Shown one piece after another: positions 1 through 64,000 of a DNA stretch of 64,000 nucleotides. Within the stretch, counting starts at the first letter, position 1; each line of letters starts with the position of its first letter. Under the pieces are notes generated by a model. That model did not search any database. It was not told where the DNA came from and saw only the letters and a program-made list of their open reading frames with translations. This stretch comes from a virus: IMG/VR virus record IMGVR_UViG_3300011113_000675, positions 64,001 through 128,000 of that record; one strand, given 5' to 3'. Made by a program: the position numbers and the translations under genes.

Positions 1-290
1 TCTCTGAGTGGTGTTAATTCGTTTATTTTTAGTAGTTGTGGCATGATGAAATCCGAAACTTCATCTTTTGTAACATCAAATCCATAGTTTCGAAGAAAAC
101 TAACCACATTATTAAATTCATTATTAAACTTTTCTTGTAAACTCATCATCTTGAAAGTGTATGTGGGGGGATTGTCTAACTCAGATTCACTGAATCCCAT
201 CTCCTGTAAATGTTGTCTTAATCTCAAATAAATGTCCAAGAGATCTCTCAGATGAGAAGAATATGTTAGATATTTTTCAAAAGGTTTCAT
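1..290 (-). CDS. hypothetical protein, partial (runs off the window start)
   Basis: Manual translation from ATG at 290 (MKPFEKYLTYSSHLRD...) is open to position 1; preceded by a TATTTAT motif. Confidence 0.7.
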   Translation of the reverse strand, partial: MKPFEKYLTYSSHLRDLLDIYLRLRQHLQEMGFSESELDNPPTYTFKMMSLQEKFNNEFNNVVSFLRNYGFDVTKDEVSDFIMPQLLKINELTPLR

Positions 291-335
291 AAATATAAAT
301 ATTATAAAAACTTTTTGTATATAAACTACTACAAA

Positions 336-370
336 AATAAAAACCCCCACATTTCTGTGGGGGTCTTTTT
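336..370. terminator. intrinsic terminator (probably bidirectional)
   Basis: A-run, acccccaca/tgtgggggt stem, then T-run, directly after the 372..743 stop. Confidence 0.7.
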
Positions 371-371
371 G

Positions 372-743
372 TTACTTCAACTTTTTTAGTTGGTCTCTAA
401 TTTCAATCGACTTTTCGAAGTTTTGTTCTTCAATTGATTTTTTGAGTTCATCTTCAAGTTTGTCAATTTCCTTTTGGTTAGTTTCCAATTTCTTGATTTG
501 GTCTCTCAGTTCAACTGCTTTTTCGAAATCTTCATTTTCGATTGCGATTTCAAGTTGTTGTTTCAAATTTTTTGAAGTTGGGTCTGTTTTGGTATTGTCG
601 TAGTAATACGTGGTTATTTTCATTGTCCCATCTTCTGAAACTTTAGTTTGAGTTTTCCACTCACCATTATTTGGGGGAAATTGGGTGAACATTTCATCGA
701 ATGCTCTAAAGATGTCATTATAAAATCTTCTATTACCAAACAT
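372..743 (-). CDS. tandem UVR (UvrB/C coiled-coil) domain protein, possible Clp adaptor
   Basis: Two motifs: LEIAIENEDFEKAVELRDQIK and LKKSIEEQNFEKSIEIRDQLK; divergent from clpC. Confidence 0.8.
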   Translation of the reverse strand: MFGNRRFYNDIFRAFDEMFTQFPPNNGEWKTQTKVSEDGTMKITTYYYDNTKTDPTSKNLKQQLEIAIENEDFEKAVELRDQIKKLETNQKEIDKLEDELKKSIEEQNFEKSIEIRDQLKKLK

Positions 744-812
744 AATTTTAGTTTTTTGTTTTAAGTTTATTTGTTATCTTTGTATTCAAGATTGATGCCG
801 ACCACAATAATA

Positions 813-866
813 TGACAATCTGTCAGAAAAACAAAGTATTTTTAATTTTTTTATGACAACTTGTCT
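813..866. promoter_or_regulatory. pair of TGACA-N3-TGTC(A/T) inverted repeats, operator-like
   Basis: tgacaatctgtca at 813-825 and tgacaacttgtct at 854-866, between the divergent UVR gene and clpC. Confidence 0.45.
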
Positions 867-920
867 TTTTAGTTGGAAAAGAATAAATTTTGATATTACT
901 TTGTAAAAACTAAAAAACGT

Positions 921-2933
921 ATGAACGACTTAATGGACGACGAAGACAAAATGATGAGTAAAAAACAGAAGTCAGGAGATTCCTCGACACCTGTGCTAGA
1001 CAATTTCAGTCGAGACTTGAATAAACTTGCAGAGGCGGGAAAATTGGACCCTGTTATCGGAAGAGACCGAGAGATTCTACGAATCGCACAAATTCTCTCC
1101 CGAAGAAAGAAAAATAACCCAATTATTCTTGGTGAACCTGGCTGTGGTAAGACTGCAATTGTTGAAGGTTTGGCGATGAAAATTGTTAATGGTGATTGTC
1201 CTCGTAATCTCTTGGATAAAAGATTGGTTAACCTTGACCTAACTTCAGTTGTTGCTGGTACAAAGTACCGTGGACAATTTGAAGAAAGAATGAAGGTTAT
1301 CATCGAAGAACTTCAAGCTAATCCTAATATCATCGTATTCATTGATGAGATTCATACGTTGGTTGGTTCAGGAAATTCTTCTGGTTCAATGGATGGTTCC
1401 AACATTTTCAAACCAGCTCTATCTCGTGGAGAACTACAAGTAATTGGTGCAACCACTTTGGACGAGTTCAGAAAGAACATCGAAAAAGATGGAGCATTGG
1501 AGCGTAGATTTCAGAAAGTTATTGTTGACCCGTCAACAGTGACTGAGACAATCCAAATTTTGAAGAATGTTCGGGACAAGTACGAAACATATCACAAAGT
1601 GACTTATTCCGATGAGGTCATTGAAACTTGTGTTAAGTTGGCTGATAGATATATCACTGACCGTGAATTTCCTGACAAAGCGTTCGATATCTTGGATGAA
1701 GTTGGTGCCAGAATGCAGACTGAACTCAAGGTTCCCGAGGTAATCGAAGAGTTGAAGCGTAAAGCCGCTGAATTAAAACAACAGAAGTTGGATGTTGTTA
1801 AGAAACAGAATTACGAACAAGCCGCACAACTCCGAGACAAAGAGAAAAAGTTGTTGGATAAATTGGACCAAGAAAAACAAAAGTTCGAAGAACAAATGAC
1901 CAAAGACAAACAGAAGGTTGGAATCGACGACGTTTATGATGTTGTTTCCAACATGACTAAAATCCCTGTCAATAAAATGTCTGTGGATGATACCAAAGCG
2001 TTATTGAACTTGGACAAGCATATTGTTGGAACTGTCATTGGTCAGGATGCTGCGGTTATCAAGGTCGCAAAATCTATTAAGAGAAACCGACTCGGTATCA
2101 AAGATCCGAATCGTCCAATTGGTTCATTCGTTTTCTTGGGTTCAACTGGTGTTGGTAAAACTCACCTTGCGAAACAACTTGCAAAAGAAATGTTCGGAAG
2201 TGAGGACGCGCTAATCCGTGTGGATATGTCCGAATATCAAGAGAAGCATACCGTATCCAAATTGGTTGGAGCACCTCCAGGTTATGTTGGGTACGAAGAA
2301 GGTGGGTTGTTGACCGAGAAAGTTAAGAACAAACCTTACTCTGTTATCTTGTTTGATGAGGTTGAGAAAGCTCACAAGGACGTATTCACGGTATTACTAC
2401 AAATCTTGGACGATGGTCACGTTACAGATAGTTTAGGTAGAAAGATTAACTTCAAGAACACCTTGATTATCTTGACATCGAATCTTGGAGTTAAAAAACT
2501 ACAAGACTTCGGAACTGGTATTGGTTTCTCAACTAATACCTACAGTAACGAGGAAGCGAAGAAAGAAATTTTGATGAAAGAAATGAAAAATTTCTTTTCA
2601 CCTGAATTCATCAACCGTATTGATGACACCATCGTTTTCAATTCTCTATCTCAAGAGGATATCAAGAAAATCACTGACATCGAACTCAAGAAGTTGATGA
2701 AGCGTCTTGACGAAATGAAGTATAAGATAACTTATGATGAATCACTTTTGGATTACCTCTCAAAAATCGGATATGATGAGGTATACGGAGCAAGACCACT
2801 CAAGAGAGCGATTCAGGATAAAGTTGAAGACTTATTATCTGAAGAAGTTCTGACCGACAAAATTATAGTAGGAAAAACCTACGTAATTAAAGTTGAAGAT
2901 GAAGTAGTCAAAGTAGTCAAGAAAGGTCGGTAA
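921..2933 (+). CDS. clpC: ClpC-like AAA+ ATPase lacking the N-terminal Clp repeat domain
   Basis: Two AAA+ modules ([13 protein letters not shown] and [12 protein letters not shown]), pore loops KYRG and GYVG, middle UVR motif, IGF loop (GIGFS). Confidence 0.92.
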
Positions 2934-2975
2934 ATTAAAAAGGGGAGAAATCCCCTTTTTTTTATATTTATAATC

Positions 2976-3584
2976 ATGAGTAATTTTTCCCGACTGTTAG
3001 ATAAGTTTAAAGATTCATTCCCACAAGATTTACAATCGAAAGTCGATGTAATCGAAAATTTTGTTGTAAACTATATTCAAGAAAATAACCTTAATGTAAA
3101 ATTCTTGAATTCATGTAATGCAGGATTCAAAGGGGTTAGAACAAGAGACCAAATTATTATTTGTTCTCCTTTTGGTATGGAAACAATCGGGGATTTTTTA
3201 TATACCATATTTCACGAAATCAGGCATGAACAACAGATTAGAGATTTGAAAATGTTGAATCCTTTGACGGATTTTGATTTAGAAGATTTCGAGGCTCTTT
3301 ACGAACATTACTGGAATATGGAGTTGGATGCTGACAAATTTGCAAAAGAAATGGTTGCAAAACTCGTTATCAAATTAGGGATTCCAATCGATATCGCAAA
3401 AAAATTATTTTCATTGTCACCGTATGTTGAACAATATCCAAGAATGTCGAACATGGTTCGTGGAGGAATTCAACAAATTATCAACGACATCAAGACAATA
3501 AAAAAATCGGGTGGTGAATATACTGATATTCAAGACCACCCGGTAGTACAAAGACACATCGATAAGTTAGAGGATTTTATTTAA
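2976..3584 (+). CDS. putative zinc metallopeptidase-like protein
   Basis: HEIRH (HExxH) motif with downstream ELDAD. Confidence 0.55.
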   Translation: MSNFSRLLDKFKDSFPQDLQSKVDVIENFVVNYIQENNLNVKFLNSCNAGFKGVRTRDQIIICSPFGMETIGDFLYTIFHEIRHEQQIRDLKMLNPLTDFDLEDFEALYEHYWNMELDADKFAKEMVAKLVIKLGIPIDIAKKLFSLSPYVEQYPRMSNMVRGGIQQIINDIKTIKKSGGEYTDIQDHPVVQRHIDKLEDFI

Positions 3585-4418
3585 TCAGAATGGATGAAAT
3601 TGTCCTCTTGGTACCGACTTTTTGAAATGTAGTTTATAACCCAACTCTTCAATCATTTTTCTTCCCATTTCTATCCCGTTGAATACGTCCTCAATAACGA
3701 CATATTCTTCAGGACTATGGTAATCATAATATCCAATAGAAAAGTTGATACAAGAAAAGTCAAATTTAGTTCTCAAAGCATAAACGTCAGTATATGGGTG
3801 AACCATGTATTGCATTTCTTCTTTAATCATTCCTTCAGTCAAAACTTTATCAATTTTTTCAAAAAACTCGGTATCTCTGTCAAATAACATTTGTCCGAAA
3901 CATTTTTCAGTAATCATCCAATTTTCGGGAGCATCGAACTGAATACCATATCCAACATTTTCGAAAAATTTGGGATCGGCGGCCTTTGAACCATGACATC
4001 CAGTTTCTTCTGAAGCAAAGAATGCCGCTTTTATGTTTGGTAATTCTCTGAGTAAAGATAAACAAGCAAACACACCACATTTATCATCTCCACCAATACC
4101 TGTAGGTCTTTCGTTATCATTGAATGCTTTCAATGCTGGTTTCAATTCACCTTGAGCATTTTCTAACATCATTTCTTTGATATTGATTGTATCGATATGG
4201 TGAACTGTATCCGTGTGGGATATTACACAAGGGAAATAAAAATCTTCAGGAAGGTCAGTTGTTTCTTGTTTGGTCGCATAGATATTCAATTTGTCATCGA
4301 CATAATGTTCTATGTTGTTTTCGGTTAACCAATTAACCAAAAATTCAACCATACGATGTTCTTGGTAAGTTTTTGTGGGTACGCTCAGAACTTCTTTGAG
4401 CAAATTTATATCTTTCAT
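3585..4418 (-). CDS. M20/M28-family zinc peptidase
   Basis: SHTDTV, GGDDKCG and SEETG metal-binding motifs, YHS near the C-terminus. Confidence 0.8.
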   Translation of the reverse strand: MKDINLLKEVLSVPTKTYQEHRMVEFLVNWLTENNIEHYVDDKLNIYATKQETTDLPEDFYFPCVISHTDTVHHIDTINIKEMMLENAQGELKPALKAFNDNERPTGIGGDDKCGVFACLSLLRELPNIKAAFFASEETGCHGSKAADPKFFENVGYGIQFDAPENWMITEKCFGQMLFDRDTEFFEKIDKVLTEGMIKEEMQYMVHPYTDVYALRTKFDFSCINFSIGYYDYHSPEEYVVIEDVFNGIEMGRKMIEELGYKLHFKKSVPRGQFHPF

Positions 4419-4438
4419 TCTACAAAGATATGAATAAA

Positions 4439-5482
4439 TTAGATTTCATCCAAACTAAACAATGAAGGTTGGTATAATAAATTATAAAAATTTTGTTCAC
4501 CTAAAGACAGTGTCTTTTGTTTTAATCCTTTCGACAATGTCACAATTATTTTCATTTCAGGAAATTTGAATCCTTCGATTTTGAATCTTGTTTCTTTTTT
4601 TGAATCTTTCGGTAAAAAGTAAAATTCTTCTTGTCTGAATTTTTTGAGAATTCTTGAAGTCATGTCAGTGAAATCTTTGAAGCTAACTCCTTCCTCTTCT
4701 CCATCTTCCTGAATTGTATCCAAAATTTCAGTAAAAATTTTATTTGCAGTTCCGTTGAAACTTTCAGAATCAAATTCTTCGGGGTCTTCATACGCATAAT
4801 AATCTTCTTGCCAACCACCTGGCGCTTGTTGTCTACCAAAAATTCTTTCTAATAATTTTTTCATAGAAAGGTGAAGGTCACCTTCATTAATATACAAGGC
4901 TATTAAGTCCGCCACCTTAATTCTAAACCCATCTGTATAAGCGTCAATTCCCAACTCATCGAAATACTCATCCATCTCTTTATTCATCGCCGTCGAAAGA
5001 GATCTTTGAAATGCGTGATTTTTTTCATAGACATAATCTTCGATGACATACTTTATTTGTTTTCCGAAATTATCCATCAATACTTGGGATAACTCTTTTC
5101 TGTATTCGTCATCTGAAAAGTCGACTTTCATGGGAAGTATTGCACTAGAAATTTCAGACAATAATTCTTTGTTTTCGTCATCCAAAGTATAGTAAAAACT
5201 ATACCCTTCCATAAAGTCTTCTGTGGATGAATAGTGGTCTATAAATTCATAATCGTTATACGGAGAATTAATCACTTGATAAAACCAAACATCATCTTCC
5301 GATAATCCCAACGCCTGCAAAAATTCTTGTTGATTTTTGAACTCAACACTTATAACGCTTTGACCTGGTGTACTTCGGTCCTCTCTCATGTACGAGAATA
5401 GGTCATCCGAAGATAATAATTCATCTTTAGTTATTTGTCTTTTAGCGTAACTTCTTAAAGCCCTGAAAGTTTCATAATTCAT
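4439..5482 (-). CDS. hypothetical acidic protein
   Basis: Long ORF; start moved to ATG 5482, just downstream of the TATTTAT motif. Confidence 0.7.
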   Translation of the reverse strand: MNYETFRALRSYAKRQITKDELLSSDDLFSYMREDRSTPGQSVISVEFKNQQEFLQALGLSEDDVWFYQVINSPYNDYEFIDHYSSTEDFMEGYSFYYTLDDENKELLSEISSAILPMKVDFSDDEYRKELSQVLMDNFGKQIKYVIEDYVYEKNHAFQRSLSTAMNKEMDEYFDELGIDAYTDGFRIKVADLIALYINEGDLHLSMKKLLERIFGRQQAPGGWQEDYYAYEDPEEFDSESFNGTANKIFTEILDTIQEDGEEEGVSFKDFTDMTSRILKKFRQEEFYFLPKDSKKETRFKIEGFKFPEMKIIVTLSKGLKQKTLSLGEQNFYNLLYQPSLFSLDEI

Positions 5483-5545
5483 ACTACAAATAAATATCAA
5501 TTCTGTTGGATTCGGAAATATTTATACTTACATTTGTACAACAAT

Positions 5546-5960
5546 GGGGATGAACGGTATTGATTGACATTGTTGGGGATAAGTGGCACGTAGTCAGAAT
5601 TCATCTATGACTTGAATCTATGGTGAAGAAAGTAAACGGCAATACTCTTGCTAAGATGTCTGCTTTAGGTTTGACTAGAGAAGCATCTGTTGTAACTGCT
5701 TAAGAAGTAGATACAACGTCAGGTCGATTGGGCATATAACCTAGGAACAGAAGCCCTCCAAGGTGGATACCACCCAAAGCGTATCAAAAGGTCACGTTCA
5801 GAGGGCTACCTTATTTCAAGTGAACTCGACACAGTTGTTGGTAACGATGTCAAAATAGGAACCATCTATTTCGGAAGGTATGAAAAACCTTGACCTAAAC
5901 GTGTAGGCATTTATTGTCAAAGTGAGCAAGACGCGAGTTCGAATCTCGCCATCTCCACCA
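5546..5960 (+). ncRNA. ssrA: tmRNA, predicted tag GNTLAKMSALGLTREASVVTA* (5638-5703)
   Basis: 5' GGGGATG pairs with 3' CATCTCC-ACCA with a G3:U70 pair; T-arm GCGAG-TTCGAAT-CTCGC; about 415 nt; TAAAC|GGC resume context; TACATTTG promoter element at 5529-5536. Confidence 0.92.
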
Positions 5961-5963
5961 AAT

Positions 5964-5995
5964 AAAAAAGGGGTCAAAATGACCCCTTTTTTTTT
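5964..5995. terminator. bidirectional intrinsic terminator
   Basis: aaaaaaggggtca-aaa-tgacccctttttt between convergent ssrA and 5994..7190. Confidence 0.8.
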
Positions 5996-7190
5996 AGTTT
6001 CCTTTTGATGGAAATCTTGTCCATCCATTTACCCAAACAGGTTTATCTAATTCAGGAATTACCACATCAATTTCTTTATTACTTTTTGATAATGCTAATG
6101 TTTTAAGTTGTTCACTTGTTAGAATTGTGGTTGCTCTACTGATGAAATTCAGAGTTGGATTGAATGTTCCGACTGAATTGTTTTCAAAGACAGATACACC
6201 ATCTTTTACGAACTGTGCGGTTTCATTACTTTCCAAACTTAATCCCCCTTTCATCCATCCCCAAACTACACTGTTCTTCATTGTGAATTGGGTTGCTCTC
6301 CTAAATCTCATCCCCAAGTTGTGGTTTGCTAAAGCTGTAGATACATTTGGTCCAACCAAAATCATATTGTAAAGTTTTGGGTGGGTATATGGTTGTGCTG
6401 AAGATCCTGTTCCGTCATTATCACATTCTACACCATTTCCAGCGTCACCACTGTCGACAAATTGTGGGTCTCTTTTTGCAACTCCATTTGTTATTGTTCC
6501 TGTATAACCAAAGTCAAAATCGAAATCATCATCTGCGGTTGCGTATGCATAAAGATTTTTACCATTTACGGTTCCACCAAAGAATTCGAATGCGTCATCG
6601 TTTGCGTATATGGTTTGAACATTCTCGAGTATGGTTCCATTTCCAACTCCACCTAATGTAAGAGCGTTTATTTCTGAGTTCGGCATCGCGGCAACTCCAG
6701 CATATTCAATTCTGACATATCTAAGAACTCCACTATTGTCTGAATCATCTGTTCCACCATAAGGTCTTCCGATTCCACCTTCAATTGTAGGTTCAGAGGA
6801 ACGGTTTGTCTTCGCTCTACCTAAAATTACTATACCACCCCAATCACCAGGAGATCGTTGTCCCTCAGGTCTCCCTGACGTAAATACGATAGGTTTGGTT
6901 GGGGTTCCCTCAGCAATTATTTGGGAACCTCTTTCAATACATAAAGCACCTTTTTCTGCAACATCAGAAACTATGGTTGTGCCTGGTTGAATGATAAGTT
7001 TTGCTCCATCGGTTACATAAACATATCCTTTAAGTGTCCAAACTTTGTCCGAGGTCAAAGTTATTGTGGTGTTGATGTTTCCTGTCAATGTTGTTGTTTG
7101 TGGAACATTGATTGGTCCTTCACCTCCACCTAAGTCTCTATCACAACTGAAGAGTCCTAATGCAATCATAATTGTTAATAGTTTTTTCAT
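5994..7190 (-). CDS. surface lipoprotein with a beta-helix-like Gly/Asp-rich domain, partner of the TonB receptor
   Basis: Lipobox LFSC; motifs PIVFTS, GDWGGIVILG, YVRIEYAG, DDAFEFFGG, DDDFDFDFG. Confidence 0.75.
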   Translation of the reverse strand: MKKLLTIMIALGLFSCDRDLGGGEGPINVPQTTTLTGNINTTITLTSDKVWTLKGYVYVTDGAKLIIQPGTTIVSDVAEKGALCIERGSQIIAEGTPTKPIVFTSGRPEGQRSPGDWGGIVILGRAKTNRSSEPTIEGGIGRPYGGTDDSDNSGVLRYVRIEYAGVAAMPNSEINALTLGGVGNGTILENVQTIYANDDAFEFFGGTVNGKNLYAYATADDDFDFDFGYTGTITNGVAKRDPQFVDSGDAGNGVECDNDGTGSSAQPYTHPKLYNMILVGPNVSTALANHNLGMRFRRATQFTMKNSVVWGWMKGGLSLESNETAQFVKDGVSVFENNSVGTFNPTLNFISRATTILTSEQLKTLALSKSNKEIDVVIPELDKPVWVNGWTRFPSKGN

Positions 7191-9670
7191 AAATTTAGAT
7201 TTAAGGTTAATGAAACTATTGTTTCGTTATTTGTGTTTATTAAATTACGGTTTGAAATTCTTTGATAGTTTATTGATGGTTGTGCAAAAATGTCTGATAT
7301 TGCCAACTTCAACTCTCCCTTTGGAAGTTTATGTAAGAATGTAATGTCCAAAACATCTCTACTATTTTCGAATATGTCAGGATATCCTTGGAAACCGACA
7401 GCGGATATTCTTTCACCAATTCTATTGTAGGTTAGATTAAGTGTATTATTTTTCTTATTGATGTTCACACCTGAATTAACAACATAGTTTGATTGTCCTT
7501 GTAATTGTCTTTTTACACCATTCACATCAACCTCAGAATTCATAACTGAAGCATTTGTGTAAAAATCAAACCATCCATTTATTCTTTTTCTAACTTCCAT
7601 TTCAACACCATATACAATCGCAGATTCAGGATTTGCATAAGTTAGAAGTAAGTTGGATGGAACTGACCCGTCAGCAACAACTTGTTCGATTGGGTTTATG
7701 AAGTTTTTACCAAAGAATGAAAGGGAAATATTTTCTGTGTTTGAAGGATATAATTCGTATTTCAGATCAACATTGTATATGTCGGTTTTTTTCAAGTTGG
7801 AGTTTCCTAATATTTGTGCGTTTCTAACAAAATCATAATACGCGAAGTTTGCGACTTCTCTGAACTCTGGTCTTGCCAAGGTCTTACTCAAAGAAAATCT
7901 ATATTTGGTTTTCTCCAAGTTGTAAGAAAGGTTCAATGATGGAAGAATGTCCAAATATGTTCTATTAACTTTTACCTTTTGACCACTAAAATCTGCAGTT
8001 TCAACATCAAACAAGTTGTATTCACCTCTTACACCTGTATTGATTTTCCATTTTCCGATCTCGTTCTCATACATCGTATAAAGATTACCCAAATCAAAGT
8101 CAGCGGTGTATCTATCTGTATTGTTGGTTATTTCATCCAATAAATCTGTTGTTTGATATCTGAAAACTCTTGCATTGAACCCTCGAATCTTTTTCAAATA
8201 ACCTCCACCCACTTCGAATTTACCCAAATCCCTTCTTATGTTTCCATTGAATGAGTTTTCATCCATAACACTCCAAAATCTATAGGTGTCTCTCCACGCC
8301 GTTGCGAATGGTTCATTTACACCCAATGATTTGGTAATAGGGTTAATTCTATAGTCAGGTTGTTCTCTGAAGATGTAATTATATCCGAAATTGAAATCAA
8401 AAGTTTCAATATTACCATCAACCTGTGAGTTGATTACCACGTTATTGATATGGTTTGACGCATTACTCAACACATCTTGAACATTGTCAAAGTTCTGACC
8501 TTCTCTTGTTAGGTATGAACTCTCCTTTTGAAAGTTTGCCAATGTTTTCCAACTATATTTGTTTTTACCCAAATAAGTTAAATTCAATAATCCATTTGTG
8601 GAGAATCTCTGTGTATATAATTTATCGTTATAGTCATACGCCAATTCAGTGGAAGATTGATAATCCTTTCTCTCAATGTTGTTGAGAGTATATGAGTTTC
8701 TTACTGTTGAACTAAATAAGGAACTCCATTTTCCTTTTACATAACCAAATGAAAGTCCTCCATTCAAGTTTGGAATAGATTGAAAACTGTTTTCGGATGG
8801 GTTTCCTATCTGTTTTGTGAATAATCTTTTATCACCATTACCACTTATTCTGTATTTGTAAGTTGAAGGAAAGGTTGATGGAAATGGTATTGATTTCACC
8901 ATTCTGAAATCTCTGAGAGTTGATACGGATCCGAAACCTGTTCCAAAACTGACATCAAAGAAGTTGTCAGATACTTCCTTTGTTGATACTTGAACCAATC
9001 CTCCACTCCAATCACCAAGTTGGTTTGCCGAAAATGATTTGGAAACCATAATATTATCAATCAAAGAAGTTGGGATAATATCAAATGAGAATGCCCGTCT
9101 ATCAGGTTCTGTGGAGGGTAAAGGTGTTTGATTTAACATTGCGGAATTATATCTATCGGCGAGTCCTCGAACCAAAACAAATTTGTCATTCTGAATTGTG
9201 ACACCACTTACTCGTTTTAATGCATCACCCAAATTTCTATCGGGGGTTTTCTTGATGAATTCAATTGATAGTCCATCGGAGACAACAATATTATTTCTAA
9301 TGGATTTCATCACTGAAATATCCGTGACCTTTTGGGCCGTCCCTCGAACCAAAACCTCATTTAATTCTGTATCGGTTTGTTCGAAAATAATATCTATATT
9401 TGTATCCGAGGTTAGATCAATGGTCGTTACGAAATCTTTGTAACCGATGTAAGTTCCTTTAACCTGATATTCATCGGAAACCAAATCAATCTCATATTGA
9501 GCATTTTCATTGGATATTGTAGTGAAAACTTGTCCCTCTTTATTCTGAAATGTTATGTGTGCGAAATATATTTCTTCACTATTTGATTTTGTCTTACCTT
9601 GAAGTTTAACTTTTTCTTGAGAGAAGACACTCAACGGAAAAAGTAACATAAAAATAAAATATTTTGTCAT
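7187..9670 (-). CDS. TonB-dependent outer membrane receptor
   Basis: Signal peptide, N-terminal carboxypeptidase-regulatory-like domain, LNEVLV TonB box, plug (DALKRVSGV, VRGLADRY), barrel motifs (ARPEFRE, GNSNLK). Confidence 0.9.
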   Translation of the reverse strand: MTKYFIFMLLFPLSVFSQEKVKLQGKTKSNSEEIYFAHITFQNKEGQVFTTISNENAQYEIDLVSDEYQVKGTYIGYKDFVTTIDLTSDTNIDIIFEQTDTELNEVLVRGTAQKVTDISVMKSIRNNIVVSDGLSIEFIKKTPDRNLGDALKRVSGVTIQNDKFVLVRGLADRYNSAMLNQTPLPSTEPDRRAFSFDIIPTSLIDNIMVSKSFSANQLGDWSGGLVQVSTKEVSDNFFDVSFGTGFGSVSTLRDFRMVKSIPFPSTFPSTYKYRISGNGDKRLFTKQIGNPSENSFQSIPNLNGGLSFGYVKGKWSSLFSSTVRNSYTLNNIERKDYQSSTELAYDYNDKLYTQRFSTNGLLNLTYLGKNKYSWKTLANFQKESSYLTREGQNFDNVQDVLSNASNHINNVVINSQVDGNIETFDFNFGYNYIFREQPDYRINPITKSLGVNEPFATAWRDTYRFWSVMDENSFNGNIRRDLGKFEVGGGYLKKIRGFNARVFRYQTTDLLDEITNNTDRYTADFDLGNLYTMYENEIGKWKINTGVRGEYNLFDVETADFSGQKVKVNRTYLDILPSLNLSYNLEKTKYRFSLSKTLARPEFREVANFAYYDFVRNAQILGNSNLKKTDIYNVDLKYELYPSNTENISLSFFGKNFINPIEQVVADGSVPSNLLLTYANPESAIVYGVEMEVRKRINGWFDFYTNASVMNSEVDVNGVKRQLQGQSNYVVNSGVNINKKNNTLNLTYNRIGERISAVGFQGYPDIFENSRDVLDITFLHKLPKGELKLAISDIFAQPSINYQRISNRNLINTNNETIVSLTLNLNL

Positions 9671-9797
9671 TGCCTGATTTTTTCAACAATAATTACGAGA
9701 GGGTCTCTTCGAAAACTCAAATTCAAAATTATCAAATGATTATGTTGTTGTTAAGAAAAAAAATATTAACTTTGTGAATTGAAAATTAAAAACCGAT

Positions 9798-10244
9798 ATG
9801 AACGAAAGATTAAAACGGATTATATTCAAGAAGTTAAACCAAGATTTAGGTCATGCTGAAATCATTGTGGATGATAATAAATCCATTTGGTTCATCGATC
9901 GTGCAAATAAGTATTGGTATTTGGAACTGAGAAGTTCAGGGACTCTATGGTGGAGATACTCATTCTTCCGTGATTTTTTTCCGTTGTTTGGCATGGAACG
10001 GCTAGAATATGAATCCGTCATAGCGGAATGGGTGGAAGAGGTACTCAAACGCGGGGTGTCTTCAACTCTACAAAGCAAAATCGCCTACCAGAATCAGGTG
10101 GAAGAGGTTCTCAAACGCGAGGTGTCCTCAACAAATTCCTATGAACATTTACCATTTGAAGTAGAAAAAGTTCTGTCTCTCAAAGCTGGTGTCAGAGAAT
10201 GTAAAATGAAAATTAAAAAATTCTCAAAAAAAATAATAAGTTAA
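9798..10244 (+). CDS. hypothetical protein with 22-aa VEEVLKR repeats (paralog of 58257..58982)
   Basis: Shares SIWFIDRANKYWY.EL..SG.LWWRY.FF.DFF with the 58257 protein. Confidence 0.75.
   Translation: MNERLKRIIFKKLNQDLGHAEIIVDDNKSIWFIDRANKYWYLELRSSGTLWWRYSFFRDFFPLFGMERLEYESVIAEWVEEVLKRGVSSTLQSKIAYQNQVEEVLKREVSSTNSYEHLPFEVEKVLSLKAGVRECKMKIKKFSKKIIS
10031..10132 (+). repeat. 36-bp imperfect direct repeat with 66-nt period inside the ORF
   Basis: ggtggaagaggtactcaaacgcggggtgtcttcaac (10031) versus ggtggaagaggttctcaaacgcgaggtgtcctcaac (10097). Confidence 0.85.
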
Positions 10245-10285
10245 AATCCCTCGAATATTCGGGGGATTTTTTTTATCTTTGTAGA

Positions 10286-10633
10286 ATGGATATAGCCAAA
10301 ATATTACTCGCCACCCTGTTTATGATTTTAGGTCAAATTGGGTCTTTTATGCAATTACAGGGTTCAATCAAATATGGTTGGTCAGAGAAATACCTTTGGT
10401 TACTTTTACTCTCAGGTATTCCAATTAGTTGGTTATATATCAAGTCAGTGAATCTATACGTACAAGGATTCGGTGGTCAAATTTGGCCAAGTAGATTGGT
10501 TGGATTTGCATTAGGTGTAGTTGTTTTCACAATATTATCTTCAATTCTTTTTCAAGAACATATGAACTTAAAAACTGTTACTTGTTTGATTCTCGCGTTC
10601 ACAATCGTTCTAATACAATTATTTTGGAAATGA
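10286..10633 (+). CDS. small 4-TM membrane protein (DMT/SMR-like size)
   Basis: Four hydrophobic segments in 115 aa. Confidence 0.65.
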   Translation: MDIAKILLATLFMILGQIGSFMQLQGSIKYGWSEKYLWLLLLSGIPISWLYIKSVNLYVQGFGGQIWPSRLVGFALGVVVFTILSSILFQEHMNLKTVTCLILAFTIVLIQLFWK

Positions 10634-11235
10634 AAGTTATATTCTTAGATAATGATGGAGTTATTTGCTTGAGCAGTAACTGGGGTTCCCGACACAAAAA
10701 ACAAGATAAGTGGGGTGGGAAAAAATTGTCTATGGATATAACATCAATTCCTGTTGAATGTCGTTTTGATAATTTCGATAAAAAAGCGGTAAAAGTTCTA
10801 AATCAAATATTAGAAACCACAGGAGCTGAGATCGTAGTTAGTTCTGATTGGAGATTACACGGTACCTTAGAAGAATTGGGAGAATACTATACATCTCAAG
10901 GTATCATCAAAAAACCAATCGGATTCACCGAAGTATTTCATTACAAAAATTGGTTGGAAGAAGGTCGTGTCCCATCTGATTTCGATTGGAATAGAACTGA
11001 TGGTCGAGAACAAGAAAGACACTTCGAGATTAAAGATTGGTTAAAATCACATCCCGAAGTCACACATTGGGTTGCTGTTGATGATTTACATATGGGTATT
11101 CATGTTAAGAATAGTTCCTACGGTCCGTTCGATAGAGATTGGGGGTTAGAACACTTCGTATGGACGCCTAGAATGTGGGAGGGTATCAAACAAAGTGGAA
11201 TTAAACAAAAAATAATAAAACATTTATCATGCTAG
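10630..11235 (+). CDS. HAD-family phosphatase (Swiss-Army-Knife RNA-repair-like HAD)
   Basis: KVIFLDNDGV, IVVSSDWR and WVAVDD motifs; ATG 10630 overlaps the upstream stop. Confidence 0.8.
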   Translation: MKVIFLDNDGVICLSSNWGSRHKKQDKWGGKKLSMDITSIPVECRFDNFDKKAVKVLNQILETTGAEIVVSSDWRLHGTLEELGEYYTSQGIIKKPIGFTEVFHYKNWLEEGRVPSDFDWNRTDGREQERHFEIKDWLKSHPEVTHWVAVDDLHMGIHVKNSSYGPFDRDWGLEHFVWTPRMWEGIKQSGIKQKIIKHLSC

Positions 11236-11423
11236 TTAACGTTAAAAAAATATTGGAAGAAGAAGGTGAAGTTCGTAAATTCGGTGGAGTTGCTCCCGAA
11301 GGGTTTGTTTTAGTCCATGAAAAAACTCTTGAATCTCTGAAAGATTTCGAGACATGGAAAATGTGGAAACATAATCAAATTACTATAAAAGAATTAAATA
11401 AAACTAACTTTGATAATAGTTAA
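11229..11423 (+). CDS. hypothetical protein
   Basis: ORF coupled to its neighbours. Confidence 0.6.
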   Translation: MLVNVKKILEEEGEVRKFGGVAPEGFVLVHEKTLESLKDFETWKMWKHNQITIKELNKTNFDNS

Positions 11424-11429
11424 TTATAT

Positions 11430-11762
11430 ATGATAGATTTTATTAAAATTTCACCTAAAAGACATTTATTAAAAACAATAAGCTACAGACTTGTGAGTAG
11501 TCTAATTGGGTTTTTGGTAATGTGGTTCCTATTTGGAATCTCAATCGCAATTACTTTCGCGTCATTCGAATTGATTTGGAAATGTATTCAGTACTATATT
11601 CATGAAAAAATATGGTACAGGTTCATAAAATTCGGTATTACAAAAGTTGAGGAACGTATCAAACCCGATTTCCGTATAATGGATACAGTTACTACTGAGG
11701 TCGCAGAAAATGTTACAACTACGGGGCCCAAAAGATTAGTTTATACAAAGAAGACCGAATAA
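11430..11762 (+). CDS. DUF2061-like membrane protein
   Basis: RHLLKTISYR ... YYIHEKIW pattern with two TM segments. Confidence 0.7.
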   Translation: MIDFIKISPKRHLLKTISYRLVSSLIGFLVMWFLFGISIAITFASFELIWKCIQYYIHEKIWYRFIKFGITKVEERIKPDFRIMDTVTTEVAENVTTTGPKRLVYTKKTE

Positions 11763-11797
11763 CTCGGTCTTTTTTTTTGTCTTGATATTTATTTAGT

Positions 11798-12532
11798 ATG
11801 AGTATTGAAAAAAATATTTTTAGAGTTTTAGAAGAGATAAAAAAATCTCGCGAACTTATTTCAGAAGTTATCACTTTAAGTGAGTCAAGTACCTTTTCAC
11901 CACCGCTTGATAAACTTCAGGTAACTTCTCCTTTCGGACCTAGATGGGGAAAGCATCACGATGGAGTTGATTTAGTTGCAGTAGACGAACCAATAAAATC
12001 TTTAGCAGATGGAACCGTAATTGCCACTTATGATGATAAATACCCTTGTGGGGGAACCATCGTCATCCAACACTCAGACGGATATACTACCGGTTTTTGT
12101 CATATGCAAAAAATAAATGTCAAAGTAGGACAACAAGTAAAAAAAGGTGATATAATTGGAATCAGTGGTGGTGGAGAAGGTGATCCAGGTAGGGGAAGGA
12201 GCGACGGAAAACACTTACACTTAACAATAAGAAAAAACGATAAGCCTTTAGACCCTATGAAGTTTATAGACAAAGAAGGTGTTTTGACTGGAAAAATTCC
12301 TTCAGGTTTTGTTGTTCCTGGCTCATTAGATTTTGACGGGACATCTGACTCAACGGACATTTCAAACTCTGAAGCTTCCTCAACCCAAAGTAGTACCTCA
12401 AGTTTTGGTTCAGATGACTTCGATTTTTTAACTAAAGAACTACCTGGAAAAATGGACGATTTCTATTTTTTGAAAGAAATCAAGAAACGAAAGATTACTG
12501 AAAATATCAAAAAAATTAAAAAAATGTTATAA
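11798..12532 (+). CDS. M23-family peptidoglycan endopeptidase
   Basis: HDGVD and HLH zinc motifs, TSPFGPR, VKVGQQVKKGDIIG. Confidence 0.85.
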   Translation: MSIEKNIFRVLEEIKKSRELISEVITLSESSTFSPPLDKLQVTSPFGPRWGKHHDGVDLVAVDEPIKSLADGTVIATYDDKYPCGGTIVIQHSDGYTTGFCHMQKINVKVGQQVKKGDIIGISGGGEGDPGRGRSDGKHLHLTIRKNDKPLDPMKFIDKEGVLTGKIPSGFVVPGSLDFDGTSDSTDISNSEASSTQSSTSSFGSDDFDFLTKELPGKMDDFYFLKEIKKRKITENIKKIKKML

Positions 12533-12566
12533 AAAAACCCACCTAAGGTGGGTTTCTTTTTTTTTC
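12531..12566. terminator. bidirectional intrinsic terminator
   Basis: aaacccacc-taa-ggtgggttt flanked by A and T runs between convergent genes. Confidence 0.75.
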
Positions 12567-12579
12567 AGTCAAGTCGAGA

Positions 12580-12798
12580 TTACTTTACTGCCTCGCCTTT
12601 AACGGCTCCACTTTCTACGCCTGCAGCACCACCACCGATAACCTCTGCACCTTCAACTGCTACTGAGTCAGCAACAACTGCTGTTGAGTCTACAACTACT
12701 GTTGCGGAATCAGTTGCTTCTGCTTCTACAGCTTTACCTCCGCAAGATGCAAGAACCATGGTAGATAGGATTGCGAATACTACTAAACTTTTTTTCAT
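12580..12798 (-). CDS. small Ala/Val-rich lipoprotein
   Basis: Signal peptide with lipobox LASC. Confidence 0.7.
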   Translation of the reverse strand: MKKSLVVFAILSTMVLASCGGKAVEAEATDSATVVVDSTAVVADSVAVEGAEVIGGGAAGVESGAVKGEAVK

Positions 12799-12897
12799 TT
12801 TTTTTGTGTTTTTTGTTTTTTATTTAATTTACGAACTATAAATATACGAAAGTTTCTCGAGGTCGTCAAATTTTTTGTATTTTTTACAAAACATTTT

Positions 12898-13236
12898 TCA
12901 AGAAAGAATCTGTATAAAATAATATGACAGTTTATATCCTGTAAAAGCCCCTAATGTAGATGGTATCGGAAATACAATTAATTTCCCCAAATCTGTGACA
13001 TACTTTGGTCGGTTAACAATTTTACCCATGAAGAAATAATAAGTCAAATAACCTATTAAAACCGCCAAATCAGTTTTAGTTGCGATAAAAACAACTAAAG
13101 TTGCGGCAATAAATCCAAAGATAAAATTATCTCGAACTCCCTCCCATATTTCATAAGAACTTGCATCCTTATACTCTTTTACAATTTTGTTGAATTTGGC
13201 TTTGTTACCAACTCTTCTTTTCACTCGAATTTCCAT
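12898..13236 (-). CDS. hypothetical membrane protein
   Basis: About 3 hydrophobic segments; starts directly after tRNA-Ile. Confidence 0.65.
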   Translation of the reverse strand: MEIRVKRRVGNKAKFNKIVKEYKDASSYEIWEGVRDNFIFGFIAATLVVFIATKTDLAVLIGYLTYYFFMGKIVNRPKYVTDLGKLIVFPIPSTLGAFTGYKLSYYFIQILS

Positions 13237-13237
13237 G

Positions 13238-13312
13238 TTGGGATAGGTGGACTCGAACCACCAACCTTTCGCGTATCAGACGAAAGCTCTAAACCAATTG
13301 AGCTATATCCCA
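13238..13312 (-). tRNA. tRNA-Ile(GAT)
   Basis: Cloverleaf TGGGATA/TATCCCA; anticodon loop CT-GAT-AC; GGTTCGAGTCC T-arm. Confidence 0.9.
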
Positions 13313-13318
13313 TTGTTG

Positions 13319-13477
13319 CTGTAAGGGAAGGAGTCGAACCTTCACGAGGAGATTCAATTGATAACACAACGCTTGCAAGCTGGTGGTCTACCCCATATTA
13401 TCAATCTATTTCTTTATCCCCGCCCTCGAGACAGGAGGGTGTGTATGCCAAGTTCTAGAACATTTCACCACCTTACA
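13319..13477 (-). ncRNA. atypical tRNA-Asp(GTC)-like RNA with a 79-nt variable arm and an enlarged D-loop
   Basis: TGTAAGG/CCTTACA acceptor stem with G73; CCCTC-CTGTCTC-GAGGG anticodon arm; GAAGG-TTCGACT-CCTTC T-arm. Confidence 0.7.
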
Positions 13478-13491
13478 ATATAAACTTGAAG

Positions 13492-13576
13492 CAGAGAGTA
13501 TTGGATTCGAACCAATGCATCCCTTTCGAGATGACAGATTAGCAATCTGCTCCTTTAACCACTCAGGCAACTCTCT
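13492..13576 (-). tRNA. tRNA-Ser(GCT)
   Basis: AGAGAGT/ACTCTCT, G73, loop TT-GCT-AA, long variable arm. Confidence 0.9.
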
Positions 13577-13580
13577 GTAG

Positions 13581-13651
13581 ATGTCTCATCAGGATTCGAA
13601 CCTGAAAAAACTGAACCAAAATCAGTTGTGTTACCGTTACACCATGAGACA
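13581..13651 (-). tRNA. tRNA-Gln(TTG)
   Basis: TGTCTCA/TGAGACA; ACTGA-TTTTGGT-TCAGT anticodon arm. Confidence 0.88.
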
Positions 13652-13654
13652 AAG

Positions 13655-14056
13655 TTAATACAAACTTTCCTTTTTTACAACCCCCCAATCATATCCACAA
13701 TCTCTATCTAATCTGAAATAGTAATGACCACCAGTAGAATATGCCCTGAACTTTAACATCCAAAAGATTGTATTTTCTAATTCGGAGATTATAGATTCAT
13801 TACCACTCCAACCACAAGTATGGAGTTCAATCATACCATCTTCTTGATTGTATGCATCTGATCCATAGTACCATATTTGTTTGATGTAGTCTAACAGATC
13901 GGTATAATCAGTATTATCGAAAAACTTACCATATACTAACTCACCATCAATCTTTTCACTACCCCAATTTCGGATATACTTTAACGCTTCGTCAGTGGGA
14001 TATCCATCCTCATCTAATAGGTGAAACGGATACAGATAATCTAGTTTATTTTCCAT
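13655..14056 (-). CDS. hypothetical protein
   Basis: ORF inside the tRNA array; HTCGWSGNE and GGHYYF motifs. Confidence 0.7.
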   Translation of the reverse strand: MENKLDYLYPFHLLDEDGYPTDEALKYIRNWGSEKIDGELVYGKFFDNTDYTDLLDYIKQIWYYGSDAYNQEDGMIELHTCGWSGNESIISELENTIFWMLKFRAYSTGGHYYFRLDRDCGYDWGVVKKESLY

Positions 14057-14067
14057 AATTTAATTTT

Positions 14068-14152
14068 TGGTGGGAACGATAGGACTCGAACCTATGAACT
14101 CCTAAGAGAGGAGATTTACAGTCTCCGGCAATTGCCGCTATGCGACGTTCCC
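14068..14152 (-). tRNA. tRNA-Tyr(GTA)
   Basis: GGGAACG/CGTTCCC-ACCA; GGAGA-CTGTAAA-TCTCC; variable arm. Confidence 0.92.
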
Positions 14153-14153
14153 A

Positions 14154-14281
14154 AGGTTAGGAAAGGAGAAGATGGTTCCGTGGACAACTCCTTTTACGAT
14201 TGGCTTTACTACGATGATTCCAAACTCCAAATGTACCACCTCCATCATCAGGTTAACATACATTCCTTCCCCAATCAACCT
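14154..14281 (-). ncRNA. candidate structured ncRNA (about 128 nt) in the tRNA array
   Basis: Terminal AGGTT/AACCT pair with nested GATTGG/CCAATC, GATGAT/ATCATC and AAAGGAG/CTCCTTT stems; no ORF; abuts tRNA-Tyr. Confidence 0.5.
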
Positions 14282-14293
14282 TTATATCTTATA

Positions 14294-14710
14294 CTACTTG
14301 TTTAACAACCAAGACGAAGATTGAATCTTATCACCAAGTCCATCAATCAACTTGATACCCCACCAATCACATACCTGTCTCTCAGGGATTGAATTATTGT
14401 TTTGGTCCCCACCATTGGCGAAAATAAGTTCGTTTGTTGGATCCTCTCCAGAATGAATCAAACCGAGTGTCTTACATACAGTTCTATCCGTATCAATGGA
14501 TAGAAATGCTTTGTCAACCATTTTTAGGTTTTCGATAATGAACATTCTTTCATCTTCGTCTTGGAACTCTTTACTACCTTTCAACTCTCTCTGTTTGTCG
14601 TTATTTACAATTACATAGAGTTTATCCCCATGTTCTTTGGCTTTATTGAAATATTCAATATGACCTTTATGAACAGGATTAAAATATCCGCTTACAATTA
14701 CAATTTTCAT
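14294..14710 (-). CDS. cytidylyltransferase-family (HxGH) nucleotidyltransferase
   Basis: SGYFNPVHKGH, FANGGD and KIQSSSWL motifs. Confidence 0.85.
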   Translation of the reverse strand: MKIVIVSGYFNPVHKGHIEYFNKAKEHGDKLYVIVNNDKQRELKGSKEFQDEDERMFIIENLKMVDKAFLSIDTDRTVCKTLGLIHSGEDPTNELIFANGGDQNNNSIPERQVCDWWGIKLIDGLGDKIQSSSWLLNK

Positions 14711-14895
14711 TTCGTTTCGTAGGTTAAAGTTTCTAATTCTAGTTCACTTTCATAGAAATATGGACATGCCCAAACAGGTTTATCACATTTGAGTTTAACC
14801 ATTCTTCCTTTGTTGTATCCAAGAGAAATGACTATTGCCCATCCTGAATACTTTGTTTTAACTCTGTCTCCAACTTTTAATTCGCTAAATGTCAT
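14707..14895 (-). CDS. small SH3/KOW-like hypothetical protein
   Basis: LKVGDRV motif; overlaps both neighbours. Confidence 0.55.
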   Translation of the reverse strand: MTFSELKVGDRVKTKYSGWAIVISLGYNKGRMVKLKCDKPVWACPYFYESELELETLTYETK

Positions 14896-15193
14896 CTTCT
14901 ACAGTATCGAGTTCAAAGTTACTAAATTTTAATCCCCACATCAAAGAAATCATTGACATTTGTTGTTCAGCCATTTTAGCATACATACGAAGTTCTTTCA
15001 TAAGGTATTTTTTACCCCATTTTTTCCATTCTTCGTTTTGTTCCATAGTCATAGTCCAATCAGTATACCAACTATCCTTACGGTCCTTGACATCGTCAAA
15101 TGTTACGGGATGACCTGCGATCTCGAACATCTTGTTTATCATATCGACAACCATTTTTTGTTTTTTCTGTTCTTTAGATAATCTCGGTTTCAT
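14885..15193 (-). CDS. hypothetical protein
   Basis: ORF following tRNA-Cys. Confidence 0.65.
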   Translation of the reverse strand: MKPRLSKEQKKQKMVVDMINKMFEIAGHPVTFDDVKDRKDSWYTDWTMTMEQNEEWKKWGKKYLMKELRMYAKMAEQQMSMISLMWGLKFSNFELDTVEDDI

Positions 15194-15209
15194 AATTTTT
15201 ATTGTTTAG

Positions 15210-15283
15210 AGGTCAAGAAGGGATTCGAACCCTTGGATACTTGTTTTGCAGACAAGCCCCTTAAGCCACTTGGGTACTTGACC
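15210..15283 (-). tRNA. tRNA-Cys(GCA)
   Basis: GGTCAAG/CTTGACC, U73, CTTGT-CTGCAAA-ACAAG. Confidence 0.9.
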
Positions 15284-15289
15284 GTTTTG

Positions 15290-15361
15290 TGTGACCGAAG
15301 AGAATCGAACTCTTACATGAAGTGCCACAAACTTCCGCCCTACCATTAGGCCACAGCCACC
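15290..15361 (-). tRNA. tRNA-His(GTG)
   Basis: G-1, GTGGCTG/CGGTCAC, GAAGT-TTGTGGC-ACTTC; discriminator is A. Confidence 0.85.
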
Positions 15362-15376
15362 ATATAATCTTAATGT

Positions 15377-15444
15377 AAGTCAGGACGGGTTTCTAACCCG
15401 CTCTTCAGTTAATCACTGCGTGCTGCCATTTACACCACCTGACT
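15377..15444 (-). ncRNA. degenerate tRNA-like RNA (AGTCAGG acceptor family, copy 1)
   Basis: AGTCAGG/CCTGACT stem, D-arm, shrunken anticodon arm CAGT-GATTA-ACTG, T-loop TTAGAAA. Confidence 0.55.
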
Positions 15445-15510
15445 AATTTTTAGATTTCTAAAACTCATCCCTAACGGGGTAAAGAAACTCCATCTTATTT
15501 GTTTTTTGCG

Positions 15511-15602
15511 TAGTCAGGACAGGATTCGAACCTGTAACTTTTGTCTTTTGGTTCCGAAAATCGGATTACTCACCAACACGTTACCCTTGCGTCACCTGAC
15601 TA
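15511..15602 (-). ncRNA. tRNA-like RNA (AGTCAGG acceptor family, copy 2) with the anticodon loop replaced by a 19-nt insert
   Basis: AGTCAGG/CCTGACT-A; perfect ACAGG-TTCGAAT-CCTGT T-arm; TTGGT...ACCAA stem enclosing the hairpin TCCGA-TTT-TCGGA. Confidence 0.6.
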
Positions 15603-15611
15603 TAAAGTGAA

Positions 15612-15688
15612 TGGTACTCCGTACGGGACTCGAACCCGTAAGCTCTCCCGTGAAAGGGGAGTGTCCTAACCAATTAGACGAACGGAGC
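15612..15688 (-). tRNA. tRNA-Glu(TTC)
   Basis: GCTCCGT/ACGGAGT-ACCA; CTCCC-CTTTCAC-GGGAG. Confidence 0.92.
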
Positions 15689-15716
15689 TTGTTTGTCTTA
15701 CAAAGATACTACAATA

Positions 15717-15727
15717 TTTCAAAGAAC
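15717..15727 (-). promoter_or_regulatory. boxA-like GTTCTTTGAAA element (identical copy at 16925-16935)
   Basis: Resembles the rrn antitermination boxA; both copies sit next to tRNA genes. Confidence 0.4.
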
Positions 15728-15739
15728 AAAAGAAGTCAT

Positions 15740-15776
15740 AAAAAAACCCCGAACTTTTTTTAAGAGTTCGGGGTTT
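15740..15776 (-). terminator. intrinsic terminator / candidate attenuator upstream of the tRNA array
   Basis: 12-bp stem AAACCCCGAACT/AGTTCGGGGTTT ending in a U7 tract on the minus strand. Confidence 0.8.
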
Positions 15777-15813
15777 GAAAAATTAGTTTTTACAAGTAAA
15801 AAAAATTTCTATC

Positions 15814-15903
15814 TTATGACATCCGAACTACAGGGCAAATAGGTTCATAACAACAATTTTCTTGTTGATTATTACTGATAATATTATGACTTGTAGTTCT
15901 CAT
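15814..15903 (-). CDS. candidate leader peptide MRTTSHNIISNNQQENCCYEPICPVVRMS (29 aa)
   Basis: Manual translation from ATG(15903) to TAA(15814); lies between a promoter and the terminator; contains AGTTCGG complementary to the terminator 5' arm. Confidence 0.7.
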   Translation of the reverse strand: MRTTSHNIISNNQQENCCYEPICPVVRMS

Positions 15904-15919
15904 TGTTCTATAATTACTT

Positions 15920-15950
15920 CAAATGTATGAAATGTTTTAATTTTGTCAAA
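15920..15950 (-). promoter_or_regulatory. Bacteroidota-type sigma-A promoter of the leader/tRNA operon
   Basis: TTTG-N19-TACATTTG on the minus strand, ending 16 nt before the leader ATG. Confidence 0.7.
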
Positions 15951-15997
15951 TGTTTTTTATGGATAGAACTTTTAATTCTATGCATATATTTATTATT

Positions 15998-16369
15998 ATG
16001 GAAAAAAAAGTTTGTTCAACCTGCAATGAAGAAAAACCATTGACTGATTTTTATTTGCGCAATTCAAGAAATAATAAACCTTATGATAGATGTAAAAAAT
16101 GTTTTAACCGTTATTGTGGTGACCGATGGATCACTAAAAAGATTAACGCAATAATTTACAAAGGTTCTAAATGCCTTGATTGCTTTTTATCCTATCCTAA
16201 TGAACCATATGTAATTTTTGATTTTCATCATCGTGAGCCAAACGAAAAAGATTTCGATTGGGGTAAATTAAGATTGAAATCTGATAATACCATAAAGTCC
16301 GAATTAGATAAATGTGATTTACTATGTTCAAATTGTCATAGAAAACGACATCATTTATCTGATTTGTAG
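15998..16369 (+). CDS. HNH endonuclease with zinc-finger motifs
   Basis: CSTC..CKKC, CLDC, FDFHH, CDLLCSNCHRKRH; antisense to the tRNA cluster. Confidence 0.8.
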   Translation: MEKKVCSTCNEEKPLTDFYLRNSRNNKPYDRCKKCFNRYCGDRWITKKINAIIYKGSKCLDCFLSYPNEPYVIFDFHHREPNEKDFDWGKLRLKSDNTIKSELDKCDLLCSNCHRKRHHLSDL

Positions 16370-16438
16370 CCCCACCAAGATTCGAACTTGGAAATCTTCT
16401 TTAGAAGAGAAGCGGTATATCCCTTTACCTATGGAGCC
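16367..16438 (-). tRNA. tRNA-Arg(TCT)
   Basis: GGCTCCA/TGGGGCT; CTTCT-CTTCTAA-AGAAG. Confidence 0.88.
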
Positions 16439-16454
16439 TTAACCGATTATTGAA

Positions 16455-16619
16455 TTACTTCAATAAATCAATCTTTTTTGCGACTTCTTCGGCTTCCGCC
16501 ATAAGTTTGTCCGATTGGGTTCTGTTGGAATGAGAAGCCTTATAAGCTTCTTCCATCAACTTCTTATAAGTTTCTTGTAACCTTTCCTTTTCAGTTTTTT
16601 TCTTGAATATCCCGAACAT
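16455..16619 (-). CDS. Lacal_2735-family small protein (54 aa, not in the ORF track)
   Basis: MFGIFKKKTEKERLQETYKKLMEEAYKASHSNRTQSDKLMAEAEEVAKKIDLLK resembles the Bacteroidota family pattern (from memory). Confidence 0.7.
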   Translation of the reverse strand: MFGIFKKKTEKERLQETYKKLMEEAYKASHSNRTQSDKLMAEAEEVAKKIDLLK

Positions 16620-16662
16620 AATTTAGAATTAACACTATCGTCTTTGAAAGTTTATTTAACGT

Positions 16663-16908
16663 TTATGCCTGACGGCTAGATAATTTTCTTTCAAGTTTAT
16701 CAAGACGTGAATCCATTGTTCGATAAATGTCATCGACAATTCTATCACGATCTCTCAGTTGATTTTCAATTTCTCTTGCAAGAAATTGGTGAATCTGTTG
16801 TATTTCTTCTTTTTGTTTATTCACCCTAACAAAAGCCATAACCGCAACCACCGCAACTGCAATGACCACAATTATAGACATTCCTAAAATAAATGATATT
16901 AAATCCAT
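16663..16908 (-). CDS. membrane-anchored coiled-coil protein
   Basis: N-terminal TM helix and charged helical tail. Confidence 0.65.
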   Translation of the reverse strand: MDLISFILGMSIIVVIAVAVVAVMAFVRVNKQKEEIQQIHQFLAREIENQLRDRDRIVDDIYRTMDSRLDKLERKLSSRQA

Positions 16909-16946
16909 ATGATTTTCTCCTTTATTTCAAAGAACGATAGTGTTTG

Positions 16947-17030
16947 TATCAGGAGAGGGAATCGAACCCTCACTCGCGTTGGCGAACAACATTTTAAGTG
17001 TTGCGTGTCTACCTATTCCACCACCCCGAC
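16947..17030 (-). tRNA. tRNA-Leu(TAA)
   Basis: CAACA-CTTAAAA-TGTTG, variable arm; G:U-rich acceptor stem. Confidence 0.85.
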
Positions 17031-17055
17031 ATTGTTTTACAAATGTAATCGATTT

Positions 17056-17706
17056 TCAGATACTTTCAACCCGATGTTTCATGATTTCACAATACTTCTC
17101 GTCGACATCATAACTAACAGAATTAAACCCCAACTCTTTGGCAACTTTACTGGTGGTTCCACTTCCACCAAAAACGTCAATGATTGTTTGGTTTGGTTCT
17201 GCAGTTGTTAAAATAATTCTTCTGATGACTTCCTCAGGTATCTGACAAGGGTGTTCGGTCTTTTCCTTACTCACATTCTTTACCTGATTGATTTCCCACC
17301 AATCATAAAGTTTTGCTCCCGTCTTTCCTTCGGCAATTCGTTGTTGAATCCTTTTATCTTTGAGATTTTTGTATGGTTGTCTAACCTTTCTAAAATCAGG
17401 CTTACATCCCCACCATGAAATTAAACGACTTTGTTTCCCTGTGTTTGAATTATACACCCAACAAACAACCTGTTCACACTTGGCCTTTATTGCTTTTGGT
17501 AACAAGTTGATTGTTTCTTCGGGGTAATGAATGATTACACAAGGGGTTGGGATTTTGGATAATAGTTCAATATAATCCTCTTCACTTAATTTGTCTTTGT
17601 ATTCGTTGTACGAATATTCTTGATTATAAGGTGGGTCTGTAATTGTTAATCCTTTTGGTATGACGCAGTTTCTGAAGTCGTCATTGATAATTGTTGTTTC
17701 CACCAT
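17056..17706 (-). CDS. N6-adenine/N4-cytosine DNA methyltransferase (beta class)
   Basis: TDPPY motif near the N-terminus, HPCQIP, DVFGGSGTT SAM motif near the C-terminus. Confidence 0.88.
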   Translation of the reverse strand: MVETTIINDDFRNCVIPKGLTITDPPYNQEYSYNEYKDKLSEEDYIELLSKIPTPCVIIHYPEETINLLPKAIKAKCEQVVCWVYNSNTGKQSRLISWWGCKPDFRKVRQPYKNLKDKRIQQRIAEGKTGAKLYDWWEINQVKNVSKEKTEHPCQIPEEVIRRIILTTAEPNQTIIDVFGGSGTTSKVAKELGFNSVSYDVDEKYCEIMKHRVESI

Positions 17707-17723
17707 AAAATTAATTAATCACC

Positions 17724-18422
17724 TTAAAATTCTTCTTCCCAAATTGTATTGGACTTGTCTATAATAGTGTTGTATGTGTGTTTTAATATAACAGTTTTTT
17801 CCTTAAAATCAAACTCAAATTCTCCTTGAGATCCTTCATTAATTTCCCAACCTCCGAAGTTTTCTTCTAATTCTTTATAACACCAATTTTCTATTTCGGT
17901 TGGTACAGGTTCACCATTATCGAAATCCGACTCGATATATCCACTATCTCCCCCTCCGTTATACTTCAAGGTCATGTAACCATCTTCAGGAATTTCCATA
18001 TCTTCAAAGACCCCTTTTTCTTCCCACTCTTCAATCATATCATCGTATTCAACTCCACTCGTGTCTCCTTCATCATTATAACTATAGATGTGAGTTAAAG
18101 ATATTTCTTTTTTTACAGAATCAATTGTAATTTCGAATCGTTGATAATCCATGTAAGCACTATCAGGCAATTCTGTTTCTAAATCTTCATCTTCAAAATA
18201 AAAGATAATTCTTTTCAGTATTGGTACAAGTCCGTCTGGAATTTCTGCAACATAATTATTGTCAAAGTGGGTTGGAAAGTCCTCATCACTGTATGAAATT
18301 TGTTCATGATCTGGTTCCATTTCGAATTGAATATCTCCATATTTCATTCCCAATGAAGCAAGATATCTCGCTACTCTCCCTAAATATTTTTTTTCTTCTG
18401 GTAATAGTATATTTTCTGCCAT
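17724..18422 (-). CDS. hypothetical protein (DUF6878-like C-terminal part)
   Basis: YNGGGDSG and GWEINEGSQG motifs; start at ATG 18422 after TATTTAT. Confidence 0.55.
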   Translation of the reverse strand: MAENILLPEEKKYLGRVARYLASLGMKYGDIQFEMEPDHEQISYSDEDFPTHFDNNYVAEIPDGLVPILKRIIFYFEDEDLETELPDSAYMDYQRFEITIDSVKKEISLTHIYSYNDEGDTSGVEYDDMIEEWEEKGVFEDMEIPEDGYMTLKYNGGGDSGYIESDFDNGEPVPTEIENWCYKELEENFGGWEINEGSQGEFEFDFKEKTVILKHTYNTIIDKSNTIWEEEF

Positions 18423-18433
18423 ACAAATAAATA

Positions 18434-18787
18434 TCAGTCTTCGAATTCTAATTTGACTGTCTTCAACATCCACTGTGGTCTTTGACTGGACGCCACATTA
18501 TTAACCCACTCTTTTGCTGACGGAATGTAATTGTTACAATCCTCTTTTACATGTTGTTCTCCAACATAACGGGTGTACACCGTTTTACCATCGGAGTTTT
18601 TGAATTCGGTCCCGAACCTTTTTTCCATTTCAAAAATTCCTTCACTATGGTGTCTGAACATTCTATGTAAGGAATCACCAAACCAAGATTTGGTCTCATC
18701 CAACCATTCGTGGAGGTGAATATAGTCTTCGGGTTTTCCACCAAATTTTTTGGCAGATGATTTAGCATGTAAGTTTGGATGTGCCAC
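18434..18787 (-). CDS. DUF6915-like His-rich protein
   Basis: HPNLHAKSSAKKFGG, HRMFRHHSEG, VGEQHVKED. Confidence 0.65.
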   Translation of the reverse strand: MAHPNLHAKSSAKKFGGKPEDYIHLHEWLDETKSWFGDSLHRMFRHHSEGIFEMEKRFGTEFKNSDGKTVYTRYVGEQHVKEDCNNYIPSAKEWVNNVASSQRPQWMLKTVKLEFED

Positions 18788-18796
18788 AATAAAACT

Positions 18797-19513
18797 TCAA
18801 TTTATTTTTTTTATGTAAATTTTAATATTGTTTCCTGCAAAATAATGGTTTCCAATCAATTCAAAATTAGTTCTGTTAGCTAAAACTTCATTATAAATGT
18901 TTGCTCCTTTTCCGAAAATAGGATATTCTATTTTTTTCCAAATTTCATTATTTGGAAAAACCCACTGTAAATTCGTATCTTTCATCCAATTATCATCGAT
19001 TAAGATAATTCCACCTTTTGGCATAAGATTTTGTATGGATTCAAATTCTTTCCAATGATGAAGTGTTGAAGGAAAAGGATTGAACAAGTCCAAGTCAAAA
19101 CTATCCAAATGAACTATGTTGGGAACAAATGGGGGTCTTTTGAGAAATTCGACGGAATCCATACAATAAGTTTTGTAATTAATCCCATGAAAATTTTCCG
19201 AAAAAATTTCCTCACTTTGTTCACATGATACACAATCAGTATCAACCGAAGCCATCCGACCTCCGTAATTATGGACTAAACTTCCTAAAAAAAATCCGAA
19301 CAAACCGTAACCTACTTTTCCACTTGTACCAGTTTCAATTAGATTTATTTCGTCAAAATCGAAATGTTGTGAAATTAAATCTTTAAAAATTTGAATCTGA
19401 TTAACTCTGTTTTGAACCAAGAAGGAATTTTCTGAGTCAGAAACATGCTTACTCATGAAATTTTTGTACTCCATTTCAGCATGATTCAGTGAAAAAATTA
19501 ATTTATCTGACAT
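18797..19513 (-). CDS. class I SAM-dependent methyltransferase-like protein
   Basis: LIETGT, SVD, DSVEFL, HLDSFD and GGIILIDD motifs. Confidence 0.65.
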
Positions 19514-19532
19514 ATTAGTTTTTACAATTATG

Positions 19533-19617
19533 CAGAGGAGGACGGATTCGAACCCCCGTTACCTTTCAGTAAAATAGTTTTCAAGACTACCGCCATAAAC
19601 CACTCGGCCACTCCTCT
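19533..19617 (-). tRNA. tRNA-Ser(TGA)
   Basis: AGAGGAG/CTCCTCT, G73, GTAGT-CTTGAAA-ACTAT, variable arm. Confidence 0.88.
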
Positions 19618-20110
19618 ATTTTATTACTTTGTACCCAAAATTATGTAAAACATCTTTACATAATTCTATAAATTCTTCAACACTTAAATTACCTTTAGCA
19701 AAATTTGCTTCGGGTGTTGCAACACCCAAGTTTTCAAAAGTAGATTCACCACCCTTGGATACAGGAACAATATGGTCAAATTGATATTTAGTCACATCCG
19801 ACGTATCAATTTCCCTACCCGATAAATAACATTTCGTTACTGAGTCCAAATACTCTTGGATTTTGACTCTATCGAAATATTTCGAATTATACGTTATGTT
19901 TTCACCTTTATATCTATCGATAAAGTGCTCCTGTTTTTTTAACCAAGGATGTAGATTTCTTTGTTTTACCACTCTCTGATACGCTTTTTCTTTTTGTCCT
20001 AATCCACAATGGTATGATATTGTAGAACGAGAACATCCAAGTTCTTTTTCTATTTGTTTGTAACTTTTTCCCTCTTCCCTAAGATTTAGTATCTGTTTTT
20101 TTAATTCCAT
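19616..20110 (-). CDS. HTH plus HNH endonuclease
   Basis: N-terminal HTH ([21 protein letters not shown]); [14 protein letters not shown]. Confidence 0.85.
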
Positions 20111-20236
20111 ACATATAAATATAAGGTTCGAAACAAAAAGATACGAACTTAAACACAAATAATAGGAATGAGTATTTGCAACTGCCCATTCCCTTCAAAA
20201 GACCTACCCTGGTACGTTCTAGCGTGGTAAGTAATT

Positions 20237-20311
20237 TGGAGCTCCCACTCGGAATCGAACCAAGTTATCATGATTACAAGTCATGCGCATCGCCAGCAAT
20301 GCTTTAGGAGC
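20237..20311 (-). tRNA. tRNA-Thr(TGT)
   Basis: CATGA-CTTGTAA-TCATG; encoded CCA. Confidence 0.9.
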
Positions 20312-20319
20312 TTTTTCTA

Positions 20320-21048
20320 TTATTGGTTTCTTAATCCTCTGATGTAAACATCATTTCTCGAATTTAGATTCAACACCATACCACGATCAGTTGTTGTGTA
20401 TATCCTGTATTGTCCAGCGGGAATACGATTACCAGTATAATTAATCACTACTTCTGACAAAACATTATCAGTTTTAATATCTTTTGGAGATCCAGTCCCT
20501 TCAACAATACGTATCCAAGTTTGTCTTTTTGTATCGTTGTTCATAGCATTAATTGGTATTAGAACTACGATATAAGAAAAACTATCATTAACAGTATTTT
20601 TTGCAATTTTTACTGTTTTGAAATTAAATGCTTGGACAGGATTACCAAATGTGTCAATTCCTCCACTTGTTTGGGGAACATCAACTTGCATAATTTGTGG
20701 TAATCTACCATCAATCCAGTGAGGCATATTAATATAATTTGAAAAATTTGGAAAATTGGATTTCATGTTCTCTCCAAGACCAACCCCATGAAACCCAACG
20801 AAGGGTAATCTTCCGGTGAATGGTACAGTCATCAAATAGTTCCTAATCATCGTATGTTTCGATCTTGGTTCAACGAAAATATACGCTCTCAACGATGTTT
20901 GTGTACCACCAACACTCGATGTTGACATAGTTGCATGTTCCATGTTAACAACTGGATTGATTTCACTACCAAGAATATCTTCTTTCGAACAAGATGTTAG
21001 AAATACTAAAAATGTGAGGAGAGACAGTAATAAGTGTTTAATTTTCAT
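20320..21048 (-). CDS. lipoprotein of unknown function
   Basis: Lipobox LTSC followed by SKED (Bacteroidota export-signal-like). Confidence 0.7.
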   Translation of the reverse strand: MKIKHLLLSLLTFLVFLTSCSKEDILGSEINPVVNMEHATMSTSSVGGTQTSLRAYIFVEPRSKHTMIRNYLMTVPFTGRLPFVGFHGVGLGENMKSNFPNFSNYINMPHWIDGRLPQIMQVDVPQTSGGIDTFGNPVQAFNFKTVKIAKNTVNDSFSYIVVLIPINAMNNDTKRQTWIRIVEGTGSPKDIKTDNVLSEVVINYTGNRIPAGQYRIYTTTDRGMVLNLNSRNDVYIRGLRNQ

Positions 21049-21087
21049 GATTGTTTTGTTTTATTGTGTTTTTATCGAGTTTCAAAG

Positions 21088-21161
21088 TGGGCCTGGTAGG
21101 AATCGAACCTACTACCTTCACATTATGAGTGTGCCGCTCTAACCTAGTGAGCTACAGGCCC
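21088..21161 (-). tRNA. tRNA-Ile2/Met(CAT)
   Basis: GGGCCTG/CAGGCCC, loop CT-CAT-AA; body resembles Ile2. Confidence 0.85.
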
Positions 21162-21284
21162 GATTAATGTAAATACTAATTACGTTTGTTCTTTAATCAA
21201 CATGACAAAGGTAATAAAATTTTTAATTTACAACAACTTTCGTTTCTAAAAAAAATAAATTACTTTTGTCGAAATATTTGATAA

Positions 21285-21770
21285 ATGAGTACAGTATTAG
21301 TTTTGAACTCTGATTACACTCCTTTGAATGTAACAAGTGTACAGAGAGGATTTGTTTTGGTCACCAAAGGAAAGGCGGAAGTGTTAAGGTCGGATGAGAA
21401 TCCAATTGTAACAGGTTACAAGACGTTTATACGACCCGTTATCATACGCCTATTGAAATATATCAGACATAGAACAAGGCTCAATAAACCGAATCGTAGT
21501 CGTATCTATAAAAGGGACGGATATGAGTGTGTTTATTGTGGGTCAAAAAAGAATCTAACATTAGACCACGTAATACCCAAATCAAGAGGAGGTTCCAATG
21601 AATGGACAAACTTAGTTACTTGTTGCTCAAAGTGTAATAGAGATAAGGACAACAAAACTCCTGAGGAAGCTAAAATGCTAATGAAAAAACCAGCATACGA
21701 ACCACCAATAATGTATGATAATGTGGTATTATTAAATGTCTGGACAGATTTTCAGAAATCTTTTGTATAA
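21285..21770 (+). CDS. HNH endonuclease (McrA/HNH_5-like)
   Basis: RDGYECVYCG, TLDHVIPKSRGG, NLVTCCSKCN. Confidence 0.9.
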   Translation: MSTVLVLNSDYTPLNVTSVQRGFVLVTKGKAEVLRSDENPIVTGYKTFIRPVIIRLLKYIRHRTRLNKPNRSRIYKRDGYECVYCGSKKNLTLDHVIPKSRGGSNEWTNLVTCCSKCNRDKDNKTPEEAKMLMKKPAYEPPIMYDNVVLLNVWTDFQKSFV

Positions 21771-21791
21771 AATAAAAATTGTATTAACTTT

Positions 21792-22490
21792 GTGGAAAAT
21801 AAATTAGATATGAACATCGGACAAGAATTTCAAAACTATTACGTAAAACATTTGGGTAAGGGGTCCTTGGACCTTCACAATTTCTCAAGTCAAATTCAAT
21901 CATCAATGACTCCTTATATTCTTGAAGAACGAGAAATGAGAGCAACTCAAATCGATATCTTCTCAAGATTGATGAGAGACAGAATTATTTGGGTGGCTGG
22001 TCCTGTGGATGATAGAATGTCCACTATTGTACAAGCACAGTTAATGTTTATGGACAATGTTGATAAGACGGACATTACAATGCACATTGATAGTCCAGGT
22101 GGAAGTGTGAAGTCAGGATTGTCTATGGTTGATGTAATGAACTACATTGCTTGTGATATCAGAACTGTAAACACGGGTATGGCGGCATCTATGGGTTCCG
22201 TATTGTTGGGGGCAGGAACCAAAGGAAAGAGAAGTTCATTAAGATTTTCGAGAACGATGTTACACCAATCTTCTGGAGGATTCGGAGGAAATATTCAGGA
22301 TGCTGAAATCAGTATGAAAGAATGGCATAAATTGAATGACATTCTATTTAATCTTCTTGGTGAGTACTGTGGAAAAGACCCTGAACAAGTTAAGTTAGAC
22401 GCTACCCGAGATTTGTGGTTAGATAGTGAACAAGCTCTCGAATATGGAATTATTGACGAGATTGTTAAAACGAAAAAGAGGGGTAAATAA
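21792..22490 (+). CDS. clpP: ATP-dependent Clp protease proteolytic subunit
   Basis: DIFSRL, DSPGG, AASMG (Ser), MLHQ (His), RDLW (Asp). Confidence 0.95.
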   Translation: MENKLDMNIGQEFQNYYVKHLGKGSLDLHNFSSQIQSSMTPYILEEREMRATQIDIFSRLMRDRIIWVAGPVDDRMSTIVQAQLMFMDNVDKTDITMHIDSPGGSVKSGLSMVDVMNYIACDIRTVNTGMAASMGSVLLGAGTKGKRSSLRFSRTMLHQSSGGFGGNIQDAEISMKEWHKLNDILFNLLGEYCGKDPEQVKLDATRDLWLDSEQALEYGIIDEIVKTKKRGK

Positions 22491-22571
22491 CCCCTCTTTT
22501 TTTTTAGACTTAGAACACCCCCTTTTCTTTTTGTTCGTCAGTTTATCACAAAATAATTTTACTTATTTTGG

Positions 22572-23240
22572 CTACGGTGTGAATAATCCTCCATCCACAT
22601 CAGGTTTCAATTTGTCATAAACTTTAGACGCCTTTTCACTCATTTTACTAAATAAATCACATACTATATCACTAATTTTTCTTTCCACATTTTCCACAAA
22701 CGTTTGGTCTTTGACTGCATCCGCTAAAGCACTATTCAAGAATTTTGATTCAATCGTATTGGGCCCACTTTGTCCCATAATTCTTTCATGTACCGCCTTG
22801 GATAAAGATTCTGCAACTAACTTGGATAACTCATCACAACTTCTCAATGATTGAGCAAACTTCGTTGGATCTGAAGACAATGAGGACTTTAAAGATTCTT
22901 TGAAATAATCCGCTAATTCCAATGATTTCATCAGCGAATCGACCAACGGTCCAATGATTGTTTGAAAAACTCCTGTCATCCCGTCTCCGAAAATTTTACC
23001 TATAAAGTCTTTCAATTGTTCGTTCAATAAATTTATTTCTTCTAAGTAATTTATTTCGTAAACAAGTTTGTAGGCGATTTTTTCTTGTTTCGATTTTGTC
23101 AAATAACCGAAATTTTTGATATTATATTCAGATTCAAAAATCATAAGAATCCTATTCTTCACCAAACTTTGTTCGATCAAGAGTTTTTCTTTTCTTTCTT
23201 TTGTTTCTAAGATTGCTTTTTTTATTTTTATTTCTAACAT
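22572..23240 (-). CDS. hypothetical protein (ILE/LIE/LNE leader type)
   Basis: IKKAILE...LLIEQ...LLNEQ. Confidence 0.7.
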   Translation of the reverse strand: MLEIKIKKAILETKERKEKLLIEQSLVKNRILMIFESEYNIKNFGYLTKSKQEKIAYKLVYEINYLEEINLLNEQLKDFIGKIFGDGMTGVFQTIIGPLVDSLMKSLELADYFKESLKSSLSSDPTKFAQSLRSCDELSKLVAESLSKAVHERIMGQSGPNTIESKFLNSALADAVKDQTFVENVERKISDIVCDLFSKMSEKASKVYDKLKPDVDGGLFTP

Positions 23241-23248
23241 GAGTGTAA

Positions 23249-24517
23249 TTACTTAATTCTCCATATTGAATCCGGTCCTTGTGTTAATGGTCCTCCCGCC
23301 ACACGACCTGATAAAACATCTAACATATTATCAATATTTCGACCACCTCTTCCTAATACACCAAATTTTCCATAGTGCTGGTCTTTACAAGCCTGAACAA
23401 TTCTTCTTGCTTGTGCAATTGTTGTAGGGTCAACGACGATACTATTCTTTTGTTGGAATGATGTGTAAAAATCTCTGATATTTTTTCTACAAACTGATTT
23501 ATCAATCGATTGGTTATCTAAAATATCACTTAAAATACTATCTCGTCTTCTAAGTGTGGATTGTTGATTAGGATCGGAGTATCCTGCCGCTGGCCCAATT
23601 TGCGTTGGTTCTGTAACAGGTTCATCTGTTTGTGTTTGTTGGGTGACAGGTTGGGCTTCTTGTGCCGCAGGTTGTGTTTCTTTTTGGTTGAGTATCTGTG
23701 AAAAGAATTCTTCGGAATTTCTACTCTCGAAATTTAGCTCCCCAATACTACTTTTCATTGTAAAGTTTGAATCTCCATCACAACTCCATTCACCGTTGTC
23801 AGTGAAAACTCCATTTGTGAACTGTTTCCAAGTTTTCTTCCCATCTGCCCAACTGTTAAATCTCCAAATCAGGTTTGTTATTTTAAATATTACTTCAAAT
23901 TCATTTTTACCCTCTATGGTATTTTGTAAGTGGCTAAAGCTCGAATAAAGATACTTGTTCGCTCGAAAAAAAGTTTGAATACATGAGAATATGTCATCAG
24001 GTTGAGTTTGTTGTGTGACAGGCTGTGTTCCTTTTGAGATTTGTCCAAATTCCTTTGGTGCTAAACGTAACTGCGAATCCGAAGTTTTTACTTTACTTTG
24101 AACTGGATTAGCCGCAACCCTCATTTTTTCATCTGATTTTTTGAGTAATGCTTTGATGGTCTCAGGTCCAACTATACCATCCTTCTTCAATGGTTCCCCC
24201 TCATCATTTTTATTTTCTGATTGAAATTTTTCAACTTGTGCTTTAGTTAAACTACCAAAATCATCATCAACCTCACCTGATTTACTAATATTTGTATATC
24301 CCGCAGAAATCAACAACTCCTGTATTTTACCCACAATTGGACCTTTCATTCCAGATTTAACAACAGATTTACCATTTTTTATATCATCAATTGTCAAGTC
24401 TGTCGTTTGTTCCAAAACTAAAGTCTTATTTTCAGTCAAGGTTTTAGACAAATCATACTTCATCATCAACTTTACTCTCTCTAATGCTTCTTGGGGGTTA
24501 TATTTCGCCTTAACCAT
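23249..24517 (-). CDS. peptidoglycan-binding-domain protein with a GEWxCDGDSNF module
   Basis: PG_binding_1-like GPIVGKIQELL..DDDFGSLT..FQ..DGIVGPET; module shared with 51659..52360. Confidence 0.7.
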   Translation of the reverse strand: MVKAKYNPQEALERVKLMMKYDLSKTLTENKTLVLEQTTDLTIDDIKNGKSVVKSGMKGPIVGKIQELLISAGYTNISKSGEVDDDFGSLTKAQVEKFQSENKNDEGEPLKKDGIVGPETIKALLKKSDEKMRVAANPVQSKVKTSDSQLRLAPKEFGQISKGTQPVTQQTQPDDIFSCIQTFFRANKYLYSSFSHLQNTIEGKNEFEVIFKITNLIWRFNSWADGKKTWKQFTNGVFTDNGEWSCDGDSNFTMKSSIGELNFESRNSEEFFSQILNQKETQPAAQEAQPVTQQTQTDEPVTEPTQIGPAAGYSDPNQQSTLRRRDSILSDILDNQSIDKSVCRKNIRDFYTSFQQKNSIVVDPTTIAQARRIVQACKDQHYGKFGVLGRGGRNIDNMLDVLSGRVAGGPLTQGPDSIWRIK

Positions 24518-24549
24518 ATTTACTAATTTATATTATAAATACACGTAAT

Positions 24550-24795
24550 TTACCAAATTTGATTTGCGGCTCCTCTTGTAAGACCTGTTTCCCATTTTTC
24601 GCCAGATGCACCTAATCTATTCGCTTTACCTCTTGTAATTGTATATGAGTCAGACCATTTTGGGACTTTTCCTCCACCACCTCCTGAAGATGCCGGAGCA
24701 GCCCCAGCATCATCTTGTTCACCCATTTCATCTTTAGTTCCCATTTGAGAATACTTAGAAAAAAAATCTATAAGGAAGTCAACGTCTAAAATCAT
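24550..24795 (-). CDS. hypothetical protein with two TRGxAN repeats
   Basis: W..Y.ITRGKAN and WETGLTRGAAN. Confidence 0.65.
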   Translation of the reverse strand: MILDVDFLIDFFSKYSQMGTKDEMGEQDDAGAAPASSGGGGGKVPKWSDSYTITRGKANRLGASGEKWETGLTRGAANQIW

Positions 24796-24843
24796 ACTAA
24801 TAAATATTTGTTTAATTAGAAATTTTTTTTTACTCTTTGAAAG

Positions 24844-25374
24844 ATGAAAAAGATTATACCTCTAATTCTTTTATTTTTAACCTCTTGTCAATTCTACGTC
24901 ACCGAAATTAAGGATGTTACGTTGAGTGGAAAGTATGTTGTTTCCAAATTGGAAATTACAAATGTTGACCAAAATCAAACTAAAGACCAAATTTACTTAG
25001 TGGGAGACACGTACGTAAATCAAAATCTCCCCCATCCATTCAATAACATCAAGATTAACAATTTTTACATACACTTTGACTATTCTACAGTCAAAATGGA
25101 TTTCCTCGGGTCAACAAAGTCAGGTGAAGATATTTGGAGATATGGTGTCAATCCTGATGAAATTTTTTATAACATATTTGGAACGACTCCATTCCACTCT
25201 GGGTACCTTCAATACGACTACACATCAAAAGATGGAAGCCACGTTTTGTTAACATTTATGATCGAAGATGACGGTTTTGAAACACTTCAACTAAAATCCT
25301 CAGGAGCTTGGTTTGGTGGTAAATTTGGTCAAAAACAAGTTATGACAATTCAATTAACTCGAGTTGGTCCTTAA
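24844..25374 (+). CDS. lipoprotein of unknown function
   Basis: Lipobox LTSC. Confidence 0.7.
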   Translation: MKKIIPLILLFLTSCQFYVTEIKDVTLSGKYVVSKLEITNVDQNQTKDQIYLVGDTYVNQNLPHPFNNIKINNFYIHFDYSTVKMDFLGSTKSGEDIWRYGVNPDEIFYNIFGTTPFHSGYLQYDYTSKDGSHVLLTFMIEDDGFETLQLKSSGAWFGGKFGQKQVMTIQLTRVGP

Positions 25375-25673
25375 TAGAATTCAGGTTGTGGGATTGAATC
25401 GGGATTAACGATATAATATTCATTCAGAAAGGACATCAACTCCTCTTCATCCAACTCTACTTTTTCTTCATCATCATAAGAATCCTCTTCAATTTCATCA
25501 TCGAAAAAATCAAAAGATTCCGTGATTAAATCGAAACCATAACTCTCGACAATGTTGTAATCGATAACGTCGATTCTAACGACATCTTCTTCGTCTTCAA
25601 TAGTTCTGAACGAAACTTCCAAAAGGTTTTTCTCACCGTTAAAGTAGTAAGAGACGATTTCTTTTATTTCCAT
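25371..25673 (-). CDS. acidic hypothetical protein
   Basis: ORF; ATG at 25673. Confidence 0.65.
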   Translation of the reverse strand: MEIKEIVSYYFNGEKNLLEVSFRTIEDEEDVVRIDVIDYNIVESYGFDLITESFDFFDDEIEEDSYDDEEKVELDEEELMSFLNEYYIVNPDSIPQPEFY

Positions 25674-25812
25674 ATGACAACAATTTATTAACAAATATTA
25701 GAAAATATATGAAAAGTCATATATTTGTTGGAATTAAATAAAAAACCCCATATTTCTATGGGGTTGAAACTCATCTGAGTCGGTCCTACGAGACTATCGT
25801 AGGAGGGGTAAT

Positions 25813-27267
25813 TTATTTTATCACTTTCATTCTATTCATCATTTCCACAATTTTGTTTTTTTGATTGTGGAAGGATTCTTGTAAATCTTCATCCATTTCA
25901 AATTCTTCCTCTTCTTCAACTTCCTCTTCATTGTAACTTGACCTTTGATATGGTCCTGCACTACCAGGTCCTTTGGAATCAAAGTCATATGGAGGGTCCA
26001 TTTCACCATAAATTCCTTGAGAACCTGATACATCAACTTCATCTATTTCATCGGCAAATGCTGATTCCATGAACATAAAGTCCTCTTCTTCTTCCTCTTC
26101 TTGTCCTCCGCATTCTTCGTAATAACCAGTAATTAAATCTTCTCCGAACCAATCTTTACAGATGTCATGTAATTCATCAAACATCTCATCACCTTCAGGA
26201 TTTTGTCCCGTTTCTGCAAAGAAATTATCGATTGCCGAAGAAATTATATTGTCAGCATATTCAAATTCATCACTGAAATCATTACACATATCCCATTGAG
26301 TTTTTTCAAATTCAATGAAAGTCAACAAGTTGTCATAAGTTATCCCTCTTCTTCTGAATCTAATCATGTTCTCAGGTGCTTGCTCTTCCATTTCTCCCTC
26401 GGTTGGATATACTTCATCAGGACCGTCACTTATAAAGTCATATGCTGGTTTGATGTTACTAATATCCATGTCGGGAGCATTACCACCTCCTGTATAACCT
26501 TGTTCATCGATAGTTTCCATCCCCTTCAACAAATCTTTGTCGATAAGACCAACTTTTATTAAACGGTTCAATAAAGTTTTTCTAGGAAGTTTTCTCAAAT
26601 ATCTAATTACAATCGGCGGGATATCTTCCCCATATTGACCGAATAAATTATTCAAGATTTCATTTTCTTTTGGAGATGGGATAAATGAAGCTCTCGATCT
26701 TGATGCTTTCATCCCTCTCGGACCTTTCTCATAAGGCATATCATCCATGAATTGTTCGTCCATTTCTTCACCAGCTTGTAAGTCCTCGAATCCATCATCT
26801 TCATTGTCAGGATCTTCGTATTCACCTTCTGATTTTATTTTTTTCATGTGGTGCATTTTTTCAAAAGTATCTACACTATTAGATGGTCCTTCGATGTAAT
26901 CAAATCCTGCAGATGGGTTCAAATCTTCTTCATCATAGATATCATCTAATTTGCCAACACCTTCTTCCATTTCTCTGCCACCACATTGTTCACATATACC
27001 TTCAGCCATTCGACCTCCGCATTGTTCACACATTTCTTTTTCTTCAACTTGTTCGTTGATTCCCATATTTGTATATTTCTTAACCTCACCTTTGTTGTTA
27101 ACAACCATTCCGTCTTTGTCACCAGCGAAATCGTAGGTATATAAAGGTTGAGTGTTTGAAACCTGTGGTTGCATGGTTTGGTATCCATTATACAAACTCT
27201 TGTGTTGGTCCAAAATATTTTGTTTCTCTGTTGCAGATAATTGACCTAATCCAAAGTATCCTCTCAT
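25813..27267 (-). CDS. acidic modular protein (candidate virion-internal or scaffold-like)
   Basis: CEQCGG x2, (Y/F)D(F/Y)xxxGP x3, many xxEQ/xEE junctions; one domain shared with 55713..58166. Confidence 0.65.
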   Translation of the reverse strand: MRGYFGLGQLSATEKQNILDQHKSLYNGYQTMQPQVSNTQPLYTYDFAGDKDGMVVNNKGEVKKYTNMGINEQVEEKEMCEQCGGRMAEGICEQCGGREMEEGVGKLDDIYDEEDLNPSAGFDYIEGPSNSVDTFEKMHHMKKIKSEGEYEDPDNEDDGFEDLQAGEEMDEQFMDDMPYEKGPRGMKASRSRASFIPSPKENEILNNLFGQYGEDIPPIVIRYLRKLPRKTLLNRLIKVGLIDKDLLKGMETIDEQGYTGGGNAPDMDISNIKPAYDFISDGPDEVYPTEGEMEEQAPENMIRFRRRGITYDNLLTFIEFEKTQWDMCNDFSDEFEYADNIISSAIDNFFAETGQNPEGDEMFDELHDICKDWFGEDLITGYYEECGGQEEEEEEDFMFMESAFADEIDEVDVSGSQGIYGEMDPPYDFDSKGPGSAGPYQRSSYNEEEVEEEEEFEMDEDLQESFHNQKNKIVEMMNRMKVIK

Positions 27268-27438
27268 AACTATTAGTTTTATTAATAAATACTTTTATTT
27301 CTTTGTTTTTTCATTTGACATTATTTCAGATAAATTTTATTATTGTATTACACAAGTGAGTTTCATATTTTCATCCGATAGTATCTTGGTAATTTATTTA
27401 TCGCCTCAATTTATGGGCTCACTTGTTACTTCTCTACT

Positions 27439-27693
27439 ATGACAATCAACAACTACGATATCGACGAATACGCTGAAGGTGCCATCATTTTGGATGGACT
27501 AGATGAAGCCATAATTGGAATTGTCGAAGAGTTCGGAAACGGACCTCGAATCCTATATTCAAAAAACAAAATCCTCAACATTCTCTGTGAAAGAGATTCA
27601 ATGACTCATTCTGAGGCAGAAGAGTTTTACGACTACAATATCATCGGTTTATACGCTGGAGAACAAAACCCGATATTTTTGGTTTCCGAGTAA
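27439..27693 (+). CDS. conserved phage hypothetical protein
   Basis: LDGLDEAIIG...EAEEFYDYNIIG.YAGE..P pattern. Confidence 0.7.
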   Translation: MTINNYDIDEYAEGAIILDGLDEAIIGIVEEFGNGPRILYSKNKILNILCERDSMTHSEAEEFYDYNIIGLYAGEQNPIFLVSE

Positions 27694-27723
27694 TTTTTTA
27701 TTATCATTGTAAAAAACAAAAAA

Positions 27724-27912
27724 ATGTATTGGAAAGTCAACTACGGTAAATTTGTAACATTTACAGGAAGGTATTGGATAATACCTTGTATATCAATTTG
27801 GTATGATAGATACTATTTTCTTGAAACAGGAATTGAAACTCCTGCTTTCGGGTTTCAGATTAGCTTTCTCAATTTTGCTTACGGAATAAGAATACAAAAA
27901 CAATACTATTAA
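27724..27912 (+). CDS. hypothetical protein
   Basis: ORF in a run of small co-oriented genes. Confidence 0.55.
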   Translation: MYWKVNYGKFVTFTGRYWIIPCISIWYDRYYFLETGIETPAFGFQISFLNFAYGIRIQKQYY

Positions 27913-27916
27913 AACT

Positions 27917-28087
27917 ATGAAAAAGAAAATATTTCAAGGTATCGCCTTAATTGGAGTGTTTACTTTAGGTATGTACACTGCAAGTCAATTTGTGTTTGGT
28001 ACCCCAGTGGATACCCATAGATGGTTAATAACTACCCTAGCGATTGTACTGCTTTTGTCATTCGCCGACGAGAAAGAAAAAGAATAA
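27917..28087 (+). CDS. small 2-TM membrane protein (not in the ORF track)
   Basis: Manual translation MKKKIFQGIALIGVFTLGMY...EKEKE fills the gap between neighbours. Confidence 0.55.
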   Translation: MKKKIFQGIALIGVFTLGMYTASQFVFGTPVDTHRWLITTLAIVLLLSFADEKEKE

Positions 28088-28090
28088 TGT

Positions 28091-28318
28091 ATGAAACTAT
28101 TTTGTAAAATTGGGCTTCATTATTGGAAAACCAAAAAGGAAAAACATGAAGTAATTGACCACCCAAAAGGTAGAAAAGACATAAGGGTTAATGTCCGAGA
28201 ATGTAAACTCTGTGGTGATAGACAATATTATTCTCTACCAGATAAGAATGATTTACGGACATGGAAACCATGTCCATTCAAAAAAACCGATAAAATAACA
28301 TTAAATCAAATTAAATAA
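28091..28318 (+). CDS. small zinc-ribbon-like protein (DUF1660-like)
   Basis: MKLFCKIGLHYW...RECKLCG. Confidence 0.55.
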   Translation: MKLFCKIGLHYWKTKKEKHEVIDHPKGRKDIRVNVRECKLCGDRQYYSLPDKNDLRTWKPCPFKKTDKITLNQIK

Positions 28319-28319
28319 T

Positions 28320-28541
28320 ATGCAAACATTAGTATTCAACACCAAAACCAAAAACGTAACAGTCTACTCAGACAAACCTGGATCGACAATGATTTCCAAC
28401 TTTTCAGACGTTCCGACTGTAAAAGTTATGGAATCTTATTATGAAGTGATGCAAAAACAAACCGATGACACTGGAATTGAAAATCGTATTCCTGTTGCAA
28501 GATTTCCAATTGCAAACACAAATATGTTAATCCAAAGTTAA
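28320..28541 (+). CDS. hypothetical protein
   Basis: ORF track, tight spacing. Confidence 0.6.
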   Translation: MQTLVFNTKTKNVTVYSDKPGSTMISNFSDVPTVKVMESYYEVMQKQTDDTGIENRIPVARFPIANTNMLIQS

Positions 28542-28545
28542 ACAC

Positions 28546-28746
28546 ATGAAACCCAACTTAGAGAAAATATTGAGTAAATACATTGTTCACACCGGATTTT
28601 TTGACAGAGATTCGGTGGAAAAATGTATGGAAAAATCTTATGATTTGGGGATTAAAGAATTTTTGAATTGGTTATCAAAACAAGGACATTTGTCAGACAA
28701 CATAAATTACATTATAGAGGAATGGAATAGTCAAAATAAAAAATGA
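28546..28746 (+). CDS. hypothetical protein
   Basis: ORF track, tight spacing. Confidence 0.6.
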   Translation: MKPNLEKILSKYIVHTGFFDRDSVEKCMEKSYDLGIKEFLNWLSKQGHLSDNINYIIEEWNSQNKK

Positions 28747-29072
28747 AATATTATTTTTTGGTTTTGGTGTTTCAAATTATGTTCAATATCTTTAAGGTGT
28801 TGGAAATAAAATACACCTATGAGAATAAGTTAGGTCTCTTACTGTATAACTCCGTCTACATCAATTTGGTTGCACTGGCATCAGTATATTGGTCTTTGGA
28901 CAGATTATTTGAAGGTGATTGGTGGATTATACCATTTTATCTTGCAGGAAGCGTAATTGGGAAATGGATTGCCATGCGTCATATTGAAAACATCAGATAC
29001 AAAATATTCAAATTATTCGGGAAAAAAATTAGTAAGTTGCAACATAAATTTTCAAATCGAGATGAAGACTAA
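28743..29072 (+). CDS. small membrane protein
   Basis: 3 hydrophobic segments. Confidence 0.65.
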   Translation: MKYYFLVLVFQIMFNIFKVLEIKYTYENKLGLLLYNSVYINLVALASVYWSLDRLFEGDWWIIPFYLAGSVIGKWIAMRHIENIRYKIFKLFGKKISKLQHKFSNRDED

Positions 29073-29688
29073 CATAGAAAGTACGTTTGAATTCAAGGAC
29101 AATAGACCTTTCAAAGAAAAGACATTGGATTTTCTTCAAAGTCTTATGTTTTGGAAGGGAAGAAAAAAAGGAATGATTTTTACCCGAGATATTTCTTTCG
29201 ACGAAATCCGTGCAGTTTTTTTCCCAAAAAATTTTTACGAAAAGTATCATTATTTAGGATCAGTTCCTTACCGAGAAGATGGAAAATTGTTTAAAGCATT
29301 GTATCCTTTAGTTCTTGCAATGGATTATGAGGCAAAACCGAAATGGTGTCCAAGATGGGTTCTTCGTTTTCTACACTTATTCGGTTCTGATAACTCCATT
29401 GTAAGAGTTCGTAATTTCACTTTACATAATTGGGAGAAAAAACTTACAAAAGGAATGATGATTTGGGATTACAAAACCAAGTGGACCGACTATGATTTGA
29501 GAATTTCAATAAACGCTCCAAAGCATCTACAGGATTTGGCGGATTACATCGAAGATGGATATTATTCTAAGGGGAGACAAGAAGAATTAGTGGGGCAAAT
29601 CAAAGCTATCGATCCTGAGGCAAAAATAGTTTGGGGCAGTGTGGATAGATTAGTTGACCAATTAAATAAATTGAGAGATACTAAATAA
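29062..29688 (+). CDS. hypothetical protein
   Basis: ATG 29062 overlaps the end of the upstream gene. Confidence 0.65.
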   Translation: MKTNIESTFEFKDNRPFKEKTLDFLQSLMFWKGRKKGMIFTRDISFDEIRAVFFPKNFYEKYHYLGSVPYREDGKLFKALYPLVLAMDYEAKPKWCPRWVLRFLHLFGSDNSIVRVRNFTLHNWEKKLTKGMMIWDYKTKWTDYDLRISINAPKHLQDLADYIEDGYYSKGRQEELVGQIKAIDPEAKIVWGSVDRLVDQLNKLRDTK

Positions 29689-29936
29689 TTAATGACATGA
29701 CAACAACATTAATATTTTTAATCATTTGTATAACCCTATTTCCTGTGACATGGCTTTGGATTAAACGAATTGATTATATGCATAAAAATCATCCTGACTA
29801 CAAAGGTGAAGATTTATTTGACGAAAATGAAAAAGACAATTTCAAAAATTAAGACAGTGCTTAAAGACATTTGGTTAGGATTTACATTATCAAATGAATT
29901 TAGAAATAACCATCAACAATGGCCCAAAATTTAGTT

Positions 29937-31076
29937 ATGAATAACATAGATATGCAATATCAACAACTACTCGGAGACATTCTAGAGAATGGTGTTGAAA
30001 AAAATGATAGAACAGGAACTGGTACTCTTTCAGTATTTGGTAGACAAATTCGTCACAAAATGAGTGAAGGATTCCCTTTACTTACAACCAAGAAGATGGC
30101 ATGGAAAACTATGGTGACAGAACTCCTATGGTTCTTACGTGGTGATACAAATATCAAATTCCTATTGGATTATGATTGTCATATTTGGGATGGTGATGCG
30201 TACAAAAATTATTTTAACAAAAATAAAGCTGATATATTCCATCCAATATTACCACAAGATGCGTTTATCAATGCAATTAAAACTATTCCAGATTTTGCAA
30301 AAGAGTATGGTGATTTAGGTCCAATCTATGGTAAACAATGGAGAAGTTGGAAAAAGCCTAAATGGGTTGAAACTGAAATGTCAATTGCAAGTGGAGGTAC
30401 TCATGGAGGAAGTGAGTATAAACCGATTTATATTGACCAAATCCAAAACCTAATCAACGAACTCAAAACAAATCCGGATAGTAGAAGATTGATGGTTAGT
30501 GCTTGGAATGTAGGTGAATTAGACAAAATGGTTTTACCACCCTGTCATTATGGATTTCAAGTTTATACAAGAGAGTTAAAAGTTTGGGAAAGATTGAATT
30601 TGGCATCGAAAACCTATGATTCATTCGACCCATTTGATTTTGGAACTCCTGACGATGTAGACCATGACGAAATTGATAAATTATATCCAGTCCCAAAACG
30701 GGGAATCTCTTTAATGTGGAACCAACGAAGTGTAGACACGTTTTTAGGTTTACCATTTAACATTGCTTCTTATGGATTATTGTTGGAAATTATTGCAAGG
30801 GAAGTCAATATGGTTCCTGATGAATTGATTGGTAATTTGGGAGATGTTCATCTATACAAAAACCATATCGAACAAGCAAAAGAACAAATGTATCGGAGAC
30901 CTTATGATTTACCAAAAGTTAAAATCACTGAAAGAAATTGGTATCAACATGAGTTAGTAAAAAAACGTTTAGGTGAAAAAACTTTCGAACAAAAAATTAT
31001 GAGTTATAGACCTGAGTGTTTCGAATTAGTGGGATATCAGTCACATGAAAAAATCAAAGCACCATTAAGTAATTAG
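29937..31076 (+). CDS. thyA: thymidylate synthase with insertions
   Basis: DRTGTGT, GFPLLTTKK, ELLWFLRG, LPPCH, WNQRSVDTFLGLPFN, GDVHLY. Confidence 0.95.
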   Translation: MNNIDMQYQQLLGDILENGVEKNDRTGTGTLSVFGRQIRHKMSEGFPLLTTKKMAWKTMVTELLWFLRGDTNIKFLLDYDCHIWDGDAYKNYFNKNKADIFHPILPQDAFINAIKTIPDFAKEYGDLGPIYGKQWRSWKKPKWVETEMSIASGGTHGGSEYKPIYIDQIQNLINELKTNPDSRRLMVSAWNVGELDKMVLPPCHYGFQVYTRELKVWERLNLASKTYDSFDPFDFGTPDDVDHDEIDKLYPVPKRGISLMWNQRSVDTFLGLPFNIASYGLLLEIIAREVNMVPDELIGNLGDVHLYKNHIEQAKEQMYRRPYDLPKVKITERNWYQHELVKKRLGEKTFEQKIMSYRPECFELVGYQSHEKIKAPLSN

Positions 31077-31091
31077 TAAAAATACAAAATT

Positions 31092-31343
31092 ATGAAAGAA
31101 ACTTTAAATACTGAAATTTTAGATAGGGCAATGTGGAATATGTATCAAACTATGAAAGATGATAATTTTCAATTTGATGGATATTCAAATGAAGATAAAG
31201 TTATGATGGTAAATCACATATTACCATACTTTGAAAAGATAGGGGAGTATGAGATTTGTAAAGAACTTTATGACCAAATCACACCCAGCAATAAAAGCAC
31301 CTTTGTCAAATCGATCCATGCAGATTGTCATTCTACTCAGTAA
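31092..31343 (+). CDS. hypothetical protein
   Basis: ORF track; YFEKIGEYEIC motif. Confidence 0.55.
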   Translation: MKETLNTEILDRAMWNMYQTMKDDNFQFDGYSNEDKVMMVNHILPYFEKIGEYEICKELYDQITPSNKSTFVKSIHADCHSTQ

Positions 31344-31554
31344 AGATGTTCCTAAGGAGATTTCAGAGTTAATCTTGGAACACAAGTTGGAGGGTGGTTA
31401 CTCGATAGATTACGCTCTAAATTCTTTGGTTTCCTATTTTAATGGTAAAGAAATTATTATATTTGATTTTACAAAGTATCTCAGATTGGACAACAGATTT
31501 AGTGGATACGAAATAGACGATTACGGAACAAAAATAGTTATAAATTTCAAATAA
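31318..31554 (+). CDS. hypothetical protein
   Basis: ATG 31318; coupled to the next gene. Confidence 0.55.
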   Translation: MQIVILLSKDVPKEISELILEHKLEGGYSIDYALNSLVSYFNGKEIIIFDFTKYLRLDNRFSGYEIDDYGTKIVINFK

Positions 31555-31791
31555 ATGTTACATCTAACTGAAACACAAAAAAAACAAACTTATGAGATAA
31601 GTTTGGAGTCGAATGGTATTGTTGTCGGGTCATTTGTAAAAATTGATGGATTCTTCTATTATTACCCACCCAAAGAAAGATTTTGGGGATGTTACTCAGA
31701 AGAATTTCTCAAGAGTTTATCAAATGAATTAGAAAAATTAAATTACCCAATAAATAAAAGTATTGACGAATACTTCGAATTACAAACATAG
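31555..31791 (+). CDS. hypothetical protein
   Basis: ORF track. Confidence 0.6.
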   Translation: MLHLTETQKKQTYEISLESNGIVVGSFVKIDGFFYYYPPKERFWGCYSEEFLKSLSNELEKLNYPINKSIDEYFELQT

Positions 31792-31945
31792 AATTATATC
31801 ATGGAAGATTCGAAAGCTCGTTGCAAATGTGGTTGGCCTTGGATATTCCATTATAATTCGAAAGGGAAAATAAATGCAGTATTCAAAGCCAAGATTCCAC
31901 CAAAAACTATTACAGATTATATAAATGGAGATTATTGGCTAAAAA

Positions 31946-32146
31946 ATGAAAAAAGTTAAAGAAGTATTTGTAATTTTTAATCCTTACGATAATGGATACT
32001 ATGATGGGTATGGATATTTTCGAGGGATTTTGTTTAGTAAAAAATATGCCGAAAAAGAAATGGCAGTTTCGGAAATGGAAAAAATTCTTGATCGTTCAAG
32101 TGGACAAACTTTCTTGAAGATTGAATCATTTAACACTTTCTCGTGA
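31946..32146 (+). CDS. hypothetical protein
   Basis: ORF track. Confidence 0.55.
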   Translation: MKKVKEVFVIFNPYDNGYYDGYGYFRGILFSKKYAEKEMAVSEMEKILDRSSGQTFLKIESFNTFS

Positions 32147-32188
32147 AATCAAGGATAATTCAGGGAGAGATAATTAATCTCTCCCATT

Positions 32189-32422
32189 TTATTCACCAGA
32201 AGAAAGTTTCTTCCACGAATCTGTCGAACTAATCAGTGCTAATCCAGATCCATTTTCCCATTGAACACTAATTATTTTTTCATCTTCATTGGGTTCGAAA
32301 GGGTCTGAAGATATATTGGTTACTTTTCCAATCGTACCAGGAGGTACTCCAATTTCCCCATCCATGTGATAGCACATGACTTTATCTCCAACTTTTAATT
32401 CTGCGTTTAATGATCCTTTCAT
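32189..32422 (-). CDS. SH3-like small protein (DUF4314-like)
   Basis: LKVGDKV..MDGE..VPPGT.G.V...V.WENGS.LAL...D. Confidence 0.55.
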   Translation of the reverse strand: MKGSLNAELKVGDKVMCYHMDGEIGVPPGTIGKVTNISSDPFEPNEDEKIISVQWENGSGLALISSTDSWKKLSSGE

Positions 32423-32426
32423 AACA

Positions 32427-32449
32427 ATAAATATATACAATATATTTAT
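32427..32449. promoter_or_regulatory. back-to-back TATTTAT motifs (candidate phage late promoter; recurs upstream of many genes)
   Basis: ATAAATA at 32427-32433 and TATTTAT at 32443-32449 between divergent starts; also at 2965 and as the palindrome TATTTATAAATA at 49696-49707. Confidence 0.55.
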
Positions 32450-32455
32450 AATCAT

Positions 32456-33076
32456 ATGGAATTTTTAATTACAGAATCTCAACTAAGAGTTCTTCTTCAA
32501 GAAGAAGAAAAATCCCAATTAGGGTTATACGTGAAAAACATGTACGCCTTCACAAAACAAATGATAAATAAAGTTTTCAAATCTTATGGTATAAACTTAA
32601 GAATGTTGTTAACTTGGGGTACATCAGTTGGAGGTTTGGTTCTTCCTTTAGACCAATATTTGAGAACTCAACATTTAGGTTTGAATGAAGACCAAAGAAT
32701 GTTGGTATTAGTTGGAATTATTTTTGCTTTATTTTTTGAGACCAAGAGACCATTTATGAAAATTATGTCCTTGATTGAAAAAAATGGTTTAGAAGATATT
32801 TTTCAGGATGGTCTTCGAAAAGGAACTGAATTGAGAGATGCATTTACAAACTTTTTATCGTCCGCTAACACAGGAGTTGGAACATTTTTGGAAGCTATCG
32901 CCTACAGTTTCCTAATTCCTATTATTACAGATGTTCAATCCGTATTAGGTCAAACTGAAGACATCGAAACCGCAGCAATATTGATTGTTGAAAGATTGTT
33001 GGCCGCGGGAGTTATCTTAATTGGAAGACAAACTTTGATTGATGTAGTGAAAAACGTTTTGAAAAAATTAGGATAA
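32456..33076 (+). CDS. membrane-associated protein with an ITESQ leader
   Basis: MEFLITESQL; several hydrophobic segments. Confidence 0.65.
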   Translation: MEFLITESQLRVLLQEEEKSQLGLYVKNMYAFTKQMINKVFKSYGINLRMLLTWGTSVGGLVLPLDQYLRTQHLGLNEDQRMLVLVGIIFALFFETKRPFMKIMSLIEKNGLEDIFQDGLRKGTELRDAFTNFLSSANTGVGTFLEAIAYSFLIPIITDVQSVLGQTEDIETAAILIVERLLAAGVILIGRQTLIDVVKNVLKKLG

Positions 33077-33083
33077 CAACACT

Positions 33084-33470
33084 CTAATTTACAAGGTTAA
33101 CAACTTCGGTACAAACCAATGGATTTTCTATCCCAAAGTAAATTAAAACATCTGATAATAAATCATTGGTTTTACGAACTACCATATAATAAGATCCACG
33201 TTCGGCGGTTAAAGTTCTTTCTCCCGCCAAATCTTTAATCGCGGAAAAAAATATATCTGACCCTCCTCCTGATGGTAAAATATAAAGGGTATATTCAATA
33301 TATTCTTTGTCACTGACTTGTCTATAAATTTTTGTCCCTGTTAATTCCATTTTGAATTTTGTATGGAATTTGAAAGATTCATCAACGCCAGGTGGAGTCC
33401 ATTCCAAATCGAATGTATGTGTTTCTAAAAATCTGTTAATACTATTCCATAAAGGACTTGATGGTTCCAT
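33084..33470 (-). CDS. hypothetical protein
   Basis: ORF track. Confidence 0.6.
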   Translation of the reverse strand: MEPSSPLWNSINRFLETHTFDLEWTPPGVDESFKFHTKFKMELTGTKIYRQVSDKEYIEYTLYILPSGGGSDIFFSAIKDLAGERTLTAERGSYYMVVRKTNDLLSDVLIYFGIENPLVCTEVVNLVN

Positions 33471-33473
33471 ATC

Positions 33474-33740
33474 CTATAATTCTTCAATTTCGACAACCAA
33501 TTGGGCCGGTCCTTTTATGACTCTGTGCCAAACAAATTTGGGAATGTGAATATGACTGGCCCGAGACAATTTGACCGGCAATTCATTTTCCATTTGAAAT
33601 GACCATCCACCATCTTCAATTATGGTCACATTTCGGTCATTTAAGTCTTGGTGCCACTTCAATTCTTCTTCCTCCACATCAGGGTTAAATGTCCTGATTT
33701 TTTTATTATCTACTTCTATTTGTTCAAAAGGAAAATCCAT
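33474..33740 (-). CDS. cupin-like small protein
   Basis: LKWHQD...HIPKFVWHRVIKG. Confidence 0.6.
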   Translation of the reverse strand: MDFPFEQIEVDNKKIRTFNPDVEEEELKWHQDLNDRNVTIIEDGGWSFQMENELPVKLSRASHIHIPKFVWHRVIKGPAQLVVEIEEL

Positions 33741-34363
33741 TACCAAGAATTTGAAGATGATAATCCGAGTTGTTTTGCGTACCGACCTACATTACAGCTC
33801 CAGTATCCTGCGGTGGTTCTGTCTTTCTTTTGGTCACACTTATGTCGTGCTCTGAATGATTTTGCCGCTCCCTTATTTTTGTTTCTAACTCTCAAGTTAG
33901 GATCTCCAAAAGATACTTTTTTGATTCCTCCACTCGGAGATTTCACATAAACCGCAAATTTCTTAGGTCCACCTGAAGTTCTAAATGGTTTATTTAACTT
34001 GACATTTTTACCTCTATGTTTTGCTTCCTCTAAAACATCCTCGTCATCGTCTTCTTCCATCAAAAATGGAGCATCGAGATAAATTAATTGTCCTTTGACC
34101 ATTACTTTCTTACCCAAATCAGATTCTACCATTAACGTATCCTCCTCATTCAATTCAATCTTACCAGCTTCCCACAATCTTCTTACTTCATTTACCAAAT
34201 CAAAATAACTTTCAGAATATGCTCTGAAAATATTATTTGTCAAAGTCAATTCATTATCAACATGGTATTTCAATGCTTCAGAAAGTTCAACAGACTCTTT
34301 AATAATTAAAGATTTGTTCAAATGGTCTTCTAATGTTTCTTTGATAAGTTGTCTTAAATCCAT
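33740..34363 (-). CDS. conserved phage protein with a basic C-terminal domain
   Basis: KLNKPFRT.GGPKKFAVYVK...FGDP...SFRARHKC...AGYWSC. Confidence 0.65.
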   Translation of the reverse strand: MDLRQLIKETLEDHLNKSLIIKESVELSEALKYHVDNELTLTNNIFRAYSESYFDLVNEVRRLWEAGKIELNEEDTLMVESDLGKKVMVKGQLIYLDAPFLMEEDDDEDVLEEAKHRGKNVKLNKPFRTSGGPKKFAVYVKSPSGGIKKVSFGDPNLRVRNKNKGAAKSFRARHKCDQKKDRTTAGYWSCNVGRYAKQLGLSSSNSW

Positions 34364-34389
34364 TGGTTTGTTATTTCTTATAAATACTC

Positions 34390-35007
34390 TTACTCCTTAT
34401 TAAATTTTAATTTCCAATACACCCCGCCAGTCACATAAGGAGTGAAACTTCCTGTCACCCCATCGAAGGTTCGATTTGCGACACCTCCACCAAGTTGAAA
34501 TATTTTGTCATCCTTTGTTTTCAACAAAATGCTTGTTCCAAGTGAATTGACCCAATCTTGATGGCTCAACGCTCCATTCAATCCAACATATACCTGATTT
34601 CTAACTTTCGGTGGTTCAGGTGCTGGTTCTCTTACAATTTTTGGTTTGATATTCGCGGTAAATTTTCTTGCAACAACATTATTTTGGGATATGGTGTCAA
34701 ACAAATATATGACCCCCTGATTATTACTCAAGGTTATTGTATCTTGAACAAAATTTTTCAAGTAAAAATTTTTAAGGATGAATGCCGTATCAACAAGTGG
34801 AGTTGGAGCTGGCACTTCAACAATTTTTTCAACTTCGACTTCGTATGGAACTTCAACTTCAACCTCGTATATGAGTTCCTGAGGGATTGTATCATATACC
34901 AACTTTTCCTCGATTTGAATCTGTGGAGGAACAAAAAACTGAAGGAATATTATTGCTCCAACCATCAGGAGGATTATTATGTGTCTTATGTCAAATATCT
35001 TTTTCAT
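34390..35007 (-). CDS. membrane-anchored protein with a C-terminal beta-strand domain
   Basis: N-terminal TM helix, VEVEVP repeats, terminal GGVYWKL. Confidence 0.6.
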   Translation of the reverse strand: MKKIFDIRHIIILLMVGAIIFLQFFVPPQIQIEEKLVYDTIPQELIYEVEVEVPYEVEVEKIVEVPAPTPLVDTAFILKNFYLKNFVQDTITLSNNQGVIYLFDTISQNNVVARKFTANIKPKIVREPAPEPPKVRNQVYVGLNGALSHQDWVNSLGTSILLKTKDDKIFQLGGGVANRTFDGVTGSFTPYVTGGVYWKLKFNKE

Positions 35008-35011
35008 ATCA

Positions 35012-36349
35012 TTATAGAATAAATCTTGAACCAATTAAGAAATTGTTTAGTATTGGGGACTTAGGTTCGGTTGACCCCATGGCTCTATAGTTTAGGCTTA
35101 GTCCGAATCGTTTACTTATTTTGTAGTCGAATGATGAACCAACCAAAAAGGAAAAATTTCTATTCACTGTGGTTTCACCTGTTCTTGAGTTGTATGAGAT
35201 TGGTGAGTTGATTAAGAAAACCTGTGGGGATAAACTGAGTTTGGTATTGACCGTGTATGGTTTTGTCCAAAATACAACTGCTGACGTTGAGAGAGATAGT
35301 TTGAATACTCTATTGATTCGTCTTGTTTCAATATCAACTTCTGTGTCTCGTAATAACAATGTTATTACACCTACGTTATATCCATACGTTCCATATTTTG
35401 GGTTCGGCTTGATGTTGGTATATCCAACTAACCCCATATAATTTCCCTCCAAATATGCCCCTGTAATTGAGTAAGAATGGATTTGATTCAATTTACCCTG
35501 TTGGAAATCCATTTTGGTATATCCTCCACCCAAGGCAAACTGATTCAACGTACTCCAAATCATGGCGTTTGCACTCCAAGTTTCATTTCCTGCCAATGAT
35601 GATTGACTAATTCCGAAGGAGGCAATCGCACTGTATTTCATATCGGGTCCCTGTGTGGTTGTTAAATCGGATGCAACCAACATTGGATTCACGGGAGCTG
35701 TTTTCTTTTTGTCTCCTTTCCCTTTTCCATCAGAACTTTCTTCATTACTTTCACTAGATTCTCCACCTTCAGAACTACTCTCTTCAGATCCTCCTTCACT
35801 TGAACTCGACTCACTTGAACTTGATTCTGAGGAACTAGATTCACTTGAGCTTGATGATGAAGAGGATTCTTGTGATGAGGATTGTGAGGATGAACTTGAA
35901 GTTGAGCTCGAAGATGAGGAAGTTGGTGTTGAACTCGCCGCTGACGAAGATGCGGTGGAGGACGCAGTCGAAGACGCTGCCGATGATGCTGCGGATGAAG
36001 CGGCGGAGGAGGCTGCCGATGATGCGGCTGAAGAGGCTGCGTTTGCCGCGGCTTGGGAAACTGCCTGTGTTACAGTTTGAGTTACAACAACACTTACAGG
36101 ACAGGGGGCGGCAAAAATACTGTTAATCCAAGTTGTAACCTCCCCTGATAAAAATTGTTGGTAATTGAATACTTTCGATTTACTACGAACAATTATGAGG
36201 ACACCCGCATTTGTTTGGATGGGGAATGATACAACATAAGTTTTCGAATCACAGGGGTCAATGTAAGTTTGAGTTACAACTTGTCCCTGTGATTCGCTGA
36301 TGAAAAACATCACAAAAAATAATATCAACAATATTTTTAGAATTTTCAA
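35012..36349 (-). CDS. secreted protein with a Ser/Ala-rich linker and a C-terminal outer-membrane beta-barrel-like domain
   Basis: Signal peptide; (AASS)n and (SSSSE)n low-complexity tract; amphipathic strands ending GSRFIL. Confidence 0.65.
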   Translation of the reverse strand: MKILKILLILFFVMFFISESQGQVVTQTYIDPCDSKTYVVSFPIQTNAGVLIIVRSKSKVFNYQQFLSGEVTTWINSIFAAPCPVSVVVTQTVTQAVSQAAANAASSAASSAASSAASSAASSAASSTASSTASSSAASSTPTSSSSSSTSSSSSQSSSQESSSSSSSSESSSSESSSSESSSSEGGSEESSSEGGESSESNEESSDGKGKGDKKKTAPVNPMLVASDLTTTQGPDMKYSAIASFGISQSSLAGNETWSANAMIWSTLNQFALGGGYTKMDFQQGKLNQIHSYSITGAYLEGNYMGLVGYTNIKPNPKYGTYGYNVGVITLLLRDTEVDIETRRINRVFKLSLSTSAVVFWTKPYTVNTKLSLSPQVFLINSPISYNSRTGETTVNRNFSFLVGSSFDYKISKRFGLSLNYRAMGSTEPKSPILNNFLIGSRFIL

Positions 36350-36370
36350 TTTTCATCAGTTTCAAAAAAA

Positions 36371-37096
36371 TTATTCTGTAAAGATTCCTTTCTTAATCAT
36401 TCTATCCAAAATTCTTGCACAAGCAATGTCGAGTGCTTTTTTGGTTGCGATTGATATTGTAGACTGATTGAATTTCACTTCATCTACTGTCGCATCAGAT
36501 AAGAAAGTTAGTTCTCTTGTTGTGGTTGCTTCACCAAGACCTGAGGCGGCAAATACAACACCAGTTTCAGCATTTGTGAATCTAACCTGAAGACCAATTC
36601 TTGTAACCATCATATTTTTCACACCGTCCTTTAGATTTATAGTTTCATCTTCAGAAACCGAATAATCATAACATTCGATTGTGACAAAATATTCTGCAAG
36701 GTTGATTTTACCGAATCCATCAAGTTGATTCTCTGAAATACCTGCCTGAGACGCTTGAAATTGTTTTACCATCCTGTTCTTAATCTCTGTTTTGTCTTCA
36801 GTAAATTTGAATCTATTGAGATTTTCAAGATATTCCATTGATATGTTTGCAACACCAAGTCCAACTCTCTTCTCCTTCAACTCAGGATACATCTCATACA
36901 TTTCGTCAGAAATACCTGCCTTAAGAATTTGAATTGGAATTTGTTTTCCTTCATAATCCATAAATTGACTAATGTCAATTGCGGTTTCAAATGACGCTTT
37001 GTATTGTTCAGTTTTGGTGCTTCCCAATGTTTGGGCATACAATCCGTTACTGAAAATCAGTGCGGTCAATAATAACAATAATTTTTTCATGTTCAC
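36371..37096 (-). CDS. CsgG/HfaB-family-like exported protein
   Basis: Signal peptide; GLGVANI...LENLNRFKFTE...AEYFVT...GLQVRFTNAETG pattern. Confidence 0.6.
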   Translation of the reverse strand: MNMKKLLLLLTALIFSNGLYAQTLGSTKTEQYKASFETAIDISQFMDYEGKQIPIQILKAGISDEMYEMYPELKEKRVGLGVANISMEYLENLNRFKFTEDKTEIKNRMVKQFQASQAGISENQLDGFGKINLAEYFVTIECYDYSVSEDETINLKDGVKNMMVTRIGLQVRFTNAETGVVFAASGLGEATTTRELTFLSDATVDEVKFNQSTISIATKKALDIACARILDRMIKKGIFTE

Positions 37097-37279
37097 CTTT
37101 TTTTGTATTTCATTATGGTCTTTTAGGCCATGCCCAACCTTTTTTCTTACCTCTAAGAAGTAGATAAGTCGTTCCTCCGAAAAATATTGTTAAAAACAAT
37201 ATCGGAGATTCAATCACAAACATGGTTGTCATCAGCAATGTGATTAGAACCATAAAACTAAATCCTTGTTCCATAATTT

Positions 37280-37603
37280 TTACCATTTTGGAGCGGTCTC
37301 TTTGAACTCGTCTCCTTCTTTTTTAGGTTTATTTTCTGCTTGTTTTTGAGGTGCAGATTCTTCTGCCTTCTCTCTGATTATCACAGTTTCTTTTCCGCCA
37401 GACTGTTGTTGCTGTTGATTGTTGTTGTTGATGATTACTGGGATTGGTTGTTGAACGGGTGCTGCAACTTCTTCTTCTCCACCGAGGAATTTACTTGTCA
37501 TAACACCTCCAGCTCCGAGAACCGCAGTTGTCAACAATCCGATGATTGTTTTTTTCAAACCTGTCCAAGTTCCGTCATTGTGATCTTCTGTTTCTTCACT
37601 CAT
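37280..37603 (-). CDS. single-TM protein with an Asn/Gln-rich segment
   Basis: TM helix then PVIINNNNQQQQQ. Confidence 0.65.
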   Translation of the reverse strand: MSEETEDHNDGTWTGLKKTIIGLLTTAVLGAGGVMTSKFLGGEEEVAAPVQQPIPVIINNNNQQQQQSGGKETVIIREKAEESAPQKQAENKPKKEGDEFKETAPKW

Positions 37604-37625
37604 TTTTTTGTTGTTTGATTTTAGT

Positions 37626-37982
37626 TTATTTAACGATTATTGGATATTTTATCTCATTCCCTGAGATGTCGATGAAGAGTAAATCGTAATACCCTTTTTT
37701 TTCATTCGAGAGGTCATATGTCTTCTCGGTAGTTTCATTCATTGCAGTAAATCCTTCTTTCTTGATTGGTTCTTCAGACCCGAACGGAAATATCTGAACA
37801 GAGTATTTTGCACCTATTGTGGTGCTAAAAACAATCTGAACTATATTGTCCGATACTGTGACTGATTTAATTGTTGTTGATGTTGAAAGTTGTCCCAAAT
37901 CGATTGAGGTTTCCTCAATGAATGGATCGGTGCAACTATACATCACAAGAAAAAGAAATAATATTGTTAATGTTTTTTTCAT
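37626..37982 (-). CDS. lipoprotein with a small Ig-like domain
   Basis: Lipobox MYSC; C-terminus resembles a T9SS-CTD-like fold (YDLS..KKGYY.L). Confidence 0.55.
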   Translation of the reverse strand: MKKTLTILFLFLVMYSCTDPFIEETSIDLGQLSTSTTIKSVTVSDNIVQIVFSTTIGAKYSVQIFPFGSEEPIKKEGFTAMNETTEKTYDLSNEKKGYYDLLFIDISGNEIKYPIIVK

Positions 37983-37983
37983 T

Positions 37984-40104
37984 TTAGAAGTAGTTATATC
38001 CTGTCAATTTAATTTGTGTGTTATTCAAGTTGATTCCCAACTGAACTCCGTTGTTTCCACTTGCATCCATGTTCGGAGAAACCTTGATTGATGTTAGAAT
38101 ATCAACACCATTTCCGATAGTTGAAAATTTCAATTTGAATGGGGTTGCATTTCCACTTATCGGTGTTTTGTTTTGGTCTAACGAACCAAACTTTACTTTT
38201 CCATCTACAGAGTTCACGAAAACATACCATGTGTTAGGTAGGTTGCTTTGTAATTCTTCGAATTTCAATTTTGTTTGGTCGTAGGTGAATTCGAACTGAA
38301 GACCCCCCAAAGTATTTCCATTTGTGTTTATATTGATTGGGATCTCGATAGTGTTTGTTGTCACCGTCAAATTTGATAGATTTACATCTATCGATGGGAC
38401 ATTATTAGGAGTGTTAATGAACATTCCAAGTGCATCTGTTTTGAATGATGTATTGTTTTTCAAACTATTTGATGCTCTACTTACAACTGATGCAATTCCA
38501 TTGTTACTTACAACAACTTGAGACGAATGAGAACGATTCACATCACCCCAAAGGAGATATTTCAAATACACAAGAGTATTTGACCCTATTGTTCCTGTTT
38601 TAACTAAAACTTTTGGGGTTGTGAAATTCTTCCAATTGGTTGTTGTTATTGAACCCCATGAAATGGATGGGTTAGTATTAAATTCAACTTCAGTTCTGAT
38701 TCCATAATCATTACCATTTATGTTTCTTATGTATGGAAGGAATGTTGTTCCTATAATCGAAGCAAAATCCGATGGAACCTTATATGATGCCCATGTTGCG
38801 TCTTTACTTACAAATTCAACTGGTCCATTGTATAAGTCCAACAACTGTAAACTCTTAATGTCCTCGGGAATAATGTTTGTATTGATAAATTCTCTCATGT
38901 CAATGAGGACTCTTGAAGATGCTTGTCCATAGTTATTTACTGTCAATACAACCCACTCAACCTCTCCTGAAACAGTTCTTGCATCAGTTGAAACCCAAGT
39001 AGGAACATTCATATAACCACCGCTTCCTTGTGTATAACCTTCAGGAACTGTAGTTATATTGTCGATTCCAACGACTTGAGCCAATAATTTTGGTAAGTCA
39101 CCACCATCTATATTTTTGTTTCTATTGATGTCAGCGGCATACAAAGATTGACCTGTATTGATTACAGTTCCTTTACTACCATCAAGACCCATAGTTGTGA
39201 ATTCTGATTGTGCTGAGGTGAAATCAGATACGCTGATTGCTCCATTATATATGGTGTTTAATTTGTCTGATTCGTGTTGAACAGTAACCTCATAAACTTT
39301 ATTTTCAGATAAAAGGGATTGGTTAATATCGACATTCCCATTTGTTAATATTGGGAATGACTGAACAGTATTGGTGACCGTGTCCCTAAATGCAACTTTG
39401 AGACCTGATATGTTGAAAAGGTTCGAATTGACATCAACTTTCGCTGTGACAAGTTTTCCTGTATTTTGATTCAAAATAACATCAGTTGTCAATGGAGTTT
39501 CCATTATTGTAGAAACTTGTTGCCCATTTCCATTCCATCCAGCTGCAAAATTCAACTTTATCGGATTAAATGTTGTTGCCGTAGAAGTTGGTTTTACTCT
39601 GAATCTGATGACCAAGAAATTCTCGTAATTTGTATTATTAACACCAGAATTACTTGCCCAAGTAATCATGGCTCTTATAATGGTATTATTTGAACTTTGG
39701 TTGAAAGTATATCCCGCGGTTTGAAACCTCGTGGTTCCGTTTGTGTTGGTTGAATTTCCAACATATGAATATCCAGGATAATTCTGAAATGATATTTGTG
39801 GGTTTGAATTAACAGGTAAAATTCCTCCACTGCCTACAACTCCAGTGTGATTGATCGTAATTAAATCGAAGTGACTTTTATCATATTCCAAATCAAACAA
39901 TACTTGTTTGATTACGTTGTCACCATTTCCATTGGCAACCACAATAACATTAAACTCATCACCTCTGTCTATGACTTGATTATTCAAATCTGAGATGACC
40001 TTGTCACTTGGAAATTTGAATTTCATATTGGATTGACCAAATGACACAAATGATGTAATCAGTAAAGCAAATAATAGTGTATATCTCATTTTAGTTGTTT
40101 TCAA
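37984..40104 (-). CDS. secreted cohesin/dockerin-like domain protein
   Basis: Signal peptide; N- and C-terminal cohesin-like segments (FDLEYDKSHF; GLQFEFTYDQTKLKF); dockerin/EF-like ADINRNKNIDGGDL and GDVNRSH. Confidence 0.6.
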   Translation of the reverse strand: MKTTKMRYTLLFALLITSFVSFGQSNMKFKFPSDKVISDLNNQVIDRGDEFNVIVVANGNGDNVIKQVLFDLEYDKSHFDLITINHTGVVGSGGILPVNSNPQISFQNYPGYSYVGNSTNTNGTTRFQTAGYTFNQSSNNTIIRAMITWASNSGVNNTNYENFLVIRFRVKPTSTATTFNPIKLNFAAGWNGNGQQVSTIMETPLTTDVILNQNTGKLVTAKVDVNSNLFNISGLKVAFRDTVTNTVQSFPILTNGNVDINQSLLSENKVYEVTVQHESDKLNTIYNGAISVSDFTSAQSEFTTMGLDGSKGTVINTGQSLYAADINRNKNIDGGDLPKLLAQVVGIDNITTVPEGYTQGSGGYMNVPTWVSTDARTVSGEVEWVVLTVNNYGQASSRVLIDMREFINTNIIPEDIKSLQLLDLYNGPVEFVSKDATWASYKVPSDFASIIGTTFLPYIRNINGNDYGIRTEVEFNTNPSISWGSITTTNWKNFTTPKVLVKTGTIGSNTLVYLKYLLWGDVNRSHSSQVVVSNNGIASVVSRASNSLKNNTSFKTDALGMFINTPNNVPSIDVNLSNLTVTTNTIEIPININTNGNTLGGLQFEFTYDQTKLKFEELQSNLPNTWYVFVNSVDGKVKFGSLDQNKTPISGNATPFKLKFSTIGNGVDILTSIKVSPNMDASGNNGVQLGINLNNTQIKLTGYNYF

Positions 40105-40585
40105 ATAATTGATTCACCAAGACACCCGATGCTTTCTTCAAAGCATTACTCAAAGATTGTTGATTGAAGTTTCCTCCATTGTCTACTATCAAGGTCGACA
40201 TGGAAATTTCAGATGACTCTTCTTCTACAACAATTTCTTTGGTTTTTTTCCCATCAACTTTCAAAACACCTTTCAATCGAATTACAACTGACTCCTTATC
40301 CTTGTGGATTACAGAAAAATTTGACTTAGTTTTTAACACATCCAAATACACAATTTCCACAACCAACTTAGTGGATGAGTCAGGATCTAAATCAAAATTT
40401 TGTTCTTGTAAAAACTCCTCAATGATATTTCTGACACCGAATTCTAAATTTCGATTACCAGCAAGATTTCCAATCTGAATCTTGTTAGAAACAGATTCAA
40501 CCCATATAACATCATTGTTTTGTAAGGTGGGGTGAGGCATTGCAAATTGCAAAATGCTCACCAAAAGGAGTATAAGCAAATTCAT
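40091..40585 (-). CDS. exported protein, possibly a distant CsgG/LptE-like fold
   Basis: Signal peptide; NRNLEFGVRNIIEEFL...SNALKKA. Confidence 0.5.
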   Translation of the reverse strand: MNLLILLLVSILQFAMPHPTLQNNDVIWVESVSNKIQIGNLAGNRNLEFGVRNIIEEFLQEQNFDLDPDSSTKLVVEIVYLDVLKTKSNFSVIHKDKESVVIRLKGVLKVDGKKTKEIVVEEESSEISMSTLIVDNGGNFNQQSLSNALKKASGVLVNQLFENN

Positions 40586-40707
40586 TCGATAGTATCTTGG
40601 TTACTATAAATACTCAAAAAAGAGTATTCGGGCCAAAAATTTTATTATTTTATTCTATTAACCCTATCCGTTTTTTTGAATATTTATGAAAATAAACATA
40701 AATTACT

Positions 40708-41535
40708 ATGATACTAAAGAATGGGTCTAAGGGAGAAGACGTTAAAAAACTCCAAGCGAAATTAGGTTTAGTAGCCGACGGGGTTTTCGGGTCTGGAACC
40801 GAAGCAGCGGTAAAAAAATGGCAAGCCGCAAACGGATTAACTGCTGACGGTATTGTTGGCGAAGGAACTTGGACAAAGATGTTCGGAGAAAAACAACTTA
40901 TCACAGAACCATCAACTCCAATAGTTAATGCTGGTCCTTTGAAGTTGGAAAACCTTAAAGGTCACATCCCTGATGCGGTCATTGCTCAGATTCCTGATGC
41001 AGCTAAAAAATTCAACATTTCTAATCCATTACGTTTGGCACACTTCTTGGCTCAGTGTGGTCATGAATCTGCTGGATTCAAAGCGGTTCAAGAAAACTTG
41101 AACTACTCTGCCGATGGTTTGAAAAAAATATTCCCTAAGTATTTCCCTGGTAATCTTGCTGAAGGTTATGCAAGAAACCCTGAGAAGATTGCTTCCAAAG
41201 TTTATGGAGGTAGAATGGGTAATGGAGATGAAACAACCAAAGAAGGTTTCAAATTTAGAGGACGTGGTTACATTCAATTGACAGGAAAAGACAACTATAC
41301 AAAATTTGCGAAATTTATCGGAGAAGATACAGTTGGAAATCCTGACTTAGTTGCAACAAAATATCCTTTAGCATCTGCGGCATTTTTCTTTGATTCCAAC
41401 AAATTATGGGAAATCTGCGATAGAGGAGCGGATGATGCAACAGTAACTGCAGTAACAAAAAGAGTTAATGGTGGTACTATCGGTCTTGCAGATAGAATCA
41501 AACACTTCAAAGAGTACTTTGGATTGTTGAAATAA
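40708..41535 (+). CDS. endolysin: PG-binding domain plus glycoside hydrolase family 19
   Basis: DGVFG..T..AVKKWQ..NGL.ADGIVG; HFLAQCGHES, ENLNYS, FRGRGYIQLTG, VNGGTIGL.DR. Confidence 0.92.
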   Translation: MILKNGSKGEDVKKLQAKLGLVADGVFGSGTEAAVKKWQAANGLTADGIVGEGTWTKMFGEKQLITEPSTPIVNAGPLKLENLKGHIPDAVIAQIPDAAKKFNISNPLRLAHFLAQCGHESAGFKAVQENLNYSADGLKKIFPKYFPGNLAEGYARNPEKIASKVYGGRMGNGDETTKEGFKFRGRGYIQLTGKDNYTKFAKFIGEDTVGNPDLVATKYPLASAAFFFDSNKLWEICDRGADDATVTAVTKRVNGGTIGLADRIKHFKEYFGLLK

Positions 41536-41628
41536 AAGTTGAAAATAAACCTCAACAATTTTAATTATTTATTCTTGTGGGTTTCGCAGAGTAAATTTTT
41601 ATTGTATCTTTGTTGTAAATAAATAACC

Positions 41629-41868
41629 ATGATGACAATGAATATGACTTCCGCAATCAAAGATTTCAAATGGGTATTAAAACTACTCCAATCTTCGAAG
41701 AGTAAAGCACATTTAGACACAACACTTCGGTGTTTCAATCTTTGGGAAAACAAACATACCAAAGATAAACTCACTGAAGCAGATGCTGATGCGGTAAAAC
41801 ATATGAGATATCAATTTTGGTGTTTTTTCAAAAATAAAAATTCAAGATTTGGACTCTTACCAAAGTAA
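41629..41868 (+). CDS. hypothetical protein
   Basis: ORF downstream of a TATCTTTG promoter element. Confidence 0.55.
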   Translation: MMTMNMTSAIKDFKWVLKLLQSSKSKAHLDTTLRCFNLWENKHTKDKLTEADADAVKHMRYQFWCFFKNKNSRFGLLPK

Positions 41869-42035
41869 AAAAATTACTCTGTGCATATCGTGAATCGAAT
41901 TTTTTTGAAAATTTACATATTTATTTACACAATCGCTCACAAAGTGAGTGTTCTCATATATCCCTTTATTTAAGACCCACATTTTTTGGTGGGTCTTATT
42001 TTTTTTACTATATTTGTATATTAAATCTAAAGACT

Positions 42036-42536
42036 ATGAACTGGAAAAACCTAACTTATCCAATCCGAAGAAAATACCAACAAATCAAACGAGTAATCGA
42101 CTTTTTACCGATTATTTGGAATGGATTCGATTTTGATTACACCTATTCAATTCAACTTTTCAAGAAACAACTCGAAAGACAAGCAAAGTATTTCGAGTCG
42201 GGTAAATCATATTCAGAAAGGGCAGACCAAAATGTGTCAAGAATCAGAACCGCAATTCGTTTGATGGATAAAGTTTATGATGAAGAATATTCCACAGAAT
42301 GGCCCGATATACTCAGAGAGAAATACGGAGATGATGTTTTAGATTGGGATTGGGAAGAAACAAGTCAAGGAAGTGGTCTTTCTTATCACAGATGGAAGTT
42401 TGAAACTTGGGATAATGCCGAAGAAATTAGACAAATGAAACTCGACCTGATTAGTAAAGGAGAGGCAAAACAAAAGAACGCCGAAGAATTATTATGGAAA
42501 TTTATAGGGCACAATATTCGTTACTGGTGGGATTGA
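42036..42536 (+). CDS. conserved phage hypothetical protein
   Basis: PIIW..FDFD...ends in WWD. Confidence 0.7.
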   Translation: MNWKNLTYPIRRKYQQIKRVIDFLPIIWNGFDFDYTYSIQLFKKQLERQAKYFESGKSYSERADQNVSRIRTAIRLMDKVYDEEYSTEWPDILREKYGDDVLDWDWEETSQGSGLSYHRWKFETWDNAEEIRQMKLDLISKGEAKQKNAEELLWKFIGHNIRYWWD

Positions 42537-42665
42537 TATGAAAATATATGAAATTTACGGGCAAATCTATCTTTTCCCATTTGTGAAAATAACCCATACC
42601 AAAAAACTCAATGGTGATTTGGAATTCATCATTGGTTGGTTGAAGTGGGAATTGACAATAAAATT

Positions 42666-43346
42666 ATGAAAAAGAAAATAACATTCATCTCTGACACTCA
42701 CAACAAACACAAACACCTTACAAGTAAGGGGATGGGAAATATATTGGGTAGTGGAGATATACTCGTACACGCAGGAGACTGCACAAGTATGGGATATAAA
42801 CATGAAATCGAACAGTTTTTGGAATGGTTTTCAAATACTGATTTCAAACATAAAATTTTCATTGCCGGAAATCACGATTTCGGATTCGAACAACAAACCG
42901 ATATAGCGCAAGTATATAAAGACTTAGGAGTAATCTATTTGTTTGATAATGAAGTTACCATAGATGGAATAAAGTTTTATGGAAGTCCTTGGCAACCTGA
43001 ATTCCACAATTGGGCGTTCAATCTGTCAAGAGGAGAAGAATTGGCAGAAAAATGGGAACAAATTCCAAATGATGTTGATGTTCTAATCACTCACGGACCA
43101 GCTTATGGAATCTTGGATTACGCTCCAATAGGTGGTCATGTTGGTTGTGAAGAATTATATCGCAAGATTGTGGAGGTGAAACCTAAAATTCACGTTTGTG
43201 GTCACATTCACGATGGATATGGGCAAAAAACTATGGGTGGAATTGAATTTCTTAATGCTTCAGTTCTAAACGAAAGATATGAATATGCTCACAAACCAAT
43301 TGTTGTAGAATACGATACTGAAACAAAAGAAATTAATTATATCTAA
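42666..43346 (+). CDS. calcineurin-like metallophosphoesterase
   Basis: ISDTH, HAGD, AGNHD, ITHGP, CGHIH. Confidence 0.9.
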   Translation: MKKKITFISDTHNKHKHLTSKGMGNILGSGDILVHAGDCTSMGYKHEIEQFLEWFSNTDFKHKIFIAGNHDFGFEQQTDIAQVYKDLGVIYLFDNEVTIDGIKFYGSPWQPEFHNWAFNLSRGEELAEKWEQIPNDVDVLITHGPAYGILDYAPIGGHVGCEELYRKIVEVKPKIHVCGHIHDGYGQKTMGGIEFLNASVLNERYEYAHKPIVVEYDTETKEINYI

Positions 43347-43347
43347 A

Positions 43348-43764
43348 ATGAAAAAAATGTATAAGGTCTATTTGGATGATGTCAGAACTCCATTAGATAA
43401 TGATTGGGAAATTGCAAGAAATTATGACCAATTCGTAGAAATAATCCAAAGGTTGGGATTGGAAAATATTGAAGTAATTTCTTTGGACCACGATTTGGAC
43501 GACTCGGCAATTGCGGAATATTACGCCAATGCCAAACCAAATAACACCTTGAACTATGACAACATTTTGGAGAAGACAGGTATGGATTGTTGTAAGTTTT
43601 TGGTTCAGGAAAGTATGGACACTAACATTTCTTTACCTCAAGTTTATGTTCATTCGTCCAATCCACCAGGTAGAGAAAATATGATGGGGTTAATCAACAA
43701 TTATTTGAAAAGTTGCGGATTACCTGAAACCTGTGAAAGAAAAATTGTGAAGTTCAGTGTATAA
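43348..43764 (+). CDS. cyclic-phosphate-processing receiver-domain protein
   Basis: YLDDVR, ISLDHDL, TG.DC, VHSSNPPG motifs. Confidence 0.75.
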   Translation: MKKMYKVYLDDVRTPLDNDWEIARNYDQFVEIIQRLGLENIEVISLDHDLDDSAIAEYYANAKPNNTLNYDNILEKTGMDCCKFLVQESMDTNISLPQVYVHSSNPPGRENMMGLINNYLKSCGLPETCERKIVKFSV

Positions 43765-43788
43765 AAAAAAGATGGAGAAATCCATCTT

Positions 43789-44001
43789 TTATTTTTTTGT
43801 TCGTGTACGTTTTCTCGCTTCCTGAGCCAAATCCCCTAAAGTTTTCTTTTTCTGTTCTGTAGGATGTTTGTATCCTGCCTTGTATTTGAATTCTACAGAT
43901 ACGGGCCCATTTCTATTAATATCCGAATTGTACTTAAAAACAGATATTGATTCCTCATCTTCGAATGTAATCTCCCACTTTGTTGTTCCTGATGTTCTCA
44001 T
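43789..44001 (-). CDS. hypothetical protein
   Basis: ORF after a TATCTTTG element. Confidence 0.6.
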   Translation of the reverse strand: MRTSGTTKWEITFEDEESISVFKYNSDINRNGPVSVEFKYKAGYKHPTEQKKKTLGDLAQEARKRTRTKK

Positions 44002-44064
44002 AGAACAAAGATACTCAACTTTTTCATAAAAAAAACCCCCACTCTTTCGGGTGGGGATTTTTTG

Positions 44065-44316
44065 TTACTCTTCGATTGAGTCTGACTTACCTTTGTTAAT
44101 CCACTTGTCGACAGAACCGATTCCAAAGGAACCAAGAACTAACCACAAGAATGAATTAAAGATAAATTCGTTAATCACAAGATCTTTCCCTAAAGTTCCT
44201 GTTACGATGTCGGCAATAGCGAATCCAGCCATCATTAAGAAAGCTAAGAAACCTACAACACTTTTTTCATTGATTGAGTTGTTGTCATTGAACAACTGAG
44301 ATAAGAATTTTTTCAT
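44065..44316 (-). CDS. small 2-TM protein (holin-like)
   Basis: Two TM helices and a charged C-terminus. Confidence 0.5.
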   Translation of the reverse strand: MKKFLSQLFNDNNSINEKSVVGFLAFLMMAGFAIADIVTGTLGKDLVINEFIFNSFLWLVLGSFGIGSVDKWINKGKSDSIEE

Positions 44317-44373
44317 AGTATTTTGGTAATTTACTTACCAATAAATATCAGAGAAAACCTATAACTTTAGTTG

Positions 44374-45504
44374 TTAGAAATTTTGAGATTGCTTTATTCT
44401 TAAAATAAAATTATCAACTACAGTCTGACACTCTGCCTGAGTAACTAATTGTCCTCCGTTTTTACTCAATAAAGTTTTAATTGTCAAAATATTTTGTGTA
44501 CCTGCACCTGTCGTGTAAAGATATCCTCCACAACCCCCAACATTAGTTGGTTGTGCGAAAGAAGTTACAGTTCCAAATGTCGAGTTCCAATTAGGGTGAC
44601 CTAATAAAATATATAAGTCACAGTGTGATGGATCTCCAGCATTGTAAGTCTCTCGGAAGAATGAGTAGACGGTAAATCCACTTACAGTTGCTCCACTATA
44701 AATTGTTCCACTAGCTAACGTTCCTCCTCCATCAGCTCCTGAATTACCTCCTGTTTGAAATCCAATAGGTAGGTTAGGACCATAAGTTTCATTGTCTCTC
44801 GATCCCAAAACTGTTAGTGGTAAATAGGTTAAACTTTGTGTTCCAGTGTATTGTTGATATCCCAAACTAATGTATCCAAAACTCGTGTCTAAAGTTTGAG
44901 TTGTTGCAGATTGAGTGTAATCAACCGCGAATGGGTATGCTCCTGGATTATAACCTCCAGTACCAACGTATTCAGTGTTTGCAACTATCCATGGTGAAGA
45001 AATATTACCATTATCATACATGTCTCCACCTCCGTCCTCTATGAAATAACTATTACCATCCAATTGATAAGCGTAAAAACTTGGATTCCTGAATTCAGGC
45101 ATGTAATTTCTTAAATATTCTGCTATAGTTTGAAGTTCAGAATACGGTGTTTTTGGAGAATAAGATGTCCAATATCCATTTGCATTCAACCAAGTTGCGG
45201 CGTCTGTACCACCTGTAAAGCTCTGGCCAAATAAACTATTTGTATATTGAACAAAAGAGTTTTCAGTCAATAATGGACTTCTAAAAAAGCCTACAGATGC
45301 AGTCACACCCGATAATGGTGTTGGTTGAGTATTTCCTGAAACCGACTGAGCAATGACGTATCCTAATTCTTCATCGGGTCCATTCCAATACTGTGGACTA
45401 TTGGTAAATCCTGATGTTGGGGCCCCGATTGATAAGTCCCCTATTTGAGATGTTCCTGCAATTGAGGGTCCTGGATTGTATGCGAAAGGTCTTGCTTTTG
45501 CCAT
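44374..45504 (-). CDS. Gly/Thr/Ser-rich probable virion structural protein
   Basis: Composition; N-terminal module ending A.WL.ANGYWTSY; TATTTAT upstream. Confidence 0.55.
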   Translation of the reverse strand: MAKARPFAYNPGPSIAGTSQIGDLSIGAPTSGFTNSPQYWNGPDEELGYVIAQSVSGNTQPTPLSGVTASVGFFRSPLLTENSFVQYTNSLFGQSFTGGTDAATWLNANGYWTSYSPKTPYSELQTIAEYLRNYMPEFRNPSFYAYQLDGNSYFIEDGGGDMYDNGNISSPWIVANTEYVGTGGYNPGAYPFAVDYTQSATTQTLDTSFGYISLGYQQYTGTQSLTYLPLTVLGSRDNETYGPNLPIGFQTGGNSGADGGGTLASGTIYSGATVSGFTVYSFFRETYNAGDPSHCDLYILLGHPNWNSTFGTVTSFAQPTNVGGCGGYLYTTGAGTQNILTIKTLLSKNGGQLVTQAECQTVVDNFILRIKQSQNF

Positions 45505-45533
45505 GATTTTTTAATAATAAATATACAGGCACT

Positions 45534-45560
45534 AAAAAAGGGGACACCGTCGTGTCCCCC
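45534..45560 (-). terminator. intrinsic terminator closing the ncRNA unit
   Basis: GGGGACAC-GACG-GTGTCCCC-TTTTTT on the minus strand. Confidence 0.8.
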
Positions 45561-45825
45561 AATTTTCCCCGTCGAGAAAATGTAGCGTGTCTTGTTGGAT
45601 TAGGCTGATCACAAACCTCAAGGATGGATGGTCCTTTGTTTTATTTATCGTCTCAAAACATCCAATAGTGACGTGTTTAATTCTATCTTTTTCAAGGTCA
45701 AAGATACAGGAAACAACAACTTCTAACCTCCGATACCTGATTTTACGTTTTTCTAATTTATAAAGCGGAGAAGAAATTGTGAAGGTGAGTAAGGGAAAAC
45801 ACCACTATCAAACATTCCGCTATCC
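45561..45825 (-). ncRNA. candidate structured non-coding RNA(s) downstream of the Phe-like tRNA
   Basis: No credible ORF; stems AGCGGA/TCCGCT, TATCTTT/AAAGATA, TTGGAT/ATCCAA enclosing AAGGA/TCCTT and AGGTT/AGCCT. Confidence 0.4.
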
Positions 45826-45828
45826 ATT

Positions 45829-45921
45829 TGGTGGCTGGGAGTGGGTTCGAACCACTGGCTCATCGGTGTTCACCCGATTGCTCTACCATGAATTCCGAAG
45901 AACTCCTGAGCTACCACAACC
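45829..45921 (-). ncRNA. atypical tRNA-Phe(GAA)-like RNA with a UUCG hairpin inserted in the D-loop
   Basis: Bulged acceptor GGTTG(T)GG/CCCAGCC-ACCA; GCTC/GAGC D-stem; ATCGG-GTGAACA-CCGAT; AGTGG-TTCGAAC-CCACT. Confidence 0.7.
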
Positions 45922-45983
45922 ATATTGTTTCTCAGGGTTTGGAACCGAGTATCTTTCATCACCTGTAAGTCCCAAACCCTTTA

Positions 45984-46015
45984 CAAATATAGAAAATTGT
46001 TTTCGGACTGTCAAA
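45984..46015 (-). promoter_or_regulatory. Bacteroidota-type promoter for the ncRNA unit
   Basis: TTTG-N20-TATATTTG on the minus strand. Confidence 0.65.
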
Positions 46016-46142
46016 CTATTTATGAAAAAAAGCCTCCCCTTTTTTGGGGCGTTTAGGACCGTTCCAGTTATGGGACAATTTAAGAGAACGATTCGCTACC
46101 GTTCTCTTTTTTTTGTTGCAACTATTTATAGAAAAAAATAAT

Positions 46143-46280
46143 ATGGCAAAAGGTACAAAGGGTGGATCTTCATCCCAATCTCGTAAAATTTCATTTGGAA
46201 AGAAAAGAACAGGTGTTGCAAAAAAAAGTTATTCCAAATACGAGCAAAAACCTAAAAAATATTTGGGTCAGGGAAGATAA
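46143..46280 (+). CDS. small very basic protein (45 aa)
   Basis: MAKGTKGGSSSQSRKISFGKKR...KYLGQGR; TATTTAT upstream. Confidence 0.6.
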   Translation: MAKGTKGGSSSQSRKISFGKKRTGVAKKSYSKYEQKPKKYLGQGR

Positions 46281-46317
46281 ACCGAGTTTTTTTATTTTTT
46301 TTTAATATATTTTTATC

Positions 46318-46608
46318 ATGTCAGATAAGAAACGTAGATTCTATCGCCTTTTGGAAACCTATATGAATAAGTGTCGAAAAGAAGAGATTGAACTTGTATA
46401 CGGTAAAGACGCAAAAATTAAAATTCACAATTGGACCCATAATGTTAAAGGAGACCAATTTATATTTGAATTAATTGTTGTGTTGGGAAATACGATTAAC
46501 GAATCCGTTATGGACACAGGTCTCGCCGAAGTCTTATTAAAAGATGCTCTACAATATTTTTATCCCGAAGTAACAAAAGTATGTTATATGACAAGATTTG
46601 ATGTCTGA
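46318..46608 (+). CDS. hypothetical protein
   Basis: ORF track. Confidence 0.6.
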   Translation: MSDKKRRFYRLLETYMNKCRKEEIELVYGKDAKIKIHNWTHNVKGDQFIFELIVVLGNTINESVMDTGLAEVLLKDALQYFYPEVTKVCYMTRFDV

Positions 46609-46610
46609 GA

Positions 46611-46895
46611 TTATAGACCTGTAGGATTTTTGGATTGTAAAAATTCAACTTTGACTGTTAGAGCCGCCACTTGTTCTGTAAGTTTCAAAATTGTTGCTCT
46701 CATTTCGTCCTTTTCTCTCGATGAACTTTCTAAAAGTGCTTCTAATTTGGCTATTCTGTCTTTGCAGTCATGTCGGATGAAATCTTCATCTCTTTCTCTT
46801 TTCATTGCTCTTTTTTCATAAAATCTCCAAGCTGAACCTCCACCTAAAACTGTAATCAGAGTCATTACGACCGTCCAAATAGTTTGTGTCTCCAT
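46611..46895 (-). CDS. TM plus coiled-coil protein
   Basis: N-terminal TM helix, LGGGSAWRF, heptad C-terminus. Confidence 0.65.
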   Translation of the reverse strand: METQTIWTVVMTLITVLGGGSAWRFYEKRAMKRERDEDFIRHDCKDRIAKLEALLESSSREKDEMRATILKLTEQVAALTVKVEFLQSKNPTGL

Positions 46896-47039
46896 TTTTG
46901 CACTTTTTGATGATAAATATAAGAGAAAAGATAAATAAATTATTTTTTGAACAAAAAACTTTTAGTCGAAAGGGCAATAATTATTATTCTTATAGAATAA
47001 TAATATAATATTAAAAATATAAAAACTAGTGCACTAGTT

Positions 47040-47288
47040 CTAAGTAAAATCCACACAACACTCAAAACCAAATAATGAATTTAAAAAATTTGTTACGTCC
47101 ATTACTGTGTCGACACCAGTCTCATTTTTTTTCAGTTGTATAAAAAAAGTATGAGAATCTGGAACCCAATCATCTTTGATTTCATCGTGTAGATAAGTTG
47201 GTAATACGACCATGTCCACAACTTCCAAATTTGGGAATGAATTTTTGAGAGCTTTTAAACAAATTTTTTTTAATTTATCTTCGACCAT
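47040..47288 (-). CDS. hypothetical protein
   Basis: ORF track. Confidence 0.55.
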   Translation of the reverse strand: MVEDKLKKICLKALKNSFPNLEVVDMVVLPTYLHDEIKDDWVPDSHTFFIQLKKNETGVDTVMDVTNFLNSLFGFECCVDFT

Positions 47289-47653
47289 GTCATATCACTG
47301 TTTAATACTGTGGAATAAAGATATTTTTGATTCCATAAGGAAGGTTCAATTATGGAAAGAAACTTTGTCCCATCCTTTTTCTCGTAGAGGTGGTAAATCT
47401 CCCCTATAATCGGTTCAAATCTATAAGATGAGTCGTAGACCTCCTGAGTAATAAGAAACGAATTTTGAAGGGTTTCTGCCTCTTTTAGGAGTTCTTGATA
47501 TCTTCGGTTGAATATCTTGTTTGCTTTATCGGTTCCGTTTTGTTTGAACGGTGTCAAATCGGTGGGTACAATCTTTGGGGCACCAACATGATGGGGATAT
47601 TCCATCAAATTTGGAGTCAAATTTACTTTATCGATATGAGATTGTGTTGACAT
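47270..47653 (-). CDS. DUF2452-like protein
   Basis: YP..VGAPKI...Y.FEPIIGEIYHLY...FLSIIEP..W...L.SD.TW. Confidence 0.7.
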   Translation of the reverse strand: MSTQSHIDKVNLTPNLMEYPHHVGAPKIVPTDLTPFKQNGTDKANKIFNRRYQELLKEAETLQNSFLITQEVYDSSYRFEPIIGEIYHLYEKKDGTKFLSIIEPSLWNQKYLYSTVLNSDMTWSKIN

Positions 47654-47709
47654 AAAAAAACCTCGGATATACCGAGGTTAAATATAAACATTATTTTTTG
47701 AGATACAAA

Positions 47710-48207
47710 TTATTCTCCTTTTATCATTCCCAAGCTGTGTTTCAAAAATTCTTTTGCTCTTTGAGAAACATTGGACAAGGCATAAACTTTTTCGATGTCC
47801 TTTACAAGTTCCTCACCGTGTTCGTTTTCTTTGTACAACTCGATAATTTTATCCATCGCTTTATTACATTGATTTTTGGTTTCATCAAAATAGTTGTAGG
47901 GTTTGAATGCTTTCAAATGATTCATGATGTTATATGCAACATGCTCTCCACCATCAGTAATATTAGGGTGAATTCTCAAAGTCTTTAATAATTCAATTCT
48001 ATCAGTAAGGGCTCCTACACCATTTTTTCGAAGTTGTACTCCCTCGATATAGTCTTCAAGTTCGTCAGATCCAACAATGTCTTCAAGGGTCTTAACGTTT
48101 CCACCATGACAGAATTTTCTATCACCTTTTTCTTCTGATTGCTCAATCATGTATAATTTTTTGATTGACTGTTTTTCTTCTTCTGTAAGTACAAATCTTT
48201 TGCTCAT
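47710..48207 (-). CDS. hypothetical protein with an LTEEEK leader
   Basis: MSKRFVLTEEEKQSIKKLYMIEQ; TATTTAT upstream. Confidence 0.7.
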   Translation of the reverse strand: MSKRFVLTEEEKQSIKKLYMIEQSEEKGDRKFCHGGNVKTLEDIVGSDELEDYIEGVQLRKNGVGALTDRIELLKTLRIHPNITDGGEHVAYNIMNHLKAFKPYNYFDETKNQCNKAMDKIIELYKENEHGEELVKDIEKVYALSNVSQRAKEFLKHSLGMIKGE

Positions 48208-48263
48208 ACCGATAAATATATCAATCATTGTAAATTACTAATCTATTTATCCATAAAAAACAC

Positions 48264-48911
48264 ATGAAAAGAATTTTATACTTTATATCAGTAATTTTAT
48301 TATCCCTATTATTTGCGAGTTCAACTCAGCTACAAGATGAGGTGGTTCTAAAACACACAAATTACACTTCAACATTTAGCATCTCAAAAAAATATCCCGT
48401 GATTGTTGAGTGGTGGGTTACAAAGGCAAAGGTAAGTTGTCCAACACCTTTAAAAAGAAAAGATAATTTCAAACCAGATCCATTATTACCACAACACACA
48501 GACATTGCGAAGGATTATGTAGGTAGTGGATATGATAGAGGACATATGATGCCAGCGGCAGACAATTTATGTCAGACTCAACAGATTCAAGACGAAAGTT
48601 TTTATTTTTCTAACATGGCGGCTCAAACACATAGGTTAAATGCTGGAGATTGGAAATCATTGGAAACATTTACTCGGGACGAATCTAAGTTGAAGGATTC
48701 AATCCATGTTTGGGCGGGTAATGTTGGGGAAGTAAAAAAAATAGGAAGTGTGTCCGTCCCAAAATATTGTTGGAAAGTTATTCACATTAAAAAGGAAAAT
48801 AAGTGGGTAGCGTACTTGTTTGAAAACAATACGTCAGCTCCTGATGGATTCAAAAACAACGAAGTCGCCCTTAAGGACATTATGTCCTTAACTGGTTTTA
48901 CATTTCGCTAA
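48264..48911 (+). CDS. secreted DNA/RNA non-specific endonuclease (NucA/EndoG-like)
   Basis: Signal peptide; GYDRGHM, F..SNM..Q...LN.G.W..LE. Confidence 0.88.
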   Translation: MKRILYFISVILLSLLFASSTQLQDEVVLKHTNYTSTFSISKKYPVIVEWWVTKAKVSCPTPLKRKDNFKPDPLLPQHTDIAKDYVGSGYDRGHMMPAADNLCQTQQIQDESFYFSNMAAQTHRLNAGDWKSLETFTRDESKLKDSIHVWAGNVGEVKKIGSVSVPKYCWKVIHIKKENKWVAYLFENNTSAPDGFKNNEVALKDIMSLTGFTFR

Positions 48912-49125
48912 ACAAATATTTGTTAATATTGTCTATAGTGAAGACCGTTTCTCTCTTATCATAGACATGTTCCCACAATGTTTTGTTTTTAAGATATGGG
49001 TGAGGTTGAGACTTCGCCCATTTTTTTCCCATCTCATAGTCTTCGACTTTGTAGGTTAATTTTTTAGTTGGTTTTGTTGCGAACCAACTTCTCACCGTCA
49101 TTTTTAGTTGATGTATCATAAGCAT
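48898..49125 (-). CDS. hypothetical protein
   Basis: ORF track. Confidence 0.5.
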   Translation of the reverse strand: MLMIHQLKMTVRSWFATKPTKKLTYKVEDYEMGKKWAKSQPHPYLKNKTLWEHVYDKRETVFTIDNINKYLFSEM

Positions 49126-49159
49126 AAAAAAACCCCTAATGTAAGGGGTCTAAAGTTTT

Positions 49160-49354
49160 TTATAGATATAATTTCTGTGTATCCAAATAAAGTTGTTTCA
49201 TTCGTCCTTCCAAAATAGTAATTTGTTTTTGGTCGGCTTCCGAAACATCAAAACTTTTGGCTTTAATCAGTCTAACTTGTTCCGCCATTTTTTCGTATCT
49301 GAATAACATGTCGTTGTAAAGTTTTGCTTTTTCGTCGTTTGTTAAATAACCCAT
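49160..49354 (-). CDS. hypothetical protein
   Basis: ORF with TATTTAT upstream. Confidence 0.6.
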   Translation of the reverse strand: MGYLTNDEKAKLYNDMLFRYEKMAEQVRLIKAKSFDVSEADQKQITILEGRMKQLYLDTQKLYL

Positions 49355-49399
49355 AATTTTGTTTTTTATAAATATATTCTGAGATTTTAAAATTGTAAA

Positions 49400-49681
49400 T
49401 TACTTTTCGTATTTGATTTCGGTATGTGCTTTCTTAATTCCGTCAAGACCTTTATAAATCAAATCCTTAACTTCAGGACGAGTTTTCTTTCCTCCCTTAA
49501 ACATTGATATTAATTCTTCCAAACTATCAATTACTTCTTCACTTGCATCGATTACATCCAAATTACCATTATCAGTGTCTGTTTGCATGGGTTGTGTATA
49601 TATGTCCAAGTCCATGGCAACACTATTTGACCCTGTTTCAACTAATTTTTTATATTGACTTTCACTAATAATGACTTTCAT
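49400..49681 (-). CDS. hypothetical protein with an IISESQ leader
   Basis: MKVIISESQYKKLVE. Confidence 0.7.
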   Translation of the reverse strand: MKVIISESQYKKLVETGSNSVAMDLDIYTQPMQTDTDNGNLDVIDASEEVIDSLEELISMFKGGKKTRPEVKDLIYKGLDGIKKAHTEIKYEK

Positions 49682-49716
49682 CGTAATCTCGATTATATTT
49701 ATAAATACATAAAAGT

Positions 49717-50307
49717 ATGGATATGAGACAAATTATAAAATTAATCTTCGTTTTGTCATTAGTTATTATGACATCTTGTTCAAGTCAACAAGGAATAGTT
49801 TATAGAAATTGTGATTGTAATACCACAAACTTTGGGTTTGGATGGAATAATAATCCATATTGGGGGTTAAACAACGGATTTTATGGATGGAATAACCCAT
49901 TTTGGGGATGGAATAGTTGGAATTGGTACCCTTATCGTGTAATTCCGAGATATTACGTATATCCGAATAGAATTCAACCATCTGAACCTTCGAGATATGA
50001 AAGAAGACAGACTATTGGAGCTAGACCAAGTAGAAGTTTCCAAAATGAACCAAGTAATACAGATAATTTGTATCCAAGAAGAACTGAATCGAACAGATTT
50101 GAGAATCAAACTCCAAATAGATGGGAATCACCATCTAGAACTCAACCAAATAGAGTAGAAACACCTTCGAGGGTTCAACAAAGGACCAATTCAAACGTTA
50201 ACACTCAACCAAGTCGTGTGGAATCACCTTCAAGAGTCCAACAACGAACAAATACACCTGTCACAACACAACCAACAAGAAGTAGAGTCCAAAACAGGGA
50301 AAATTAA
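49717..50307 (+). CDS. lipoprotein with a Trp/Asn/Gly-rich segment and PSR repeats
   Basis: Lipobox MTSC; repeated (E/T)xPSR units. Confidence 0.7.
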   Translation: MDMRQIIKLIFVLSLVIMTSCSSQQGIVYRNCDCNTTNFGFGWNNNPYWGLNNGFYGWNNPFWGWNSWNWYPYRVIPRYYVYPNRIQPSEPSRYERRQTIGARPSRSFQNEPSNTDNLYPRRTESNRFENQTPNRWESPSRTQPNRVETPSRVQQRTNSNVNTQPSRVESPSRVQQRTNTPVTTQPTRSRVQNREN

Positions 50308-50513
50308 GGTTTTTTTGGTTTTTTTGAGGATTTATCCTTCCATTCTAACCAAAAACCTGTTGCAACAACGATATTCATGCCCATGGACGCAATAATTTCA
50401 TGTAAATCATCGTAAATGTTGGTTGTTAGGTGTACATGCCCAACAATCCAAAAAGGAATTGATAAATTCGAGGCAATCCACTTAATCAAAAACTTAAAAA
50501 ACTTCAATTTCAT
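50304..50513 (-). CDS. small membrane protein
   Basis: Two hydrophobic segments. Confidence 0.55.
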   Translation of the reverse strand: MKLKFFKFLIKWIASNLSIPFWIVGHVHLTTNIYDDLHEIIASMGMNIVVATGFWLEWKDKSSKKPKKP

Positions 50514-50964
50514 GTAAAAAATGTTCTACTGTAATGTTTTTTTCGGGAATGTGCTTTTTGAGCTCCAAAAATCGTCTTACAAGACTGTATGGAAACCCAT
50601 ATCGTTCATTAAGTTTCCAATTTTTGGTATTTTCTTGGGTAATTCCGTCAATATAATAAGAAATATCCAAACTTCTCCTTGAAATTTGGTTTATTGGGTG
50701 TCCAAAACTACTTTCTACCCATTTTTTTAACAAAATTTGATATTCTTTCTGTTCCAAAGAGAAAAAATAAAAAAAATCATCAAAAAACTTCGGGTTATAG
50801 TGTAATTTTCCCTCACTATCGTACTGAAAATACCAATTTACCTCTTCTAAATCCAAAATCCATATATCTTTACCATAGGGATAGTAAATTTTACCCGATA
50901 TTTCATTAAAAAGTCGTTGAAAAATGAATTTTCTCAGTTTTTTATTGTCTATTATAGTCACCAA
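50494..50964 (-). CDS. hypothetical protein, distant member of the 9798/58257 family
   Basis: LRKFIF..L...IW..D....WY.....GKL.Y...FF.DFF..F.LE..EY...L..WVE. Confidence 0.6.
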   Translation of the reverse strand: MVTIIDNKKLRKFIFQRLFNEISGKIYYPYGKDIWILDLEEVNWYFQYDSEGKLHYNPKFFDDFFYFFSLEQKEYQILLKKWVESSFGHPINQISRRSLDISYYIDGITQENTKNWKLNERYGFPYSLVRRFLELKKHIPEKNITVEHFLHEIEVF

Positions 50965-51263
50965 AAAAAAAATATATTATAAATTATATAAAGAACATAG
51001 GTATATACAAAAAAACCCTCATTCAATGAGGGATTTATTTGGATTTTCTTTTCGTTAAAAAATAACGTATCCCTTTTACATCGAAAAACTCAGTGCCGAC
51101 CTCAAAAACATGTTTTTTCAGAGGTTCGAACGTCAAAACTTCATCAGAATATTTTAAGAGAATCCTGTTTTCTTCGATTTTAATTAAATTGATATTTTCC
51201 ATAACTAAAATATAAGAAATTTTTCCAATAAAAAAAACCTCACTTCAAAGGTGAGGTCAAATT

Positions 51264-51659
51264 TTAAGGAAACTCTGCGTTGAGTTTATCAACACTCGAG
51301 GTACATTCACATTGGGTTATGTTGAATACTTTATTCCCATCAGTTCTTTTGGCATACCAATCATTTTCAATCTTTATGTATCTCCATCTTGTATCACCTG
51401 GATATTGTTTGAGATTAGCCTCATCTTCGAATTTCTGAGTTATGTTTGTATCAGTTACTGGTGGACATGGTTTTACTCTACATCCACTTGAGGAAGTCGT
51501 TGTTGCCTCAGATGGGTATGAGCCTATATTATTGGCCTCAAAAAAAGATGCACTCACTTCACCTTCAGTTTCAGTTGCAGTACTTTGCTCTAACATCAAC
51601 TTTTTGTGTAAGTTAATTATTCTAACTTTTTCTTCTTCGGATACTATAAACTTTTTCAT
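51264..51659 (-). CDS. hypothetical protein with a VSEEEK leader
   Basis: MKKFIVSEEEKVRIINLHKKLMLEQ. Confidence 0.7.
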   Translation of the reverse strand: MKKFIVSEEEKVRIINLHKKLMLEQSTATETEGEVSASFFEANNIGSYPSEATTTSSSGCRVKPCPPVTDTNITQKFEDEANLKQYPGDTRWRYIKIENDWYAKRTDGNKVFNITQCECTSSVDKLNAEFP

Positions 51660-52360
51660 TAAATTAAATTATTATCTTTTTGATACTGAACCAATTTATC
51701 TTTTGTTTTATTTCCAAATATACCATCGGTAACTAATTTAGTACCTGTACCTTTTTCATTCAAGAAATGTTGAAGCTGGACCACTTTGGGTCCCCGACTA
51801 TCAAATTTTAAAGGAAAATCAGATGTGTCTGTTTCATCAGACGTATCAGAATCCGAATCACCAGTTTGACTTGAGTATGTTTCTCCACCGTCTTTTTTTA
51901 TAGTAAAATTCGAATCTCCATCACATGCCCACTCCCCTCTTTCGGCGAAAACAAGGTTCTTCATATTGACCCATCTTAGCTTGTTATCTGAGTTAGGTTT
52001 ATAAAATATCCATATTTCTGTTGGAGAAATTCTAATACCTTTCGAATCATCCCAATTTATGATTTCAACTCCTTTTTCTCTGAAATGATTCAGGATACAA
52101 TTGAAATTGAAGACCCAAGCAAATGATTTAGACGAAAACGTATAATCTCCAGAGGTGACAAAATAATTGTCATTTCCATCACATTCCCATGTTCCAGTGT
52201 CTAAAATTTCCATATTTTTTGTATGGGTCCATTTTCCATCATCATAGAATTCCCATGATTCTGATCTGCCAATATAATGCAAAATATATGAATCATATTC
52301 CCTCCAGGTATATGTTCTTGCATCAGCAGCTTTCTTAACACATTCTCTATTTCTACTCAT
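51659..52360 (-). CDS. protein with two GxWxCDG modules and a C-terminal PG-binding domain
   Basis: GTWECDGNDNY and GEWACDGDSNF; GPKVVQLQHFL..DGIFGNKT. Confidence 0.7.
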   Translation of the reverse strand: MSRNRECVKKAADARTYTWREYDSYILHYIGRSESWEFYDDGKWTHTKNMEILDTGTWECDGNDNYFVTSGDYTFSSKSFAWVFNFNCILNHFREKGVEIINWDDSKGIRISPTEIWIFYKPNSDNKLRWVNMKNLVFAERGEWACDGDSNFTIKKDGGETYSSQTGDSDSDTSDETDTSDFPLKFDSRGPKVVQLQHFLNEKGTGTKLVTDGIFGNKTKDKLVQYQKDNNLI

Positions 52361-52361
52361 A

Positions 52362-54095
52362 TTATTGTCGATTTCTACCAGATTGTTGATTTCTACCAGG
52401 TCTAGCCGGAGGTGGTGTTGGTCCTTGTCTTGGTGTAGTGTCTACTCCTTGTACATCAGTTGGTGTTAGTACTCTCGTTAAAGAATCAAGTCTTTGTCGA
52501 TCGAGTTGATTAGCTCTCATTGCGGAATCCAACCTTGCCTGACTCACATCTGCTAAAGAATCTAATTCTCGTTGATATCGTACCGCTTCAGCTCCAGCGT
52601 TTTGAGCCGCCTCGATTGACAAATCTCGTATACCTCCTTGCGTGACCCAATAATCCGTTTCATCAATCAATTTTTGCCAAATATTTGTAAATGGGTTCAA
52701 TGCTTTAAGTACATCCACCACGGGGATTGGTAATTCTTTCCCGTGTATTTTAATAAATTCATCAGTATATATACCCATCGCTTTCTTGAATTCTTCGAAC
52801 ATGAAATATTTTACTGCTTCGGTGGTCTCTTCAAACGGTATTTCTTGAGTGATAAGACTATTTTTAATGTATTCCCATAACCCGAAGAAAACTGGCCAAA
52901 CAATTTTAGCAACTCCTTGGAAATATAAATATAAGTACCAAGCCCCTTTTGGTACTCCATATCTTAGTAAGAAACTTTTATAAATTGCCGAAATGTTAGT
53001 TGCATATCCTATAGTTATTCCTGAAAATATTCTTTGTAAGAGTTTTGCCCAGCCTGTAGTAATTCCTACTAATTTATCCTTTGTCATATTAACAAAAGGA
53101 ACCCATTGGAAAGCATCACTTATTTCTTGGATTAACTGATTATCATCTAACACACTCTTGAAATATGATTCAGCATTCTTGCCAAGTGCCTCATTTGCTT
53201 TTAGAGCTTGAACTATGTCCAACCCTTTATCTGTACCTGTAGCCTTATTTACTTCACGTTGAATTAAATTATAAATTTCTTGTTTAACTAAATCTTCGTT
53301 TTTCCTAAGTGCTTCGATTTCTGTATCAATTAATCGATATAATTCTGCTGGTGATTCTGCTTCATTTATCAATTTATCAGCAGCTTCTTTGAGATAACCC
53401 ACAATTCTCTCCATACTTTGAGCCCTTTGACCCTTGAACCTATTCAATAGATTGGTAATAGTGTATTTCAACTTAGCTCTAAATCCTCTGAACGCGCCGA
53501 GTCCCATGAGTTTTTTATCCACAATACTCAAAACACCTGGTGCAATTTCATCCCATTTTTTGAAAGTATCTCGTAAATCTTTCATCAGTTTATCGTCTGG
53601 AACATTTTTGGGTGGTGGGGTGATTGGATTCCTTGGTACTCCATCCAAAACATCTTTGATTTGTTTCTTAATAATTTTGTCTATTCCAGGCCATTGCTCG
53701 AAAAGACCCTCGAGGGCTCGCAACTGACTATCAATTATTTCATCATCTATTCTTAGATTATTTTTTTTGAAATCCGTTAGACGGTTTGTTACAGCTGTAA
53801 TCTCGGCTTGATAACTATCATCCAAAACCCCAAATATTCTTGGAATAATCTCGTCGGCAAACCTTTTTTCCAAGGTTACTAATTCGGATAAAACCTCAAC
53901 TGCTTCCACATCAGTTTTTGCGTTTCGTAAACGTAAAAATTCATCAGAGTGCTTTGCGAAAAGTTCCGCCAATTCATCACCCAAACTCAAAAGTACGTCG
54001 GCAATCGCTTTGTATCGAGATTCAGTAAGTAATTGAACTTCCATTAAAACTCTCATTCTTGAGATTTCTTCATTTAACGTTTTTCTATTTTTCAT
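52362..54095 (-). CDS. large helical protein with TM segments and an LNEEI leader
   Basis: TLNEEISRMRVLME..LLTE; hydrophobic region around aa 350-410. Confidence 0.65.
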   Translation of the reverse strand: MKNRKTLNEEISRMRVLMEVQLLTESRYKAIADVLLSLGDELAELFAKHSDEFLRLRNAKTDVEAVEVLSELVTLEKRFADEIIPRIFGVLDDSYQAEITAVTNRLTDFKKNNLRIDDEIIDSQLRALEGLFEQWPGIDKIIKKQIKDVLDGVPRNPITPPPKNVPDDKLMKDLRDTFKKWDEIAPGVLSIVDKKLMGLGAFRGFRAKLKYTITNLLNRFKGQRAQSMERIVGYLKEAADKLINEAESPAELYRLIDTEIEALRKNEDLVKQEIYNLIQREVNKATGTDKGLDIVQALKANEALGKNAESYFKSVLDDNQLIQEISDAFQWVPFVNMTKDKLVGITTGWAKLLQRIFSGITIGYATNISAIYKSFLLRYGVPKGAWYLYLYFQGVAKIVWPVFFGLWEYIKNSLITQEIPFEETTEAVKYFMFEEFKKAMGIYTDEFIKIHGKELPIPVVDVLKALNPFTNIWQKLIDETDYWVTQGGIRDLSIEAAQNAGAEAVRYQRELDSLADVSQARLDSAMRANQLDRQRLDSLTRVLTPTDVQGVDTTPRQGPTPPPARPGRNQQSGRNRQ

Positions 54096-55380
54096 TTCCT
54101 TGTTTTTTTTCGTCAGATTTCATTTTTAATAGTTCCAACGTTTTGGAATCAACTATACCAGTTTCTTCCAATTCATTATTCCATTGAAACAATATAACTG
54201 CGTCAAAAGTATTATTACCGAAATCTCCATCGACACCTTTTTTCTCTGTATTATATCCTTTCAAAGTCAATCCATACTCCAAACTATCCAACATCTCTTG
54301 TACTTTTCTTACAGATTCTCCTTTTTGTCCGAATTCAATAACATATGGTTTTTTTGTTTTTGGGTCAATTTTTCCTGCCAACACATCCTGAATCGGTGGT
54401 GATATCATTTGATTTTCAGATTTTATCTTTTCCTCTAATCCTCTCATGGTTTCCTGATGTTCTTGTTCCAGTCGTGCTGACTCTGTGCAATCAACTTGTT
54501 TTAATAAATTAGGATTATCCTTGAACATTTGTTCGTGTTTCTTAAAATAGTCTCCTACTTCTTTTACAATACGTTCTTTAATCTTGGGATCTTTGAGAAA
54601 CTGTACCAATTGATAAAAAGATGAATCCTGACGTAGTTTCATTTTTTCTTCATCGGTTCCATAAAGGGCTAAATAAACTTCATCATATGTGTAGTAAATC
54701 CCTCCAATTGTAAAACCGAGCTTACCAAGACTCCAACTCATTTTTGTCAACAATAACACTGTCCCAAATAATAATTTACCACCAGTTTGTAGTATATTCG
54801 CAACGACTTGAGTGACGAAATATTTTTGTGTCAGATTTGCAATTTTCTGAGAATGTTGGGTAAGTTCTGACATTAATTCATCGGCTTGTTTTACTATTGC
54901 CTTTTCTGCGTCGGTCAATGTTTTCCTTTTAGCAAGTTCCCTACCCTTTTTGATGGTATCAAGGACCTGTTTTTTTCCTCTAGCCATGCTTCTTGAAACT
55001 CTTGGGCTCATGAGAGCAAATTCTGATGCAGGAATCAAACAAAAAGATAAAACCAATCCCGCCATGTAGTCGTCATCTTCATATAAATAAAGCCCTCCAT
55101 CAGCAAGACACGCTGCGGTTGAAACTCCCAAAAGAACTCCAGATGCTGGTGATGGAATTAATCCTAAGAGACCTGCTGCAACGTCGACAAAAGTCAACCA
55201 ATCATGTGCATCCCATGTTCTCATCCACTGTGGTGTTTTCGTGACTAACAATCCACCTGGAGAGAGCCCCCAGGCGCTTATGTTATTAAGTCCGATTTGC
55301 TCGTTGAGAACATTAACTCCCATCAAACTTTGAATTCGTTCTATTTCAGATTCATAAAGATATTTACCTCCTTGGTTCAC
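54085..55380 (-). CDS. protein with hydrophobic helices and a C-terminal PG-binding domain
   Basis: LYESEIERIQSLMG..LNEQ; AAGLLGLIP...ADGGLY...LIP; GESVRKVQEML..DGDFG..T..AV..FQ; probable GTG start at 55380. Confidence 0.65.
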   Translation of the reverse strand: MNQGGKYLYESEIERIQSLMGVNVLNEQIGLNNISAWGLSPGGLLVTKTPQWMRTWDAHDWLTFVDVAAGLLGLIPSPASGVLLGVSTAACLADGGLYLYEDDDYMAGLVLSFCLIPASEFALMSPRVSRSMARGKKQVLDTIKKGRELAKRKTLTDAEKAIVKQADELMSELTQHSQKIANLTQKYFVTQVVANILQTGGKLLFGTVLLLTKMSWSLGKLGFTIGGIYYTYDEVYLALYGTDEEKMKLRQDSSFYQLVQFLKDPKIKERIVKEVGDYFKKHEQMFKDNPNLLKQVDCTESARLEQEHQETMRGLEEKIKSENQMISPPIQDVLAGKIDPKTKKPYVIEFGQKGESVRKVQEMLDSLEYGLTLKGYNTEKKGVDGDFGNNTFDAVILFQWNNELEETGIVDSKTLELLKMKSDEKKQGNEK

Positions 55381-55441
55381 AATTAAATCTTTTTTATATA
55401 AATATATTGGTAATATCAATTATTTTGTATACTTTTGTTTC

Positions 55442-55696
55442 ATGATAAATTGGAACATTGGATCGAAAATAAAGTCTCTCGCAAAAAAAACAATTCACGT
55501 TATTGAGTCGATTGAGACTGTTGAAGGAAAAACTGTGATTTTCACTGAAGACACAAAATGTTTTCCAGCTGAAGATGTTAAAGAACATTACGACTCGTTC
55601 GTAGCAGAATACTTTATGAAAGTGTTTTCAGGACAGGAACCCACCATCGAAGATCGAGAAAAGATGAAAAAAATATTCAGGGCAAAAAAACAGTGA
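55442..55696 (+). CDS. hypothetical protein
   Basis: ORF track. Confidence 0.55.
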   Translation: MINWNIGSKIKSLAKKTIHVIESIETVEGKTVIFTEDTKCFPAEDVKEHYDSFVAEYFMKVFSGQEPTIEDREKMKKIFRAKKQ

Positions 55697-55712
55697 TTTA
55701 TAATAAGTAATG

Positions 55713-58166
55713 TTATTCCTTCAAATGATTAAACCTGAAGACAATGTTTTCCTCTTCAGGTTTATCTGAAAACAACGGACCCAAATATTCTCTGAAGTTG
55801 TTTCTCAACTTCATCTCGATTTGTTTTTCAACCTTTTCGGGAGTAAGGTTTGGTATTTCACCTTTCAAATAGTTTTCCGGTGTTGGAACTTGTTTTCCGT
55901 CTATCACTTTCAAAACGTCTTGAATATCCACGTTTACGACGTTCTTGTCGTCAATGTCTTCAACGGAAGAAATTTTGAACTTGATACTAATTTTCGGTTC
56001 CGCACCATAAGACGGAGATTTTGCGGTTGAAACTTTTTGAGATACTAATGAAGGTGCCATATCTCTAAATGCCTTTCGTTTAAGTTCCATAACTTTCTCA
56101 TGAGTAACACCTCTCTCAATCATTTCCATTTCCTGACGAGACAATAGATAAACTTGGGACTCTAAGGTGTCGTTCCATCTATATGGTCGAGACGCATTCA
56201 TTTGCTTCCCTGTGGAGGAAGAATATCTATCTGAGGTTTCATACCACTTACCGTCTTTGTAGATATAAACTGGATACCACCCATAAGACTCGACAATATA
56301 TATCTTTCCATCCATTGTTGCTCTCCAATATCCTCTTAGGTTTGAACCCTTAAATGGAAGTTGTGCTTTGGTATAAACCTTGGCATTATAATTTGGAGTA
56401 CGTTTCCCTTTCATCTTTCTCGGATCGATAAAGTTGTCCTTTGTCAATGATGAATAATCACCATCTTGTCGATAGTTCAAAAGATATAATTCCAAAATAT
56501 ATGGTGCAAAATCGGGATCGATTCCGAAATAAGGTAAATAATCCTTGATTGCTGTTTGTAAGTCTCTTTTGTTGTTGTAATTACTTTTTTGGGTATTAAG
56601 AATTTTGAATAGCTTGACAATCACCTTATTCGGTTCAATATCAATGTTGACCGCCTCATTCATCATATCATCACCACAAGCGGTAAGATAATATTCCATC
56701 AAATCATCACCATACCAATTTTGGGCCAAGGGGAAAATTATATCGATAAATTTTTCATAACTACCCTCGGGAAAATAATCTTCATTGACAGTGAAAAAAT
56801 GGTCAATCGCCATAGCGATAATGTTACCGGAATATTCGTATTCATCGGCATAGTCTCCACAAAGATCTGGAAATTCCTCCTGTGTCTCAAGAATATATTT
56901 CATGAAGGATTCCTTATTAACCCTTCGTTTCAATCTATCCATAAAGTCAGACTCAGACAATAATTCATGCTGTGATTCAACAATTCTTTGAAGTTGTAAT
57001 TCTGTCAAAATGTAATCTTTTTTCATTTTCGATTCCGTAACTTGTATAGGTATTGTGGGTAAATCTGGATTATTCCAACCTAATTTTGGATAATTTGTAC
57101 TTAAATATATATCATCCATCGGATTTTTAGACAGAGCTTTTTCAAGTTCAGATGCAATATTTTTTTGGTCATTGAAACTAATTCTTATAAGTTTTATTCC
57201 ATTCTCCTTACAGAATTTGTTTTTCGCCAAATCGTTCAATACCCTTTCTTTGTATCCCTCCAAACCTCTGTACCTACCCTCTACAGGAAAAAAATGTTGT
57301 CTCCCATCGAATTCTGCGATTACAACGGTTCCATCTTCTTTAACGAAATAAGCGTCCGATTTTAATTTATTTCGATTTCCACTTCCTTTAAAACTGTACG
57401 CCCCTAATTTTTTTTCTGTATCGACCGTATATCCTGAAACTTTTAGTGTGTCCACCATAGTGTATTCTCCCTTCCACTTGATATTTCTTTCCTTGTTGCA
57501 CACAGGACAAGCAAATTTTAAGTGGTTATCAAAGTATGCTACGGTACCCTTAGGATAAAGATTTACTGGTGTCTCGTGATTAGTACATTTGAAATTTTTT
57601 ACAAAGAGTCTAGTTTGATTCGATCCTTCACTTCTCGGAACTAAATAAAAATTTTCTTTTTCGAAACTTAGCGTTGTATCTTGAGGAACCGTACTCATAA
57701 ACTTTTCTATCTTGGAATCAAGATCTTGTGGATACATTTGATTAAGCCATTCAGAATAACATTTTTTACATGAGTTTTGTTTTAATTGTTCCAATCTGAT
57801 TTCACCAACCTCTCCATGAACTACTCCTTCTGAATCTGTTTTTTCACATATTACTCCATCGATGGTTTTGTGATGCCTCTCATCTTTACCATACGTAACA
57901 TTATCAAAGTTAAAATCAGGAAATAATTCTTTAAGCTTTTCAGTAGTCTGTTTGTTGTCCTTATCTTTTAATTCGGACAACATATTTTGCATGGTAAGAG
58001 TTTGGTCACCAGTACGATTTCTTCTATTACTAATCCATACTGCTATATCATTGTATTCGGGACTTTCATAAAAATCCTTCAATGTATTGAATTGAGAAAT
58101 ATATTCTTTAACTGAATCTATATCCCATTTTGATTCTCTACCTTCCGAAATTACTTCCATACTCAT
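55713..58166 (-). CDS. multidomain protein: zinc-finger/PD-(D/E)xK (DUF559/Vsr-like) endonuclease fused to additional modules
   Basis: CKKC, CPVC, SDAYF...AEFDGRQHF...ND..KN.FC..NGIKLIRI; internal MKKDYILTELQL; domain shared with 25813..27267. Confidence 0.7.
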   Translation of the reverse strand: MSMEVISEGRESKWDIDSVKEYISQFNTLKDFYESPEYNDIAVWISNRRNRTGDQTLTMQNMLSELKDKDNKQTTEKLKELFPDFNFDNVTYGKDERHHKTIDGVICEKTDSEGVVHGEVGEIRLEQLKQNSCKKCYSEWLNQMYPQDLDSKIEKFMSTVPQDTTLSFEKENFYLVPRSEGSNQTRLFVKNFKCTNHETPVNLYPKGTVAYFDNHLKFACPVCNKERNIKWKGEYTMVDTLKVSGYTVDTEKKLGAYSFKGSGNRNKLKSDAYFVKEDGTVVIAEFDGRQHFFPVEGRYRGLEGYKERVLNDLAKNKFCKENGIKLIRISFNDQKNIASELEKALSKNPMDDIYLSTNYPKLGWNNPDLPTIPIQVTESKMKKDYILTELQLQRIVESQHELLSESDFMDRLKRRVNKESFMKYILETQEEFPDLCGDYADEYEYSGNIIAMAIDHFFTVNEDYFPEGSYEKFIDIIFPLAQNWYGDDLMEYYLTACGDDMMNEAVNIDIEPNKVIVKLFKILNTQKSNYNNKRDLQTAIKDYLPYFGIDPDFAPYILELYLLNYRQDGDYSSLTKDNFIDPRKMKGKRTPNYNAKVYTKAQLPFKGSNLRGYWRATMDGKIYIVESYGWYPVYIYKDGKWYETSDRYSSSTGKQMNASRPYRWNDTLESQVYLLSRQEMEMIERGVTHEKVMELKRKAFRDMAPSLVSQKVSTAKSPSYGAEPKISIKFKISSVEDIDDKNVVNVDIQDVLKVIDGKQVPTPENYLKGEIPNLTPEKVEKQIEMKLRNNFREYLGPLFSDKPEEENIVFRFNHLKE

Positions 58167-58256
58167 AAATACCCAATAAAAACGAAATCCCTATGATTAT
58201 AAAATAGAATTGTCATATTGGAAAAAAAACAATATATTTGTTCAACAACTAATTTT

Positions 58257-58982
58257 ATGAATCCGGGTCTCAAAAAAGTCGTATTTCGAAAACTGAATTT
58301 GGATTTATCCAAGGTTGAAATCATTTTGGCTGAAAATCACTCCATTTGGTTCATCGACCGTGCAAATAAGTATTGGTACTTTGAATTGGAAAAATCAGGT
58401 AAGTTATGGTGGAGATATGAGTTTTTTACCGATTTTTTTATCCTTTTTTCTCTCAAAATCGATGAATTCCAACCTCTACTCTCTGAATGGGTGGAAGGGA
58501 TTTTCGATAGTAATGTAAACATGACTCCGCGATCCGGACATAGACTTCATAGCACGGTAGAAGGTATCCTCAATCATGGATACAGAAAGGGATCTCGTAA
58601 GATAGATGAGGTACTAAATCGTGAGATTAACGAAATTGATGGGGGAGAGTTATTTAATGATAGTACAGTGGTAAAGGTTCTCAATATTGATATAAACGAA
58701 ACAATAGGAACCACAATTCGAGAACCAAATCAAATAATCGAGGTGATGAATCGTGAAGATATACTTAATCATAAGGTCGTTTCAATTTCACATGGGAATG
58801 AACTCATTGATATACACAATCAGATTCTTCTTAATGAGTTAGTATATGAAGTTGAATCTGCAGATCCTTTGGACACACCAGCACACGATTCGGTGGATGA
58901 AGTATTAAAATACAAAGTAACCCGAACCATACCCGACCTTAGTGAATCACTGACAGAAATCGATATTTTATTGAACCAATAA
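58257..58982 (+). CDS. hypothetical protein with degenerate V(E/D)EVLN repeats (paralog of 9798..10244)
   Basis: Closely similar N-terminal domain; repeats VEGIL, IDEVLN, VVKVLN, IIEVMN, VDEVLK. Confidence 0.75.
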   Translation: MNPGLKKVVFRKLNLDLSKVEIILAENHSIWFIDRANKYWYFELEKSGKLWWRYEFFTDFFILFSLKIDEFQPLLSEWVEGIFDSNVNMTPRSGHRLHSTVEGILNHGYRKGSRKIDEVLNREINEIDGGELFNDSTVVKVLNIDINETIGTTIREPNQIIEVMNREDILNHKVVSISHGNELIDIHNQILLNELVYEVESADPLDTPAHDSVDEVLKYKVTRTIPDLSESLTEIDILLNQ

Positions 58983-59023
58983 TTTATTATGGAGGTTTAA
59001 TTTTTTTTTATTATATTTTTTGT

Positions 59024-59407
59024 ATGGAAAAACCGAAAGTTCATAATGTAACGGAATGTCCCTCATGTAAAATCCCAAAAGGATGGGGGGAAGAAATTAT
59101 AATTTGTAATCATGAATTATATTGTGGTAAATTACTTTGTTTCAAGGAAGGTGCAAAATTCTCAATGCACTACCACATGATTAAAGATGAAACTTGGTAT
59201 GTTGATGAAGGTCAATTCATTTATAGATGGATTGATACAGAAACTGCACAAGTTAATGAACAAATCTTGAATGTCGGAGATGTCGTAAGACAACGACCAG
59301 GACAACCACATCAACTCGAAGCTCTTACCAAAGGTGTGGTCTTCGAAGTATCAACAGAACACTTTGATTCGGATTCATATAGAATTTGGAAAGGAGATAC
59401 ACAATGA
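59024..59407 (+). CDS. cupin-fold sugar isomerase-like protein
   Basis: KGWG.E, YCGKLL, FSMHYH..KDETWY, PHQL, FEVST. Confidence 0.75.
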   Translation: MEKPKVHNVTECPSCKIPKGWGEEIIICNHELYCGKLLCFKEGAKFSMHYHMIKDETWYVDEGQFIYRWIDTETAQVNEQILNVGDVVRQRPGQPHQLEALTKGVVFEVSTEHFDSDSYRIWKGDTQ

Positions 59408-59805
59408 AGATTTGGTTAAATGGTTGTTTTGATGTCCTACATCACGGACATTTCAAATTAATACAACATGCTACCTCATTTGGTGGTCAAGTTATGATTG
59501 GAATCGATTCTGATGAACGAGTAAAAAAACTAAAAGGAGAAGGGAGACCATTTCACTCCGAAAGTGAAAGAGCATTCAATCTTAAACAAATCTCAGGAGT
59601 AGATTCCGTAGTGGTGTTTGATTCTGATGAAATGTTAAGAGAAATTCTCGAACGTTATAAACCCGATAAATTTATTATAGGCTCAGATTATCTTGGAAAA
59701 AAAATAATCGGACAAGAGTTTGCAAAACAAGTTGTAATCTTCAACAGACTTGATAAATTTTCAACCACTGAAATACTAAATTATGCAAATAACGATAATA
59801 GGTGA
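59404..59805 (+). CDS. RfaE/HldE domain II-like nucleotidyltransferase
   Basis: NGCFDVLHHGH, DSDERVKKLKG..RP, GSDY, STT. Confidence 0.85.
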   Translation: MKIWLNGCFDVLHHGHFKLIQHATSFGGQVMIGIDSDERVKKLKGEGRPFHSESERAFNLKQISGVDSVVVFDSDEMLREILERYKPDKFIIGSDYLGKKIIGQEFAKQVVIFNRLDKFSTTEILNYANNDNR

Positions 59806-60526
59806 ACTATGCCATGACGTATTCATCTATGGTGATGTGAAAAGACTATGCCCCGAAGCTCCAGTTCCAATTTTAACAGACATCGTCACAGAATCTAACT
59901 TAGGAATGGCCGGAAATGTCAAGGAAAATTTAAAGGCACATGATCCTTCACTAAAAATATCATTGATTCACCAAACAAATTCAATTACCAAAACGAGATA
60001 TATCGATCACAAAACAAATCATATGTTTCTTAGAGTTGACGAAGGTGAAGATAATATTGATTCATTAATACTTACATCAGAAATAATTGAAGAAATCTCA
60101 AAGTCGGATTTAGTAATTGTCAGTGATTACAACAAAGGATTTTTGAACGACGAAACTTTGATTCAAATTGGTAAGTTATCAAAACTATCCGTAATTGACA
60201 CCAAAAAAATTATTACCAAAAGACTAATTGAATCATTTACTTTTATGAAGTTGAATGAACACGAATATCAACGAAACAAGTTCATTTCAGATAAGAACAA
60301 AGATAAACTTATAATCACGTTGGGAATGCATGGTGCTAAACATGACGACATTGTATATTTATCACCATCTCCAAAACAAACGATTGATGTTAGTGGTGCT
60401 GGGGATACATTTACGGCATTTTTTAGTTTGAAATATTATGAAACTAAAAATATTTCGGAATCAATAAAATTTGCAAATCAAATGGCGTCTATTGTTGTAT
60501 CCAAAAGAGGTGTAGCAACTCCGTAA
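59783..60526 (+). CDS. RfaE/HldE domain I-like PfkB sugar kinase
   Basis: RLCPEAPVP, GMAGNV, SDYNKG, DVSGAGDTF. Confidence 0.88.
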   Translation: MQITIIGELCHDVFIYGDVKRLCPEAPVPILTDIVTESNLGMAGNVKENLKAHDPSLKISLIHQTNSITKTRYIDHKTNHMFLRVDEGEDNIDSLILTSEIIEEISKSDLVIVSDYNKGFLNDETLIQIGKLSKLSVIDTKKIITKRLIESFTFMKLNEHEYQRNKFISDKNKDKLIITLGMHGAKHDDIVYLSPSPKQTIDVSGAGDTFTAFFSLKYYETKNISESIKFANQMASIVVSKRGVATP

Positions 60527-60532
60527 GTCAAG

Positions 60533-60862
60533 TTATACACTAAAACTTTCACCACATCCACATGTTCTTGATGCGTTCGGGTTTCTCCATTCGAATCCCT
60601 TACCATTCAACCCATCCTCATAATCTAATTCGGTACCAACCAAATACAACAAAGATAATTTATTGATGCAAACTTGAATGGTATCAAGATCGACAATTGT
60701 GTCTGTTGGTTCTACCTTATCATCAAACTTCATTTGATAAGATAATCCACTACAACCTCCCCCAATTACTCCGACTCTTAACTTATGAGTTTCAGGAGAT
60801 ATACCCTCATTCTCCATTAAAACCATAAGTTGATTTTTTGCTCGTTCTGATAGTGTAACCAT
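60533..60862 (-). CDS. iscA: A-type iron-sulfur cluster carrier (IscA/SufA/HesB)
   Basis: GGGCSGLSY and NPNASRTCGCGESF. Confidence 0.92.
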   Translation of the reverse strand: MVTLSERAKNQLMVLMENEGISPETHKLRVGVIGGGCSGLSYQMKFDDKVEPTDTIVDLDTIQVCINKLSLLYLVGTELDYEDGLNGKGFEWRNPNASRTCGCGESFSV

Positions 60863-60871
60863 ATAAAATTA

Positions 60872-61174
60872 TTAAAAAAGACCTAAATCGGAAACTTCTA
60901 CTCCCGTTAAATCATATACGAGTCTTCTGACTACTTTTCCAGCTTCCTTATCACTCAGTAAAAATAAGTCCATAATAGAACTGAAAATTCTTTCATCGAT
61001 GTTGAAGTAATACGCATTCATTTCAGGTGAATAAACTAGCACCGCGGTTTCTCGTCCATTCTTTTCGAAAATCTCCAATGTTGGAATTTCGGAATTTTTC
61101 AATTCCCCTAATTCGTTGAGTAAGTATTTTGTTGCGATTGTCTCTAATCTTGACTTATTTATCTCATATTTCAT
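60872..61174 (-). CDS. hypothetical protein (INKSRL leader)
   Basis: Resembles its neighbour 61164..61502. Confidence 0.6.
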   Translation of the reverse strand: MKYEINKSRLETIATKYLLNELGELKNSEIPTLEIFEKNGRETAVLVYSPEMNAYYFNIDERIFSSIMDLFLLSDKEAGKVVRRLVYDLTGVEVSDLGLF

Positions 61175-61502
61175 CTAAATCTATATGGTTAAAGGTTCCG
61201 AAATGCATTACTTTTGGTGGTTCGATACCAAGGTAGTTTGAAAACCATTTTCTGATTGATTCCTTTTTTTCTTCATAATCAAGTGAAAACATATTTACTA
61301 ACGGGTCTGAAATTTTTGCCCTATCGAAGAATACTCTGTCTTCAGATTCATTACTCATAAACACTATTTCTCCATTTTTGGTGGCAAAAACCCATTGTTT
61401 GTAATTTTTTTTACCTGGAACCCAAACTAAATCATTATATGCATCATTCAAAAAATATGCCCCCAAGTCAATCAGTCTCGATTCTGTGATTATTACCTTC
61501 AT
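61164..61502 (-). CDS. hypothetical protein with an IITESRL leader
   Basis: MKVIITESRL; TATTTAT upstream. Confidence 0.65.
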   Translation of the reverse strand: MKVIITESRLIDLGAYFLNDAYNDLVWVPGKKNYKQWVFATKNGEIVFMSNESEDRVFFDRAKISDPLVNMFSLDYEEKKESIRKWFSNYLGIEPPKVMHFGTFNHIDLDEI

Positions 61503-61514
61503 AAGTAATAAATA

Positions 61515-62336
61515 TCAAAGATGAGGGTTAGAAAGAGTATTTTTTTCAACAGAACGTATTTTCTCGATAATGCTGTCTGCAATTATTCTATGAAATTTTT
61601 TTGATGGGTGAAGATCGAAAGGTGGGTTTTCACCAAAGAATTCATAATCTGTAGAAATCTTTAAATTTTTATCATCCTCCCAAACATCACTCATAGACTT
61701 AAATTCTTTATTTTTATTTTTTATATAAATTTTTCTTTGATTCATATAATCATCTCCTTCTATCAATTTGTTATAATCATTAGACCAATTGAAAATCAGA
61801 GGTACTATACCTTTATTTTCATAACGAATGAAAATTTCTTTGATTCTATCGAAAATCTGTCCACATAATTTTTCTAGATAGTCTTCATAATTAATGAAAT
61901 TATACATTTCAAAAAATTCATGAATTTTGTTATAATCGTCACTGAATCTAAATTTACTACCATCAGGTAAAATATAATGACTTCTTTGGGGCATTGATGT
62001 TTGAAAAATAATATATTTTACTTCATCATGTTTATAATTATTTTTTACCCACTGTGGATTTAAAGGTAGAACACCAAAAACTTGGTCTATAAATTCAATA
62101 CTATCTTCATCATTTCCCGAATAATCCTCTCGTGTTATTTCGAACATTTCCAATTCCTGAGACACTAATCTTGGAAATCTTAAAACATCTTTATATTTTA
62201 AATGATGGATTGGTCTATTTTCGAGTATTGATGTAATGTCTTCATTACTTTTACATTGTCCGTATAAATCTTTGGAGTAAAACCATAGACCATGCCCATG
62301 TGTGTGTGAACATCCCGCAAAAATTATTCCACTCAT
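61515..62336 (-). CDS. SGNH/GDSL-like hypothetical protein
   Basis: FAGCSHTHG near the N-terminus and DLHPS...H..IA near the C-terminus. Confidence 0.55.
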   Translation of the reverse strand: MSGIIFAGCSHTHGHGLWFYSKDLYGQCKSNEDITSILENRPIHHLKYKDVLRFPRLVSQELEMFEITREDYSGNDEDSIEFIDQVFGVLPLNPQWVKNNYKHDEVKYIIFQTSMPQRSHYILPDGSKFRFSDDYNKIHEFFEMYNFINYEDYLEKLCGQIFDRIKEIFIRYENKGIVPLIFNWSNDYNKLIEGDDYMNQRKIYIKNKNKEFKSMSDVWEDDKNLKISTDYEFFGENPPFDLHPSKKFHRIIADSIIEKIRSVEKNTLSNPHL

Positions 62337-62387
62337 TGAACTAATATTAATTTTTTAATCTCATTAAAATAAATACTTATTAGAAAA

Positions 62388-62603
62388 TTATTCGTCGAGA
62401 CAAAACTGTTCAAGAAGGGAAATTTCAACATCGTCTACATCACCAGGTTTATCATCATCCCAAGAAATTTCAATCCATTTCTGTTCTCCATCAGTTTCAT
62501 TAATATCGACTGAGAATGGATAGTCCATTCCTTTACTATCGACATAATGTCCATAAGAGGTTTTGACAACAACATAATTCGGTTTATCGATTATAATTCC
62601 CAT
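62388..62603 (-). CDS. hypothetical protein
   Basis: ATG 62603. Confidence 0.5.
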   Translation of the reverse strand: MGIIIDKPNYVVVKTSYGHYVDSKGMDYPFSVDINETDGEQKWIEISWDDDKPGDVDDVEISLLEQFCLDE

Positions 62604-62665
62604 AACTTTTTTTTTCAAAAATAAGAAATATACTTTACATTTCAAAATTATGAATAATTAGTTTT

Positions 62666-63784
62666 TCACATTTTATTTCTGAATGTTTCCTCCAAATTAC
62701 ATTCCATTGTTATGAATTTGTTCTCAAGAAATACTTCAGTATGGTTTTTATATAAAGTAATTAATTCGTTTGGAATGAATGGGTCATTATCAAAATATTC
62801 GATTGATTTATTTTTGTTGAAAATTGTTATTTCTTTTATTTGGTTATATAACTCAGATAAATTGACATGTTTATATAGATTAAGATTTTTGACCATATCC
62901 ACAATTCTTTCTTCGGAGTCTCTATTCGAATCATAAGAGTAATCAAAAATTTCATCGTATAATTTGAAACCCAACTTTTTAATTTCTTGATTATGAAATA
63001 ATGACCCAACTGAAATGAAAGGTTGGCCTATCAGAAAATTTTTATATGTTTTTTCTGATATAAAAACTTCATAATTTCCACTCATAGTTTCTCCTACTAC
63101 ATTGAATAAACAACGATTATTGAGTAAAAAATCAGTATTGAAATCCAATCGTTCATCGATATTATCTATGTTGTCAATTTTTTCGAACATATCTATCACC
63201 ATTCTCTTCTCCTCCCAACAATCAAACTTATATGGTTCGTGCCATTCATCGGATAATTTATTCCATGAAACCTTTCCAAAATTGAATAAATCGTTTTTAC
63301 AAAAATTATCCATTATCAATGAACGTTGACTTCTCGGGTGTCTATTTAAAGAAAAAAATAACTTCTCAAAGTCGGTATTGATATTAATTTCTTCAATTGG
63401 TTTTTTATAGACATTAACCAAGTGTTGACAACTATAATGTAAAAGGAATGTATTCCAAGTGAGAATCTTAACATTTTTAATTGGATAATCTCCACCTTTT
63501 CCCCAAGAATCGAAAAGTTTGGAACCTCCAAACAAAAAATAAACCACAATGTCTCTCTCGACTAAAAATGATTCGAATTCATACAAAGCCTTCTTATAAT
63601 ATTCTTCATACTCTTTCTCTGAAGGTATATCCACAGGATTACCTATTGGTTCAAGAGGGTGATAATATAAAACATCGATTGACCTTGAATCCCTAACAAG
63701 ATTTGCGATGACATTGAAAATGTCTTCTTTCATAAAAGAATTATTATATGTTTCATGAAAAGTAAAAATCTTTAAATTTCTCAT
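62666..63784 (-). CDS. putative glycosyltransferase-like protein
   Basis: LNRHPR..R, VVGET, FISEKTYK, PFI.VG, GFKLYDEIFDYSYD. Confidence 0.5.
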   Translation of the reverse strand: MRNLKIFTFHETYNNSFMKEDIFNVIANLVRDSRSIDVLYYHPLEPIGNPVDIPSEKEYEEYYKKALYEFESFLVERDIVVYFLFGGSKLFDSWGKGGDYPIKNVKILTWNTFLLHYSCQHLVNVYKKPIEEININTDFEKLFFSLNRHPRSQRSLIMDNFCKNDLFNFGKVSWNKLSDEWHEPYKFDCWEEKRMVIDMFEKIDNIDNIDERLDFNTDFLLNNRCLFNVVGETMSGNYEVFISEKTYKNFLIGQPFISVGSLFHNQEIKKLGFKLYDEIFDYSYDSNRDSEERIVDMVKNLNLYKHVNLSELYNQIKEITIFNKNKSIEYFDNDPFIPNELITLYKNHTEVFLENKFITMECNLEETFRNKM

Positions 63785-63863
63785 TTTTTTTAATAAAAAT
63801 ATAGTAAAAATAATAAAAAACCCCACCTTTATGGGATGGGGATTATATTTTAAATTTGATTGA

Positions 63864-64000
63864 TTATGGAGTCGGATAATCCACTTTCGGAACAGGTAGA
63901 TTTCCTGCGCCGGTAGTACAGAAAGTTTGTTTCAATTCTTTGGTTAAGGAAGGTGCGAAAACACTAACGTAAAAATTTGAAAGAATTATACCCAACTTGT
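63864..64000 (-). CDS. 3' end of a CDS entering from outside the window
   Basis: Open frame ending ...GNLPVPKVDYPTP*, followed by a terminator hairpin at about 63816-63845. Confidence 0.5.
   Translation of the reverse strand, partial: KLGIILSNFYVSVFAPSLTKELKQTFCTTGAGNLPVPKVDYPTP

Follow-up and report, generated by a model that had tools for sequence, protein, structure and literature searches.

A putative leader-peptide attenuator with codons matching its downstream tRNA block in an uncultured large phage

The window, a 64,000-nucleotide stretch of viral DNA, carries ahead of a block of phage tRNA genes an element that is probably a ribosome-mediated (leader-peptide) transcription attenuator. 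Support for this reading comes from a conserved switch geometry, a reading frame that is kept, a codon set that tracks the tRNA array and a second leader that matches a different tRNA block. The promoter, the 29-codon ORF and the 12-bp terminator with seven T were found on the minus strand at the positions first claimed for them in a preliminary description, and the seven downstream tRNAs reported there (Glu, His, Cys, Tyr, Gln, Ser and Ile) were recovered by both ARAGORN and Rfam. The parts of the locus are as follows.

15920..15950, minus strand: promoter P1 of the Bacteroidota type, identified in the sequence, with a -33 box TTTG (15950-15947), 19 nt and a -7 box TACATTTG (15927-15920)
15814..15903, minus strand: leader ORF 'beta', 29 codons plus stop, starting 16 nt past the P1 -7 box
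15892..15899, minus strand: region 1, GAACTACA, codons 2-4, partner of region 2 (from MFE folds, duplex energies against shuffles and pair counts in 21 sequences)
15851..15867, minus strand: inner hairpin CAACAA / 5-nt loop / TTGTTG, codons 13-18, the same in all sequences
15823..15832, minus strand: region 2, TGTAGTTCGG, codons 24-27, with region 1 and the terminator 5' arm as alternative partners
15740..15776, minus strand: intrinsic terminator, a 12-bp stem of region 3 (15776-15765) and region 4 (15755-15744) with a 9-nt loop
15746-15740, minus strand: terminator T-tract, seven T
15701..15730, minus strand: promoter P2, TTTG-N18-TATCTTTG, between the terminator and tRNA-Glu, 13 nt ahead of the latter
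15612..15688, minus strand: tRNA-Glu(ttc), first gene of the putatively gated block (ARAGORN and Rfam, as for the tRNAs below)
15209..15360, minus strand: tRNA-His(gtg) and tRNA-Cys(gca)
14068..14152, minus strand: tRNA-Tyr(gta)
13237..13651, minus strand: tRNA-Gln(ttg), tRNA-Ser(gct) and tRNA-Ile(gat)
12535..12555, no strand assigned: hairpin terminator, about 680 nt past tRNA-Ile

The last of these likely marks the end of the tRNA transcription unit, and the same hairpin, of the CCCACC/GGTGGG type, comes after the last tRNA in relatives. The terminator at 15776-15740 was skipped by a consensus terminator scan for the sole reason that its loop exceeds 8 nt. The window has 12 copies of the two-box promoter motif where 2.3 +/- 1.6 would be expected; P2 had earlier been flagged as a promoter-like sequence past the terminator.

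The same order of P1, short ORF, terminator, P2 and tRNAs, for which a search in related phages had been suggested, recurs among uncultured large phages (IMG/VR contigs up to 326 kb). Its 21 distinct versions fall into groups A (that of the window), B, B', C and D, and each has P1, the ORF and the terminator, with the P1 motif retained across all groups despite differing spacers. P2 is invariant within group A and found in every group, the single exception being contig L006. A search of a phage collection with a 4-kb query matched tRNA genes only and returned no cultured relative there, and the exact terminator pattern had zero matches in IMG/VR because the relatives have G-U variants. Extra terminators ahead of tRNA-Leu in L068 and of tRNA-Ile in L075 were considered as further leaders and rejected; both lie behind ordinary protein genes, as simple terminator-promoter junctions.

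The complementarity of AGTTCGG (15829-15823) to CCGAACT (15771-15765), on which the preliminary description relied, is borne out in the sequence. A further pairing had been overlooked there, that of GAACTACA (15899-15892, codons 2-4) with TGTAGTTC (15832-15825), which forms the 'region 1:2' helix. The element can thus be drawn as three mutually exclusive helices: 1:2 joins the start and the end of the ORF, 2:3 joins the end of the ORF to the terminator 5' arm, and 3:4 is the terminator itself. In folds of each sequence the MFE structure comprises 1:2 and 3:4, and when region 1 is masked the 2:3 helix forms in every group. The 1:2 and 2:3 duplexes jointly beat 500 shuffles at P<=0.002 in 21 of 21 sequences. 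Across these sequences 80.5% of cells are paired in 1:2, 82.9% in 2:3 and 96.4% in 3:4, against 29–50% in controls with slid partners (29–41% for the 2:3 helix). RNAalifold on a MAFFT alignment recovered the inner hairpin and the terminator and nothing else; per-sequence folds and duplex tests were used because indels shift region 1 out of register in the alignment.

The predicted 1:2, 2:3 and 3:4 geometry is kept over the five sequence groups with compensatory changes in all three helices. Such changes had been suggested as a check on the antiterminator in particular, and three pairs of the 2:3 helix are changed on both sides; its covariation score of 0.214, versus 0.177 +/- 0.013, was matched by one of 500 shuffles. 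In the 3:4 terminator one pair is changed on both sides (C-G to U-A in group C), with G-U variants elsewhere. The shortness of the 7-bp antiterminator, an initial reservation, is largely answered by the finding that the window has the weakest version, other groups reaching 9–10 bp. In the window the calculated energies are -11.3 (1:2), -10.7 (2:3) and -20.1 kcal/mol (3:4), and with an antiterminator so much weaker than the terminator the 2:3 helix must act kinetically.

The leader ORF, lack of conservation of which would by the first account have spoken against the model, is open in 21 of 21 distinct versions, with an ATG that always lies 36 nt ahead of the inner hairpin, and the +1 and +2 frames contain 1–5 stops each. 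A -1/+1 indel pair separates groups A and B, with the frame regained within three codons, and the C-terminus switches frame between relatives. Single-step codon differences comprise 14 synonymous versus 55 non-synonymous changes. The putative leader peptide is therefore unconserved while its reading frame is kept. The core at codons 13-18 is invariant, in part through ascertainment, since the scan patterns for relatives demanded the inner hairpin. Avoidance of stop codons, taken by itself as a sign of translation, is not significant (P=0.11).

The codon content of the window leader corresponds to the tRNAs that follow it. Fourteen of its 28 codons are cognate to one or another of the seven tRNAs downstream, versus 25% of codons in the long ORFs of the window (binomial P=0.004). 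A cognate codon for each of the seven species, as originally proposed, is indeed present; random 28-codon samples reach such coverage in 0.8–1.3% of cases, and of the other 25–35-codon ATG ORFs in the window 3% do. By simulation, full coverage has P=0.008 in the window (7/7), P=0.001 in L002 (11/11), P=2e-5 in L079 (14/14) and P<5e-6 in L007 (14/14). A cognate leader codon is present for 150 of 158 tRNA species downstream of the leader, versus 47 of 83 species upstream of it. Frame 0 contains 256 cognate codons and the remaining frames 153 and 120; the match is confined to the leader ORF's own frame.

The earlier suggestion that leader codons co-vary with array anticodons in relatives is upheld in seven pairs of sister genomes. 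The statistic S, in which the change in tRNA set between sisters is multiplied by that in codon count, is 14, where the null gives 0.07 +/- 3.86 (P=1.5e-4), for pairs picked after the data were seen. These tests were run on full arrays; an earlier inspection by eye, with some loci truncated, had seemed inconsistent. A-type leaders cover 17/17 species on the A-type array and just 11–14/17 on D-type arrays, and D/B'/C-type leaders (L007 to L079) cover 11–14 on the L002 array versus 13–17 on the L007 and L079 arrays.

The correspondence has its exceptions. Contig L061 has a tRNA-Trp and no TGG codon, L004 a tRNA-Gly and no Gly codon, and in L063/L066, L051, L075 and L076 tRNAs are gone and the leader codons are retained. 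The window leader itself has four Asn codons and no tRNA-Asn, a caveat from the outset that is now largely answered: tRNA-Asn(gtt) lies directly after the attenuator in L002, L062 and L001, and the four codons would fit an ancestral tRNA-Asn(gtt) since lost in the window. Two tRNA-like elements between tRNA-Glu and tRNA-His were considered as the missing tRNA-Asn and rejected, having no similarity to the tRNA-Asn of relatives. Under relaxed ARAGORN settings one of the two is called as an intron-bearing Arg(tcg). Six of the 14 matching codons in the window sit within the invariant inner hairpin, where structure may be what keeps them fixed.

A second module, 'alpha', occurs in groups B to D. 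It stands ahead of tRNA-Pro in the first tRNA block and is built on the same 1:2/2:3/3:4 plan. Its codons match that first block, with per-genome Fisher P values of 5e-3 to 8e-7 and pooled counts of [[127,35],[32,104]]. In the alpha 2:3 helix G-C, A-U and U-A pairs occur at one position within the terminator loop. Alpha is a paralogous leader and an independent replicate, the codon match being reciprocal between alpha and beta. No alpha leader is found ahead of tRNA-Met in the window or in other group A genomes.

The following mechanism can be envisaged. Transcripts from P1, together with read-through from upstream tRNA genes, would carry the 29-codon ORF. If the leader is untranslated, 1:2 would pair, 3:4 would form and transcription would stop ahead of tRNA-Glu. 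With fast translation, a ribosome would reach the stop, which lies 6 nt beyond region 2, and cover that region, and the terminator would again form. A ribosome delayed in codons ~5-21, or a queue behind it, would mask region 1 and leave region 2 free to take the terminator 5' arm (2:3), so that RNA polymerase would continue into Glu, His, Cys, Tyr, Gln, Ser and Ile. P2 would supply a basal level outside control of the switch; as it is conserved right ahead of tRNA-Glu, some of the window's array transcripts, possibly a large share, would bypass the attenuator. Because the control codons are those read by tRNAs of the same block, the circuit would be one of negative feedback in which output rises when decoding by the block is slow. 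The phage thus probably makes more of the gated tRNAs when their codons are decoded slowly. We infer that the ORF is translated, and likewise the direction of the response and its physiological trigger.

A translation-coupled attenuator could instead report general translation capacity (ribosome supply, coupling or infection stage), or respond with the opposite sign, which we consider improbable. The sensed step could be initiation, as in groups B and D the 1:2 helix contains the start codon or adjoins it. Among relatives the stop codon lies at distances of -4 to +30 nt from region 2, so that masking of region 2 by a ribosome at the stop is not uniform; group C, with its stop codon ~30 nt past region 2, fits that step poorly. 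There are also just one to three leader codons per tRNA, in no long runs, only pairs (CAA CAA, AAT AAT), and modelling of the classical attenuators ties sensitivity to many regulatory codons (PMC1183508). A sensor of general capacity needs no special codons, yet in both of the paralogous leaders the codon sets track the tRNA block, at positions that shift.

Less probable still, P1, the ORF and the terminator would be a very small gene of their own, encoding a micropeptide or a structured small RNA, and would insulate the array; the tRNAs would be expressed from P2, and the codon match would be coincidence or shared composition. The conserved P2 at 13 nt from tRNA-Glu and the invariant codons 13-18 agree with this, and the window transcript folds to a rod plus terminator (z=-4.3) that resembles many small RNAs. 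However, the peptide is without amino-acid constraint (14:55) and differs in C-terminal frame among relatives, and the codon match is frame-specific, co-varies with tRNA content and is replicated by the complementary codon set of alpha. Moreover, in 7 of 12 alpha modules the T-tract lies just 5–12 nt from tRNA-Pro with no -7 box, so that most offer no space for a promoter after the terminator and the tRNA-Pro block would be reachable by read-through only. Co-variation of 2:3 at terminator-loop positions is likewise unexplained by a plain terminator. A ribosome-independent switch, in which binding of a tRNA or protein to the leader RNA, in T-box fashion, decides between 2:3 and 3:4, is very improbable: alternative helices by themselves do not prove involvement of a ribosome, but compensating indels keep the frame in which alone the tRNA match exists, a T-box reads one specifier codon and not some twenty, and no Rfam family reaches threshold, the best leader matches (Phe and His) having E=0.3–0.6.

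A leader-peptide attenuator is thus the favoured reading. As a tentative extension, large phages may possess a modular tRNA-supply circuit in which each block is gated by a leader of its own codons, decoding is gauged per codon class, and a block running short, from decay of host tRNA or from anticodon-nuclease cutting by host defences, is topped up, with leaders co-evolving with tRNA gain and loss. Each phage tRNA block would then tune itself, its product feeding back through the ribosome on its own synthesis. The reason for phage tRNA genes is debated and their regulation is largely obscure; small ORFs have been described in the tRNA region of phage T5. In the literature searched we came across no report of tRNA genes under leader-peptide attenuation. 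If correct, the proposal describes, to our knowledge, the first attenuation mechanism for tRNA genes, the most multivalent attenuator described, and a natural sensor of codon-specific decoding speed that could aid the study of tRNA-targeting defence systems. The sequence signature is usable for annotating tRNA regulation in metagenomic giant phages.

The proposed phage leader would resemble T-box riboswitches in sensing tRNA status and in choosing between terminator and antiterminator. T-boxes differ in being ribosome-free, with one specifier codon and a large conserved Stem I plus T-box motif; in the window the T-box covariance model matches nothing at gathering threshold, nor does it match 15650-16000 at E<=10. 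The Rfam families His_leader (RF00514) and Phe_leader (RF01859) score 19.2 and 20.8 bits, where their gathering thresholds are 49 and 55. With attenuators as a class the element shares a leader ORF, an intervening intrinsic terminator, exclusive 2:3 and 1:2 helices and cognate regulatory codons; tandem runs of a regulatory codon, typical of the class and not strictly required, are absent. The trp leader has two regulatory codons; figures of about -11, -12 and -20 kcal/mol are given for its helices, near the values calculated for the window. As in the E. coli trp and Salmonella his attenuators, a leader ORF is combined with exclusive 1:2, 2:3 and 3:4 helices of which 3:4 is an intrinsic terminator (PMC1183508), and the regulatory codons relate to supply from downstream genes. 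Unlike these, the phage-borne element would gate tRNAs and not biosynthetic enzymes, addresses 7–14 tRNA species at one to three codons each with no single-codon runs, has region 1 at codons 2-4 and not over the control codons, and includes a second promoter past the terminator, with promoters of the Bacteroidota type. In the ilvGMEDA, ilvBN and thr leaders, repeated codons of mixed type sense related amino acids, two or three per leader. They offer the likeness of a single leader with codons for several amino acids, integrating several shortages. All three are listed among attenuators (PMC1183508). The phage leader differs in spanning up to 14 unrelated tRNA species, with a content that follows gene gain and loss in the array.

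The record containing the window is a 142-kb IMG/VR virus with an estimated completeness of 46%, and a phage collection search returned no cultured phages similar to the window beyond the tRNA genes. A check of the sequence together with tRNA searches recovered, on the minus strand, every feature that the preliminary description had listed for the module, at the following positions.

15950-15920, minus strand: promoter P1, TTTG-N19-TACATTTG
15903-15814, minus strand: leader ORF of 29 codons
15776-15740, minus strand: hairpin terminator with a 12-bp stem, a 9-nt loop and seven T
15730-15701, minus strand: second promoter-like site P2, TTTG-N18-TATCTTTG
Downstream, minus strand: seven tRNA genes (Glu, His, Cys, Tyr, Gln, Ser(gct) and Ile)

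The two-box motif of P1 and P2, which is of the Bacteroidota promoter type, occurs at 12 sites of the window, both P1 and P2 included, an enrichment over the 2.3 +/- 1.6 in shuffles. The small conserved protein encoded within the array (14885-15193) was used to gather 47 related viral contigs, and two DNA-pattern scans contributed additional relatives. Together these yielded 21 distinct versions of the module, falling into sequence groups A (that of the window), B, B', C and D; one carrier is a 326-kb contig rated complete. In the relative represented by loci L006 / L103, the P2 -7 box and tRNA-Glu are both lost 3' of the terminator, and the first tRNA downstream is Cys, starting 300 nt past the leader ATG.

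Half of the window leader (14/28 codons) is cognate to the seven downstream tRNAs, compared with 25% in long ORFs (P=0.004), and all seven tRNAs are covered, as seen in ~1% of random samples. The codon match proposed from the sequence is thus nominally significant; the figure is post hoc, and the case therefore rests on comparison with relatives. With the complete tRNA arrays of the relatives used for counting, a cognate leader codon is present for 150/158 downstream tRNA species versus 47/83 upstream species. Full coverage is rare among random ORFs with the codon usage of this phage, with P=0.001 for the 11/11 of locus L002 and P=2e-5 for the 14/14 of locus L079; the 14/14 of locus L007 was equalled in 0 of 200,000 random trials. 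The match is group-specific. Leaders of the A type contain Asn and Gly codons and their arrays carry tRNA-Asn and tRNA-Gly downstream, whereas those of types B', C and D have Met, CGY-Arg, Val, Phe, Lys and ATA codons instead, placed differently in each of the three groups, with the corresponding tRNAs in their arrays.

Leader content also follows the array between sister genomes. tRNA-Phe, Lys and Arg(acg) are found in L007 and not in its sister L005, and the L007 leader has TTT, AAA and CGT at sites of other codons in L005; locus L070 is without tRNA-Lys, Arg(acg) and Val, and AAA, CGT and GTC are replaced in its leader. Loci L076/L083 have tRNA-Asn downstream and three extra Asn codons, and the window, which is without tRNA-Trp and tRNA-Gly, has TGT, AGT and CCT at the sites of TGG and GGT in its relatives. 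Seven sister pairs together give a concordance statistic of 14, versus 0.07 +/- 3.86 with permuted tRNA classes (P=1.5e-4 when codons 5-21 are counted and P=0.004 with all codons). Exceptions occur at loci L061, L004, L051, L063/L066, L075 and L076; most are arrays in which tRNA genes have been lost and the leader is unaltered, from which we infer a lag of the leader behind the array.

The ATG lies exactly 36 nt 5' of an invariant inner hairpin and the leader frame is open in 21/21 versions, with 1-5 stops in each of the other two frames. By itself, the avoidance of stop codons does not reach significance (P=0.11). Between groups A and B, a deletion of one base is offset by a one-base insertion nine bases away, which returns the ORF to frame and leaves the nucleotide alignment intact. 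Indels near the 3' end of the ORF shift the frame and the C-terminus varies between versions, the stop falling anywhere from within region 2 (window 15832-15823) to 30 nt past it. Single-step codon differences comprise 14 synonymous and 55 non-synonymous changes, so the leader peptide itself is unconstrained. In the window-type leaders (beta), 256 cognate codons lie in frame 0, and reading in the shifted frames gives 153 and 120; the alpha leader described below has 127 versus 46 and 56. This frame-restricted tRNA match is the strongest argument that the ORF frame is read.

In the minimum-energy fold of every version, region 1 at the start of the ORF (window 15899-15892) pairs with region 2 at its end (1:2) around the inner hairpin, followed by a spacer hairpin and the terminator. 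When the terminator 3' arm is omitted and a ribosome footprint placed on codons 6-10, folding gives pairing of region 2 with the terminator 5' arm (2:3, the antiterminator) in every group. The letters of 2:3 vary by group: 7 bp in group A (AGTTCGG with CCGAACT), 7+3 bp with a bulge in B, 9 bp in B', 10 bp extending into the terminator loop in C, and 6+3 bp flanking one mismatch in D. The two duplexes are jointly better than 500 region 2 shuffles in 21/21 versions (joint P<=0.002). Across the 21-sequence alignment the 1:2 helix is 80.5% paired, the terminator (3:4) 96.4%, and 2:3 82.9%, versus 29-41% for 2:3 with slid partners. Three pairs of the 2:3 helix are altered on both sides, and the covariation score is matched by just 1/500 shuffles; at one position, with G/A in region 2 and C/U in region 3, G-C, G-U and A-U are seen and A with C never.

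A second module, alpha, precedes the first tRNA block in groups B to D; none was found in the window or other group A genomes.

Locus L104 (on the L007 contig), 411-570: alpha module, before tRNA-Pro
Loci L102, L105, L107, L108, L111 and L113-L126: alpha module, before tRNA-Pro

Alpha has an ORF of 31-33 codons and a terminator resembling that of beta, with the same layout of 1:2, inner hairpin, 2:3 and 3:4. Most alpha codons are Leu, Thr, Asn, Pro, Gly, Asp, Ala and AGA-Arg, the set of the tRNA block that follows (Pro, Asn, Asp, Gly, Thr, sometimes Ala, then Leu, Arg, Leu). Per-genome tables of leader (alpha or beta) against block-specific cognate codons give Fisher P of 5e-3 to 8e-7, and the pooled counts are 127/35 versus 32/104. 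Of 12 distinct alpha modules, 11 have a 2:3 helix with 7-9 contiguous Watson-Crick pairs, and one helix position, located in the terminator loop and so not constrained by the terminator, shows G-C, A-U or U-A. In 7/12 modules the T-tract is separated from tRNA-Pro by just 5-12 nt; because this gap holds no -7 box, the block is reachable solely by terminator read-through, which argues that these terminators are regulatory.

On the evidence of sequence comparison, the window module is most likely a trp-type attenuator of the tRNA block. An untranslated or quickly translated leader would allow the terminator to form, and slow decoding at codons about 5-21 would lead to its bypass; with decoding speed governed by the block's own tRNAs, the result would be negative feedback. 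The preliminary description proposed a host tRNA-cleaving defence as a hypothetical trigger. Some points weaken the attenuator reading. P2 in the window is predicted to give tRNA expression outside attenuator control. The window antiterminator is calculated to be far weaker than the terminator, so it must act kinetically, and the group C stop codon is too distant to suit the textbook attenuation step. With just one to three regulatory codons for each tRNA, losing any one tRNA should evoke no more than a modest response; attenuator modelling ties hypersensitivity to numerous regulatory codons (PMC1183508). The module would respond better if decoding slowed for the whole block at once.

The surroundings of the module contain several further elements. 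In L001, L002 and L004, all close relatives, tRNA-Arg(tct) immediately precedes the module, whereas in the window a plus-strand gene (15998-16369) with HNH-like motifs (several CxxC, then HH...N...H) separates it from P1. The gene has no Pfam match at E<0.01; we infer a likely mobile endonuclease insertion, because the corresponding spot is without it in these three relatives. Two more HNH genes occupy 19616-20158 and 21285-21770. Scattered among the tRNA genes are a cytidylyltransferase-like gene (PF01467; 14294-14710, minus strand) and three small conserved ORFs, which would share a transcript with the gated block. Between tRNA-Glu and tRNA-His are two tRNA-like elements (15370-15605, minus strand) with a common acceptor stem and abnormal anticodon arms, one of which is an intron-bearing Arg(tcg) by relaxed ARAGORN; neither resembles the relatives' tRNA-Asn. 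Long (120-139 nt) weak tRNA-model matches in the relatives' arrays (G006:C1:136114-136587, G009:C1:17359-17479 and G004:C1:168681-168801) could be tRNAs carrying large insertions. ARAGORN also called a tRNA-SeC(tca) at 45829-45921 (minus strand; Rfam tRNA model 24.6 bits, below threshold), possibly a degenerate tRNA or a suppressor-like one. The window further holds a full-length tmRNA gene (5546-5960, plus strand; Rfam RF00023, 76.6 bits) and a ClpP protease gene (21792-22490), and their presence alongside the tRNA arrays suggests that the phage brings its own ribosome-rescue and tagging parts.

The phage module matches none of the Rfam leader families and has no match to the T-box model, and a full-text literature search found no published description of such an element. 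Its structure is that of leader-peptide attenuators. From the known examples it differs in target, which is tRNA genes, in scope, with 7-14 tRNA species covered, and in that the modules evolve together with their tRNA arrays.

Follow-up and report, generated by a model that had tools for sequence, protein, structure and literature searches.

Decoding tRNAs carry, almost without exception, a uracil at position 33 and a purine at position 37. There are also tRNAs that serve other ends, such as the non-proteinogenic tRNA-Gly of Staphylococcus which serves FemXAB as a cell-wall donor. Self-complementary loops through which RNA molecules dimerise are found in the retroviral DIS, and the phi29 pRNA has intermolecular loops.

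In bacterial tRNA-Asp, the strong determinants of aspartate identity are G73, G34, U35, C36 and C38, with G2-C71 as a minor one (PMC9976931). The G1-C72 pair is strictly conserved in bacterial tRNA-Asp and helps to position the 3' end in the E. coli AspRS (PMC9976931). The same pair position is important for GatCAB, where U1-A72 favours amidation and the presence of G1-C72 blocks it (Bailly et al. 2006, PMC1635274). The size of the D loop is an antideterminant for this enzyme, involving the supernumerary nucleotide U20A (PMC1635274). As for the variable region, engineered allo-tRNAs demonstrate that the arm can bear an extra folded module (PMC5389517; aptamer-tagged tRNAs, PMC7590224).

The 159-nt RNA described here is a real gene and a member of a family of RNAs found in Bacteroidota and their phages. 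No description of this family was found in the literature searched, and Rfam is without an entry for it. Judging from its sequence features, the family probably consists of uncatalogued, non-decoding tRNA-like RNAs that work off the ribosome.

Locus and RNA elements of the window

The window, i.e. the whole stretch of 64,000 nt that was analysed, belongs to a 142-kb IMG/VR viral record with an estimated completeness of about 46%. A minus-strand array of thirteen tRNA genes and a tmRNA gene were located in the window by ARAGORN and Rfam. The gene for the 159-nt RNA lies on the same strand as the array and is flanked by tRNA-Ile (13237-13312) and tRNA-Ser (13491-13576). ARAGORN made no call at this site, and no Rfam match was obtained there at either the gathering threshold or E<=10, RF00005 included. 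Only the flanking tRNAs were matched in annotated phage records. An earlier note on this DNA had described a 159-nt tRNA-Asp-like RNA with a branched 79-nt arm, a GUC anticodon and U37; this description was found to be correct together with its coordinates, the strand being minus. The features of the RNA are listed in Table 1. Its body contains the elements of a cloverleaf, namely a 7-bp acceptor stem, a 5-bp anticodon stem with a 7-nt loop, a 5-bp T stem, G18 G19 and the T loop.

Table 1. Positions of the giant-armed RNA and its parts in the window.
Feature	Positions	Strand	Basis
Whole giant-armed tRNA-like RNA gene, 159 nt	13319-13477	minus	Covariance model R1, full-length match
Acceptor stem, 5' strand (U1 G2 U3 A4), 7 bp; partner strand 13320-13326	13471-13477	minus	
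D arm: 3-bp stem, loop with G18 G19	13441-13468	minus	
D-loop insert, perfect palindrome, 10 nt	13452-13461	minus	Self-duplex versus hairpin energies
Anticodon arm: 5-bp stem and 7-nt loop C-U-G-U-C-U-C	13423-13439	minus	Direct sequence reading
Anticodon GUC	13430-13432	minus	
U37	13429	minus	
C38	13428	minus	
Variable arm, 79 nt: P1 base stem, P1b, conserved internal loop, H2 long helix, H3, palindromic segment	13344-13422	minus	
H3 hairpin with bulged A, hallmark of the 'alpha' arm type	13382-13394	minus	
Arm-junction perfect palindrome, 10 nt, candidate dimerisation site	13371-13380	minus	
T arm, canonical T loop	13327-13343	minus	
Discriminator G73; C74 encoded next, full CCA not	13319	minus	

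Other RNA elements were also observed in the window. The tmRNA is of the phage type and occupies positions 5546-5960 on the plus strand (Rfam, 76.6 bits). A 91-nt tRNA-like element (15511-15601, minus strand) lies between tRNA-His and tRNA-Glu; it was missed by ARAGORN and Rfam and scores 27.5 bits with the covariance model R1 described below. Both the 7-bp acceptor stem and the T arm of this element are intact, and its anticodon stem encloses a 19-nt loop with a small hairpin. Far from the array, ARAGORN located a 93-nt tRNA-SeC with a UCA anticodon (45829-45921, minus strand) which could be a TGA suppressor.

Secondary structure and covariation

The minimum free energy of the RNA folded as a single sequence is no better than chance when compared with shuffled sequences (z = -1.27), and the case for its structure is therefore a comparison with relatives. 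For this comparison, 47 diverse copies were aligned and the consensus structure was written by hand. In the alignment, 96.9% of the cells are paired and 22 of the 38 pairs show changes on both sides, whereas slid structures used as controls are only 46-59% paired and not one of the measures was reached in 500 shuffles. Pairs that have changed on both sides occur in all eight helices, three of which belong to the base and shaft of the arm. The acceptor stem is 99.7% paired with such changes at four of its seven pairs, and the anticodon stem is 100% paired. Both-side changes were also found at two of the three pairs in the D stem and at three of the five pairs in the T stem. Within the variable arm they occur at three of four pairs in P1, all three in P1b and five of seven in H2; in H3 the outer pair covaries and the inner pairs are invariant.

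The covariance model built from this alignment (R1) matches the window copy with 125.6 bits (E = 7e-31). No second copy was found in the window with R1, nor was any found in the 142-kb record. A lack of homologs with covarying insert helices would have refuted the reading of the earlier note, but such homologs exist on hundreds of contigs. A GGCA/UGCC pairing proposed by RNAalifold was dropped as it competes with the covarying D stem, and cofolding of the whole molecule gave trivial domain swaps only.

Family size and distribution

An exact 25-mer of the arm is shared with 37 other viral contigs. A broader family pattern, consisting of the anticodon loop and the T loop 62-92 nt apart, was matched by no fewer than 118 viral contigs and by at least 120 contigs of bacterial genomes. 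A total of 260 copies were parsed among the matches listed, of which 216 are distinct, and the position, insert and arm counts below refer to 212 parsed copies among these matches (91 phage, 121 bacterial). Nearly all of the bacterial contigs listed belong to the Bacteroidota, the carriers being Cytophagales, Cyclobacteriaceae, Spirosoma, Aquirufa, Marivirga, Flammeovirga, Saprospiraceae and Chitinophagales, and some of these contigs contain two to four copies in tandem. When 151 evenly drawn Bacteroidota genomes were searched with R1, true members were found in 15 genomes and only class II tRNAs were retrieved elsewhere. The family is mainly chromosomal in the Bacteroidota.

Architecture of the variable arm

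The variable arm is branched and ranges from 59 to 89 nt in length across the family. All arm types contain a base stem of 4-5 bp, a short second helix and an internal loop whose 5' strand is rich in purines and whose 3' strand contains an invariant A-A. This internal loop at the arm base is conserved in 182-205 of the 212 copies among the matches listed, regardless of the distal arm type. In the 'alpha' type, the long helix is closed by an invariant U-G and A-U and is followed by the near-invariant hairpin with the bulged A. Among the matches listed, this type comprises all 91 phage copies together with 53 bacterial ones, and the other bacterial copies have other modules. The distal arm varies by lineage and can differ between tandem paralogues, but it is joined to the tRNA body in the same way throughout.

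Several candidate motifs and RNA types were tried and rejected. A k-turn in the arm was dropped since tandem G-A is absent beside the base helix, and a Y-RNA or Ro site was dropped after reading of the alignment. The idea that the H3 hairpin mimics a codon for the anticodon of the same RNA was dropped as the triplet lies partly in the stem. The tRNA-like domain of tmRNA or YrlA was rejected given that an anticodon arm is present, no Rfam match exists at the site and no rsr gene occurs among the conserved neighbours. A group I intron, which had also been rejected in the earlier note, does not agree with the position of the insert in the variable region and not in the anticodon loop, with its length of 79 nt compared to at least about 200 nt for introns with a P1-P9 core, or with the lack of an Rfam intron match at the site.

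It is extremely improbable that an ordinary tRNA-Asp results from removal of the 79-nt insert as an intervening or mobile sequence. The insert is sharply bounded by the base stem at the variable-loop position and within phages its sequence is better conserved than the tRNA body, both of which would suit such an element. However, covariation of the arm helices extends over both bacteria and phages, the length and distal form of the arm are lineage-specific on an unchanging body junction, and no further copy of the insert occurs in the 142-kb record. No insert-free body with U1-A72 and a pyrimidine at position 37 was found, the shortest arm being about 30 nt (L268 and L269, see below), and both of these marks would remain after removal. 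We know of no bacterial splicing system that acts at a site in the variable region.

Acceptor end and anticodon loop

Position 73 is G and pair 2-71 is G-C in all 212 copies among the matches listed, while pair 1-72 is U-A in 209 and pair 3-70 is U-A in 206 of the same copies. C74 is encoded in nearly all copies and the full CCA in about 15%. As a side observation, most of the canonical tRNA-Asp genes of the hosts (L249-L254) encode the CCA, compared to about 18% of the bacterial giant-armed RNA genes. Every one of these bacterial giant-armed RNA genes keeps C74, a hint that their 3' ends mature by a different route.

A set of 17 copies collected with R1 alone was read separately because the pattern used for collection had a fixed anticodon loop. 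Among these model-found copies, positions 34-36 are GUC in 15 and C38 is present in all 17. Position 37 is U in 15 copies, C in two and a purine in none; position 33 is more variable (U in 13, C in three and G in one) and position 32 is either C or U. The window copy has both U33 and U37 in its anticodon loop. Two tandem members (L268 and L269; G140:C1:3852069-3852399) have an arm of about 30 nt and UUC (Glu-type) instead of GUC, and they keep U37, C38, U1-A72 and G73.

The aspartate identity set of G73, G34, U35, C36 and C38 is therefore present, a statement that concerns sequence only. As the AspRS determinants are kept and the U33 and purine 37 of decoding tRNAs are not, the family looks built for recognition by AspRS and not for codon reading. 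U1-A72 may weaken the charging because G1-C72 helps to position the 3' end in the E. coli AspRS.

The RNA could nevertheless be a working tRNA-Asp isoacceptor that decodes GAY for the phage, with a loop and arm that resist host nucleases targeting tRNAs. Its place within the array of thirteen tRNAs and the near invariance of the GUC anticodon agree with this, as does the absence of a canonical tRNA-Asp from the 142-kb record, although at about 46% completeness the missing half of the record may hold one. We consider a decoding role very unlikely. Four of the 17 model-found copies have C or G instead of U33 and a purine at position 37 never occurs, and the arm of 59-89 nt is about four times as long as the longest class II arms. 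In addition, a canonical tRNA-Asp with the usual loop and G1-C72 is kept in four of the five host genomes and in seven tRNA-rich phage loci. The earlier suggestion of a tRNA-scaffolded RNA that is very unlikely to be an ordinary decoding tRNA is supported. No gene for a class IIb synthetase or an asparagine synthase was found in the 142-kb record (about 46% complete).

Genes associated with the bacterial copies

A gene for a 154-aa regulator is divergent from the RNA at 56 of the 120 bacterial loci among the matches listed. About 130 nt separate its start from the RNA's 5' end, and suf genes follow the regulator. The best structure match of the regulator is E. coli AsnC (PDB 2CG4, E=7.5e-31), with the next match at 1e-20. 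It scores 156 bits against the NCBIfam AsnC model, which is under the curated cut-off of 227, and the next model gives 71. By these profile and structure matches the regulator is specifically AsnC-like among the Lrp/AsnC proteins. The AsnC neighbour is missing at the other 64 of the 120 bacterial loci among the matches listed, and a second recurrent chromosomal context without AsnC was observed at 16-19 loci (e.g. L235, L227, L221 and L215). Upstream in this second context are genes for an enzyme of the D-cysteine desulfhydrase/ACC-deaminase family and an RluD-like pseudouridine synthase, together with a 116-aa ORF; directly downstream and on the same strand, a 1447-aa protein without a Pfam match is encoded at 16 loci.

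Five carrier genomes were compared in their gene content. All five contain gatB, asnS and glnS, none contains asnA, and asnB is over the cut-off in three. Within the 151 sampled Bacteroidota, gatB was found in 126 genomes, representing all 15 carriers and 111 of the 136 non-carriers, and its presence in carriers is therefore not specific. With asnA in only four of the 151 genomes, its distribution is uninformative as to whether the RNA acts in its place. Bacteroides thetaiotaomicron, used as a control, lacks gatB. As AsnRS and GlnRS are both present in the five carriers compared, GatCAB is needless there for the translational supply of Asn-tRNA and Gln-tRNA. The same combination of AsnRS, GlnRS and GatCAB is described for Thermus, Deinococcus and Bdellovibrio (PMC4206432).

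Given its AspRS anticodon set and U1-A72, the RNA combines the marks for AspRS with the acceptor mark for GatCAB. The D loop has 11 nt on a 3-bp stem, with uncertain numbering, and the window copy adds the 10-nt insert to it; the presence of a D-loop insert in about half of the phage copies, including that of the window, may speak against amidation. The occurrence of AsnB in three of the five carriers speaks against the asparagine reading, as there is no obvious need for a second route to asparagine. Overall, the gene content and the marks allow an asparagine reading without proving it.

The same charging and non-decoding marks would be expected if the RNA were an aminoacyl donor that hands aspartate to a non-ribosomal acceptor (a lipid, a cell-wall precursor, a peptide or a small molecule) and uses its arm as a dock for the enzyme. 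The conservation of the arm-base internal loop under any distal type suits protein docking, and the differing distal arms of tandem paralogues agree with this possibility as well. However, the neighbours of the RNA in hosts and phages include no gene for a tRNA-dependent transferase, and neither U1-A72 nor the AsnC neighbour would be explained. A donor of this kind is in our view quite unlikely.

Palindromes, inserts and history of the phage copies

D-loop inserts were found in 48 of the 91 phage copies compared to only one of the 121 bacterial copies among the matches listed. Just past the bulged hairpin, a palindrome of at least 6 nt (6-12 nt) is present in 87 of the 91 phage copies, compared to 16 copies expected from shuffles, and it occurs in 18 different sequences. 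The same test applied to the bacterial alpha-type copies gave 8 of 53 against 8.9 expected, i.e. none beyond chance. For the arm palindrome of the window copy, the predicted energy is -1.5 kcal/mol as a hairpin and -19.1 kcal/mol as a self-duplex. The D-loop segment GTTC-TA-GAAC had been taken for a hairpin in the earlier note; it is actually a perfect palindrome for which the hairpin is predicted at 0.0 kcal/mol and the self-duplex at -14.8 kcal/mol. Palindromes of 6 nt are incapable of folding back on themselves. The predicted energies and the recurrence of the palindromes suggest that the phage copies are able to pair with themselves, i.e. to dimerise, and such self-pairing would fit partners that are themselves dimers, e.g. 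AspRS.

A maximum-likelihood tree of 203 copies places those of phages in four pure clades (67, 17, 4 and 1 copies) and requires only two changes between phage and bacterial labels. The alignment is short and kin share labels, and the tree therefore shows only that captures were few and old. As a group, the phage copies are derived and have gained self-complementary segments.

The surroundings of the RNA differ among the phages. No other tRNA occurs within about 5 kb of the RNA at 16 of the 40 phage loci examined, and on about 50 smaller phage contigs the RNA is placed between a 170-aa ORF and the terminase-portal module. In a group of phages of about 40-60 kb (L036:3010-9542 and about 50 related contigs) the RNA is the only tRNA-like gene and is located between a PD-(D/E)XK exonuclease module and TerL/portal. 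The 170-aa ORF and the small neighbouring ORFs were considered as partners of the RNA and rejected, as they belong to no family, the 170-aa ORF is absent from the window phage and the association is one of synteny only.

Many of the phage features also agree with a decoy or sponge, in which the RNA would bind a protein that recognises the tRNA-Asp loop (an anticodon nuclease from a toxin or defence system, AspRS or a modification enzyme) without productive turnover. On the phage side, multivalent copies would titrate the target protein during infection, in analogy to the phage pseudo-ToxI RNA which neutralises ToxN. The loop core G34-U35-C36-Y37-C38 is conserved and the decoding positions are not, the self-complementary segments were added in nearly all phage copies, and many small phages have the RNA as their sole tRNA-like gene. 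The few old phage clades further imply that phages have retained the RNA for a long time. The anticodon-loop hexamer (positions 33-38) is repeated in 27 of the 48 D-loop inserts, with 15 sequence variants, where 0.3 would be expected; however, this hexamer lies partly in a predicted stem and comes from one clade. A decoy would have no need of the invariant U1-A72, G2-C71 and G73 or of the encoded C74, which point to use of the 3' end. Moreover, no nuclease or toxin gene is present among the conserved host neighbours and the pairing with AsnC would be left unexplained. We therefore regard a decoy as rather unlikely. The inserts with the hexamer were found in L002:2739-2907 and 26 other phage copies which form a clade other than that of the window phage, and they may represent a partial duplication or a second protein-binding site.

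Proposed role of the RNA

The AspRS determinants, U1-A72 and the AsnC-like neighbour in the hosts favour a carrier of aspartate or asparagine over a pure decoy. We propose that RNase P and RNase Z would cut the RNA from the tRNA array, that CCA would be added as for its neighbours, and that the host AspRS would charge it with aspartate by means of G73, G2-C71, G34-U35-C36 and C38. The pyrimidine at position 37, the non-conserved position 33 and the 79-nt arm would exclude the RNA from the ribosome. U1-A72 may then make the RNA-bound aspartate a substrate of GatCAB, which would produce asparagine on the RNA, and a partner probably docks at the conserved inner loop of the arm. In the hosts this would constitute an RNA-borne step of asparagine supply or sensing under AsnC control. 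The phage copy would supply a carrier free of host control, and its palindromes may allow a dimer to form on dimeric partners, e.g. AspRS. To our knowledge there is no way of releasing asparagine from RNA.

The first half of this chain is likely. The full chain, i.e. a non-decoding Asp-charged carrier RNA that is probably amidated by GatCAB and tied to asparagine homeostasis, is put forward as the favoured, though tentative, reading of the conserved marks. Somewhat more doubtful is the fuller version in which a ribosome-excluded carrier would serve an AsnC-controlled asparagine step and phages, after capturing it, would have remodelled it so that it dimerises with itself.

If the family is as proposed, it would represent a widespread, uncatalogued class of tRNA-derived RNAs that use the tRNA maturation and charging machinery off the ribosome, with a range of about one tenth of the sampled Bacteroidota and more than 100 phage contigs. 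The family exposes a blind spot of tRNA finders and Rfam. GatCAB would gain a substrate even where AsnRS and GlnRS are already present in the bacterium, an AsnC-type regulator would be linked to an RNA gene, and phages would be seen to carry and remodel such carriers. The RNAs would also be a natural precedent for tRNAs with large functional modules, which would be of interest to genetic-code engineers.

Comparison with known systems

The phage palindromes resemble the loops of the DIS and pRNA in being exposed, purine-flanked segments of 6-12 nt in which the sequence varies and the self-complementarity is kept. This likeness concerns a possible mode of action only, with no homology, and the dimerisation is predicted. 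The family is similar to the non-proteinogenic tRNA-Gly of Staphylococcus in being a tRNA paralogue that exists beside the decoding species and is apparently diverted from the ribosome; the tRNA-Gly is of normal size and shape, whereas the family RNA has a giant arm and no linked transferase is known.

A helical extra arm formed from the variable region is shared with class II tRNAs and allo-tRNAs (Mukai et al. 2017, PMC5389517). In contrast to these, the arm of the family RNA is about four times longer, branched and provided with a conserved internal loop, and the acceptor and T stems are 7/5 instead of 8/4 or 9/3. Its identity is of the Asp type, unlike the class II tRNAs and tRNA-Sec, where a single-hairpin arm of about 10-25 nt goes with a Leu, Ser, Tyr or Sec anticodon or with acceptor and T stems of 8/5, 9/4, 8/4 or 9/3. 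Canonical tRNA-Asp(GUC) has the same 7/5 acceptor and T stems, G73, G2-C71, G34-U35-C36, C38, G18 G19 and T loop; the RNA differs from it in U1-A72, pyrimidine 37, the variable position 33, the 3-bp D stem and the giant arm.

The last comparison is with the tRNA-Asn of the indirect pathway, which uses AspRS and GatCAB in Thermus, Deinococcus, Helicobacter and Neisseria. Unlike this tRNA-Asn, the RNA has GUC and not GUU, a loop unfit for decoding and an arm of 59-89 nt; it also coexists with a normal tRNA-Asn and AsnRS, and its amidation is a prediction. The two have in common U1-A72, G73 and charging by AspRS, which is predicted for the RNA (PMC1635274, PMC3367201). The carriers further resemble Thermus and Deinococcus in having GatB beside AsnRS and GlnRS, and in those bacteria the pathway serves asparagine synthesis.
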